Assembly: GCA_030324005.1 (NCBI GenBank)
Contig: JARDVH010000115.1
Coordinates: forward strand, 39,800,270-39,862,517
Direction of reading: 5' to 3'
Origin: Negaprion brevirostris
Lineage: Eukaryota
DNA length: 62,248 nucleotides
In this document: positions 1-62,248 of the stretch, piece by piece
Position numbering within the stretch: the stretch's first letter is position 1
How the letters are laid out: each line of letters starts with the position of its first letter
Made by a program: the position numbers and the translations under genes
Notes under the pieces: model-generated
What the model saw: only the letters and a program-made list of their open reading frames with translations
What the model was told of the DNA's origin: nothing
Database searches by the model: none

Positions 1-63
<63 letters not shown>
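1..63. repeat. (GT)n microsatellite
   Basis: Perfect GT dinucleotide run from window start. Confidence 0.99.
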
Positions 64-66
<3 letters not shown>

Positions 67-111
67 TACTGAGTTCAGTGTGTGTGGGCTATAGAGTTCT
101 AGTGTTTTGGT

Positions 112-1003
112 GAGAGTCATAGATGTTTACAGCATGGAAACAGGCATTTCGGCCCAACTTGTCCAGGCTGCTCTTTTTTTAAAACCTCTTAGTTATTCTC
201 AATTGCCTGCATTTAGCTCATATCCCGCTGTATCCATCTTATCCATGTAACTTTCTAAATGCTTTTTAAAAGGCAAAATTGTACCCACTCCTACTACTAC
301 TTCTGGCAGCTTGTTCCAGACACTCACCACCCTCTGTGTGAAAAAATTGCATCTCACGACCCTTTTGTATCTCCCCCCTCTCCCTTAAAACTATGCCCTC
401 TGGTTTTAGATTCCCCTATGTTTGGGAAAAGATGTTGACTATCTAGCTGATATATGCCCCTCATTATTTTATAGACTTCTATAAAATCACCCATAACATC
501 CTATACTCCAGAGAAAAAAGTCCCAGTCTATCCAGCTTCTCCTTTTAAGTCAAACTATAAAGTCTGGTAGCATCCTAGTAAATCTTCTCTGCACTCTTTC
601 TAGTTTAATAATATCCTTTCTACAATAGGATGACCAGAGGTTGTTCACAGTAATCCAAGTGTCATCTTACCAATGTCTTGAACAACTTTAACAAGATGTC
701 CCAACTCCTGTGTTCAGTGATCTGACCAATGAAACCAGGCATGCTGAATGCCTTCTTCATCAGTCTGTCCACCTGTGACTCCACTTTCCTGTACCCTAGA
801 TCTCTTTGTTCTGAAACTCTCCCCAGAGCCCTATCATTAACTGAATAATTCCTGCCCTGGTTCAATCTACCTAACTGCATCACCTCGCATTTATCTAAAT
901 TAAACTGTATCTGCCATTTGTCAGCCCACTGGCCCAATTGATCAAGGTCCCATTGCAATCCGAGATAAACTTCTTCACTGTCCACTATGCCACCAATTTT
1001 GGT
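112..1003 (-). mobile_element. CR1-type LINE, 5'-truncated 3' end
   Basis: ORF 662..1018 gives TKIGGIVDSEE...LDQLGQWADKWQIQFNLDKCEVMQLG (CR1 RT C-terminus); 3' tail at about 112-150. Confidence 0.9.
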
Positions 1004-1440
1004 TACTGAAGGGTTCAATGTGTGTGGATTACTGAGTTTAGTGTGTCTGGGTTTCTGAGGGTTCAGTGTGTGTGGGAGACTGAGTTCAGCGTTTGTGGGA
1101 TACTAGGTTCAGTGTGTGTGTTTTATTGATTTCAGTCAGTTGTTGAGTTCAGTGTGGATTACTGAGTTCAGTGTGTGTGGATTACTGAGTTCAATGTGTG
1201 TGGATTTCTGAGGATTCAGTGTGTGTGGGATACTGAGTTCAGTGTCTGTGGGATATTGAGATCAGTGTGTGTGGAGTATTGAGTTCAATGTATGGATTAC
1301 TGAGTTCGGTTTGTGTGCAAATTACTGAGTTCAGTGAGTGCGGGATATTGAGTTCAGTGTGTGTGGGATAGTGAGTTCAGTGTGTGTGGGATAGTGAGTT
1401 CAGTGTGTGTGGGTTACTGAATTTAGTGTGTTTGGGTGAG
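1004..1440. repeat. GT-rich minisatellite (about 22-24 bp unit, ggattactgagttcagtgtgtgt)
   Basis: Many imperfect tandem copies; the same motif occurs at 64-110. Confidence 0.9.
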
Positions 1441-1919
1441 AGTCATAGATTCATAGAGGCTTACAGCATGGAAACCAGTCCCTTTGGCCCAGCTTGTGCA
1501 TGCCATCCTTTTCTTTAAACCCTTTAACTAGTCCTAATTGCCTGCATTTGGCCCATATGCCACTGTATCCATCTTACCTATGTAAGTCTAAACACATTTT
1601 AAAAGCCAAAATTGTACCCATCTTTACTACTACTTCTAGCAGCTTGTTCCAGATACTCACCACCCTCTGTGAAAAAAATTGCACCTCTGGACCCTTTTGT
1701 ATTTGTTCCCCTCACCTTAAGCAGACTCCCTTATCTTTGGGAAAATATGTTGACTATCTAGAGGATCTATGACCCTCACTATTTTATAGATTTCTATAAG
1801 ATCACCCCTCAGCCTTCTACGCTCCAGAGAAAAAAGTCCTAGTCTATCCAGCCTCTCCTTTTAAGTCCAACTATCAAGTCTGGTAGCATCCTAGTAAAAC
1901 TTTTCTGCACTCTTTCTAG
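1441..1919 (-). mobile_element. Second CR1-type LINE 3' end, running into gap
   Basis: Colinear and highly similar to 112-605. Confidence 0.88.
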
Positions 1920-2718
1920 NNNNNNNNNNNNNNNNNNNNNNNNNNNNNNNNNNNNNNNNNNNNNNNNNNNNNNNNNNNNNNNNNNNNNNNNNNNNNNNNN
2001 NNNNNNNNNNNNNNNNNNNNNNNNNNNNNNNNNNNNNNNNNNNNNNNNNNNNNNNNNNNNNNNNNNNNNNNNNNNNNNNNNNNNNNNNNNNNNNNNNNNN
2101 NNNNNNNNNNNNNNNNNNNNNNNNNNNNNNNNNNNNNNNNNNNNNNNNNNNNNNNNNNNNNNNNNNNNNNNNNNNNNNNNNNNNNNNNNNNNNNNNNNNN
2201 NNNNNNNNNNNNNNNNNNNNNNNNNNNNNNNNNNNNNNNNNNNNNNNNNNNNNNNNNNNNNNNNNNNNNNNNNNNNNNNNNNNNNNNNNNNNNNNNNNNN
2301 NNNNNNNNNNNNNNNNNNNNNNNNNNNNNNNNNNNNNNNNNNNNNNNNNNNNNNNNNNNNNNNNNNNNNNNNNNNNNNNNNNNNNNNNNNNNNNNNNNNN
2401 NNNNNNNNNNNNNNNNNNNNNNNNNNNNNNNNNNNNNNNNNNNNNNNNNNNNNNNNNNNNNNNNNNNNNNNNNNNNNNNNNNNNNNNNNNNNNNNNNNNN
2501 NNNNNNNNNNNNNNNNNNNNNNNNNNNNNNNNNNNNNNNNNNNNNNNNNNNNNNNNNNNNNNNNNNNNNNNNNNNNNNNNNNNNNNNNNNNNNNNNNNNN
2601 NNNNNNNNNNNNNNNNNNNNNNNNNNNNNNNNNNNNNNNNNNNNNNNNNNNNNNNNNNNNNNNNNNNNNNNNNNNNNNNNNNNNNNNNNNNNNNNNNNNN
2701 NNNNNNNNNNNNNNNNNN

Positions 2719-2972
2719 GAGAGTTCAGTGTGTGTGGTCTGGTGAAGGTTCAGTGTGTGTGGGTTAGTGAGAGTTCAGTGTGTGTGGTCTGGTGAAGGTT
2801 CAGTGTGTGTGGGTTAGTGAGAGTTCAGTGTGTGTGGTCTGGTGAAGGTTCAGTGTGTGTGGGTTAGTGAGAGTTCAGTGTGTGTGGTCTGGTGAAGGTT
2901 CAGTGTGTGTGGGTTAGTGAGAGTTCAGTGTGTGTGGTCTGGTGAGGGTGCAGTGTGTGCGGGTTACTGAGT
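2719..2972. repeat. 50-bp tandem repeat, about 5 copies
   Basis: gagttcagtgtgtgtggtctggtgaaggttcagtgtgtgtgggttagtga starting at 2721, 2771, 2821, 2871 and 2921 (last copy diverged). Confidence 0.95.
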
Positions 2973-3177
2973 GTTTAATCCACACATTCCAGCCACAGAT
3001 TTTCATTGTAATGATCATCTGGGAAACCCTGCAGCCTCTGTTACCCGGGTAACACCACAAGCTCAGGTTAAAGAGTTACAGACCCTTCTAACCTGTTCAA
3101 TAATAAACTCAGTCTCTGCAGGGAGGCTTTAATCTGTCGCATGGTTACTTTATTCATTCGCTGTTTTGGCCTGGAAA

Positions 3178-3491
3178 GAGAATCATAGAATCCCCACAGT
3201 GTAGAGGGAAGCCATTGAGCTCTTCATGCCTGCAACAAAAACAATCCCACCCTATCCCCATAACCCCACATATTTACCCGGCTAACCTCCCGACACTACG
3301 GGACAATTTACTATGGCCAATCCACCTAACCCACACATCTTTGGATGGTGGGAGGAAACCAAAGCACTGGAGGAAACCCATGCAGACATGGAGAGAATGT
3401 GCAAACCTCACACAGACAATGACCCAAGGACTTGTATCAAACCCGGGTCCCTGGCGCTATGAGGCAGCAGTGCTAACTACTGTGCCACCCT
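3178..3491 (-). mobile_element. tRNA-headed shark SINE with CR1-type tail (HE1-like)
   Basis: Minus-strand head GGCACAGTAGTTAGCACTGCTGCCTCATAGCGCCAGGGACCCGGGTTTGAT (A/B boxes), central GGGTTTCCTCCAGTGCTTTGGTTTCCTCCCAC, tail GATTCTATGATTCT. Confidence 0.85.
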
Positions 3492-3954
3492 AGGGAAAAG
3501 AGAGAACAGAATAAATTAGATTGTGTCCTTTCAACAATTAGACTGCAAAATGAACCTCTCCTTACTTTGCAACCGTTATTTGATTGTGTGGCACTGCCAG
3601 TCTCAGAACCCATTTCATTTCCCAAGTCTCCTCTTAACCCTAATGTAAGATATTCACCTCTGCAACTAAAGACATGGGAGAACATCACGAGAGGGATGCT
3701 GTGTTCAGTAAACCAATCAACCCTTCAAGGACTACTAAGCAGAAGGCACCCGGTGATGTTTTAAACTTTAAAACATCATCAGCTAGAAGTTTAACATCAA
3801 CATCTGGGAACATAGGAATGGGTGTAGGTCATTCAACCCTTTGATCTTGTCCAGCTATTTTGTTCGATCATGGCTGATCTGTACCACACCTTCATTTACC
3901 TACCTACATTTCATATCCTGGATACTTCTCCCAAGCAAATTTGTATTGATCTCA

Positions 3955-4110
3955 GTCTTCCACAGTCCGAAAGATATGCTGGTTAGGTGCATTGGCCATG
4001 CTAAATTCTCCCTCAGAGTACCCGAGTGTGGCGACTCGGAGTTTTCACAGTAACTTCATTGCAGTGCTAATGTAAGCCTACCTGTGACACAAATGAAAAA
4101 AAGTAAAGAT
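3955..4110 (+). mobile_element. 5'-truncated SINE (alternative-tail type) within an older minus-strand CR1-like fragment (about 3805-4230)
   Basis: gctaaattctccctcag...ttttcacagtaacttcattgcagtgctaatgtaagcctac tail shared with 22802-23097. Confidence 0.75.
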
Positions 4111-4489
4111 TTCAATTGGACAAACACTCACTGTTTTTGGGGAGAGTGTTCCAGATTTATACTATCTATTGTGCAAAGAACTGTCTCCTGAGTTCACTTC
4201 TAAATTACCTAGCTTATTGTGTCCCCCTTTATGAGATAGTGGCAGCACAGAAGGAGATCATTTGCAAATCGAGTCAATGCCAGTTCTCTGTATGAGCAAT
4301 TCAGCCTGGTGAGCCAGGGAGAATGATATGAGTGTGCTAGCATTTAAATATGGCACCAAGACCTTCGAACCTGTCAGCTGACAGCAAGCGGACAAATCAG
4401 TTGCTGGCCTGCCAGGTGAGTCGGAGGGGAACTCACCTGTGCATAATCAATGAGGTTCCAAGCACAGAATCTGGCGCAGCATCTCACCA

Positions 4490-4770
4490 CACACACCCCA
4501 GACTTTCTCTCTTCCACCTTCTTCTGTCAGGAAAAAGATACAAAAATCTGAGGACATGCACTAAGAACAGTTTCTTCCCTGATGCCATCAGACTTTTGAA
4601 TGGACTTACCTTGCATTAAGTTGATCTTTCTCCACACCCTAGCTATGACACTGCAGTCTGCACTCTCTCCTTTCCTTCTCTATGTGCTTTGTCTGAATGG
4701 CACGCAAGAAACAATACTTTTTACTGTATTATGATACATGTGACAACAATAATTCATATCAAATCTAATC
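4490..4770 (+). mobile_element. Rex1/Babar-like LINE 3' end
   Basis: HP...LFHLLLSGKRYKNLRT...KNSFFPDAIRLLN motif plus 3' UTR; second copy at 50655-51000. Confidence 0.7.
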
Positions 4771-6084
4771 ATTCTGGCCATTCAGTGGGACAGGCGTCAC
4801 TAGATTCACTTGCCTCTGCACTTAGTCTCAAAATGGGAGAATTCTACTCCACGACTTCTCCAACTACCCAAGACTTTCTTTCTTTGGGAGTTTCTCCCCA
4901 TCATCTACTGTACCAATGTGTCCCAAAATCTCTGATTTATACCGTTATTCAAGAGTGGACGTGGATGGATTATTGATAAGGGTTTTTTGTCCAATGAAGA
5001 TTAACTTTTTTTATAATTTCTATAAAATGTTAAGATCTTTGTGTAAATCCTGCTTTTAATGTCATTCACCTGCTTCCTGAGCTTTTGCATGTACTATCTG
5101 TCCTTGATTAATCAGATCTAGGTCCCACATTGCTCTTTCCTTACCTCACTCTACNNNNNNNNNNNNNNNNNNNNNNNNNNNNNNNNNNNNNNNNNNNNNN
5201 NNNNNNNNNNNNNNNNNNNNNNNNNNNNNNNNNNNNNNNNNNNNNNNNNNNNNNNNNNNNNNNNNNNNNNNNNNNNNNNNNNNNNNNNNNNNNNNNNNNN
5301 NNNNNNNNNNNNNNNNNNNNNNNNNNNNNNNNNNNNNNNNNNNNNNNNNNNNNNNNNNNNNNNNNNNNNNNNNNNNNNNNNNNNNNNNNNNNNNNNNNNN
5401 NNNNNNNNNNNNNNNNNNNNNNNNNNNNNNNNNNNNNNNNNNNNNNNNNNNNNNNNNNNNNNNNNNNNNNNNNNNNNNNNNNNNNNNNNNNNNNNNNNNN
5501 NNNNNNNNNNNNNNNNNNNNNNNNCATCAAACTGTTGAACCATGGAGTTGTTCATTGAAGTAGCTTCTATTTCCACACACTGATGAACTTGTGTTCCAGC
5601 AGAGTCTTAATTAAGCAATTTTGAATGAAAAGCCTAACGGTTTTGTAATATAGTTCTATGCTTTAAATATCTGCCAGTTGCTCTGCCATAAATGCTAAGG
5701 TCTTGCATGGGAAAACCCTTTCCCTCTGGCACTGGCAATGCCTGTCTGGTGGAATCCAGCTCTTTTAGTGTTTAGAAGTATGCAGAATGTAAAACATGCT
5801 GGCCAGCCTAAGTTCACGGAGATCAGGCACCATTTCTAAAGGGTGTTCTAATCACAGCAACCTTCCCCCCAACAGAAATATCAAGCTCCCCANNNNNNNN
5901 NNAATTTTGAATGAGTTTTGAATGAATGTTTATTTAGATTAGATGGCAGGAGCATGGGATGACATGGGGATCTGAGTATTGAGGGGACATGAGGTGGGGG
6001 GCAGTGAAATTTAGGGTCGCTGTTAAATTGGGAGCTGGGATACAGTCTCTGAGAACTGTCCTATTAAGAGATATTAAGGGAATT

Positions 6085-7300
6085 GAAGAATGAGACGTGA
6101 TCACATTGAAACGTACAAAATACTTGAAGGGATATATAAGATAGACGTAGGTGAAATGTTGGAGAGTCTATAACCAGGTGTTATAATTTCAAAATAAGGG
6201 GGAAGCCACTTTTGACTGAAATTAGGAGAAATTTCTTTACTCGGATGATTGTGAATTTTTGGAATTCACTACCCCAAAGGGCTGTGAAAACACAGCCATT
6301 GAGTATGTTTAAAGCTGAGTTTGACTATCTCTAAATGCCATGTCTATATGGGTTTCCTCCAGGTGCTCCGGTTTCTCCCACATTCTGAAAGACATGCTGG
6401 TTAGGTGCATTGCCCAAAACAGGTGCTGGACTGTGGCGACTCAGGGAATTTCAGAGTAACTTCATTGCAGTGTTAATATAAGTCTTCCTTGTGACTAATA
6501 AATAAATAAACTTTACTTAACATAAAAGGATATGGGATAGTGTGGAAAAAAGGCATTTAACTGGATGATTAGCCACGATTGTGTTGAATGGCGGGATGGG
6601 CTCAATGGGCTGAATGGCCTACTCCTGTTACTATGTGACAGCAAACAGAGCAGTGGTAAATGGTTTTTTCTGGATTGGAGTAAGTTTTCTAGTGGAATTC
6701 CCCAGGTGACAGTGTTAGTAATTTTGCTCTGTCTGATATACACGAATGATGTAAACCTTGGTGTAAAGGCCATAATTTCAATATTTTCGAATGACACCAA
6801 ACTTGGAAGTCCTGTGCACTGTAAGGAGGAAAGTAGAACTTCATGAGGTAAAAAGTTGATGAAATGGATGGACAAATGGCAAATAAAATCTAATACAGTA
6901 AAGTGTAAAGTAATTTGTTTTGGTAGGAAGAATGCGCAGAGACAATATAAAATGAAAGGGTACAATTCTAAAGGAGGTGCAGGGGCAGAATGACCTGCAC
7001 GTCAATGAGCACATTTCATTGAATGTGGCAGAACAGGTCACAAGAACGATTAATAAAGCATACTGCATCCTGGGCTTTATAAATATGGGCAATAGATTAC
7101 AAAAACAAGGAAGTTACCGTTAACCTGTATAAAATACTAATTCAGTCTCAACTGGAATATTGCGTCCAATTCAGGGCACCGCACTTTAGGAAGGATCTGG
7201 AGACATACTAGAGTGCCAAAAAGTCACAAAATTGATTCCAGGGATGAGGAACTTCAGTTATTTAGACAGATTGGAGCAGTTGGACTATTCCCTTGGAGAT
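6085..7300 (+). mobile_element. CR1 LINE fragments: 3' end about 6085-6635 with nested SINE 6340-6512, and RT fragment about 6660-7300
   Basis: GIPQVTVL...YTNDVNLG...FSNDTKLG is a degenerate GVPQGSVLG/FADDTKLG; 3' UTR gggctgaatggcctactcctgt. Confidence 0.85.
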
Positions 7301-8429
7301 AGATGGAATGCTTTATTAAAATATCATCTTGCCAAAAGGTGCCAAATTGAGATGGCTATACAAATGAAACAGGATTCATAATTCAGGAAATAGGGTGGGA
7401 TTTTCTGGCTCTTCCCACTAAAGGGATCTTCCAATTCCAATGAAGGAGAGCCCCCTGATGGGATGGACAAGCCACGCAAAATGCTATAGACATTGATGGG
7501 ATGGATCAAAGTGCTGGAAAATATGGTGAGAAAAGCCAGTTGTGCGGCTGATGTGCTGCACACTGTTTTTCTCGCCTCAGCTAGCACTTAAAGAAAGAAA
7601 ATAGAAAATTCCAATCACTCCATTGCAAAATCCAGGTCTCCTTAATTTACAGAACAGAAATGAAAGCTCTACTGCACTTTGTATTAAAGTCTATATTTCA
7701 AATGTTTTAGATTGAATTCATTGAATTCCCAAAAATGTATATATTATTTATAAAACAGGGAATTGGACTGTCTAGTTGTCTATTCATTTCATATCTTATT
7801 TGAGTAAACAGGGTATTTTCTCCTTATTTCCATCATGTAATTGTGGCATGAGGTGGGGGAATGGGAGTTGGGATTCAAGAGTTTTCTAATGAAGTCCAGT
7901 CAGAACATTTTCCACCTTTCAGCAAGGGGACACATATTCAGTTTGATTATGTCAGAGTAGCTTTGGTACACGCTTCCCAGGATCCATTTCAGAGCTCATT
8001 GCTGAACATTCTCAAGCTTATTCGTGTTATCTTTGACAAATCCAGCATTCCAAGCAGAGTCAGTCAGTTTGAGATCCATTCTGATGCTTGAGAAGTCACA
8101 GCAAGTGAAAGCTTCCATTTATCTTAATTCATCTTACAATTAACTTAATGTTCTCTGATTATTTTTATTTTAATGACTGCCCAGTGAAGTATAAAATAAT
8201 AAGAACATTGCACAATCATGATCCCGCTACAGGGAACAGCTTCTTCAGTCCATTCCACAAAACTAATGTGGAACAGAAATTCAGGAAAGAGAGGCCTTGA
8301 TAATCACAGGAAGGATTACCTATCCCTGATTTAGGGCTCCAGTTTTGCTTACAGCAGGAGGTTGAATGGAAATCAGATAGAAGTGAACAGAAGTGAGGTG
8401 TGTGGATATAGCTTCCCAGTGGTGGACAA

Positions 8430-8820
8430 AACAGTTAGGTGCATTGGCCCGAACAGGCGCTGGAGTGTAGCGACTAAGGGAATTTTACAGTAACTTCATT
8501 GCAGCGTTAATGTAAACCCTACTTGTGACTAGTCAATAAAATAAGGAATCAGAAGGCGCAGATTTAAGGTAAATGGCAAAAGAGGCCAAGGTGACATAAA
8601 TTAAAATGTTTTCATGCAGCGAGTGGCTAGGATCTGGAATAACTGTCTGAGTGTGTGGTGGAGGCATTCATAATGAAGTGCAATCCTAAGAGGGAAAATG
8701 AATAACTACAAGGAAAAGGCGAGGAAGTGGCACTAGGTGAATTGCTCCTGCAGAGGACAATTATGGACATGACAGGCTGAATGGTCTCCTGTGCTGTAAT
8801 CATTTTATGATTTTATGAAT
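8430..8820 (+). mobile_element. SINE tail (8430-8545) followed by CR1 3' end
   Basis: SINE tail motif cagtaacttcattgcag; CR1 3' UTR ggctgaatggtctcctgtgctgtaatcattttatga. Confidence 0.75.
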
Positions 8821-10097
8821 ATATATCCTGACATTCAGTGTTGCTACAGTTAGGGGAATAGGGAATATTAAGAATTTGAAGGCTGGTTTCAGCTATGTAG
8901 AATTATCTTTCTAAAATTGGCAGAAGAAATGTAATGATTCATTGACTCATATAGCAGTGATTTTAGTAATTCAGTCCACTATGGCTATGTCAGCATTTCA
9001 GTCTCACATCCCTGATATTTCCTCCTAGGCCAGCAAGTCTTTTTTCCAGTATATACCCCTTCCCTTTTGGGAGTTATTATTGAATCCACTTCCAGGTAAC
9101 AACTCACTGAGTGAAATAAATTCTCATCTTCCACCTGGCCCCTCCACCAACCCCTAAAGATTATTTGACAATTATCTTAAATCAGTATCCTATGATTACT
9201 GATCCTTCTGCTAACATAAACAATTTCTGCAGATATACTCTTACCAAAACCAATGTGGAATAGAAATTCAAGACCATAGTGGCAGTCACAGAATGGATCA
9301 CCTTGTGACTGGTTTGGGGCCCAACCTTTGTCTGCAGCAGCTGACAGACCTTGGTTACAACCTCTGCACTGAAGTAGAAGAAAGGGAGATTAGGAGTGGT
9401 GGAGTTATAGCTGGTACAGATATGAACAGAGATAAACTGAGCTGAGAGTTAGAAGCCTTGCCTTGACAATCCAGGGAAGGTCATTAAACTTATTTTACCA
9501 TTGCAGCCAGGTCCCAGGTGCAACTCCTCTCCAGAGTTATCTCTCCCCATTATCAATGCATTTATTGAACGGAGCACTTTCTGTACCCCCACCTCTAAGG
9601 AATGCAAGATCTCTCTCCTCTTGCCAACTGTCTGAACAATGGTCTCCCACGTTGCATGTGAGAAACCAGTTATATCATCCAGTTTCAAATATGTCCTGCT
9701 GCCTCTAGGTATATTACATCTTTACTTTAAAAGATGGCCTTTAAGTGGTGTCAGTGAATTCTGATTTCCTGTCCACAACCCCCAAACAACCCCCTCTGTC
9801 AATAAGCAAAATGGGCAGCATTAGCTGTGTGCACATCTCATTATAATGAATTGTCTGTACAAATTTCCCATCCATTAACTGCAGCAATTGAACGGTATTC
9901 AAATAAGTCAGAGTATGATCCATACATGACAAAGCAGGACACTCTCACGTGCTCTATAAGACTTTTAATTTGATTGTGTTAGAATACAATTGAATGCAGT
10001 AACAACAATCAAAAAGAAAAAAATGCTCTTTTTAACCAAAGAACTGTATCATTAGATAAATCATAAAAAAACCCAATGCAAGGACCTTTACAAAAAC

Positions 10098-10174
10098 TTT
10101 ATTAGACATTAACACCCATTCCCATGTAATCTTATAAAGTTTAAACTGCAATAATGTATTCTTTATAATTTATT
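10098..10174 (-). promoter_or_regulatory. Candidate polyadenylation signals of SLC35F4 (AATAAA at 10169-10174 and 10098-10103)
   Basis: Two plus-strand tttatt hexamers about 240-320 bp past the stop codon in AT-rich sequence; the intervening gap makes distances nominal. Confidence 0.5.
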
Positions 10175-10414
10175 AACTGTATCATACTTGTATTGTATAC
10201 CATAGATCTTTGCTTCAAAAAGTAATANNNNNNNNNNNNNNNNNNNNNNNNNNNNNNNNNNNNNNNNNNNNNNNNNNNNNNNNNNNNNNNNNNNNNNNNN
10301 NNNNNNNNNNNNNNNNNNNNNNNNNNNTACTGTCATAATAGCATACTAAGTCTCACAAAACTAAATTATATTCACAGAATATACATCTTCGTGCATTTAA
10401 AAACTTAGCTGCTT

Positions 10415-10656
10415 TTAAGCTAAAGGAATTGAAACTGTTCCATTTGCTCTGCTTCTGCTCCGAGTGTGGACACTGGACTCTGTGGTGTCTTCTGTTTGTT
10501 CTTCATTTTTCTTCTCCTTTAATCTGTTAATAAACCTTAAAGTTATTTCATCCCATTCTTCAGGAAGAAGCATAAGCAGGAAGCCGATGCATATGATAGA
10601 AGTTGCAGTCAACCTCACCATACTGAATATTACTTCATGTTTCATAAGGTCAACAG
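10415..10656 (-). CDS. SLC35F4: SLC35F4 last coding exon (242 bp including TAA)
   Basis: (A)VDLMKHEVIFSMVRLTATSIICIGFLLMLLPEEWDEITLRFINRLKEKK...RSRANGTVSIPLA*; acceptor ttccacacag|CT; C-terminus characteristic of SLC35F4. Confidence 0.96.
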
Positions 10657-11329
10657 CTGTGTGGAAAAGATGTCTGAATTCAGTTAAAATGTTCCTGTAC
10701 AACATATTACTAATGTTACCAAATTAAATGCAGCCTAACCTGACATAGTTACAGAAAACCAAATGCAATTTATTCAGAAATATCTCAAAATCGGTCCAAA
10801 AAGGATCCTATTGTTTCCTTTTGTATAGCTTTAGCATGTTGCATTTTATATTTAACTTATTTGAGTATGTCATCCAAATGTAAATTAGGGGTTTGGTTTT
10901 ATGTGCCCCTGTGAGGCATGTTTTCCCACCACAGAACTCACTCCCATAACAGAGGCACCAAAATCAGTAGTTCACCCTGATATTTAAATAAATAATCAAG
11001 GGTCAACTGAGTTTGTTAACAAGTTAATTGACTCCAACAATACATTGCCCAAACCATAAAATGACTGGTGTGGGCAGTCAGGCAGGAATGGGCAAAGTTG
11101 AAGCTCAGCAGCAGTGGCAACTGGATGCAAACTTAGCTGAGTGATTTGAAGCAGAGAATAGCTTTCACATATAATTTTCACGCAGAGGTCACTGACAGCT
11201 ACTCGGTGAAGGAGCTCTGGCTGCTTCACTTTCTTTTCCCTGACTACTTCTTTGGACTGGAGGTAGGTGGGGTTCATCAGCAGTCAGTAGAGGGACCAAT
11301 TCTCTTCTTGATAAATATCAGTGACATCA

Positions 11330-11735
11330 GAAGATGAAAAGTCACACTATCTGAAACATTATTAACTCTTGTTTCTCTCCAGAGATAGGGCCTAATCTGC
11401 AAGTTTTTCCAGCAATTTTAGTTTTTATGTCAGATTTCCAGTATCCACAATAGTTTGCTTTTGTACAGGATCCTGAACTTTTTAAACAGAGGCGTAGAGT
11501 ACAAAAGCGCGGAAGTTATGACGAACCTTTGTAAAATGCTGGTACAGCCTCCATTGGAGTATTGTGTTCAATTCTGAGCATCACACTTCGTGAAGGATTT
11601 GGATAAGATGAAGAAAAAATTTGATAAGGATGGTTACTGGAATGAGAAACTTTGGTTAAGGAGTTAGACTGGAGAACCTATTCTCAAAGAAGATTGAGAG
11701 GGGAATTGATGGAAGTGTTCAAAATCATGATAGAA
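11330..11735 (+). mobile_element. Degenerate Penelope-like terminal repeat (about 11330-11463) followed by CR1 fragment
   Basis: First part resembles 58728-58858 with a decayed ribozyme core; second part has the CR1 motif ggagtattgtgttcaattctg. Confidence 0.6.
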
Positions 11736-12594
11736 GGTAAAAAACCTGAGGTTCCTGATATAAGGCCAACTGAGTCTTCACAATGAGTATTACAGTTGAT
11801 TAACATAGCAATTAAAGGGGTATTTTTTGCTTCAGCGGTTGTACTTGTGTACTACTGATGAAGGCAAAAAGAATGGCAAACTCACTACCCTACAGATGCA
11901 CCAGGACTGTGAAGATTGCACCTCCTGATTGGCCAATAGTGGCAATTCGAGGAGCTCATGTTGTAGACCTATGAAGGTTTATAAAGTGAGNNNNNNNNNN
12001 CTCAACCGTTCTTCTTTTTATTTTTCATGGTGTGCCTCAGAAATGTCGCATCACCGTTAACGACTGGTTTAAGGAAGTGGATTTTCAAACTCCATTTGAT
12101 GTTCCTCACAAATCATGTTTAACTGTATTGAGGCTGGATGTGATGCATTATGTTTTTAGCTCGTTTGAGTTGCATTTTTCTTTATGCATATTTTTTGGCC
12201 ATTTTGTCTGTTCAATTGTGAATAGCTGAGCTCATAGCCTCTCAGTCAAAGGCCACTGGTAGCTGTTTGGTGTTATGGATGGTTTCCTTTTTCTTCCCTA
12301 ACCCAGAGTAATTAATGTCATTTATAATGGTATTACTTTTCTGCTGGTTCAGACCTTAGCTAAAAATCACTGTTTTTTCACATGCAGATAAATACCAGCC
12401 ATTTGACCTGAAGCATACAACTGTACCCAAAAAGCCAGTGTGAGAGCAAGCTTGAGAGCGAGCATGAGAGCAAGTGAGTTGGACAGTTTGTGGAAAAAAA
12501 AACCTTTATATCCAAGAGGATAAGAAAAACAATTTAGTAATTTATCTTAATAGAGAAAGAACAGGAGAGTAATGCACAGCGAAGAAAACATTAC

Positions 12595-12684
12595 CTGCAT
12601 TTCCAGGGACACTCAGTACAGTTCCAATTGAAATGAGCAGAGGATATGTTAATACAACACCAACATTCACGAGAATATTGAAAG
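12595..12684 (-). CDS. SLC35F4: SLC35F4 coding exon (90 bp)
   Basis: (A)FNILVNVGVVLTYPLLISIGTVLSVPGNA; acceptor tttatacag|CT, donor GCAG|gtaatg. Read by hand; absent from ORF track. Confidence 0.95.
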
Positions 12685-13749
12685 CTGTATAAAGAAAGAA
12701 AATAAAATGAGTCTAATACTAATGATTTCCATCCTTTGCACTCTGAGGAAGATATCAGTTATTTTGTTGACTAAGTAGACAGCAATGTGACTTTGGAAAC
12801 TGATGAGCTGTTGTTTCAATGGACGTGGATTTCAACCAAATCCAACTTGTTTTATGCTAAAATAAGACTACAGAGGGTCAACATTTACCTTCTTGAAGAC
12901 TATAACTGGCCCATGCCCAAGCCCAGTATCATCAATGGAAACAGCAGTAATGGATAATTGGAATCCTGTGCAACTCAACAATAATTCTTTCTGTTAAAAC
13001 CTGTGAGGACTCTTCAGTCAAAGCATTTTTTAATAAAATTAAGATCTTAGATGAAACATATTGTTATTCTCATTATGAAATATGGGTCAATGAGGCTAAT
13101 GGCACTGCCATTATAAAGAGTAAATCAGACAGCAACTTCCAGCAACTACATAAAAATCTACGTCAGGAAGTGTCTGCACAAGTTTCCCCGCACTAGCACA
13201 AACTTTGTTCTAACGGTACCTCGCCAAGAGGCTCACCAATGAAACACAGGAAGATGCAACGTTGTGATATTTGGCAACTAGTTACCCACTAAGCTAATCA
13301 GAAAGTTAAGCTTGTCCATTCAACTGTAATTGAATTTTTCAGAGTGTAGAAAGTATTAATTACTGACAACAAACTATCCAGCATTAATATTTACCTTCGA
13401 AAGTGTATTGTCTCATTCCTTCAGGTTTTAACTGTTGTTGGAAGCATGCAGAGTGGAAAGATTATGATGTTAGCCAATGTGTAATGCAGATTTGGCACTG
13501 AACTGCAGGTTCTATTAATGCCCTTCCTTAAACACGCACATGTGAGGGAATCCTTACTGGTCTTATTTAAAAAGACCACCTCAACTTTCAGGTGAGGTGT
13601 TTTCGACTTTCCTTTGCTGTTGCAGATTTGGTGGAAAGCACTGTGTATTGTGTTTGTGGAGAAACCCACAAAATTTTCACTCAAGGAGGAGTGGTGCTGC
13701 ACTTTAGCAGGGCGAGTATGGATTTGAAAGATGCCTACACAGGAAACTT

Positions 13750-14040
13750 GTTCCCAATCATGGCAGCTATAGTTGCTGCTTAATTTGTTTGTAGCACGTT
13801 GTGCATATGGAGCAGAGATGGAAGATAGGAGTAGTTGTTTACAGAAGGAGGAGGTGGCAGACTCTTAACAGAAGGTCAGACCCACCTACTATCATTGAGA
13901 ACTCTTCTCCACCTCAGCCAGCCGTAGTGTCTGCTGTAGCTATGCTTCATCAAGGAAGTGGTCACTGAACTGTGACACTTCCTTAAACCAAGTTTGCAAC
14001 AACAGAGCAGTTCAAGGACACTGTGTGAGGGCAGCGCTAC
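13750..14040 (+). mobile_element. Decayed PIF/Harbinger transposase-like fragment
   Basis: Partial translation CL..LCFIKEVVTEL*HFLKPSLQ resembles the N-terminal region of HARBI1-like transposases; stops and frameshifts present. Confidence 0.4.
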
Positions 14041-16148
14041 CTTCCTTTCTACTCCCTTCCTCCCTCCCTTAAACCCACTCTCAACCCATTCTGAAGGGGC
14101 CTGACAGGGTGGATATCAAATGGCTGTTTCCTGTGGCTGAGAAATCCAGAACATGGGGACAGAGTATCACGATAAGGAGCTGATCATTTAGGACTGAATT
14201 AAGGAGAAGTTTCTTAACTCATAGGGCCCAATTTTCCAGGCATGCTCACCCCAAAACCATAACATCCCACCAGAAGTCAATGAAGTTTTGCATGGCAGCT
14301 TCTCCTCCCCCATCCATCCACATACACACAATGATTCCCATAGCGGGCAGGATGGGAAAATTTTGGATGCATTTTTATGCCCCATCTAGTGCACACAGTG
14401 CATTGAAAAGATGGCTAGAGCATTTCTAGTGCCATAGGTAGTGGGCAAGTCTTAGTTCATTAGCCAGCAGCAGGGGCAGCTATTGGGCATGTGCAGACCT
14501 CTGATGCTGCATATACACAATAGCAACAGCAAAGGACTGATAGAGAAAGAGATCTAACTGCTACAGTCAGGCTGAACACAATCCCTGCCCCGCTGCAATC
14601 GCGGGGGCCTGTGGCCGATTGTGAGCCCCACACTGTCTGGAAATACAGCCCCCGCTGCCCTGAGCGATTGCCCACCCCACCAATCTGATGCAGCATGGCA
14701 GCAGGTCCCCCTCTCTCACCCTACTGATCTCAGGCAGAGTGGCAGCGGGCCTCCCTTCCTGCCACACCGATCGCAGGCAATTTGGATGATTCAGCGCAGG
14801 GCTCATTAGACAGATGCAAATCTTCATTTAAACAAATTTAATTACATTATTCAGTCTCTTACTAGAAATGGGTGAGAGGCTAACGTCGCTGGAAATCCAG
14901 CTCCTGTAAGATCGCGAGAGCCAAGAAATCCGGCATGATTTTGATTTCTCAGCTCTTATGCGATTTTACGGCTCACTCTGCCCATTGATGGTTGGGATGA
15001 ACTAGTGAAATTCTGTCCTGTATATTCAAAAAATTTATCCTTATTGCTATTTTTTTGAAACTGACTCTTCTACTGATCAAATAGATGGCTGCTACAAGTC
15101 ACCTAACACAAGGTTGGTCTATTGTCTGGGGACTGTCCCCAGCGACGTCAGGGACAAAATGATTCTTTTCTCAGCTTCTGGAATTTCACACTTCATTGTA
15201 CAAACCTCTTGTAATTATTGAAAGCAGCGGAAGTGTAAGAAAACTGATTCCCTCATCCCGAGCTATCACAATAGAGATCAAAACTCATTATACTGAAAAG
15301 AGATGTCAACAACTACCTCACCTCGATCCTAAGGAGGAACAATGGAATTCTGGCCAAAAGCACACAAACTACTCATTAAGCTGCAATTAACTATTAACAA
15401 GCCATGTCAGATTATCCATGCCTCTGGCCTTTTGGACAGTTTTAACATCGTATCTTTGAGTCTTAGAGGCAATTTGCAGTTGTCACATTCAACTGGCAAG
15501 CCACCAAGAAGCAGGTTCCTCCTGGGAGGACCATAGTCTGTCCACCAAACCTGACTCTGTTAGAAGAATTCAAAACTTCACCTGGAGAACCTGTGTATCT
15601 ACTTCATCCTGTGATATCAGCACCAACTGAAAAGTGAAAACTATGGCGCTGGTCTTCAGCTACCTGAACTCAAATGCCTATTGGCACCCTCCCTGCCTGT
15701 CCCCCCAACCCACTGGCCTAGTTTCACTGGTGTTTTTGGAGATATTGGTGACATTCCCACAATGCCAATGAGCATTTGTCCTGCCCCACTGCCCTCTCAC
15801 CTTCAGTAGGGTCAGCTGCAGCAACTGCGTACCAATGCATTAAGAAGCACCCCATCACACCGCCACCTACCCATTCTGTGACCACCCTAATGGATGTTCA
15901 GAACTTAAACCTCTTCTATTTAGAATACTTGCCCTAATGGTTAATTAGAAGTTACAATTCAAATAAAGGAATGAGCATTCCTTTGTGAAATAATCTTTTT
16001 TAAATTAAGAATTATAAACTGAATACATGAAAAATAACTTGCATTTCGATAGCATTTCCAAGCACTTAGGACATCTCAATATTCTTCACAGTTAACTAAC
16101 TACTTTTGAAATGTTATCAGTCAAGAAAGGTCACTGAACTGAAACATT

Positions 16149-16297
16149 GGGTGGGAATATCCAGCCCCAGCACTAAAAAGCATTGTCGTGGGCAGGACAG
16201 GAACATTTGGAGAGTTATTAAAAGTCAATGGCTCTCCAAATTTTCCCAAGCCAACTGCAGCGCTGCTCATTGATATCAAAGCTGGAAAATTCCACCC
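16149..16297. mobile_element. MITE, PIF/Harbinger type
   Basis: TIRs GGGTGGGAATATCCAGC / GCTGGAAAATTCCACCC with 3-bp direct flanks att/att. Confidence 0.75.
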
Positions 16298-16633
16298 ATT
16301 AAGTCTATCTCCTTCTCCACAGATGCGGCCTGACATTCTGAGTGTTTCTAGCATTTGCAAAGTAATTATTTTATAGTAGAAAATTAACACATGACTGGAT
16401 ATCTAATAGAGGGAGTTTAAGAAAAACTTTGTATATTTTAACTTCTTTGTCTAGCATGTGTATACTTAGAAATGAGACATAATAAATATTAGCATGAGCT
16501 TTATGATTAATTAAGGGATGCTAAGGACAGTCCTTTAGGGTCCTCAATGTTGTTCATCTAAAACAACTTACTTCACGGATACCAATTCACACAACAGTTT
16601 ATATAGAATGTTGGTTTTGGAAACAAACTATAC

Positions 16634-16854
16634 TGTAACAACTGCTTTCACTGTGTATATGTGTTCAATGGTAATTAGAGTTCTCTAAAATTACACTGAA
16701 TTGTGCACTAAGGATCTAAAATCTTACTCATCAAAACATATTGTAATAACTGCTTTCACTGTGTAAATGTGTTCAATGATAACTACAGTTTTTTAGCATT
16801 ACACTGAATTGTGCATTCTGATTCACTAAATCTTATTTATCCGAATATTGTAAA
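16634..16854. repeat. Two-copy tandem duplication, 108-bp period
   Basis: tgtaa(c/t)aactgctttcactgtgta(t/a)atgtgttcaatg...ttacactgaattgtgca starts at 16634 and 16742. Confidence 0.9.
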
Positions 16855-16984
16855 TGTGCAATTAAAACTTAAAAATCATGAAGCAAATTGTAATACAGGT
16901 TATGTAAGATTTGTTTTGTTATTTTCAGGATTATTAATATACTTTAGAAAACTATTCGTTTTAAAGAAGCATTAAATCACATAC

Positions 16985-17177
16985 CTAACCAAAGGCCAGC
17001 AATACCACAGAGGTAAGCCCAAGGCAAAGCAGAAAATGAGGACCAGTACTCCACTTTCGTAAAATACAGTATAACTGGTGCAGATGATATGAAAATTAAA
17101 TTGAAGAAACCTAGCGTAGAAATGAAATAGGCAGCTTCTCCAAAATTTGCACTTCCAAGAAACATTTTAAATAGAAC
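16985..17177 (-). CDS. SLC35F4: SLC35F4 coding exon (193 bp)
   Basis: VLFKMFLGSANFGEAAYFISTLGFFNLIFISSAPVILYFTKVEYWSSFSALPWAYLCGIAGLWL; acceptor tcttccag|GTT, donor TTAG|gtatgt. Confidence 0.96.
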
Positions 17178-18364
17178 CTGGAAGACATAAGAAAATCAAA
17201 ATGAGGCCATTTTGTAATGGTGTATGTTCATCAGAAACTCCTGAATAAGATTTATTTAATGGTAAAAGCAAATTGCAATCAACTATTTAATCAACCAAGC
17301 TTTGAAGTGTAGTTACCCAATATCTGTATTCATTGTGTACTTTACAAATATGGAGAAGGGCCTATGTATGCCAGCAATAACATTTCACTGTGTTGTCGAG
17401 GATAAAAAAAACTACTTTGATTATCAAAGGGCAACGTATAGGATATGAAATTTAACTGCTGAGAGAAGCGTTACCAGACCCATGCTCTAGCTGATCCCTC
17501 CAAAAGAAAGAGACCAACTAGGGAGCAAGAAAGTGTACCTCGACCAAAAATTAATCATTTATTGTTTATAATGGTGTTGTACATTCTGCACATACTTTGA
17601 TTATTGCTATTAAAACTTGTTGACCATTCCCTATTTGAGGCACAAGTGAGCCTTGTTTTCCAGCAAGAAGACTATCTTAGTCTATCTTAGACTATCTTAG
17701 TCTTCTATCCTTCAGACCAAAAGTAACAATGTTGTTGGAATTAACATGTGCATTGAAAACAGGGTCCATGTTTTTCAGAATAAATCATCAATGTGATTCT
17801 AGAATAACAATAAATTAAAGTTATTATTGTAATTATAGAATCATTTCATTAGAACAAGTAATAATGAATATGGTGACAGCAATAAATTGAAGGGTTGAAA
17901 CCAATTTTAACACCAAGATACGATCTAGTTTTGAAGAGTCAGTAGAAAACACTTTCCAAGATCTAGTTTCAAAGAGTCAGTAGAAATCAACCAATGAAAA
18001 CTCTACAGCAAATTCGTCCTCTTGTATCTCATGAACTATAAAAAAGCCTTCAAATCAACACAGTTGTGCTCTTAAAATATTTTCAGAACAGCATAAATTA
18101 TATCACCAAACTTATTTATTAGAAATATGAATTAATTTGCATTAAATCATCTCAAAATATGTTTTTGCATCACTTGCATGGTACAATCTTGACAAATTGA
18201 TACATTATTTTATTCAGCCTTTTCCATCCTGCAAATCAAGTTTTTGATATATTTACTTTTTCCAGGTTAGCATGTTTGTTCTGGGAAATAAAACAAAGGG
18301 AAGTAAAATTTCTTCAATCCTACCCGAGAAAGGACCCAATCACAGATAAACATCCCAAACTGCA

Positions 18365-19325
18365 TTGAAGGACAAAGGACAATAGAGCACAGGAAACAGG
18401 CCTTCCAAGCCTGCGCCCTCATTGGTCCAACTAAATCATTCGCTTGTATCCCTTCATTCCCAGTCAGTTCATGCGGCTACCCAGATAAGTCTTAAACAAT
18501 CCCAGTGTGTCCGCCTCCACCACCCTGCTTGGGAATGCATTCCAGGCCCCCACCACCCTCTGTGTAAAATACGTCCCTCTGATATCTGAGTTAAACTTCG
18601 CCCCCCTCACCTTGAACCTCTGGTCCCTCATGTTCGTCGCCTCCNNNNNNNNNNNNNNNNNNNNNNNNNNNNNNNNNNNNNNNNNNNNNNNNNNNNNNNN
18701 NNNNNNNNNNNNNNNNNNNNNNNNNNNNNNNNNNNNNNNNNNNNNNNNNNNNNNNNNNNNNNNNNNNNNNNNNNNNNNNNNNNNNNNNNNNNNNNNNNNN
18801 NNNNNNNNNNNNNNNNNNNNNNNNNNNNNNNNNNNNNNNNNNNNNNNNNNNNNNNNNNNNNNNNNNNNNNNNNNNNNNNNNNNNNNNNNNNNNNNNNNNN
18901 NNNNNNNNNNNNNNNNNNNNNNNNNNNNNNNNNNNNNNNNNNNNNNNNNNNNNNNNNNNNNNNNNNNNNNNNNNNNNNNNNNNNNNNNNNNNNNNNNNNN
19001 NNNNNNNNNNNNNNNNNNNNNNNNNNNNNNNNNNNNNNNNNNNNNNNNNNNNNNNNNNNNNNNNNNNNNNNNNNNNNNNNNNNNNNNNNNNNNNNNNNNN
19101 NNNNNNNNNNNNNNNNNNNNNNNNNNNNNNNNNNNNNNNNNNNNNNNNNNNNNNNNNNNNNNNNNNNNNNNNNNNNNNNNNNNNNNNNNNNNNNNNNNNN
19201 NNNNNNNNNNNNNNNNNNNNNNNNNNNNNNNNNNNNNNNNNNNATCTTTGTGTCGTCTGCAAACTTACTGATCATACCAGTTACACCTTCTTCCAAATCA
19301 TTTATATCTATCACAAATAGAAATG
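18365..19325 (-). mobile_element. CR1 LINE 3' portion spanning gap
   Basis: FVIDINDLEEGVTGMISKFADDTK at 19245-19325; 3' end at 18365-18644. Confidence 0.88.
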
Positions 19326-20401
19326 TCATCATTGTGACATTTTAAATTTCTACATCCTAAACTTGCCTCTTACAAAATTGCAAATCACATGCAAAATTAC
19401 TATAAATTACACTATAGCTGTCAGGAAAGAATCCAAAGTATAGACCAGTAAAATGGTAAATGTAGTCCTGATTTAAGTTTGTATTCATATTAACAGCTAT
19501 CAGTACATGAAATGGAGTAAGGATCAATGGAATGCTGCAATGGCGAGACTTTCGGATCATGAACACAGGTCAAACAGCTTTCCTCTCTGTAATTATTTTA
19601 TGATTCAGTAGATACTTCCTTTTTTGTCTTAGTCATATTTTAAGTTGAAGCAATAATTGTTTTATTTTGAAGCAATGAATCTTTTCTGTGCTGTTCTTAT
19701 ATTTTACATAGTTCAACACATTTACCACAGAATTATTTCCTTTCAAGACTAAACAGCCATTGTTTTTTCCATCCTTAGTGATAATTCAGTCTTGTGATGA
19801 CAACGATCAATCAATCCCATAGCAACACGTGTATTCTAATAAGTTAGTTTATTTCATTTGACTTGCCAACCTTCATTCAGTCATGGATTGTGCATTTAGT
19901 CCTACTCACTGAGAGCAAGTAACTATTTTTATTTGTTATGAACCAAGGATAAAAGGTCAAGGCCCATTTGACAGGGTAGCCATAATATTGATCAAAGGAG
20001 AAACAAGAATAAAAATTATACAAGGATACAATCAAAAGTTGCATTTCTGAAAGAATAGTCCCATTGTTAGATATTTTGATGCGAGAGTCAATTGAGTGCA
20101 GGTTAATTTTGAGTGTCTGCATCTTCTTTGACCTCCCAGCTGGCCACCAGTATGTACAACCCTAAAACCAGATGACAGTCATTGGAATTGCTAAGTCAAG
20201 GTCCACTTTTCTGGCACATAACAGTTCAAATTGCATGAAACAGTGATGCTTAATTTTATATGGTCAGAGTAAATATGAATTGGCTAAGTTTGAGGGTCTT
20301 CTGGTTCCATGTCATATTCAGTCCTGTTCCTGTACAATCAGAGAATATAGTATAGGGGAATGCTCTCCATATTGTTGTTACAATTATGAGACTTAAAAGA
20401 T

Positions 20402-20513
20402 GGGTGGGATTATCTGGCCCCTCCCATGGCAGGATGTTCCGGTCCCATCAAAGTCATTTGGAATTTGAATGAATCGCCATATCTGCCAAGGGAAAAGTGG
20501 AAAAGTCTTGCCC
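20402..20513. mobile_element. MITE of the same TIR family
   Basis: gggtgggattatc ... gaaaagtcttgccc imperfect TIRs. Confidence 0.55.
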
Positions 20514-21235
20514 TATGTCTTTCATTTAAAATGGAAGGGTAATGTGACCTAATCAGATACCTGCCTGGCAGCAAGTCTGGGTGGTTTGATTGTTAGAGAT
20601 TAATAGGGGACAGATTGTTTAACTGGGAAGAAAGTGCAAGAAATCTTGAAGACAAGACCAGCATCTTGTCTGCGACAGTGGATAAACTGTGAGTCCACAA
20701 AGTCTCAGAAAACTGTTAATAATGTTGGGTAGCAAACAATTGTGTTTTAAATTATCCATTTACATACGAGATAAAAGACAATAGGGGTTCGTGGGATAAC
20801 TAATTAGCATTTCTACCAGGTTGCAAGGCAGATATTAACAGGGTGATGGAAAGGGTACAGAGAAAGCCAATGTGTAACAGGTTTTCCTAAAATATCACAG
20901 ACAGTTTAGACTGTCAATAATGAGGAGGGGGATAGCAGCTACAGGCAGCAAGCAATAAATGGTTTAACTTCTTCCACTGTAGACATTTTTGAAGAAACCA
21001 CAGCTGCCAATCAGGCTTAGAGTAAATGTAAGCATTGTGGTTAGGATTAATGGAGGTACTTGAGATGAATCCTCCAAGTGTGTATGGAAATATACATAAA
21101 CACAGCTTACTGCAGCCTGAGTAGAAATACACTAAGCTGCCTATGGAAGCCTCTTTCAAAGCACTGCACTTTGAAATTGACAGGTCAAAAGTTTCCAGTG
21201 GAGCAGAGGGGGTTTCAGAGTTTCCAGCTTGCTAG

Positions 21236-21314
21236 AAAGACTTCAAATCAAAGCTGTGTGAATATATTGGGGCTCAAAGACTTCAAATCAAAGCTGTGTG
21301 AATATATTGGGGCT
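21236..21314. repeat. Perfect 39-bp tandem duplication, 40-bp period
   Basis: aaagacttcaaatcaaagctgtgtgaatatattggggct at 21236-21274 and 21276-21314. Confidence 0.95.
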
Positions 21315-21879
21315 GAGAGCACAGCACTGGAGAATGGACTTCCTCCCTGACCCCAGTGCAACTGACATCTCCTCTCTGTCAGAGGACTTCAAAGTGGTCT
21401 GCTCACACTTGCAGCTTCCGGCAGAAAGGGAAATCTCTGCTGCAGAATGGAGTGCTGAGGAGATATTAAAGGCCAGGTGACCAGGGGGCATGCAGATTAA
21501 AGTGACCAGGCCACCTCTTAGTTTTCACAGCTGACAGATAGGAATAAAGATGTTGATCACAGGGTGACCTGAAATTAGCATGCCAAAGCACATGGCCCGA
21601 AGGGGAGCCTGAGTGGGCATCTGAGGGGGAAGACGGGCTGGGTGGGGGTCTGAGAAGAAGAGAGACTCTAGAGNNNNNNNNNNNNNNNNNNNNNNNNNNN
21701 NNNNNNNNNNNNNNNNNNNNNNNNNNNNNNNNNNNNNNNNNNNNNNNNNNNNNNNNNNNNNNNNNNNNNNNNNNNNNNNNNNNNNNNNNNNNNNNNNNNN
21801 NNNNNNNNNNNNNNNNNNNNNNNNNNNNNNNNNNNNNNNNNNNNNNNNNNNNNNNNNNNNNNNNNNNNNNNNNNNNNNN

Positions 21880-22100
21880 TTGGTGCTCCACTGGACTGTC
21901 GGGGTCTAGCATGCCGTGTCCACCTTTCTTTGGGTAACCAGCAAATTCAGCAACCATACATTCAATCCTTCATCCAAGTCACTGATATAGATTGTAAATA
22001 GTTGAGGACCCAGCACCCGAAAATTCTCTACTCTTGGCTTCCTTTTAGCTAACCAATTCTCTATTCATGCTAATAAGTAACTCTGTATATCATGAGCTCC
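21880..22100 (-). mobile_element. CR1 RT fragment
   Basis: Minus strand reads VLGPQLFTIYISDLDEG...MVAEFAG (degenerate SVLGP/FADD motifs). Confidence 0.7.
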
Positions 22101-22801
22101 AAAATAGGGCTAACTGCCATAATAAATGCCTACTTGGCTACCTGCAGCAGTTGGGCAGGAGTTGTTGCTGCTGGAAGTCCATCTCCAAGAAAAGTACGCG
22201 GAGTTGGGAACATGTGGCACACACAGCTGGGAAATTTAACCCTTTGTTGTTGTTTCTCCAGATAGAAGGTTGGGCTCCTTGAGGTAATCCAGCTCCACTC
22301 AAATTTTTGAATTTGTTCTGTTGACTTACAAGCACCACCATGCAGTTACGCACACTACAGCAACTCGGCAGATGGATCAGGTTCTCACAAAATGTTATTT
22401 TTTCTCACCAAATGATTTTTTTCTCCCTCAATCCAAACAAATATAGTATCACGAAGCAATTGCCCCAAAAGGAATTGGTTAACGTTCCAGCAAGTATAAT
22501 CTCTTGGGAGATTTATTAAATTCAGAAGGGCTGCTGACACTGCTAAGAGCTAAATTAAGCAGACTGTGAAATTCCCCAACTTAGTAAAGCTTGAGTAATC
22601 GGTTTCATTTCAAGATCCCTTGGTGTTCCTGGTGAGCTATGACTTTTTCAAAATACAGAAGTTTAACCAATCAACAGGCAGCAAGGCAGTGTGAATGTTA
22701 AGAGTCCTCAGTGGGTAGAGATTTGAATATTAGTATAAAATGGATAATATTGTGTCACAGACTATGGTACACCTGCCCAGTGTTCAGGTCTATTCATTTG
22801 A

Positions 22802-23097
22802 GGTGGCACAATGGCTGGCATTGCTGCCTCACAGCGTCAGGGACACGGGTTTGATTCCTGGCTTGGGTCACTGTCTGTGGAGCTTGCATGTTCTCTCTGT
22901 GTCAGAGTGGGTTTCCTCCAGGTGCTCCGGTTTCCTCCCACAATCCAAAGATGTACTGGTTAAATAATTGGCCGTGCTAAATTCTCCCTCAGTGTACCTG
23001 AACATGTGCCAGAGTGTGGCAACTAGGGAGTTTTCACAGTAACTTCATTGCAATGTGAATGTAAGCCTACTTGTGATTAATAAATTAACTTTAACTT
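22802..23097 (+). mobile_element. Full-length tRNA-headed SINE, alternative-tail type
   Basis: A box ggtggcacaatgg, B box gggtttgattcc, central gggtttcctccaggtgctccggtttcctccca, tail ...aatgtaagcctacttgtgattaataaa. Confidence 0.88.
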
Positions 23098-24444
23098 GAA
23101 TAGGATTTATTAGAATAATGAGCAGCCAATATGATACTGCCTGTGTGTGTGCTAACAACTCAAATTTTTACCCCATACACCAATCTCCTCTAACACTGTA
23201 AGCATCAATATAAGTTCCATTCTGTTTTATTCTGAGCCTTTTTTTAAGGTTTGAAATCACAGAACCAATCAGTAGTAGCATGGAGTATGTTACAAGATCA
23301 AGAGTTAAGCTAAATGAACAGGTTTCTCAGAAAGGTATTTGGTGACTGATGCCAATTTGACCTCATTATCTCTTTTCTGCTCATTAATGTAGTATGGCTA
23401 TGGAAACAGCATGGGCTACCTGGCCTGCAGCTATCAGTAAGATACACCCTTGTGGTGATTCCAACGTGTTTGTAATAAAATTGAATAGTGGGAGATACCG
23501 GCATAACAATCCTTGGAAATCATTTCTGCAAATTAATAATAGTTTGTGCTNNNNNNNNNNNNNNNNNNNNNNNNNNNNNNNNNNNNNNNNNNNNNNNNGT
23601 AACTAGTATCAAGATAATTTGCCAGCTGTGAAATTAGAAAACTAAGGGCCCTATTCTAGTTCTACTCTGATCAAGCCTCTTAGTCCAGTATTTCTAATTG
23701 AGTGTTTTGGCCATTTCCTTTTATGTTTTTATATGAAGAAGATAAAGAACTTCTAATTCTATAGCACCTTTTACATCCTAAGGATATCCCAAAGTGTTGC
23801 ACAGCCAATAGAAGGAAAGCTAACAATTGACAGTGACCCTCACAATTGTATCTCAGTCTTATATTGACAATACATGGCACAGCACTGGACAGTGGCAAAT
23901 GTAATACTATTTTCCAAGATGGTTAATTAGTTTAAAATTTGTGGTTGTAAAATATTGGGATCCTTAATCGAGAATGGAATGACAACATATCTAAACAAAA
24001 AGCAAAGAACTGAATGTCAGTAACACTAACTTCCGAAAAGAATATCATGTGATAATCTTTTGAGGAGATGCTAGATGGATAATACAGTGAATGTGATGTA
24101 TGTTAACTTTGAAAAGATGTACAGAGCAGACGATTGCAGAGGGTGAAGGGATATGGATTAAACAGAAGGCTAGAAAACCAAATTGAAAATTGGGGAGAAG
24201 GTTTAAAGTCAGGTTCCCAGTGATTGATAGTGGTGTCTCAAAGTTCTATTTTAGGAACCTTAAGTTTATTGATTTGAATACGGAATAGAAGGAGTAGTGT
24301 CCTTTGTTTCAGATGATGCTAAAAAAACGGTGTCAATGAGCAAAATTTTAGCTGAATTTGCCCCTTCATACTGGGATTTAGTAGAAGTCTGTTTGGGAGG
24401 GAGGCTTGGAGGGCAGCAGGTTGGGACCTGATTGTGGGAGCAGT

Positions 24445-24745
24445 GGGAGACACGGTGGAATAATAGTTAGCACTAATGCCTCACAGCTCCGGAAACCCGA
24501 GTTCGATTCCAGCCTTGTGTGACTCTCTATGTGGAGTTTACACGTTCTCCCCATGTCTGCTTGTATTTCCTCTGGATGCTCTGATTTCCTCCCACATCCA
24601 AAGATGTTTAGGTTAGGTGGATTAGTCACAATAAATGCACTGGGTTACAGGAATAGGGCAGGGAGAGGTGGGCCTGGATAAGATGCTCTTTTGCAGATTC
24701 GATGAGCTGAATGGCCTCCTTCTGCACTGCAAGAATTCTACGATT
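24445..24745 (+). mobile_element. Full-length HE1-like SINE (CR1 tail)
   Basis: B box gagttcgattcc; tail gctgaatggcctccttctgcactgcaagaattctacgatt. Confidence 0.85.
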
Positions 24746-24934
24746 TAACTTAGCCATGAAATTAGTATCTTGCTTCTGGGTGTCCTGACCAATCTCAGAA
24801 TGTGGAAATGAGGATGACCCACTCCTATAATTGAAGAATCTCTAATTAGTGAGACAATGGCAGGAGTTGGGGGGATTGGAATGGATACATTGAACATTGT
24901 TTTAGAAGGTTGCAGGAAGAAGAATGGAAGCACA

Positions 24935-26335
24935 GTGCGGGAAGGCTGCCCCTAGTTTTCTGATATTCCCTGGAGATGAAGCTGGAGGCAGTGAGGACTC
25001 AAAGAAGCGTACTGTTTCCTGCAGAAGGGAGAAAAAGGCAAGCAACACAATCTAAACAGGCATGGCTGGAAATCTCAAAAGTAGAAAGCAGCAGAAGTGT
25101 GGGCTCAGGTTTAAGGACCTCAGAATGGCAGAAAAAGGAAGTGGTAATCGATTTTCATNNNNNNNNNNNNNNNNNNNNNNNNNNNNNNNNNNNNNNNNNN
25201 NNNNNNNNNNNNNNNNNNNNNNNNNNNNNNNNNNNNNNNNNNNNNNNNNNNNNNNNNNNNNNNNNNNNNNNNNNNNNNNNNNNNNNNNNNNNNNNNNNNN
25301 NNNNNNNNNNNNNNNNNNNNNNNNNNNNNNNNNNNNNNNNNNNNNNNNNNNNNNNNNNNNNNNNNNNNNNNNNNNNNNNNNNNNNNNNNNNNNNNNNNNN
25401 NNNNNNNNNNNNNNNNNNNNNNNNNNNNNNNNNNNNNNNNNNNNNNNNNNNNNNNNNNNNNNNNNNNNNNNNNNNNNNNNNNNNNNNNNNNNNNNNNNNN
25501 NNNNNNNNNNNNNNNNNNNNNNNNNNNNNNNNNNNNNNNNNNNNNNNNNNNNNNNNNNNNNNNNNNNNNNNNNNNNNNNNNNNNNNNNNNNNNNNNNNNN
25601 NNNNNNNNNNNNNNNNNNNNNNNNNNNNNNNNNNNGTCATTGCTTTTTTAATTGGTCGGCGCAACATCGTGGGCTGAAGGGCCTGTTCTGCGCTGTAATG
25701 TTCTATGTTCTACATCCTTTGATCTCATTCACCCCAAAAGCTACATTTAACTCCTTACCTAGCAATCACTCATATTGAATTAGTGTCACCAGCAATTGAA
25801 ATGTCAAGATTTGCGCAATGTGGATTTTGAACATTTTTCTACATGACAGTTTTCATCAATCTCTTTGGTCACCCATAGGTCCTTCAAGAGGAAGAATTCT
25901 TAGCTGCACATTCCCTTATGTGTTTATAATAAAGTCATTGTTGTTACGTATTTATAATTGTAAACAAATCAAGCACTTTATTCAAACTCTCCATTATTCT
26001 GCCTTCTCTGTTGCTGCATTCTAACTTTCAAATGGACATTAGTCTTCAGGAGAATAGTATCACCGGAGTGGAGGATGAGCAAACTGTGTGATTGTGATGG
26101 AAAGATTTATCACTGTTGTGTGGGGCAAGATGATTTAGCACTGGAGTGTCATATGGTTTAATGTACTCTGTTTATCTGCAGCATCCCTGGTAAACTAGCC
26201 ACATCAAGCTCTTCCTCTTTCTTGGACAATGCTAGGCAGTCTGCACCTTTCTCCTGTGCAAAACACAACAGGCCACAACCATTCTAGAGACCCTGGCCAG
26301 AGCATACTGAATGAAGGGCACCTCCAGATCTGACA
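24935..26335. mobile_element. Fossil PIF/Harbinger element: Myb/SANT-like fragment (+, about 24935-25110) and DDE transposase C-terminal fragment (-, about 26240-26335), with CR1 3' end at 25636-25715
   Basis: Plus strand RKAAPSFSDIPLEMKLEAVRTQRSVLFP...KQAWLEIS; minus strand RSGGAL(fs)QYALARVSRMVVACCVLH. Confidence 0.55.
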
Positions 26336-26815
26336 AATGATGGTAAATCTATATAAAACCTTAGTAAGACAGTCAGAGCACTTTGTGCAAATTTTGGCTC
26401 CACACAATGGAAGGATACTGCAGTATAATAGTGAAAACTGGATTGATATGTGTGGGAAATTTGGTCTACAGGCACAAGAACTTGAAGTTATATTACACTG
26501 TCTCCTTATGCGAATGCAGAGATCAATTTGCCTCCTGAAAGCAGGTTAATCCTGGTTCCCCCAAGCCCCTTTCCATTAATACTGGAAATAGGTGCGCTGG
26601 AGATGCATCCTGAGGATTAAAATCAAGCCCATGCTTTCCACAAGGACAAAACAAAACAGAAAATCATGGGGATTTCTGAGTATATACTGCAAACCTGGAG
26701 GTAAAGTGAAACGGTGTTAAGTGAACCCCTGGAACTTCCACAAGCATAATCTGTGGCTCTTGGCTTAGAAAACACGGTTGTCGTAATGGACGGAATTGTC
26801 TGTTTTCGAAACTAA

Positions 26816-26949
26816 GGGTGGAATTTTACATCCTGCCCATAGCAAGAATGATAGCAAGTGGGACAGAAAATTTGCCAGACTATTTAAAGGTCCATTGACC
26901 TTGGGTGGGACTTTTCAATCTTGGTGTTCACAGCCAGAAAATCCTGCCC
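26816..26949. mobile_element. MITE with TAA target-site duplication
   Basis: taa|GGGTGGAATTTT ... AAAATCCTGCCC|taa; a 3-bp TAA TSD is the PIF/Harbinger hallmark. Confidence 0.8.
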
Positions 26950-28826
26950 TAAGTGTCACTTTGGATGGGAAAAGTTACCCATTAGGTACATTGAAGGCTT
27001 TTCCCGCTTTTTTTTTGAAACTTTGTCAAAAACAATGCTGGAGGAAGATCCCACACCATCACACTGGCACAGCCCACCCCAACTGCAACATCTGTCTTCA
27101 AGAAAATGGGGCGCCATTTTTAATGGTGCCTCGATTTAACAGAAATAAAAACCAGGATCCTTCCCATGAACATGGAAAAATCCCATGCACAGAGGGAACA
27201 CTCCCTCTCCCCATGGACATAGGGAAACCCCCTCAAGGGCCTCTCCGACCAAAGCCCCCAAACCCAACAGTGCCAGGCAGCAGTGCTGGGGTGATGCCAG
27301 AGGCAGTCGCGGGAGAAATGCCCTCGTGTCCTTTCCTCCCCGGGAGTTGTATTTATCTGTGTGTCCCTGGTGGGTTCCCCTCACCTGGTTCCCTCTTTAA
27401 AAACCTGTTGTAAATCTTGCCAATGTGACCAGATAGTCTGGTAAGGGGGGAGGGAGGTTACAGCAGGACTACCTGCTAATGACAGGCTGATGCATTATGA
27501 GGATCCCCACCTTCCTAAGCACGAGCAGTTATACCAATGGCAGAAGTGAGGCTGATCGCCATTTACATCCAGGGCAAATGTGGGTGCAAAATAGCGGCCA
27601 ATATTTCTATTTTTTTGCATTTAAGGCCTTAAATTAGCTGATGCAAATCTAATTATTTACATTAGAGAAACTGCAATATATTTCTATGATGGCTTGAAGT
27701 TAAATAACCACTTCCTTCCAACACTTGAGAACATCGGAAGAAGCCAAGGTATTATCTTGTGTTTATATGTTGTAAAATCTAACTGTTGGATTATTTTAAA
27801 TGTTATATGTGAATTTATTTAAAGATTGTGTAGAACCCATAGAAAACGTACAGTGCAGAAAGTGGCCATTCAGTCCATCACGTCTGCGCTGGCCAAAAAC
27901 GAGAAAAAAGAAATCTTAATTTAACTGAACCTACCTTTTTGTAAATTAAGACTGAAGAACGAGTAAAAAAAGAACGAGCAGGTAAAAATTCTTTTGTCCA
28001 TAAGCAATGAATTTGGAAATCAACTAGTTGGTACCAGCAACAGCAGTAGGTTAATAGTCAATACACAAGTTGTGGCTTCTTAAGGGCTCAAATGACCTTC
28101 ACACAGAAAGGTTATTCTCAATCTTTCACACACAGCTTTAATTTTAAGTGGGGTGGGGGACAGTGAGAATAGAAACTAGGTCAGGAAAATGACAGCACCT
28201 TCCTGCCTCCCAACCTGTCTCCAGGGAAGCATTAAATTCCACCCACTGTTCAATAAATTTGAAATATCAGCAAGTATTATTGTTCATTTCTTACTATGAG
28301 CATGAAAACCTTCCATAATTACTCTCTGCAGGGTTGTCACTTCAAAGATTTTTTTGAGCCAGTATCCGTATAGAATAGTTTTCAAAGTAAACTCAACAAA
28401 GTAGTCATCTCTATGATAATGAATGTTAACATGCGAATTGGCATTAGCGCTGGATTGGGGATTAGCATCAGTATTAATATGGGAATTGGTATCAGCAATG
28501 ATTCGGGAATTCGTATTTGGACTGTCACTGATTCAGCTTTCTCAGTGAACTCCACTGAGTTTCCAATCACTTCAAATTTGGGACTTATACCAGTAAATTA
28601 TGGGCACTGTTGATCCTGAATTTTCTAAAAAGTTTCTAAATAACGGGTGCATCAGAAAAAGTAGAATGGCATACGTAGCTGGTAAAACTTGACTTAGCAA
28701 AGTTGTATGACAAAATTGACTTTGCCACAGTCATGTTAACCTGACACTGAATGTCAATCTTAAGAGCCTTTATCCCCAAACCATAAAGGTAATTACTTTT
28801 CTGGAGTTACAATTTAGTACATTTAC

Positions 28827-28952
28827 CTTGTATAATGCTGATGTGGAAGCAGATCCAACAGCCAATGCAACGCCAATGATTGAATCACCATGGAAACCAT
28901 CTGCATATGCCATCATCACAATCCCAGTAATTGCCATGATTGCAGCAACTAT
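28827..28952 (-). CDS. SLC35F4: SLC35F4 coding exon (126 bp)
   Basis: IVAAIMAITGIVMMAYADGFHGDSIIGVALAVGSASTSALYK; acceptor tacaatag|ATA, donor AAG|gtaaat. The ORF track shows only its antisense shadow. Confidence 0.96.
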
Positions 28953-31467
28953 CTATTGTATAGGGAGAGGGGAGGGAAAGAGAATTGAAAATGGTTCAGA
29001 CAAGCTTTACAAAATCCTGCTAGATTAAAGTGAACAAATCTCCATGGTACCATAATAACAACCGCAAAGAACTTTTGTCTCAGTATTTCCAAATGTTCAT
29101 ATTTTTCTATAATCCCCATGCAGATGCCAGTTTTAGCTAATGACAATACAGTGACGCAAATTAGCATAACACATGAATGAATTTTATTAATTAAGAATGC
29201 CCCTTTCAATTTACAGATTTAATTTCAATAATTTTAGTTGTTAACAGAAAAAACATTTTTTTCAGGTTTCCCCCAGAGATGGGGAATTTTGTAAATTCCA
29301 AGATTAAAAGTAAAATCTTTTGTAGCCATTTGGCAGATTTGAGTGAAGGAACTCTTAAATATGCTTATTATATTAAATTGCTCTGAACCAGTTTTCATAC
29401 AATTATTTCCATCCATTTCTCAGGATATTTTCTATTTTACTAATTTGTTTTACAAATATTTTGCACAGGTAATCTGGTCAAAGTCGTGGCACAGACTTGA
29501 ACCGTATCCCCTTACATGCACTTCTGAGTTAGTTTCCTTCCGAAATATATATATTAAAGAAAACTGATTCTGTGGACTCATAGAATCCCTATGAGACTCC
29601 TACTCACTTCAGTGTGCAGACTGTACTCAGAGTACTAAATGAATATTTTATTGTTTAACTATCTTTCGCTCAGTCACATTATATAATTATGAGACCAAGA
29701 CTTCATTACAATGAAATTTTATGCAAAATAACTTCCACAAGTCTGCTCAGACTGTAAAGATTCCTTCAGTATCCTGTTGCTAACATACTGCACAAAGCAG
29801 AAGCACAAGAAATTTGCTGCAGATTAGTTATCCATCCATTTACCTGGAGAGGTATGAATTTCCCAGGAACTTGAGTGACTGGCACCTCTGCTACCTACCT
29901 GGCTGAGTTGACCATCAGTTACCAACACTGATGTGCTTGTTTCTCTCAATATCTACAGCACCACTGATAACACAGCATGGAAGTAAGCATTGCACTGACA
30001 CTTACAAAGAGCACAAGGATATCGAAACATAAAGTCACAACATATAAGGAGTAGGATGTAAGGGTAAATTATGTAACAAACACAAATTACACAGAATATT
30101 GATATGTATCATCTTTAATGTTTATTAAAAAATCCTTTAGTACAACGTTGGTGGAAGTAGAAAACTATTAATAGTTATGACGTTCACACATGGTACTCAA
30201 AGTGAGAAACATGATCATTTGAGTAAAAAATTACATTTGCCTTTAGTTTCTGATGTAGATCCACAGAGATCTCATTTGGTCTAACTGAATTATGCAGAAT
30301 ATAGCATACTGTATTAATTATATAAAGCTTTTCTGTTGTATTCTAAAGCTCTGTCAGATCTCCTCCAAGAATGAAACGATGTGTTATATCTTTAATGACT
30401 AAGAATACAAGAGTTAGATCATGGTATTATGCACCTGTCCAATTCATATCCATCACTACTCAGAAGTAATGGGCTTCATAAATTCTCTGAAATATTTTGA
30501 GCACAAAGCATCAAGATAGAATCCTTGATTTCAGAATAAAAGAGGTAAAGATAGTTTCTAGTTCTTCCTGCCAGCCGGATTTTCAATGGTTTGAACGGCT
30601 CGCAGCATCTACTGTGGGGGAAGCCCCCGCAACAGGGTCAAAAAATCCTGACCTGTATCAAACTTAAAGAAAAACCATTTAATTGGGAAAAGGTGAGTGT
30701 CAAGTTAGAAGACTGGACAGAAATAAAATAGCATTGAATGACGAAAAGATTAACGAGAAGGGAAGAATTAGAATTTCAGAGTAAGATGGCTATAAATATA
30801 AAGCCATATAAGAGTTTCTATAGATATTGAAAAAAGAAAATAACGAAGTGAGCATTGGTCCTATAGAAAATGAGGCTGGAGAATTAACAATGGAAAATAA
30901 GATGATGTCAGATGAATTGAACAGGTATTTAGCACCAGTCTTCACTATAAAGGGTGCAAGTAATATCCCAGCAATAGCTGTTAATCAGGAAATGGAAAGA
31001 AGATAGGGTCTCAAGAAAATTATAATCACCAGGGAAGTGGTACTGAGCAAATTACTGGAGCTGTGGGTTGACAAGACCAGGTCCTGATGGACTTCATCCA
31101 GAGATAGTTGATGCACTCATTTTAATTTTCTAAAGTTCCCTAAATTCAGGCAAGATTCCTTTAGATTGGGAAATAACAAAAATAACTCCTTCATTCAAAA
31201 AGGAAGAGAGACTGAAAGCAGAAAAATACAGGTCAGTTAGCTTAATATCTATCATAGGGAAAATGTTAAAAGCTGTTATTAAAGATATATTAAAAAGTCT
31301 GACAACACCAGGTTTTAGTCCAACCGATTTATTTGATAGTAAACTCACAAGCTTTCGGGGTTAGCCCNNNNNNNNNNNNNNNNNNNNNNNNNNNNNNNNN
31401 NNNNNNNNNNNNNNNNNNNNNNNNNNNNNNNNNNNNNNNNNNNNNNNNNNNNNNNNNNNNNNNNNNN

Positions 31468-32144
31468 ACAAACTGGGAAGCTTTTATCAAAACAAATTTT
31501 ATTTAACAACACAGATTAACTATAACAAATTAATTAGCTTAACATTTACCAATTGTTCAATACTTAAACACAACAATACAGTTCTTAACTGTTAACCTAT
31601 CTCTACAAGTTCCAATTCAAACAATATTTCTCTTAGAGATTTAAAACTCCTCTTCAAAACTGGTTAGCAAACACAGGTTTATGTACTTGCATTGGTTAAC
31701 ATCCTAGAGCTTTTTAAACACCTATGGAGAGACAGAGACTGAGAAACATCTGTCTTCTCACAGCCCAAAAACAGCAACCTCCAGAGATATAGAGACAGAA
31801 AAACACCTATTGTTTCTTTCAGAACCAGACAAAAACTGATTGTCTTTTTAAAACAAAACTTGCATTGTCCTTGCAAGCTCAGCTCTTCCCATTAGCACAT
31901 GACTTTGTCAATCTAATCAAAACCCTAGTCTGAAACCCGAAGGGAAACTTAAACAAACATAAATGCATTATTAGGTTTAGACAAACACACCATTGGCTAA
32001 AATCAGTCATTATCTTGCATTCTCAACATGGAGCTGCACTTTTCCAGACAAATTGGCACCATGTAAAGCAGAGCTGAATTTTAAACATACCCCTTATAAC
32101 AAACATGATAAATGTATATTTCTTCAAGGCAAAGTACCATCACA
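31468..32144 (-). mobile_element. LTR-like sequence with one end in gap
   Basis: Minus strand starts TGTGATGG at 32144, has AATAAA near 31500, and abuts a LINE fragment abruptly. Confidence 0.5.
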
Positions 32145-32808
32145 GAAGGTTCAGAAGGTGCTGTTTATGGAACCTTGGTGAGCTCTTGCAATTCATCTTA
32201 CAGATGGTACACACTGCTGCTTCAGTTGCTTGGTGGTGGCAGGAATGAATGTTTGTGAAGGAGGTAGCAATCAAGTGAATTGCTTTGTCCTGGATGGTGT
32301 CCAGATTCTTAGTGTGTTGTTTGAGCTGCACTCACCCAAGCAAACAGACAATATTCCATCACACTCTTGACTTGTGCCTTGTAGATGGTGAACAGGCTTT
32401 GGAGTCAGGGGGTGAGTTACTCACCAGAGGATTCTGAGCCTTTGAACTGCCTCTTGTAGCCACTGTGTTTATATGACTAGTCCAGTTCAATTTCTAGTCA
32501 ATGGTTTAAGTTTATTTATTAGTGTCACAAATAGTCTTACATTAACACTTAACCCCCAGAATGTTTACAGTAGGAAATTCAATGATGGCAATGCCACTGA
32601 GTGTCAAGGGATGATAGTTAGATCCTCTCTTGTTGATGGTCATTGCCTGGCAAGAATGCTACTTGTCAGTTGTCAGCCCAAGCATGGATATTGTCCAGGT
32701 ACATTTGGACATAGACTGTTTCGATGCGAGTCATCAGCACATGTCCCCATTTCTGACCTTAAGAAGAAAGAAAGGAATGTCATCGATGGAGCAACTGAAG
32801 ATGGTTGC
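32145..32808 (-). mobile_element. Diverged APE-type LINE fragment with SINE-tail insert at about 32505-32550
   Basis: Alignable by eye to 42905-43130 and 43500-43900. Confidence 0.75.
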
Positions 32809-33050
32809 AACCATGGGTTCATGTCGCACCATCTGTAACCCCCATGACTTGCCTGGGTTTGCAAAATCTCACTTACTATCCTGTCTGGAGACAATACACA
32901 TCTCTTTAACCTGTGCTTAATGCTATCTCCACTCACATTGTTGGCCACTTTAAGACTTGAATAGCAGGTTAGTTGTAAAGATTCGCATTCTAATCAGTAA
33001 TCTGTAAACTGTCTGTGCTTTATATGCTCAGTCCGAGGCCAGAACTCTCC

Positions 33051-33090
33051 ATTCACCTGACGAAGGGGCTAACCCCGAAAGCTTGTGAGT
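33051..33090 (+). ncRNA. Minimal type I hammerhead ribozyme motif (Penelope-associated)
   Basis: ATTCAC-CTGACGA-A-GGGG(CTAA)CCCC-GAAA-GC-TT-GTGAGT: stem I ATTCAC/GTGAGT, full CUGANGA and GAAA core, palindromic AGCT in place of stem III. Confidence 0.8.
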
Positions 33091-33455
33091 TTACTATCAA
33101 ATAAATTGGTTGGACTAAAACCTGGTGTTGTCAGACTTTTTACTGTGTTTACCCCCGTCCAACGCCGGCATACCCACATCATTAAAGATATATGGCAGGG
33201 CCCATAGAAAAATTCAAGGTAATCAAGGTAAAAAAAAATCATTTATTGGATTAATTAGAGTTCTTTGAAGTAACGTGTTGTCGATAAAGAGGAACCAATG
33301 GATGTACTGTATTTAGATTTTCAGAAGGCATTTAATAATGTGCCACATCAAAGGTTACTGTGGAAAGTCAAAATTTATGCTGTGGTGAGTAACATACTGG
33401 CATGGATAGAAGACTGGACGGGCTAACAGGAAACAGAGTAGGCATAAATGGGTCA

Positions 33456-34085
33456 CGTTGTAGGGCAATATCAGGGATCATATCTTCTATATTTTAATTT
33501 ATATGTCCGTTCATGTTTTATTTCATTTCAGTATAATATATACAGGGCTACATAGAGCAAGCCCAGATAACCAGAGAGAAGGAAAAGGCTAATGCAGACA
33601 GCAAGAGGCCTGCTCTGCTGAGATCATTCCAAACTATCACAACAATGGGAGAACTAGCATTAAGACAGCCAGGCTCCATATAGTCTAGGGAGGTCTTAGT
33701 CTTCTGTAAAGCATGATCACTGAGCAGATGGGAGGGGGGGAACGATTAATACATTGTTGTAAATCTGTTGGACAAATACAATGCTTTGACATTATAATCA
33801 GGTAAACGGAACTGTTCGACGAACTGATTAGCAAAGTTGTACTGAACAATGCAGTCTGCATCACAAGAGTAGAAGAACCATCCTGCATCCAATCGAAGAA
33901 TTAATATGCAATGTAAACCTTTGTGACTCAAAACCTGTACCAATCTAGCAGAGGCAGAGGAAGACTTGCAGGCCACCTGAGATTTCAGGCCGGAGTCCAG
34001 CTCTCCCTCATGCATGTAGAGTAAAAACTTGTCTTGAAGTTCAACACAGTCTCCAAGGCTTGACTTGTTTTATTTCTCTCCTACA
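33456..34085 (+). mobile_element. Solo LTR (630 bp) with 5-bp TSD
   Basis: ggtca|(c)GTTGTAGGG ... CTCCTACA|ggtca; interrupts the CR1 RT sequence cleanly. Confidence 0.75.
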
Positions 34086-37000
34086 GGTCATTTTCTGCTT
34101 GGCAAGAGGTAATGACTGGTGTGCCACAGCGATCAGTTCTGGCCCTCCAACTTTTTACAATTTATATAAATGACGTGGATGAAGGGAATGAAGATATGGT
34201 TGCTAAATTTGCTGATGATACAAAGTAATAAAGAGCCATTCATGGCCATCAAAGCAAGGAAGGTAATTCACGGTCAATGTTCAATGAGTGAAATCTGCCA
34301 ATTTTTGTTTCTTGGCTAAGGCAAAACCGACAGAAACACAATCCTACCAAATATTTTTCTGCTGCTGTTTGCCACTGCTGTTTTGATACCATCAAAATGC
34401 TAAGTCTTCCCATTGGGAAGGTGGCTGTTGAGGACTGCAGATTCACAACTCTAGTATTATTAATAGTGGAAACTTAAATAGGTCTCAGGATTCTTGGAGA
34501 TAACATACAGGGGATCACTTTCCATGTCTACACTGTCACCAGAGGCACACACTGAAACAACTGTGCGCAGTGCCCCAACAATTCATCAATGTGTTCTTGG
34601 CGAGCAAAGTTCCCAGCACTGGTGCCAACATAACAAATGACCCATATGACCTCATTTTTTATTCTCTGATAGATTCCATAAGTACTTACAATTACAGATT
34701 GCCTGATCCTGTGAATTCCCCTTCTGTATCAGCATACTGATTGGGAATATCCTCAACTACTAGAATCTCCATAAGCATTGTTTTATATGAATTCATTTTC
34801 ACATCCTGGGAGGCTAATCTTGCCTCATCATTTCTCCCTATAATCTATTCAAGAATAATGAGAGTACCTTAGCACCTACCATTTTAAAGCAAAAAATACT
34901 TCAACATCAATTATATTGTATATTTTATTAATATTCATCTATATCTAGGTTACAAAGGAAACAAGGTAAAAAAAAACTAAGTAGGAATTTTACAGTTTTG
35001 TGACAAATTAGAAAATGTGTTTCTTCTCAATATGCCATTAATGCTTTTCTTGACAGAGTATTTTGGCATCATTTCATCTGCCTGCCTTTTGGAATAAACT
35101 GAGCGCATTTCGTTTAGTACGGATATAGCATAATACTGACAAGGCATAATAAGTAGTTAAGAAAATGCTGAACATTCTAAAAATAGTGATGACAATCTAT
35201 GAAAGGAAATGCTATGCCATATGCCTGAATAATTTCCCAACTCTTAGTGATTACAACACTCAGCATATCATTCCAGCCAACAGTCAGAGTGATTTATGAA
35301 TTTTCAACTCAGGAACCAGTTTCAAACATCAGCAGTAAAATTGTTTAACTATGAATACTAATGTTCAGCATTTGTCACTCGCCAATATCATACTTGCACT
35401 TCAACGAGCAGTTAAGATGTAGCTGGTGCACTGAATGTCGCGTACTGTTGTGGATACATTTGTTTTTGTCCAGAAAGGCCATAGTTGAAGTTGCCTGATT
35501 GTGAGACCTGAAGAGTGTTTGTGTTTAAATCATGACTTACTGGTATCACAGCTAAGACAAGAATAAAAACAGTGGGGATGATTTTAATCCAACCTATCTG
35601 GATGTGGATGGGATAAATTGCTACTAGGACGGCAAAAATCAACTTACAGCCCATTTCCCGCAAGGAATCCCCTAGCCACCATTTGGATATTGGAGCTGAG
35701 TCTGATGGCGACAGGCAGGTGCCTCATTAATAGATGTATAATATAGGGAGCTAATTAGGGCCCCAACATCATTTTAGTTGAGCATGTTAGAAATCCTGCC
35801 CAACACCATCTTGTTGAGTAAAACCTTGCTTCACAAACTGACTGATGTAACTGAAAGTGCTCTTAAGAGGCACTTGACTGCAAGCACTCAGATCACTGGA
35901 ATTCCTGTGCTTATCTGGGTTTCCATGGAACTTCAGAGCTTTGAGTGAAGGAATGGGTGGGCTCAATAACTGTTTATGGAAGGCCTTATTCAACCAATGA
36001 GGTCTACAGGTCAGGAGTCACTTTCCTTGATGTAACTCAGCAACACTGCATCAGGAAGCTGCACAAAACCAGCTGAATTATACAGCCATTTAGAACAGGA
36101 CCTGCTTCTTGTCAGCCTATGCTTTGTCAGTTGGGTTAAAGGCACCATAGCCTTACTATTTTCACTTTAGGCTCCATCCATCCTGCTACAGTGATCATCA
36201 CCCATCTTTTCAGCACTCAGCTGCATCAAGCAGGTCACCAATATCCTTTATGCCAGAGTCAACCAATGCATTCCTTTCCCCATGGACGCCAACAGTCAGA
36301 ATAAGAGAGCTCTGGGATTTGTAGTGGTGGCTGGTTTCCCTCACGTGAAGGCATAAATCAACTGCCCTCAAGTGGCCACAGGATGCTAGAAGACAAACTA
36401 TCAACTTATGTCAACTGGAGTGCTTTCACTCCATCAATTGGCACAGTTCACCTCAGAGGAGGCTTGGCATATTTGGTAGAAGCTGCTACCATGCTTTCCT
36501 CCTATGGCACTCATCCATTCCCAGATTGTCCACCCACCCAAAGACAAAACAATTTGAAGACATGGGGCTAGCTCCTTTGCACACGGCTGAAGGTAACACT
36601 TCACAACCCCACTTGAGCAGCTCAGTCACAACTACAGCCATTTCTATTATTGCACATCACTGTGGCAGATGGAACTGGAGCCATAGAATAAATATAGAAA
36701 TTCAAGTGTTCCAGGACAGATAGGCTGCATTGCCATGGAAGTGGAGTGGCAGAAAACTGGAATGGAACCACTTTTTTCTTTGTTACAGTCCCTTTCAGGC
36801 AATTATACGATTCTCTGGTCTTGTACGCCCCACTACTACTCCAATGAGAATGGAGAATTTGGCACTCAGCCAAATCTCCATTTACTGCAGCGGGACTAAA
36901 GAATCCTAGCTGCAGGTGAGGTTGGAGAATTCCAGACAAAATCCACCAGCAACAGTGGAGAACAAGATAATTTTCTGCACCATCACTCCACATAGCCCTG

Positions 37001-37128
37001 TACCACATCCACACATTACTTGCAGGTTCTATAGCCAGTAGTAAGTCAACACAAAGGGCCATTTGTGAGTCCCACAATACCATACCCAAAAGACAATCAA
37101 TCTCGTGATGAATGGCTATTTGGATATC

Positions 37129-37350
37129 ATGATGTGGATGTGCCGGCGTTGGACTGGGGTAAACACAGTAAAAAGTCTGACAACACCAGGTTTAAGTCCA
37201 ACCGATTTATTTGATAGTAAACTCACTAGCTTTCAAGGTTACCCTCTTCATCAGGTGACGAAGAGGGTAACCTCGAAAGCTTGTGAGTTTACTATCAAAT
37301 AAATCGGTTGGACTTAAACCCGGTGTTGTCAGACTTTTTACTGTGCCCAC
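37129..37350. mobile_element. Penelope-like terminal repeat folded back into a 182-bp palindrome (37164-37345)
   Basis: Arms 37164-37253 and 37256-37345 are reverse complements with 4 mismatches counted by eye; same family as 33051-33180. Confidence 0.9.
37221..37259 (-). ncRNA. Minimal hammerhead ribozyme motif, same strand as SLC35F4 pre-mRNA
   Basis: Minus strand GTCAC-CTGATGA-A-GAGG(GTAA)CCTT-GAAA-GC-TA-GTGAGT. Confidence 0.7.
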
Positions 37351-37370
37351 TCAAAACTGACAACAAGTGA

Positions 37371-37438
37371 GGGTCCATCTGGGATTTGAACCCAGGAATC
37401 TCCCCGGAGTGAGAATCATACCACTAGACCAACGAGCC
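37371..37438 (-). pseudogene. tRNA-Pro (probably CGG) pseudogene
   Basis: GGCTCGTTGGTCTAGTGGTATGATTCTCACTCCGGGGAGATTCCTGGGTTCAAATCCCAGATGGACCC. The 5' 28 nt match vertebrate tRNA-Pro; A and B boxes intact; anticodon arm partly deleted; acceptor stem mispaired; no encoded CCA; T4 about 15 nt downstream. Confidence 0.85.
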
Positions 37439-37905
37439 GCTGGCACAGGAAGGGAGAGAGAAAGGAAGACTGCGCAGAGAGCTGGGTTTTCAAAGCAACA
37501 CCCACAGGAATTCCAGATTCCGATCTCGCGCCTGAACTCGGTCGGTCTGGCCGAGCATCTCAGGAAGCTGGGAGCTGTCAAGGCACGTGGCGGCCATGTT
37601 GGAATCTGCTGTGGCTTTTCTGGGCAGAGTAAGCAGTTCATCAGGTGGCCAGGGTTAAGGGCGAGGGAATGGACGCCTGCATGAGAAGTTAAGGTGTAGC
37701 ATTCTTCCCGGTGCTAAGAGAGGAGGAATAGAAATGGAGAGAAGCAGTGGGGGCAGGGGATTGAAGGGAGAGGGCAGAGCGGAGAGGAGCAGAGGGGATA
37801 GAGACAGTGAGGGAGATTGATAGAAGGGACAGGAGGCAGAAGGGAGAGGGACAGAGGGGAAGCGAGGCAGAAGGTAGAGAGAGAGAGAAAGAGACATAGG
37901 GAGAG

Positions 37906-38028
37906 ATGATGTGGAGATACCAGCGTTGGACTGGGGTGGGCACAGGAAGAAGCCTCACAAAACCAGGTTAAAGTCCAACAGGTTTATTTGGAGCTTTCGG
38001 AGCTCTGTTGCTTCATCAGGTGATGAAG
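37906..38028 (-). mobile_element. Penelope-like terminal repeat with degenerate hammerhead and short fold-back
   Basis: atgatgtggagataccagcgttggactgggg...; minus strand CTGATGA...GAAAGCTC with broken stem II and missing 3' strand of stem I; palindrome cttcatcaggtgatgaag at 38011-38028. Confidence 0.8.
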
Positions 38029-38129
38029 AGAGGGGAGAGAGGCAAAGGGGAGGGGGCAGATGGAGAGGGGCTGAGAGTGAGAGAGGCTGAGGGGAGAAGG
38101 AAGAGGAGAAAGTGGCAGAGGGTTTAAAA

Positions 38130-38357
38130 TTTTAAAGTTTGTTTCTTTGTGTCACAAGTAGACTTATATTAACACTAAAATGAAGTTACTGTGAAAATCC
38201 CCTAGTCGTCACACACTGGTGCCGTTCGGGTACACTGAAGGAGAATTTAGCATGGCTAATAAACCTAACCAGCATTTCTTTCATAATGTAGGAGAAAACT
38301 GGAGCACCCGGAGGAAACCCACGCAGACATAGGGATAATGTGCAAACTTTGCATAGG
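38130..38357 (-). mobile_element. SINE, alternative-tail type, 5'-truncated
   Basis: Reverse complement of the 22802-23097 family. Confidence 0.85.
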
Positions 38358-38638
38358 GTAGAAGGGGAGAGAGGCAGAATGAAGAGCAGAAGGAAGTGAG
38401 AGAGACAGTGGGGAGAGAGAGCAGAGGGGAGAGAGAGCAGAGGGGAGAGAGAGCAGAGGGGAGAGAGAGCAGAGGGAAGAGAGAGCAGAGGGAAGAGAGA
38501 GCAGAGGGAAGAGAGAGCAGAGGGAAGAGAGAGCAGAGNNNNNNNNNNNNNNNNNNNNNNNNNNNNNNNNNNNNNNNNNNNNNNNNNNNNNNNNNNNNNN
38601 NNNNNNNNNNNNNNNNNNNNNNNNNNNNNNNNNNNNNN

Positions 38639-39289
38639 AGAAAAAGAAAACCCCTGTGTTGTTGCTAGCTTTAGAGGATCAGAGAAAAGACACACACAGA
38701 GATAGCAGGAAGATACAAGAAAAATAGTTTTAATTTCAGTTGGTATCGATATACCATAGAATGGAGTCAGAAGGTCTACACCTCTAACTGGAAACGCTGC
38801 CAGATCGCTGAATAAATTATTTGAAAGAACTCATACGTCTTGCTCTAAAGTTAAAGTAATAGTGAATTTAGAGTAAGTTTTCTGGATTGCAAAGGAGATA
38901 CCAATTGTGGAAGAGGTTCTAATGAATGTTCAGAAATTGGTAAAGAAACTTCTTTGCAACTGAATCAGTTCTACTCTTGGTGTAGAAATAGTGGTACCTC
39001 TTTACTGCAGTGCAAGGACATTGCTAGGATAAAAGGGACAGCATGAGTTTGAATACATTTTTCTTGATATCTGTGTTGTCATCTTTCCAACCATTTTTGG
39101 TTTCTAATGTAATAAAGTTAATGTTTCTTGTTTAATGAATGGCTTACCTTTTTGTTAAAAAGTCAACAGCAGACTCATGTGAATCTGTTCAATAGATACT
39201 CTCCATAGTTTTTTCAAGCACAATCTATCAAACCAGGTTCCATTCTGGGATTGGACTTGTCCAGTAATAACATCAACTGGGATATAACA
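38639..39289 (+). mobile_element. LTR-like sequence with 5' end in gap
   Basis: AATAAA at about 39111 and a ...gggatataACA terminus; TSD cannot be checked. Confidence 0.4.
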
Positions 39290-40649
39290 CATCTTACCAC
39301 CAGACCTCCTAGAAGTGCAAGTGACAAGATCCATTCACAGCCAGCAATGCTCTGTACTGTCTGAATTACAGACTGATCAGTATATCCGTGCTTAAGAGTC
39401 TTTAAAATATTTTGTGAGTGAGTACCCTCCATATTCCCAGCACATTGAAATGATGAACTGGATAGATTTATAACATATATCACAGGTAATGGGCACAATG
39501 TAACTTGATTTGGATCACACTCTAGGTGGTGTTAAAGACAAGTGATGTGATAGCTCTGGATTTTACTCTGAAATTAGCCCATGATCAGACAAGAAGTGTT
39601 GTATGCAATATTTGTACAATGGCAAAATGGGAACAGCTTCATATCAACACCAAAATTTCAATACAAATGTATTAATACATCCCTTTGTTTTCACATTGAG
39701 CGAAAAACACTTTTAGAATCTTATTTTTTGGTACACACCCTCAAATTTGGGTTCCTCATATTGGAAAAGAGTTGACTACTCCATTGAGTTATTTGGTTAT
39801 TACTTTGAAAACTTATTTGGCAATGAAAGGCCAGAGGGCACACTGCAATTGAAGTGGTTCCACATAACTCAGTACTTGTCAGTTACAAAATGTTAACACT
39901 GTAAAATGGCAGGTGATGTATTACTGTACCATAAATACAGTTGAAAGGAATATGTAAAAGCAATATAAGTAGCAATGTATTACCAGAAATAATCATTTTA
40001 TAATGATTATTGGTACAATCACTATTCATCTACCTAAATGTTTCCATTTCATAGTCAGTTATATATATCAAGGCACTGCCAAAACAAAATTAAATGTCAA
40101 AATAAGGTCAATTCTTTTTACCAATCCCACTCAAACAGTTTCCAACAAAATAATCCAAATTATGATTCAAACTAAAATCTATTAAAAGGAGAGAGTCATA
40201 CAATATAAATTTATTATAGAATAGCAAGCATTAAGTTCTGGAAGTTAGCAGAAATGGGATTACACCTTGGTTAGCTCTCTCAAAAATGGTCTGAGGAATG
40301 TAGCCACTGAATGGAATGCAGGCTACATGTCAACCTTGTGTTGCCTAATCACTAGATTAACTTTTCCTTCAGCCAGCACTTCCTGCACTGTTCATTGGCT
40401 GTAGGTATAAGCAGGGGGGGCCAACACTGTCCAGAATGTGCATTTCACATAGCTGATCTGGACTACTTAAAGGGGAGATGTACTGTTGCTGCAGCAGGTG
40501 CTGGGAGTGGTTCTACAACTTAATTGTCACAAGGAAGAGAGATCATTAGAAAAAACAAGGGATAATGTGACAATCCCCCCAGCACAATCAATTCCCCACT
40601 AACGCATAAGAACATAAGAACACTTTTGGTCTCTGCACTATAAAAGCTT

Positions 40650-40810
40650 AGCAGAGCACGTGGAAAGCACGAGATTTCTTATATCTTCTAGAGAGCCAGG
40701 CAGCTTTCAGACACAAGACGGCAGTAGGAACAGATAGCTATGAAAGTCAATGCTATCAGTACAGCTCCAAGGACCTGGGTGTGGAGCCAGCAGTTTGATG
40801 ATCTTGCATG
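40650..40810 (+). mobile_element. Harbinger Myb/SANT-like ORF remnant
   Basis: *EQIAMKVNAISTAPRTW...FDDL resembles the W..IA..VNA....RT...KW.DL pattern. Confidence 0.45.
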
Positions 40811-42344
40811 AACAGTTTAGGTCAGTGAATGCATAGTCAAATGCCACATCCCACCAACTGCATCACTAGCTTCACTCAAGGCACAATGTACCACATCATC
40901 CACTTACCATCAAATCTTTATCAATAACTACTCATACCTAACATTAATTTGTTCCACCTCACCTTCACACATTTAGTATACCCACATCTCAGTTTGCACA
41001 CAGTCAGCTGTTCAATCATGAGAGCCACATTATCCAAATAGATTGTATAACATTCCCTGATGTGCTCCTTTCTCTCTTGCAGAACAAGGTGGTGCCCAAC
41101 TGAAGGCATTAAGAATTAACCAAAGGGGAAGTTATTTGCATACATGTTCTAAGCACTCCCCATGCAGGAAACAGTGCTGACCATTATGGGAAGGGTCAAT
41201 ATTAAGGCTGTGGCTACCTGCAGGGCAGAAACCATTGAAAATGAGACCATCCACATATCCAATCTCCCTTCCATCATCTTTTTACTCCCTCAACCCATCA
41301 TCTCCTATGACTCAAAAGCTGATGGTCTAAGCATGCACTTCTTACTTTCTCCTCTTCCCACACCACAACTCAGTTTTGTCTCTTTTTCCTTTCAGATATC
41401 CAAGAACAGCACCTGCCAAGGGAGTGGAGGAAGAGTAAGAAGACAGTGAAGATGACAAACAGCCATTCGATTGCACACTCACAACCATTAGCTCAATACT
41501 AACACTGTGTAATTTAGAGAAAAGATTCACACGCATGGTGGGACACTTGACATAAGTGCACTGCAACCAAAAATAGGAGGAAAGCACAGATGCCAGCTCA
41601 TCAATTGATATGTTAGTTTTGCTGTAGAGGAGTCAGGAGAGGGTTTTGATGGGATAAGCTAAGGAAGAAGGCTGATGGATCTATGCATCCAAATACTTGG
41701 TGCACTTGAAAGTCTACCAGAAAGCCTGGCCCTACTGAGACTACAAACTGCCAGTCAATCAGATTGGCCAGCTGCTCTCTGGGACAGGGCTTCCTGTCCC
41801 TGAAGGGAGAAAGTCCCACCCTGCATTAATTAAGGCTGCCCCCAGTGTACTATTTCTGTAGACTTCATGTCAGTGAGGTGCCAATTCTGACTTTTAGGTT
41901 GTGGGCAGGAATGTGGCAAAATCAACCCCATGGAGTCTGGTGCACTTTAAATGTGCACATGTGCCATGGACACTATTTTCTCAAACTGCCAAAGAAACGG
42001 CACTACCATGCGTTGTATCACCTTCAAGAAACGGGAAATACCATGCCCAATTTCACTTCAGGGCATCTAATTAAGATCAATTTGGCTGAGCATGTTAGTT
42101 CAATAGAAGGGTAAACTTAGAATTCAGCTATAAATGTAGCAAGGCCTTTCAATGAGCAGGTAATATTATATGTTTCTGTTGATGCATGTGATAAGCTCTA
42201 TTGGTCTGCAATGTCACCAGGCACAAGTGCAAGTTTGACCAGTGATGAGAAATGACTTATGCTGCTGTACTATTTTGGTTCACATCCTTTACACATGAAT
42301 GATACACGTACTGTGTCTAGAAAAACAAAAATACAGAAATTTTT

Positions 42345-44400
42345 TTTATGATTCTTTCATGAGGGGGCTTGGCCAGCATTTGAAGCCCAGCCCTAATTGC
42401 CCTTGAGAAGGTGGTGGTGAGCTGCCTTCTGCCATACCACACAGTGCTGTGGGGAAGGGAATTTCAGGATTTTTTTTCTATTCACTCTTGGCATATAGGC
42501 ATTTCTGGATGGGCCAGCATTTATTGCCCATCCGTAATCGTCCTTTAACCAACTGACTTGCTAGAAACAACCACATTGCCATGGATCTGGAGTCACACGT
42601 GGACCTGGTAAAGATGGCAGTTTCCATAATGAGGCAGACGGGTTTTTACAACAATGTTCGTCATTAGACTTTTAACTCAAATTTCACCATCTGGCACGGT
42701 GGGATTTTAGCCCAGGACCCCAGAGCACTACCCTGAGTCTCCTGGTTTATTAGGCCAAATGATAATACCATTATACCATTGCCTCTCATAACGGTGAAGG
42801 AGCAGCGATATGGTTTCAAGTTAGGATGGTGTGTGCTTTGGAGGAAAACTTGCAGGTGGTGGTGTTCCAATTCATCTGCTGCCCTTGCCCTTCTAGGCGG
42901 TAGAGGTTGTGAGTTTGGAAGGTGCTGTCAAAGAATCCTTGTTGAATTGCTGCAGCGCGTCTTGTAGAATTCACACTGCTGCCACGATACATCAGTGATG
43001 GAGGGAATGAATATTTAAATTGGTGGTTGGGCTGCCGATCACGTGGACTGCTTTGAACTTCATGGTGTCCAGTTTCTTGCTGCTGGAGCAACATTCATCC
43101 AGGCAAATAGACAGTAAGCCATCAAAATCCTGACCAGGTTGCTATTACGCTCCCATATTTGAGGTGGATTTTCCATGTTCCAGTTTGTTTGCTGCTGAGA
43201 CAGCCATTGTCCTATATTTAAGATATGTGATTCTCACACGCACCCGCTCTCTGCGAACGTGTTCCCAGTCTCAGAGTCTTAATAGAACAATAACCCCAAC
43301 CCCGCCAAACCCACAATCTGGACATCAGCCCCAGTACCCCACCCTCTATAGTCTTGCCAACATCTCCCCTGCTCCTATGGTCTCGCCAGCACACCCCTCT
43401 CCTAACCTACTCCCACAGTCTCACATGGCATGGCCCTTATTTTCTTCATACCAAATTGGTTATCCTGCTCCTAACTTGTGCCTCATAAGTATTGGAATGG
43501 TTTTGGGCAGTCAGGAGATGAATAATGCACCTCAGAATTCACAACCTCTGACCTTGTGTAGCTANNNNNNNNNNNNTATGGCTAGTCCAGTTCAGTTTCT
43601 GGTCAATGGGAACTTCCAGAATGTCGATAATCAGGGATTTGGCAATATTAATGCCATTGAATGTCAAGGGGAGATGGTTAGATTCTCTTGCTGGAGACGG
43701 TCATTGTCTGGCAATTATGTGGCTTGAATGTTTTTGCCATTCATCAGCCCAAGCTCGAATGTTGTCCATGTTTTGCTGCACATGTATATGGACTGCTTAA
43801 ATATCTTGGAAGTCATAAATGTTGCTGAACAAATCATCCCCACTTCTGACCTGATAATGATGGAAAGGAAATTGATAAGGCAGTTGAAGATGGTTGGGCC
43901 TAGTACACAACCCTGAAGAATTCCTGCAGTGATATTCTGGGTCTGAGATCATTGGCCTCCAACAGCCACAACCATCTTCCACATCTTCAGTACCATTGCT
44001 GGTATGTTGTCATAGTCCATATCCTTTGCAGCGTCCAGTGCCTTCAGCCATTTATTGATGTCACATGAAGAGAAATAAATTGGTTGAAGACTGTCATCTC
44101 AGGAAGAGGCTCCAATGCAGAACCCACTTGGTACTTCTGGCTAAAGATTGTTGTAAGTGCTTCAGCCTTATCTTTTGCACTGATGTGCTGGGCTCCCTTA
44201 CCATTGAGGATGGAGATATTTGTGGAGTCTCTGCCTCCTGTTAGGTATTTTAATTGTCCACCACCATTCACAACTGGATTTGGCAGGGCTGCAAAGCTCT
44301 GATCTGATCCATTGGTTGTGGGACCTCTTTGCTCTATCTATACCATACTATTTGGCATGCAAGTAATCCTGTGTCGTAGCTTCACCAAGTTGACACCTCA
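42345..44400 (-). mobile_element. Fragmented APE-type LINE (CR1/L2 group) with nested related SINE (about 42475-42780) and unrelated insert (about 43135-43475)
   Basis: 3' tail ggccagcattt...ccctaattgcccttgagaaggtggtggtgag; RT-region remnants; HISAKDKAEALTTIFSQK. Confidence 0.7.
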
Positions 44401-44584
44401 GGTGTCCGTCCACTATTATCCCTCTTTCACTTTCCTGTTGGGTATGGTACAACTGACAATGACATTACTCTGTCAGCTATCTTAATTAAAACATTAGCCT
44501 GTTTAAAGTGAATAGATTTGGCAATCATGTCTAGTTTTGCTCACAAATTACAAATTATATCATTATATCTTTCCTACGTTCTGA

Positions 44585-45505
44585 CTAACAATACATAATA
44601 GGTTTGTGGTAGATTATAGCACCTCTGGGATGTGTTGAATCCAATCCAAATCAAATTGTTAGCAATTAAAAATTTCATATCATCCTGATAATTTTATAGA
44701 AAATAGCACCGGCATCGATGGAGAAGGGTTGCTTTGCAGAAAGCAAAGTTGAGGGACATTTTCTTATCTGATGCAAAGTGGGCAAGTATTGGCTGCAGCA
44801 ATCAGAATAACTGCCCAAAGTCAGCAGAAAGAGATTTAAATCATTTTGATGGCCATTCAAATTACCTTCACATTCAGAACATTGATGGCAACTTACCATA
44901 TTGTAGGGTGGGATTTCCAGTGGGTCTAACACTTATTGAAACTGAACTTACACATTAAAGCAAGCTATGTATTATACTTGAAATTATATTCACATAGTTT
45001 TAGAACCTTGGAAATCACACGTGGAAGTGCTTCGAGACTCATTGATGCAGCAATATAATTTCAGCCTGGAGATAGGATCTTTTTCACAACAAATGGTGGA
45101 AGTGTTCCCAAGCAGATGCTATTGAGGCTGAAGAAAGAGGATGTCAATACCAGAATGTAGTAGAATGGATGTAGTGTTGGCCTTACCCAGGCAGCAAAAG
45201 TGAGAATGATTTCTTACCTACTCTTTCTCAGGATGAACCTTGCTGTACTGCCCCACACCAAACCTTGCTCTGGTAATTGCCACCCCCCTCCCAGAAGAAA
45301 GCAACCCCCAGTAATTCTCCCGCAGCAATTCCACTGCTTCTCCCATCCCCAGCAATTCCCCAAAGTCACTCCCATCCCCAGCAATTCCCCAAAGCTACTC
45401 CCACTCCCACCCAACATTTAATTTGCTAACAATTTTGTTTCAGGTTGGATTCAAACACATCCCAGAGGTGCTATAATCTACGACAAACCTATTATGTATT
45501 GTTAG
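44585..45505. repeat. About 86-bp inverted repeat pair (44585-44670 and 45417-45505)
   Basis: ctaacaatacataataggtttgtggtagattatagcacctctgggatgtg... versus its reverse complement ...cacatcccagaggtgctataatctacgacaaacctattatgtattgttag. Confidence 0.9.
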
Positions 45506-45609
45506 AACANNNNNNNNNNNNNNNNNNNNNNNNNNNNNNNNNNNNNNNNNNNNNNNNNNNNNNNNNNNNNNNNNNNNNNNNNNNNNNNNNNNNNNNNNNN
45601 NNNNNNNNN

Positions 45610-45825
45610 CAGAGGTAGGTTCTTTACTCAGAGGGTAGTAAGGGCATGGAATACCCTGCCTCAACAGTAGTGGACTCGCCAACATTAAGGGCATTTAAAT
45701 GTTCATTGGATAAACATATGGATGATATTGGAATAGTGTGGGTTAGATGGGCTTTAGATTGGTTTCACAGGTTGGTGCAACTTCGAGGGCCGAAGGGCCT
45801 GTACTGCGCTGTAATGTCCTATGAC
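45610..45825 (+). mobile_element. CR1 3' end
   Basis: aggttctttactcagagggtagta...gggccgaagggcctgtactgcgctgtaatg. Confidence 0.85.
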
Positions 45826-46199
45826 ATGGTGGCTTGATTTAAGAATGCACATGAAATTTTGGTTGCAATTCCAGCCAGTCGCTCTTTAGGACACAGGCAG
45901 TGTTGTAATAAATCTTTAGACTCATATTCAACACTTGAATTCAAACAATAAGCCTTCCCAAGCCAGAAACCTGCCTCAGGATCGATCCCCTCTTTAAATA
46001 TTACACTTACACCAACGTCAAGAGGAGAATGACTAAAGCCAGAATCTGTTTTCCTCGGATATATCATACTGTGCAATGGTGTTCTGCTTCATTAAGTGAA
46101 AATTAATGTTCTCACAAAACTCTGGACAACAAGGAGCCGCAAGGTGCTCTTTACTGCATTAAGCTGTTAATAGATATTTATAAGCCAAGGTGAAAATAT

Positions 46200-46503
46200 C
46201 ACGGAAAGCCTACTGTGCACAAGCAGGCCATTCAGCCCATCGTGTCTGCACCGACTCTCCGACAGAACATCCGAACCAGGCATTATCCCCATAACCCCAC
46301 CCGCATAATCCTTCTAACCTACGCACCTTGGGACACTAAGGGGCAATTTGCCATAGCCAATCCACCCAACACACACACCTTTGGACTGTGGGAGGAAACC
46401 CATGCCAACACGGTAGAATGTGCAAATGCCACACAGTTATCCAAGGCTGGAGTCGAACCTGGGTCCCTGTTGCTATGAGGTAGCAGTGCTGACCACTGTG
46501 CCA
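46200..46503 (-). mobile_element. HE1-like SINE
   Basis: Minus-strand head TGGCACAGTGGTCAGCACTGCTACCTCATAGCAACAGGGACCCAGGTTCGACTCC; CR1-type tail. Confidence 0.85.
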
Positions 46504-47957
46504 CTGATCTTGCATCATTGCCAGAACTGGGAACTGGGACGGAACTTGTTTTTCAAAAAATGTGTAGAATCTATCTGCAAACAATTGAATACACCAAAGC
46601 TGAATATATTTCCAAGTTACACATTCAGCTGAGGTCAAGAACTAATAAAAAAGGGAAATTAAGCCCTCTCATCCTCACTCCATGCTCTTCATTGATTTGT
46701 TTATTCTCTCTTCCCTTCTCCAAATATTGTCTCAAGTCAGGACTGCTTACACTGTGCTACTTTACCCAAGTGACCTCATACAGTCAGTGGTGGTAAGTTA
46801 TTAAGCTGTGGAGGAGCCCAGTTCTGCCTCCCTCCAACACCCCTAACACTTTCCACTGCCGCTCCCAACCCCAACAATTCCCACTGCCACCACCAGCAAC
46901 TGCTACTCTCACCATCAGCATCTCTCACGGCCATTCTCACCCTCAACAATTCCTGTTGCCACTCTCAGCCCCAAGACTTCCCACTGTCCCTCCCACCCAA
47001 AGCGATTCCCCACTCCCAGTCCGACCCTGAATAATTCCATTGCAGAATTTTTCTTTCCCCCTGCACTTCTCCATCTCCCTCAAGACTTAACTTTGTATCT
47101 TCACCCTCAACTCACTCAAAATATTTCCTTCCAAGCTCCATGTTTCTCCTCCAAACATAGTGATGCACTGCACAACAATTTCTCATTCTCAACACAAAGT
47201 CATCTCTTGTTGTCCCTGTATCTGATACAAGCAGCGTTCTGATGACAACTTTAAAACATCTCACTCTTCTGCTAAATCTTTCTGACATTTGCCACTTTAT
47301 TATCCATGACCACTTCTCCATTTTGCTCACACACTTCTGCATATCTCTCTCCTCTCTCAATTTGCACACTGCATGGAGCTTCCTCCATATACACCAACAA
47401 TCTCCCAAAATATTGGACTGCCTGCCTAAGAGCTTCCATACCATATCAGAGACTATGAGACAGTCCACTTCCAGATTCTGTGCCAAACTGATGCAATGCA
47501 TCAACATCCCACAGTTTAACATGCCGTGAGCAATTATCTCAATGGACATTGCAGCTAGGTACACTGTCTAGGAGTTCATGGTATTAGCACTTTTTAGTGT
47601 CCAATCAGTCCTTTGATACTATCATCTTCAAATGTCAGAGAAAATAAATTGATAGAGCCTTCAATCACATCAGGACTCTCTTTCAGCCTGTTCTCCAAGA
47701 TCACTGGGATGTTGAAGAGCTTCATTGTGGAAAGGGCAACATTATGATGGGAGTGGCTTTGTTGCTTTCTCTCACAATAATAACATGCCTAATCCCCTGC
47801 TATCTCAGTAAATGTTCCTCAACTTTCTAGATAGATACCAAGGTCTGACTACTTGAAAATGAGTACCTTTTAAATACCTCCAGAAATGTCCATGTCTGAA
47901 GTGTACTGCTCCATAGTACTGGTCAAGCCCAATAACTTTTAATTTTAATTTTTTTTT

Positions 47958-48248
47958 AAGTTTATTTATTAGTGTTACAAGTAGGCTTGCATTAACAATG
48001 CAATGAAGTTGCTGTGAAAACTCCCTAGTCACCACACTGCAGTGCCTGTTCAGGTACACGGAGGGAGAATTTAGCATGGCCAATGCATCTAACCAGCACA
48101 TCTTTCAGATTATGGGAGGAGACCAGAGCACCCAGAGGGAACTCACACAGACACACGGACAATGTGCAAACTCCATACAGACACCCAAGGCCAGATTTGA
48201 ACCTGGGTACCTTACACTATGAGGCAGAAGTATTAACCACTGTGCCAT
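47958..48248 (-). mobile_element. Full-length SINE, alternative-tail type
   Basis: Reverse complement of the 22802-23097 family with A/B boxes. Confidence 0.88.
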
Positions 48249-48380
48249 CATGCACAGTTTTCATCAAGTTAAAAATCTGAAAATGGCTTCAAGGTTCTAC
48301 TTTAAAATAGTCTGACTTGTGCACTGTAATGAATCTCCTGTTTCATCAGGCAGCTATTCTGCCCATTTAATCTAGGCCCC

Positions 48381-48649
48381 TGTGACAGCATGGCCCCTTT
48401 AAGGGGGTGATCCCTCAGGGCCACATGATCGGGCCAGATCCTATGAAGAGGCAGTGTGGGAAGCCAAGCCAACTAGGTGCAAGGACGTGCACCAGGGTCA
48501 GGGAGAAACCTCAGCTGGAACCAGGGAGGAGAAGAGGGTAGACGTGTGTTACAGTTCTGTCCAACCCTTGATTGTACATATATAAATATTGTTGTTCATA
48601 AACCCTTTATAACTTGAAGCCTGAATTAGTCACCTTTGAAGTTATTACA
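48381..48649 (+). mobile_element. Probable solo LTR (269 bp)
   Basis: TGT...ACA termini; flanks gcccc/tcccc as an imperfect 5-bp TSD; cataaa poly(A)-like motif near 3' end. Confidence 0.6.
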
Positions 48650-48959
48650 TCCCCGAGAGAAATGGCAATGTGCAAATTTGTGGCAGAAATGATTAGATTC
48701 TGCTCTGTAATTTTCAAAGCACTACCATTCTCCTCCTCTGCTCAAAAGCAAGACAGAAATTCAATCTGAATCACAGAGTAAGCGTGGTTTTGTTATTAGG
48801 CTAGCAATCCAATAGCCTGGACTGGTGATCTGGGAATGCAAATTCAAATCCCAACAGGGCAGCAGGGGTATTTACTTTCATTTAAATAAAAAACTAATAT
48901 CAGGAGAAGTGAAAGGGCAGTATCACTGAAGCTCTCAGTGACTATTCAAAGGTACAAGT

Positions 48960-51900
48960 TCAACTTGATGGCAAGAGCCTCTGGGAAGGCGACAGCAGCT
49001 TTTGTGTTGCGGTAAATGCTGAACACTCTGAACTTGGGTCTGCCCTTAATGAGATGTCGAAGGACCGGCTCGTCTGTGGGGTGAATAATACTGCATAAAG
49101 AAGAAGCTGTTGGCAGAAGTAGAAATAACCCCAAAGGTATTAGAAATTGCCCTTGCTATGGAAATTGCAGAAAAAGGCATGATGGAACTTCAAAATGTGC
49201 AAAGTGGCAAGGTCCACCAGGTTTGGATAGAAGCTGCAAATGGCAGTAGTGCAGGGTGCAGGGGCAGAGTTTAACGAATAAAGAAATACAGAACCAGAGA
49301 GAGTGCAGAGATATAGGAGATACGATCTACGAACCAAGAACTGTGAAGAATGCTATCGATGTGGGGGAGGCCACCCCAGAGGCAGTATAGCTTTAGGGAA
49401 GAAGCAGGTGCAAGGTTAAACAGGACCTGCCCAGTGCTAAAGGAAAATAATTCTAACTCCATTGCGCAGTGGAAAGAATAGTTCTGAAGAAGGATCAGCT
49501 GCATATAGTTGAATAATATTAAGGTAGGCAAAGTGGGTCCCATGACAATTGGTTAACAGTTGTCCACTCAAAACAGAGATAGAGATAAAAGCCTCCATCA
49601 CAGTAGTGGGAGAACAAACGTATCAGTACTTACGGTGGGGGGAGGGGGGTTCCAGATCTGAAATTAAACAACACTGCAACATATGGTGGGGGGGAGGCTT
49701 TATGGATTTTGAGAACAAAACCAGCAGCCGTTAGTTACAGACAGCAGTCTGCCCAATTGCCTTTAATTGTAGTTGAGGACCAAGGGCCAAGTTTGATGGG
49801 ATGAGTTTGGCTTCAGGAAATAAAATTGAATTGGTTAGATATTTCCAGAATTAATGAAGGGGAGCTTCATGACATCCTTTGAAGATATCAGGCAGTATTT
49901 CAAAAAGAACTAGATAAAGCACGGCACTTGAAAGCCTTCACATAAAATGAAGGAAGGGTTAGAAAGACCCATCGGCTTTTCTTCAAAGACCGTAACTTAT
50001 ACCGAAAAATGTTAAGATTGAGAAAGAGGACTTGGCTTTGGTTTAAAGAAATTCCACAAATATGTTTGTGGATGGCATTTCAACATAATTACAGATCACA
50101 AACCTCTGCTAGGCTTATTTGCAGAAGATAAAGCCATCCCTCCAATAGCATCTGCAAGGCTACAACCTTGGGCCACTTACGAATATGCTTTTAAACACAG
50201 ACTGGGAACACATACATCAAATGCAGGTACTTGAGTTGTCTCCCACTACCAGAACATATGTCACCCCACTAGTGCCACAAGAAATTATCCTGGTGTTGAA
50301 ATTCTGCAAAACACTGTCATCGCAACAGATGAAATACTGGATCAGAAAGATCCAATATAGTCCAGAGTTAAGTGTATGGTTTTTCATAACTGGCATTATG
50401 ATAGATTGTCTGAACAACTAAAACCTTTCAAACAAAGAAGATTGAATTGAGAGTCAAAGATGGTGGCCTTCCATGATCGTCCCCACATTTGGCAGGAAAT
50501 TATTATGGCTCACAGATGTGCGTGGTGGTCCAGATTAGATGCAGACATAGAAAGAATGGTTATACAGTGTGACCAATGCCACGTACAACAAAGGTTACCA
50601 TCAGCAGCCAAGGCACCTTTGAGAATGGCCTGATCAGCCATGGTTGTGACCCCATGTTTATTTTGCTTCCTGCTGCCTCAGAAAAGCAGTAAGCATAATC
50701 AAGGACATCACACACCCCTGATATACCCTCTCCCACCCTTTTCATTATGGAAAAAGATACAAAAGCCTGAGATCATATATCAACCAACTGAAGAACAGCT
50801 TCTTCCCTGCTGCCATCAGACTTTTGAATGGATCTACCTTATACTAAGCTGATCTTTCTCCACACCCTAGCTGTGACTGTAACACTATACTCTGCACTCT
50901 CTCCTTTCCTTCTCCTCTATGTACTCTATGAACAGTATGTTTTGTCTGTGGAAACAATACTTTTCACTGTATCCCAATACGTGACAATAATAAATCAAAT
51001 TTTGTTGGCCCATTCCTAATTAGTAAAGCACTCTCAAAATGGCTAGATATCTATGAAATGAAGTCCACGGCTTCTTTTGTAGTAGTGGAAAAGTTAAGGC
51101 AAACCTTCGCCATCCATGGTTTGCCAGAGGTATTGATTTCCGACAATGGGACAGCATTTATCAGTGAGGAGCTCCAGCACTTCACGTCGTCAAATGTCAT
51201 TAAATATATATATTACTGCAACTTACCATCCCTCCAGGCTGAGGCCCGTGCAAACTTTTAAAACAGCCATGAAAAAGCAACCAACAGCAAGCCTACAGCT
51301 CAAATCAGCGTGTTCTCATCACATATAGAACAATGCCCCACATGACCATCAGAGTAACTCCTGTCGAGGTCCTGATGGGTAGGCATATTTGAACCAGATT
51401 GGAACCTGGTGTGTTTCTAAATTTGACGAGGAAGGTGGAGGCAAAGCCGAGTGTGCAAAAGAAACACCACGATTCAATAGAACCTGAGAGAACATTCAAA
51501 ATGAATGCTCTAGTATATGCTAAAAACTTTGGGACTGGTCAGAGTTGGGACCGAAGTGTTGTCATGGCCAGAATGGGCCCAGTATGAAGTAGAATTTCAA
51601 GGTAAAATACTGAAGAAGCATGTAGATCACTCGAGGACACGAACAAGCAGTTATCTGCCCAGCAGGGCAGTCCGCTCCAAATATGCCTGCCAGTAATGTT
51701 GTTGTGTTTGAAAGTAGTACAGAAACAAGTCAGCTTGAGAAAGGGTAAAGTACTGTTCCAGTGCGAACTGAAGAAGTGATCTGCACTGAAGCACCTTTAT
51801 AAGTTGGAAATCTAACATCTGAAAGTTAAACCAAATCTACCCCTGCAGTTGAGGCACCTCCTGTTCAGCTGTGTCGCTCCAATGCCGCTCCTAACGGCAT

Positions 51901-52120
51901 TGTGAATCAACCCACAGAGCATGGACTGCAGTGGTTCAAGAAGGAAGCTCACAACCACCTTCTCAAGGGCAACTAGAGATGAGCAATAAATGCTGGCCAG
52001 CCAGCGACGCCCACGCCCTATGAATGAATAAAACAAAAGAGGGAGAGGAAACCCCGTTGGATTGACTTTAGAATGGATCATGTTAAAGAATTCATTTACG
52101 GAGTTATATTGTAAATAGAA
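48960..52120 (+). mobile_element. Decayed Ty3/Gypsy internal region (gag, protease, RNase H, integrase); RT largely missing; nested LINE tails
   Basis: LNEMSKDRLVCGVNN (gag), CYRCGG (Zn knuckle), LPLIVVEDQGPSLMG (protease), IITDHKPLLGLFAEDKAIPPIASARLQ (RNase H), KLRQTFAIHGLPEVLISDNGTAFISEE (integrase); many stops and frameshifts. Confidence 0.85.
50655..51000 (+). mobile_element. Rex1/Babar-like LINE 3' end nested in Gypsy integrase
   Basis: aagaacagcttcttccctgctgccatcagacttttgaatgga...gtgacaataataaatcaaat; homologous to 4490-4770. Confidence 0.75.
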
Positions 52121-52124
52121 AACT

Positions 52125-52453
52125 CGGGGAGGTGATGGCCTAGTGATATAATTGCTAGACTATTAATCCAGAAACTCAGTTAATGTTCTGCAGACCCGAG
52201 TTCAAGTCCCACCACGTTAGATGGTGGAATTTGAATTCAATAAAAATTATCTGGAATTACGATGACCAGGAAACCATTGTCGATTGTTCGAAAAGCATCT
52301 GGTTTACTAATGTCCTTTAGGGAAGGAAATCTGCTGTTCTTACCTGGTCTGACCTATACGTGACTCTAGAGCCAGAGCACTATGGTTGACTCTCAACTGC
52401 TCTCTGACCAAGGGCAATTAGGGATAGATAATAAATGCTGGCCAACCAGGGAC
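52125..52453 (+). mobile_element. Second tRNA-headed SINE family (further fragments at about 48760-48940, 53000-53205 and 42475-42780)
   Basis: A-box-like tggcctagtg, B box gagttcaagtccc, body ctaatgtcctttagggaaggaaatctgc, tail aagggcaattagggat...aataaatgctggcc. Confidence 0.75.
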
Positions 52454-52605
52454 ATGATGTGGAGATACCAGCATTGGACTGGGGTAAACACAGCAAGAAA
52501 TCTCACAACACCAGGTTAAAGTCCAACCAATTTATTTGATAGTAAACTCACAAACCTTCCGGGTTTGCCTCTTCGTCAGATGAATGGAGAGTTCTGGCCT
52601 CAGAC
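52454..52605 (-). mobile_element. Penelope-like terminal repeat with mutated hammerhead, joined to CR1 fragment 52606-52733
   Basis: Reverse complement of about 33030-33180; core CTGACGA...GAAG (GAAA mutated). Confidence 0.82.
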
Positions 52606-53602
52606 AAAGGGGATGGATAGGGTAGAGGTGGAGAGGTTCTTCCCGCTCAGAAAGGTCAGCAGGACTAGAGGGCACAGCCTCAAGATAAGGGGGGAGCAGT
52701 TTAGAACAGAGTTGAGGAGGAACTTCTTCACTCNNNNNNNNNNNNNNNNNNNNNNNNNNNNNNNNNNNNNNNNNNNNNNNNNNNNNNNNNNNNNNNNNNN
52801 NNNNNNNNNNNNNNNNNNNNNNNNNNNNNNNNNGCATTCTGGAGACTGTGGTCAAAGTAATCGCTAGCATCTTTCTCACTCTCTATATAGAGTTACTCCT
52901 GTTAATAAATAGCTCTTTGGTTACTCCATTTGTTGGTTGCCATTCTTTCCAATGCATTACAAATAGTGACCATGAAATTATCACCTTATCATAAAAATCT
53001 ATCTGGTTCTAATGTCCTTTAAGAAATCCACTGTCTTCCCTAGGCTGGACGCTGTTGTTCTAGACTGATGGCAATGTGGTTGACTCTCAACTGCTCTTTG
53101 AACTCAACTAAGACTCAGCTGAGTTCAAGAGGGCAGCTCATCCATTCAAGGCCAATGAATCCTTGCCTTGCCAGCAATATCCATATGCTGTGAATGAGTG
53201 AACAAGAAAGTTTATCTTCAACATTTTCAGGCAGATGTCCCTCAACCTAGACAGATTAGAATGCCTGGTACGTAGAGAAAAATCAGTTTGTAGAACAACA
53301 TGCCCACAAGAGTTTTAGTTGGATTTTCCATCAATTAGTTTATGTCAATCCCCCCTGCCAAAAATTTTTGTCTGTGCTGCAGGTAATCCAATACATCTAG
53401 GAGCAAGTTCCGGAACATCTGCCCATTCCTTCAAATTACTGAACTAGACCTGGCTTTTAAAAAGTCACCTTAATCCTGTGATTGTGAAAGACATCACTTT
53501 CAGTACAGCTCTATAGTTCAGTAAAAGGTCTTTCTGCATTATTTTAAAACTTTATTTCCTCAAAATCTCACATGGTAGCTGAAATCTTCCTCCCTCATTT
53601 AA

Positions 53603-53714
53603 GGCAGGAATTTTCCAGTGCCACTGAAAGTTAATGGCGTTTTGACTGGTATGCCAAATTTTCCATTCTCACTAGCAATAGGTCCCGACATGGATGAGTC
53701 CAGAGAATCCTGCC
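53603..53714. mobile_element. MITE with TAA TSD
   Basis: taa|GGCAGGAATTTTC ... GAGAATCCTGCC|taa. Confidence 0.75.
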
Positions 53715-53884
53715 TAATATGTGTAAAATTATTATGATTGAAAATAGGTATCAGAGTTCATCTGTTGGTCATTTTTCTAATGCTTCTAAACTGGATTTAC
53801 TGGATGTTAAAGACTGCAGTACAGTNNNNNNNNNNNNNNNNNNNNNNNNNNNNNNNNNNNNNNNNNNNNNNNNNNNNNNNNNNN

Positions 53885-54098
53885 TCCCATGAACCTGTCT
53901 TTGAGCACAATCCAAGAGAGCAAGAAGACAAATGCTTTGTTGCAACAGAAAAGAGCAGAGACATCTGTGGCTGTTAATTTCTTCAGAGCCAGTAAATATA
54001 AGTAATTAGTTAATGTCCAGAGGATAGAAAACGGGGCTGTTCTTTTCAGAAAGAGTTTCAGAGTCAGTCCTTCTTCTCCAAAGATTCGACTGCACTCC
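53885..54098 (-). CDS. SLC35F4: SLC35F4 coding exon; last bases and splice donor hidden in N gap 53826-53884
   Basis: (R)ECSRIFGEEGLTLKLFLKRTAPFSILWTLTNYLYLLALKKLTATDVSALFCCNKAFVFLLSWIVLKDRFMG; acceptor cctgcag|G GAG TGC. Confidence 0.95.
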
Positions 54099-54789
54099 CT
54101 GCAGGCAATGAACAAATATAATCAGAGATATGTGGAGCAATAACTTCTCTTTCACTACAGCTATTCCATTAACAGCAAACACAAGTGCCTACTACATCAT
54201 CAAATAATTATTTATTTAAATATTTTGTCTATCTAGCTCCTACGCTGAATGATATAGCTGATCCTCGTTAATGTGGACATTGTTAATTGGGTTGTTAATT
54301 TAAAGGAAAGTGTTTTCAAGTATTATTAATTGATTCCAATGCATTTGAATCCTCTTTAATCAAGTTCCTCTGTGGCATTATTTAGTGTTGTCAATGAGAC
54401 AATTTAACCAGAGCTTCAATAAATCGTTTTAACGATACAATTATATCGAAGTTTGAATTATGATTGTTGGACATCCTGTCCTGAATAAGCAATTTCTGTC
54501 AACTCCATGTTGGTAAAACCAAAGCTATTGGGTGGGATTTTCCACCTNNNNNNNNNNNNNNNNNNNNNNNNNNNNNNNNNNNNNNNNNNNNNNNNNNNNN
54601 NNNNNNNNNNNNNNNNNNNNNNNNNNNNNNNNNNNNNNNNNNNNNNNNNNNNNNNNNNNNCATGCACAGGAAGCCGTTGTCAGTTGAACTGAAAAATCCC
54701 ACTAAAGGGCTAGAAAACTTTGACCATTGTCCTCCTTTCCTGCCAAAAAGTCCATTCCATAACCAACTCCTTGATAACTGTCAGGAATT

Positions 54790-55460
54790 GAATCAAACCA
54801 ATCGCAATTTTGGTGTCATACTTAATCATGAGTTTATGCTTCCAACTATGTATCTGCTCTTCATTAAGACCGCTTATTTGCACCTCCATTACACCAACTG
54901 CCACCGAAACCCTAATCAATATCCTTGTTGATGAGCTTTCCAATGTTCTCCTGGTGATCTCAAGTTCACGGAGAGACTACCTAACATCTCCTGCCAAATC
55001 CTGACTCACAACAATTCTAATTCACCTATTATCCCTGTTTGCTGATCTAAATTGGCTCCCAGTCCAGTAACACCTCTATTTCAAAATTCTCATTCTTATT
55101 TCCAAATTCCTCCATGACCTCAGCCACTTCCCATTTTAATGATCTCCTTCAATTCCATGTCTCTCTCAGAGCTCTGTGCTCCTCCAATTCTGGGGTCTTT
55201 CGTGGCCAATTTTCATCTCTGCTTTGAGTAGTAATTACCCTAAGCCTAGGAACACCTCCTCCCACCCCACCGCCCACACACCCCACCACACCTCTCCACT
55301 TTTCTACCTTCCTTTCCTTCTTTAAACTGATCTATAAAACTGACCCCTTCGACTAAGCTTTGGTCATCTGTTCCAATATCTATCCTTTTTGTGACTCGGT
55401 ATCAAATTTTGTTAGATGGTGCTCCTGGGAAGTTTTACTATGTTTAGTGCAATATGCTGT
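54790..55460 (+). mobile_element. Old L2-like LINE 3' portion
   Basis: ITHNNSNSPIIP(fs)ADLNWLPVQ...FKILILISKFLHDLS resembles the L2 HITPVL..LHWLPV..RI.FKIL motif. Confidence 0.6.
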
Positions 55461-55653
55461 CGTTAGTGAAGTATATTTCAATCTGCGATATTGTGACAAC
55501 ATGAAAAAGTGACTGTCACACGTAGGAGCAATGTGCTGAAAACGAAGTCCACTTTAACTATATATTGTAACAAAAGAAAACTAGCTATGTGTAATTTTAA
55601 ACGGCACGATATCTTTTAACATTTTATTGAACAAAAAGAGAAGAAATCAGTAC

Positions 55654-55951
55654 CTAATTTTTTGAATTAATGTCTGCTTTTCCTGTGCTGAAGCCAAGTG
55701 TCCCGAGTAGTACACAGGAAAAAACATTATGTTCCAATTTGTAGAGAACCAGGTCATAAAAAAGGGACAATGGAAGTTCTTGTATGTGACTTTGACAATC
55801 TGTGTAGTACCAACCCAGGAGGATGATACAGAAAGAATGACCAGAAACCCCCAGAAAATCTTGAAGAATGCAGAGGTACATGATTGACAGCGTGTCTTAA
55901 CATGATTATCCTGATGAAGATTTTCAGTCCGATTCTCAGAAGCTTCTTCTC
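55654..55951 (-). CDS. SLC35F4: SLC35F4 internal coding exon (first exon visible in window, 298 bp)
   Basis: Translates ...KIFWGFLVILSVSSSWVGTTQIVKVTYKNFHCPFFMTWFSTNWNIMFFPVYYSGHLASAQEKQTLIQKI, recognisable as SLC35F4. Acceptor tttactttccag|GA, donor ATTAG|gtactg; phase fits the next exon. Confidence 0.95.
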
Positions 55952-58649
55952 CTGGAAAGTAAAAAGAAATCATTTAAAACACAAAATCTAACAGTACACA
56001 CTGATCTACTGCAGAAAACAGCAATATCGCTTTGAGATTCCTCTACCAGTTTTAATCAGAGAAATAAAACATAAGAACACTGGAACAGGAAAGTTCAGCC
56101 TCTTGCATCTCCTCTGCTGCATTTGTTGTCCATGGCCAATGTTCCCTCTGAGCAGTACAAATGTGCAGCAGTCTGGAATTTACACTGCGTTACCCAAGTT
56201 GCCCACAACCACTGTTTCCTCTATAATGCATACATGCATGGTCGCACAGCAATCCTGAGTGCATTGCACAGTGCAAAAAAAAGATTGCGCACAACAGAAA
56301 AAAAGTTAGCAGAAACATTGATCCTGGTGCCTTTGTCTGTAAATCCAAAAACTCTGTGCTTGATCTAGGAGGCCAGTTTTCCTGGAGGTGATGATGATGA
56401 ATGATCCAGATGGTGTGTATGTTAGGATGTCTCAGTGCCCGAGGTCACTTCTTACTAGTGGGGTTGGACAGGCATCAAGTTCCATGAATGGATACCCTTG
56501 TGAGGATAATTGCAGCGTTACTTCAAAGTGGAAGGGTCTGTGGTCATTTCAAAGGGAAAATAAGTGTGGTGCATTTTGAGTGTGTGGGAGCAAACTCTGA
56601 GTAAATATTTTGAACAATTGCAGTTTAAAGTCAAACATTGTCAGTTGAAATTATTACTGCTCATGAGATCATTTTGAAAGCCAAGCGGGAGATTCTGTAT
56701 TGCAAACCATCATCCTGTGTGTCAGGAGACTAATCATATGAAGACATCTTTGACAACAAGGCAGAATGTTGGACTCTGGTGTTAGCATTGCAGTGAAAAC
56801 TAGGAAATGTGGTTCCAAGTCCACTATCAGAAGGTAACACAATTTTTTAACAACCCTTGCATTAAGTGGGAGCAGCCAGAGACTTTAGGTGGAATTTTCT
56901 CTTTGTTTTCAAAGTATTAAATTGGGCAGGAAAAGCAGTATGCAGTTTGTTGGCGGCAGTGCTGGCTTTTCCCACTGAATTTTTGAACACTTTTGAAAAA
57001 AAAACTCAGGAGACAGGCAGGTCCCACAATATCACACTGGTTCTGGCAGCCTCTGCATAAGCCTGCCCACCAGCAACCTCAGCCATCAAAAAATTAAAAA
57101 AAAACATGGACCANNNNNNNNNNNNNNNNNNNNGACCACACAGAAACAGAACCACACTCCTGCTTCCCCCCTCCCCCCACCCAACCAACACAGAATCCCA
57201 CTCCCGCTATCACCACCATGGTAATACCCTGCCGACACTACGGAATCCCCAACCATCCACCATTACAGAATCCCCTTCCCATGGACAAAGAATGACCAAA
57301 ATGTCCTCCAGCACTGCCCTTTGACCCTGCCTCCATAACCCCATTATGTCACTGGTGGGGACAGAGACAGTGAAGTAGGGAAATACATCTAGTGTAAAAG
57401 TCACTTTGGGACTATCCCTTGACCTCCGCCCTCCCTGCCATTCCCACCTGCCAAAAACAGTGGCAGTATCTCTGGATGAGATAACCTTCTGAAAGGCAAC
57501 TTGAAAAGTACTATCCCACCCACAATCCCAACCCACTCACAGTGGCCCCTCATACCCTCCAAGTCACCTCATGCCTTCCCCACTGACCCCTAATGATGCA
57601 TCATAACCTCCAAGTCTATTATCCAGTAAATATTCTGCCTGGAATGAATGAGCCCTATAGTAAGAATGGCATGTATGGAAAAACTTAAAAAAAAAGCCAT
57701 TCATAACTCTCTTCAAAAATCTGCGGTTACTACAGACCTATTAAAGTGTCAATCAACTAGGCCTTTAAAGCAACAATCGCTGTTGTCACCTCTTTATCTG
57801 AATAATTGCAAAATAAGTAGAATAGAAAAAGTTGTCAATCAAGAATGTTTCCACTTGTGTGCCCCTATTTCAACAGCCTGATGGGTGCCTGGATTCTCAG
57901 CAAAAATGCATTCTTCTTTCTTAGCACAGAAAAGAGGGGTGTGAGTTGGCATGGATGGTGCATGTGCAATGGGTGATAGGGGAACTGAACAGATGTGATG
58001 AGTGAGGGCTAGAAGGTCTAATATTGAATACAGCAGCTAGGACAAAGTCCCAGAAAACAGAAGCTGGCCTTCTAAATAGCCCTCCTAAACATTTGGCAGC
58101 TGCCTGTGGCTGCCTTCAAACTGTTTTGGGGGATGATGAGCCTGACTCCAGAGGTACCTTCCCTCCCAGAGTAAATATTGCCCTATTCAAGGCACTTTTT
58201 CCTGAGGCAGATGTACCGAGCTGGGAAATTTCCTGACTCCCATTACCCACCCTTAACATAAAAATCCAAACCATCCTTGGAATTTTATAGCTGCTCTAAA
58301 TTGGTGCTCTCCTCTCTGAGTGTTACCCTAATGCTATGCATCCAAAGAGCTTCCTGCTGCTGTCAGTAGGTGGGTCCAATTATGGAAGGATTCTAAATGA
58401 GATCCTATCATGTAGCTTTGACAGGTGCCCTACCACAATTTGTTGCAAACACAGTCCATTTAATGAGTGAAGAGAACAGCTATAAAGTTCATAGTAACTG
58501 TAAAGCTACACTACCTCAAACATTTTTCTTTCACACGGNNNNNNNNNNCTCTAAAGTCATTCACATAGCATCCACTTTTTATTTTATGTGGGCTATCTTA
58601 TACACAAGCCACAACCTGCACAAAACCAGGAAGTGGAATTGCAGGTAAA

Positions 58650-58860
58650 AAATGAAAATGCTGGAAATGCTCAGCAGGTCTGGCACTGTCTGTGGAGAGA
58701 AAAACAGTTAACATTTTGGCACAAGCTCTGACGAAAGATCATCCAGACTCGAAACGTTAACTCTGTTCTCTCCCTACAGATGCTACCAGACCTGCTGAGA
58801 TTTTCCAGTATTTTCAGTACCGTTTCAGATTCCAGCATCTGCAATAATTTGCTTTTATTT
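58650..58860. mobile_element. Second Penelope-like repeat family, inverted arms, with hammerhead motif at 58721-58766 (+)
   Basis: About 58655-58716 is inverted relative to about 58752-58815; CTGACGA-AAGATC(ATCCA)GACTC-GAAA-CG-TTA with palindromic AACGTT; stems imperfect. Confidence 0.7.
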
Positions 58861-60469
58861 ACGTTAATGTTTCAGGCCTTTTATCAGAATTGGGCAACTT
58901 GCTGATTACATCCGGGATTTTCTGTTTATTCCAGAATATGCAATCTTTTTCTTTTGGATTGGTTGAATTGCAGTTCTTTGTGATAGATGAGACAAATAGA
59001 GTGAATTGAATATTTGTGGCTGCTTCAGGTGCTCATTGTGGGGCTCTCAAATAAGTTAACAGGTGGTCATGATGTTACAAGCCTTTGCCTACATTTCTAG
59101 TGTACCACGCTACCTATTCAGACGTCCTATGGCACCATTTCTCGTAACATCAGTTCTTTAATCTCTTAGATACTTGGAAAAGGGGAATGATCTCTCTTTT
59201 AAACTGTTCAATTGACTTTGCACCTGTATGTTCTGGGCAGTGATTTCCAAAGTCTCACAACTCTTTAGGTAACTTTTTGCTGAATTTGCTTTTAACCACC
59301 TTCGCTGAATTCCAAGAGTAAGTCCATTGGCTTTGGGTTTCCCTAATATGGAGAAGAGCTATTCTGTCAATGCCATTCATTATTTTGAACACCTCAGTCA
59401 GATTAATCCCTAATGTCTCCATCATGTGAAATAGAAACTATACTTAGCCTGTGTCTTGTCATAATTCAATCCCTTAATTTCAGTGATCATCCCAGACTGG
59501 GCTTTCAGTCAGCGCTGGACTTTCTCCAAGGCAGAACACTTTACTTGGTACAAGTAAACAAACAGCTTTAACAGGACAGTTGCTAGAACAAAGACTGGGG
59601 AAACTGGTTTGTGTTGCAAAATATCAGTGCCAAAAAGCTGAGGGAATTAATACATCAAATAGAATGTAGATATCGAGAAGCTGAAAAAAAATGACGTTCA
59701 GAAGAATAATTTCAATCTTTACACTCTAGCTGAGGAACCTCACCCTCCAAGAACAAATGCTGGAAATTTTGTCATGGGCTATATATGATTTCCAAGATGT
59801 TACTTTAAACCGATGGAGAATTGTGCACAGCAAAATCTCTGGGATACACATTCGACAGGTAGCAAGCAATTTCCCAGCATGGATCACAAAATCAGAAGCT
59901 TACCCTTTAGACGTAATAAAAACTCTTAAATATACCTTTTAAAAAGAAATCTCCCAACCATCAAAAAACGAGATATTCACTGAGAATAGTTAAAAAACCT
60001 TTACCTACCTCTAGTGCAAATTAAAAAGGGAAAATAACTTTTTAAAGCCATGTACATGCAGCAGTTTGAACGCTGTTATTCCAGTGCAGTTTTTAATCCA
60101 TATGTCTTAACAGGCCCTGCGTTATTTTGGCAAGCAACACTAATGAAATAAACTGGTGAAAAATATCTGTGAATTCAGCATGAGGCTACTTTGCAAAATT
60201 GCCTTAATAAAAGTAAGCTAATGAAGCTCTTGCATGCTCCAAGGAGTAAGAACACATTTTCCTATTGAATATAGTATCTACCAATCTAGCACTAAAGACC
60301 AAATCCTCTGAACGACAGAGATCGCACAGAATACATTCTCACTGAATCCATTCTACAGTGTCAATTTTGGGCATCATCAGCAATCTTTTCTCGGATACCC
60401 AAAATATCATTACCCATTGCTTCTTTTAAAAAGACGCTGACAGACTGCAGTGTAAAGGGGAAGTGGTTG

Positions 60470-61620
60470 CGGAACAGAGTGGTATTGTCACTGGACTAGT
60501 GTGAGACCCAGGGTAATGCTCTGGGAAGATGTGTTTGAATCCCACCATGGCAGATGGTGGAATTTGAATTCAATAAAAAATTGGAACTTAGACTCTAACG
60601 ATGACCATGAAACCACTGTCAATTGTAAAAACTCATCTGTTTCACTAATGTCCTTTTGGGAAGGAAATCTGCTGTCCTCGTCTGATCTGGTGTACATGTG
60701 ACTACAGACCGAAAGCAATATGGTTGACACTTAAATGGCCTCGCAAGCTCCTCGGTTATATCAAAGTTGTGCTACAAAGCCAATAAATGAAACTGAATGG
60801 ATCACCCAGCATTGACTGGAAATAAAGACAAATCCAGTCCTACCTAGCCTATGAAGTTCTCCTATTTACACCTAGGGGCTTGTGCCAAAATTGGGAGAGC
60901 CTCAATCAAGCAACAGCCTGACATAGTCATGCTCATGGAGTCATAAGCTACGGCCAATGTCCCAGACACCACTGACAGGACAGATCCAGCAGACCCGATG
61001 ATACAGTAGTATGCAGTCAGGAAGCAGTTGCTCTTGCAGACCGCAACATCAGCTCTGGACCCCAAGAAGGGCATCAGGGTCAAACATGGGCAAGGAAACC
61101 TTCTGCTGATTATCATGACTACCTCCCACCCTCAGCTATACTCCTCTACATTAAGTACCACTTGGAGGAAGCACTGAGGGTGGCAAGGGCACAGAATGTT
61201 TTCTGAGGGACTTCAGTGTCTGTCACCAAGGGAGGCTCAGTAACCACCACAAACCAACCTGGCCAAAGCTTAAAGGGCATAGCTGTTGGACAGGATCGGT
61301 GAGGGAATTAAGAAGGGGGAAAAGCAGATTTGACCTCATCCACACCAACCTGCCTGCCACAGATACATCTGTCCATGACAGTAGCAGTAAGACTAATCAC
61401 AGCACAGTCCTTGTGGAGACAAAAATCCCATCTTCACTTTGAGGCTACCTAATATTGCGTAGTCTGGCATCACTATCTGATTTTGAACAGATCAAGTAAC
61501 TCAAGACTGGACACCTATGAGGCACTATGAGCCATCAGCAACAGGAGAATTGTACTCAACTACAATCTGTAACCTCATGGACTGGCATATCCCCCACTCT
61601 TTCATTACCACAAAACCAGA
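60470..61620 (+). mobile_element. 5' portion of APE-type LINE with SINE-like head
   Basis: Head homologous to 52125-52400, then RGLVPKLGE...IKQQPDIVMLMES (APE endonuclease motifs, degenerate). Confidence 0.7.
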
Positions 61621-61964
61621 ACTTTAAGTCTGGGTCAATGAGTCCACTGCTGCCCTGATTACACCAATTTCCCTCAGCTTCGCATGACAAGAATTCAGCT
61701 AGCCAGACCTTCAACTGAAACTGCTGCTCCATCAACCAATGCCTCTTTCTGGCTGAAAATGAGATGACCAAACTTCTGGCCTTGTAGGTCTCCCACAAAG
61801 GGGTTCACATCAGAAAGAATAATAATCAAACAAAAAGCATCACATTCAGTTTCCAGGACCTGAGCCAAGGATGGGCATCATTGAGAAGAAATTCTAAAAA
61901 GACTGAAGCATGGTCAGAGATCACAATACTACCTATAGTACAAGAGGCAACCAACTGCAGGTTC

Positions 61965-62190
61965 ATCTATATGGAGCCTGCACGTTCTCCCCATGTCTGC
62001 ATGGGTTTCCTCTGGGTGCTCCGCTTTCCTCCTACAGTCTGAAAGACGTGCTGATTAGGTGCAATGACCATGCTAAATTCTCCCTCAGGGTATCTCAACA
62101 GGCACTGGAATGTGGCATCTAGGAGGTTTTCACAGGAACTTAATTTCATTGTTAACGTAAGTCTAATTGTGACAATAATAATAAACTTTA
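61965..62190 (+). mobile_element. SINE, alternative-tail type, 5'-truncated
   Basis: Central domain and tail shared with 22802-23097. Confidence 0.85.
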
Positions 62191-62248
62191 ATACCTCTCA
62201 ACTACTGATCAAGAAAGAAGCAAAAGATACCTGCCCCACCTGGTGCCT

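Follow-up and report, generated by a model that had tools for sequence, protein, structure and literature searches.

A Penelope-like insertion in the genome of Negaprion brevirostris encloses, between inverted arms and within an exact target-site duplication (TSD), non-Penelope DNA that is older than the arms themselves, and one of the arms appears, from its diagnostic sites, to be a mosaic of two Penelope subfamilies. The insertion lies at 31278-33193 of the stretch of DNA analysed here (62,248 nucleotides, hereafter the window); as it stands in the assembly, it is a real structure and correctly described. Captures of host DNA framed by pLTRs are themselves already known, and if the join holds, the insertion is a further case of these; what is new here is the two-subfamily arm.

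The insertion interrupts a decayed LINE ORF2, which from its motifs we take to be of the CR1 type. Its 5' side (30700-31277, forward strand) is recognisable from translation and from colinearity with paralogs, to which it shows 69-75% identity, and it continues in the same orientation at 33194-33460, where the RVT_1 match is weak (E 0.013, below the cut-off). Between the two lies the TSD, ATTAAAGATATAT, the left (31278-31290) and right (33181-33193) copies of which are on the forward strand, begin with the letters ATT and are identical, an agreement with a chance of about 1e-7 at fixed offsets. In translation, the ORF2 frame reads through the insertion site. Incidental CR1 loci yielded no colinear copy; paralogs were then fetched with the right flank and used instead, and 8 of the 14 run from the right flank straight into the left flank, so the host CR1 was once continuous. 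Thus the reading of the first-pass annotation, a CR1 ORF2 broken by an insertion with an exact 13-bp duplication, is upheld on both counts.

The left arm (31291-31367, reverse strand) is the end of a pLTR of the younger (beta) subfamily, inverted and without a tail, and enters an assembly gap at hammerhead stem II. Its partner is the 3' pLTR part of the right arm (33070-33142, forward strand), also of the younger subfamily and followed, on this side only, by a 38-nt tail (33143-33180, forward strand). Over 31291-31367 and 33066-33142 the arms differ at 1 of 77 bases; unrelated long Penelope copies differ on average at 7.8 of 77, and only one pair in 406 at one base or none, from which it follows that the two outer arms belong together. 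The inverted arms and their single difference therefore stand as first reported. The 5' part of the right arm (32814-32973, forward strand), about which the annotation erred in placing the start of Penelope sequence at 32809 instead of 32814, comprises the last ORF codons and the 3' region of a 5'-truncated copy, and is of the older (alpha-like) subfamily. Pfam gave no family match for the ORF end. In a sister copy (L212), a 115-aa frame containing YIGET...EQRL...DLGFMSHYL stops where the arm begins, and this frame may be the end of a GIY-YIG endonuclease.

A minimal hammerhead motif is predicted at 33053-33088 (forward strand), with stem I UCAC/GUGA, the core CUGACGA, an unpaired A, stem II GGGG/CCCC, GAAA and a palindromic AGCU; it fits the descriptor as excerpted from PMC4209133, and stems I and II form in the predicted fold (z -1.6), while an Rfam scan of the window gave no matches, hammerhead included. 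Of the two arms said to bear ribozymes, the right one does show a hammerhead core, but in the left one, where the gap begins at stem II, the core is not visible.

Inverted arms, a one-sided 38-nt tail and a TSD are standard Penelope-like architecture. Insertions of such elements have been described in which the inverted 5' arm is shorter by a 30-40-nt tail and the TSD is short (PMC3846280; PMC8557442), the one-sided tail being described also in PMC11167929, and the tail-less inverted arm, short TSD, hammerhead motif and 5' truncation seen here all resemble the inverted-pLTR insertions of endonuclease-bearing (EN+) Penelope-like elements (PMC3846280; PMC8557442). The present insertion differs from these EN+ insertions in the 1.35 kb of non-Penelope DNA between its arms and in its two-subfamily right arm. 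The same ordinary layout recurs in this genome. In a sample of 92 sister loci, taken from the first 100 matches listed to a 34-nt variant pattern (12 with 1.5 kb on each side, 80 with 8 kb), 33 have paired arms with a TSD of 8-16 bp (microhomology included), in the layout seen here with a tail on one side only. Over the 30 measurable pairs, arms differ at 51 of 1,396 bases (mean 3.7%), and 12 of the 30 show no difference at all, so that agreement at 76 of 77 bases is normal and says little about age. The variants that the two arms share had been held to be private to them and to mark a recent event; however, the pattern has 1,366 exact matches in the genome, and it is thus a set of subfamily markers that gives no evidence of recency. 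Neither the privacy of the variants nor a recent date for the insertion is supported by these comparisons.

The DNA between the gap and the right arm consists of an old LTR-like repeat of about 800 bp (31468-32144), which interrupts an old LINE, and the C-terminal piece of that LINE's ORF2 (32145-32808, reverse strand), inside which lies a 45-bp fragment (32505-32549, forward strand) that is presumably SINE-like and that loose contig ends continue as a repeat family. Some 120 bp of the LTR-like repeat is missing at the gap, other copies reaching about that much further left. Among 40 scored candidates in each case, the best other copies show 73-78% identity for the LTR-like piece and 70-81% for the LINE/SINE mosaic, so that the cargo is 20-25% from its best relatives, in contrast to about 5% between the right arm and its family majority. 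The contents of this interval, and their greater age compared with the arms, had been correctly recognised. This bears on an ordinary history of nesting, in which a longer Penelope insertion later received the LINE, the SINE and the LTR. The LINE's 3' end could hide in the gap, as such nesting would allow, but a cargo clearly more diverged than the arms speaks against it, and nesting would leave unaccounted for the LTR interrupting the LINE, the 5' truncation of the right arm at the cargo, and the mosaic arm; we consider it extremely improbable.

How old is the junction between this cargo and the arm? Four sets of contigs were compared with the window; no run covers half of the window's words, and those with small shares were set aside. 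One (X19), whose run covers 48% of the words and has holes, agrees with the window throughout the listed pieces, and we attribute it to the same species, possibly the same sample. In the other three (X1, X20 and X21), the flanks diverge from the window by 2.2-3.0% and the cargo by 3.0-4.3%. The listed contigs stop on the left at 31256-31266, and none spans either TSD or the interval of the subfamily switch described below. Contigs of X19, X1 and X20 run across the LTR/LINE junction, and the cargo/Penelope junction is bridged in X1 (70 + 75 bases) and X21 (68 + 47), X19 having there 28 bases on one side, which is below the bridging threshold. Since it is bridged in X1 and X21, the cargo/Penelope junction is real DNA, older than the split from these relatives. 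Taken with the mosaic arm, this suggests that the cargo and the 5' part of the arm probably come from a separate, older Penelope locus, most likely a 5'-truncated copy lying in old LINE and LTR DNA; the proposal that the cargo came from another locus is supported to this extent, the 5' part of the right arm being included.

The evidence for the mosaic comes from 50 other long copies, among which two groups can be told apart at 16 diagnostic columns, two of which also defined the groups. Over these columns the right arm reads aaaaaaBBaaaBBBBB, nine of the first 11 columns being of the older type and the last five of the younger, and the left arm is of the younger type. Lineages intermediate between the subfamilies exist. 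However, of the 14 copies among the 50 with the older-type markers corresponding to 32916-32920, none has the younger markers of 33117 and 33139, and across the genome the older 5' motif is joined to the younger 3' motif at a single place, the present insertion; at 104 places it is joined to the other 3' motif. On these markers, the right arm is best described as a mosaic that has no second example in the genome, its 5' part being of the older and its 3' part of the younger type. Many of the 104 places belong to a more distant family. The switch would fall within 32974-33069 (forward strand), an interval with two stretches, of 56 and 35 bases, that contain no marker. The outer arms do pair, but the idea that both arms arose from one template is not supported, the right arm being of two subfamilies.

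We give an even chance to an explanation in which homology led the growing right arm to change template to an older Penelope copy at another place, the flank of which it then copied, in a one-off capture. An endonuclease would have nicked the two strands 13 bp apart, and both nicked ends would have primed reverse transcription, one at the start of the tail and the other at a tail-less start 38 nt inside, such a pair of start sites being used in vitro by PAc (PMC11167929). The right strand would then have changed template within the switch interval to the older copy, as its DNA or as a read-through RNA, and at least 1.35 kb of the upstream flank of that copy would have been copied before end joining to the left arm, inside what is now the gap. 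The product would be a single capture of junk DNA, no further copy of which was found in this genome. The TSD, the colinear host, the one-sided tail, the mosaic arm, the older cargo and the occurrence of its junction in two relatives all support this template switch, and the similarity of the cargo to the flanks in divergence from the relatives is counted in its favour, as is the published capture of DNA between pLTRs in Adineta vaga (PMC3846280).

Copying, however, predicts a donor, and the searches gave none. Of 17,614 candidates for the whole cargo and 13,401 for its LINE part, 40 were scored in each case, none of them near-identical; in the genome matches scored, with 120 kb on each side, no copy of the cargo exceeded 81%, short SINE-like pieces excepted; and the 302 kb that surround the site (120 kb to either side, with 13% N) contained neither a cargo copy nor leftover halves, which were sought as LTR starts near gaps. 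Searches with three patterns of predicted junctions gave 6, 1 and 7 matches (14 in all), none fitting a donor. These searches are lower bounds, in an assembly that is locally 13-17% N. One locus (L229) has 14 bases in common with the cargo end but is of a more distant family and was rejected as a donor, and a match at -87.9 kb is no leftover half but a separate, complete and more distant LTR. The genome search that the first-pass annotation had proposed, for a donor locus with the same junctions, thus gave no such locus among the candidates scored.

The missing donor keeps in play an artefact of assembly, to which we assign an appreciable though lesser probability. The true locus would be a short fold-back of the younger type, and the contig would have crossed, inside the common pLTR, into a different, older Penelope locus with the cargo as its flank. 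This would account at once for the mosaic arm and the missing donor, and for the finding that a single version of the cargo is present in the own-species contigs (single contigs in X19 covering 32149, 32700 and 32722) at a depth of 3.65-8.75, against 7.15-12.8 for the flanks; that single version at flank-like depth weighs against the template switch. Cargo depth is near flank depth also in X20 and X21. In X1 the cargo alone is at about three times the flank depth (22-26 vs 8.5-8.9; depth is not a copy number), so that there it does not stand one-to-one with these flanks, as a mis-join would explain. The marker-free stretches of the switch interval also count in favour of a mis-join; the interval lies close to the usual break point of this assembly in these hairpins, 23 of the 33 TSD-bounded sister pairs are broken by an N gap, and structures of this kind trouble short-read assemblies (PMC8557442). 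The excess depth in X1 and the position of the switch near the usual break point tell against the template switch, as does the content of the 33 TSD-bounded sister pairs, none of which has more than 33 foreign bases and none visible cargo.

Against a mis-join stands, first, the gap itself (31368-31467), which covers the junction between left arm and cargo and was confirmed as real, a run of 100 N that need not reflect its true size. Gaps of 100 N are the commonest in this assembly (32 of the 90 gaps around the window and 90 of the 211 in the sister sample), with 10 N second, and these sizes fit the Supernova convention, the assembler being inferred from them. In that convention, as set out in PMC5411770, 100 N denotes a gap bridged by read pairs, from constructs of about 350 bp, repeats being resolved to about 200 bases. 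If the convention is valid here, the left arm and the LTR piece lie near each other on the molecule, read pairs having linked the left-arm contig to the start of the cargo, which a mis-join would not give. Of 32 sister arms that run into 100 N, 21 resume at once in Penelope sequence, two more reach a TSD within 250 bases, and nine do neither. Second, only one of the 105 copies with the older motif is mosaic, and third, matching leftover halves were found neither within 120 kb nor by the junction patterns.

A fold-back already in place could, alternatively, have broken at its hairpin and been mended when one end invaded an older Penelope copy at an ectopic site and copied its flank. Synthesis-dependent repair provides a general basis for such an event, which would yield the same mosaic arm and keep the TSD with no template switch by reverse transcriptase. 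It would give the same product as the template switch, but it lacks the donor no less and requires two events in place of one; we think it unlikely. The composite mobile unit suggested at first would correspond to plain transduction, in which a single read-through RNA, carrying the cargo together with Penelope sequence, would have been moved by trans mobilisation of the kind proposed for pLTRs (PMC3846280). The TSD does enclose everything, and the threefold depth of the cargo in X1 would suit a mobile unit, but one template should give one subfamily, in contrast to the younger outer arms and older inner part seen here, and neither sibling nor donor was found in this genome. We regard transduction as very improbable. 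The 40 candidates scored in each search include no second copy, nor is there one within 120 kb, and we see no sign of a composite unit moving on in this genome.

How does the insertion compare with captures known elsewhere? In Adineta vaga, host DNA is framed by pLTRs and a TSD, as in Pen3a-NRPS, in Pen1 spacers of 0.9-1.5 kb and in non-coding captures (PMC3846280). As assembled, the insertion is like these in having unrelated DNA between pLTRs under one TSD, here across a 100-N gap and with a mosaic arm that a mis-join could also give, in needing no intact ORF in cis, and in a cargo of about 1-1.5 kb, as in the Pen1 spacers. The A. vaga cargo lies, however, between direct pLTRs and an empty allele has been shown (PMC3846280), whereas the present cargo is junk DNA in a gap-spanning structure, with an inverted arm on one side and a truncated older copy on the other; the visible layout is inverted arm, gap, cargo and one forward copy, and the gap is the only place where a second direct pLTR could be concealed. 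The PAc element (Poseidon, Anolis) cuts and extends both strands in vitro, with two reverse transcription start sites that define the tail and an ATT cut motif, which the start of the TSD here matches; in the parts of that account on which we draw, no template switch or capture is seen for PAc (PMC11167929). Non-canonical insertions of LINE-1 include twin priming, template switches and templated genomic DNA with the TSD preserved (PMC11702581), and the likeness extends to two primed ends joined inside, extra templated sequence and a retained TSD; but LINE-1 is another class of retroelement, and its templated DNA comes from near the site (PMC11702581), as against none found within 120 kb here. 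In titles and the opening parts of abstracts of freely accessible papers, we found no capture by a shark Penelope element or pLTR in print.

The case bears on how Penelope-like elements join their two arms and capture host DNA. If real, the mosaic arm gives the capture step a date and a direction, and favours a homology-guided switch to a copy already resident over the transposition of one long RNA. With a cargo of junk and a gapped assembly, the insertion's own weight is modest, but a subfamily switch inside an arm offers a simple sequence test for long-read shark genomes. It might be speculated, though we consider it rather unlikely, that Penelope arms in sharks are led by homology to change template to older resident copies while insertion is under way, so that any old copy could donate its flank; that the donor region here has served repeatedly (three near-identical copies in X1) or has been moved, not copied; and that subfamily-mosaic arms would then mark, across a vertebrate genome, where Penelope elements have shuffled host DNA.

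Finally, we draw attention to a second candidate for a TSD-bounded composite in this genome (L039/L169), with a TSD matching at 11 of 12 positions and a 1.2-kb spacer. It is counted in favour of the template switch, but L039 also holds a 100-N gap and no donor was found for the composite, which counts against that reading. Another locus (L027) looked composite but was rejected, as it reads as two separate insertions in RTE-like copies, and L026 and L014 had no clear TSD. In the window, the junction between cargo and Penelope sequence coincides with a perfect 14-bp palindrome (32801-32814), noticed post hoc; palindromes of at least this length occur in 0.2% of random 40-bp windows.

The sister Penelope loci fetched from the same genome include a second composite (L169, 3348–5352, reverse strand, which is the same locus as L039, at about 2.0626–2.0647 Mb of contig G000:C97). 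Here an inverted pLTR is followed by a tail-less forward copy, 1.2 kb of foreign DNA, a pLTR piece, 100 N and a tail, the whole being enclosed by a TSD matching at 11 of 12 positions. This arrangement is like that of the Pen1 spacers of A. vaga. No donor for its foreign DNA was found among 40 scored candidates. At two further loci (L014/L171 and L026/L170), a complete copy is followed by 1.1–1.4 kb of foreign DNA, 100 N and a second pLTR piece on the same strand; a search for TSDs at these two identified none. Nine other sister arms (L093, L095, L107, L112, L115, L124, L131, L142 and L150) run into 100 N, and the sequence that resumes beyond it is not Penelope; these arms have neither a partner directly past the N-run nor a convincing TSD, and are candidates for hidden partner arms or longer composites.

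Within the window, a gap-free Penelope fold-back of 215 bp (37131–37345) has its tail on the left arm and no evident TSD, and a 5′-truncated older-type Penelope copy (52456–52605, minus strand) leads into a CR1 3′ piece and then a 100-N gap.

In run X1, from one relative, single contigs carry the cargo of the main insertion (window 31519–32888) at about three times flank depth; contig depth is not a copy number, and this lineage may have extra near-identical copies of cargo and junction. In run X19, taken as the species itself, a 355-base contig at half depth is possibly a second allele: its match is limited to 217 bases (window 31578–31794), the remaining 138, on the gap-facing side, not being shown aligned.

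About 87.9 kb to the left of the window start lies a more distant member of the cargo's LTR-like family, inserted at a nearly identical position in another copy of the cargo's LINE family. The host CR1 is interrupted a second time at window 33461–34080, resuming near 34100, and contigs of relatives or paralogs omit 33454–34148.
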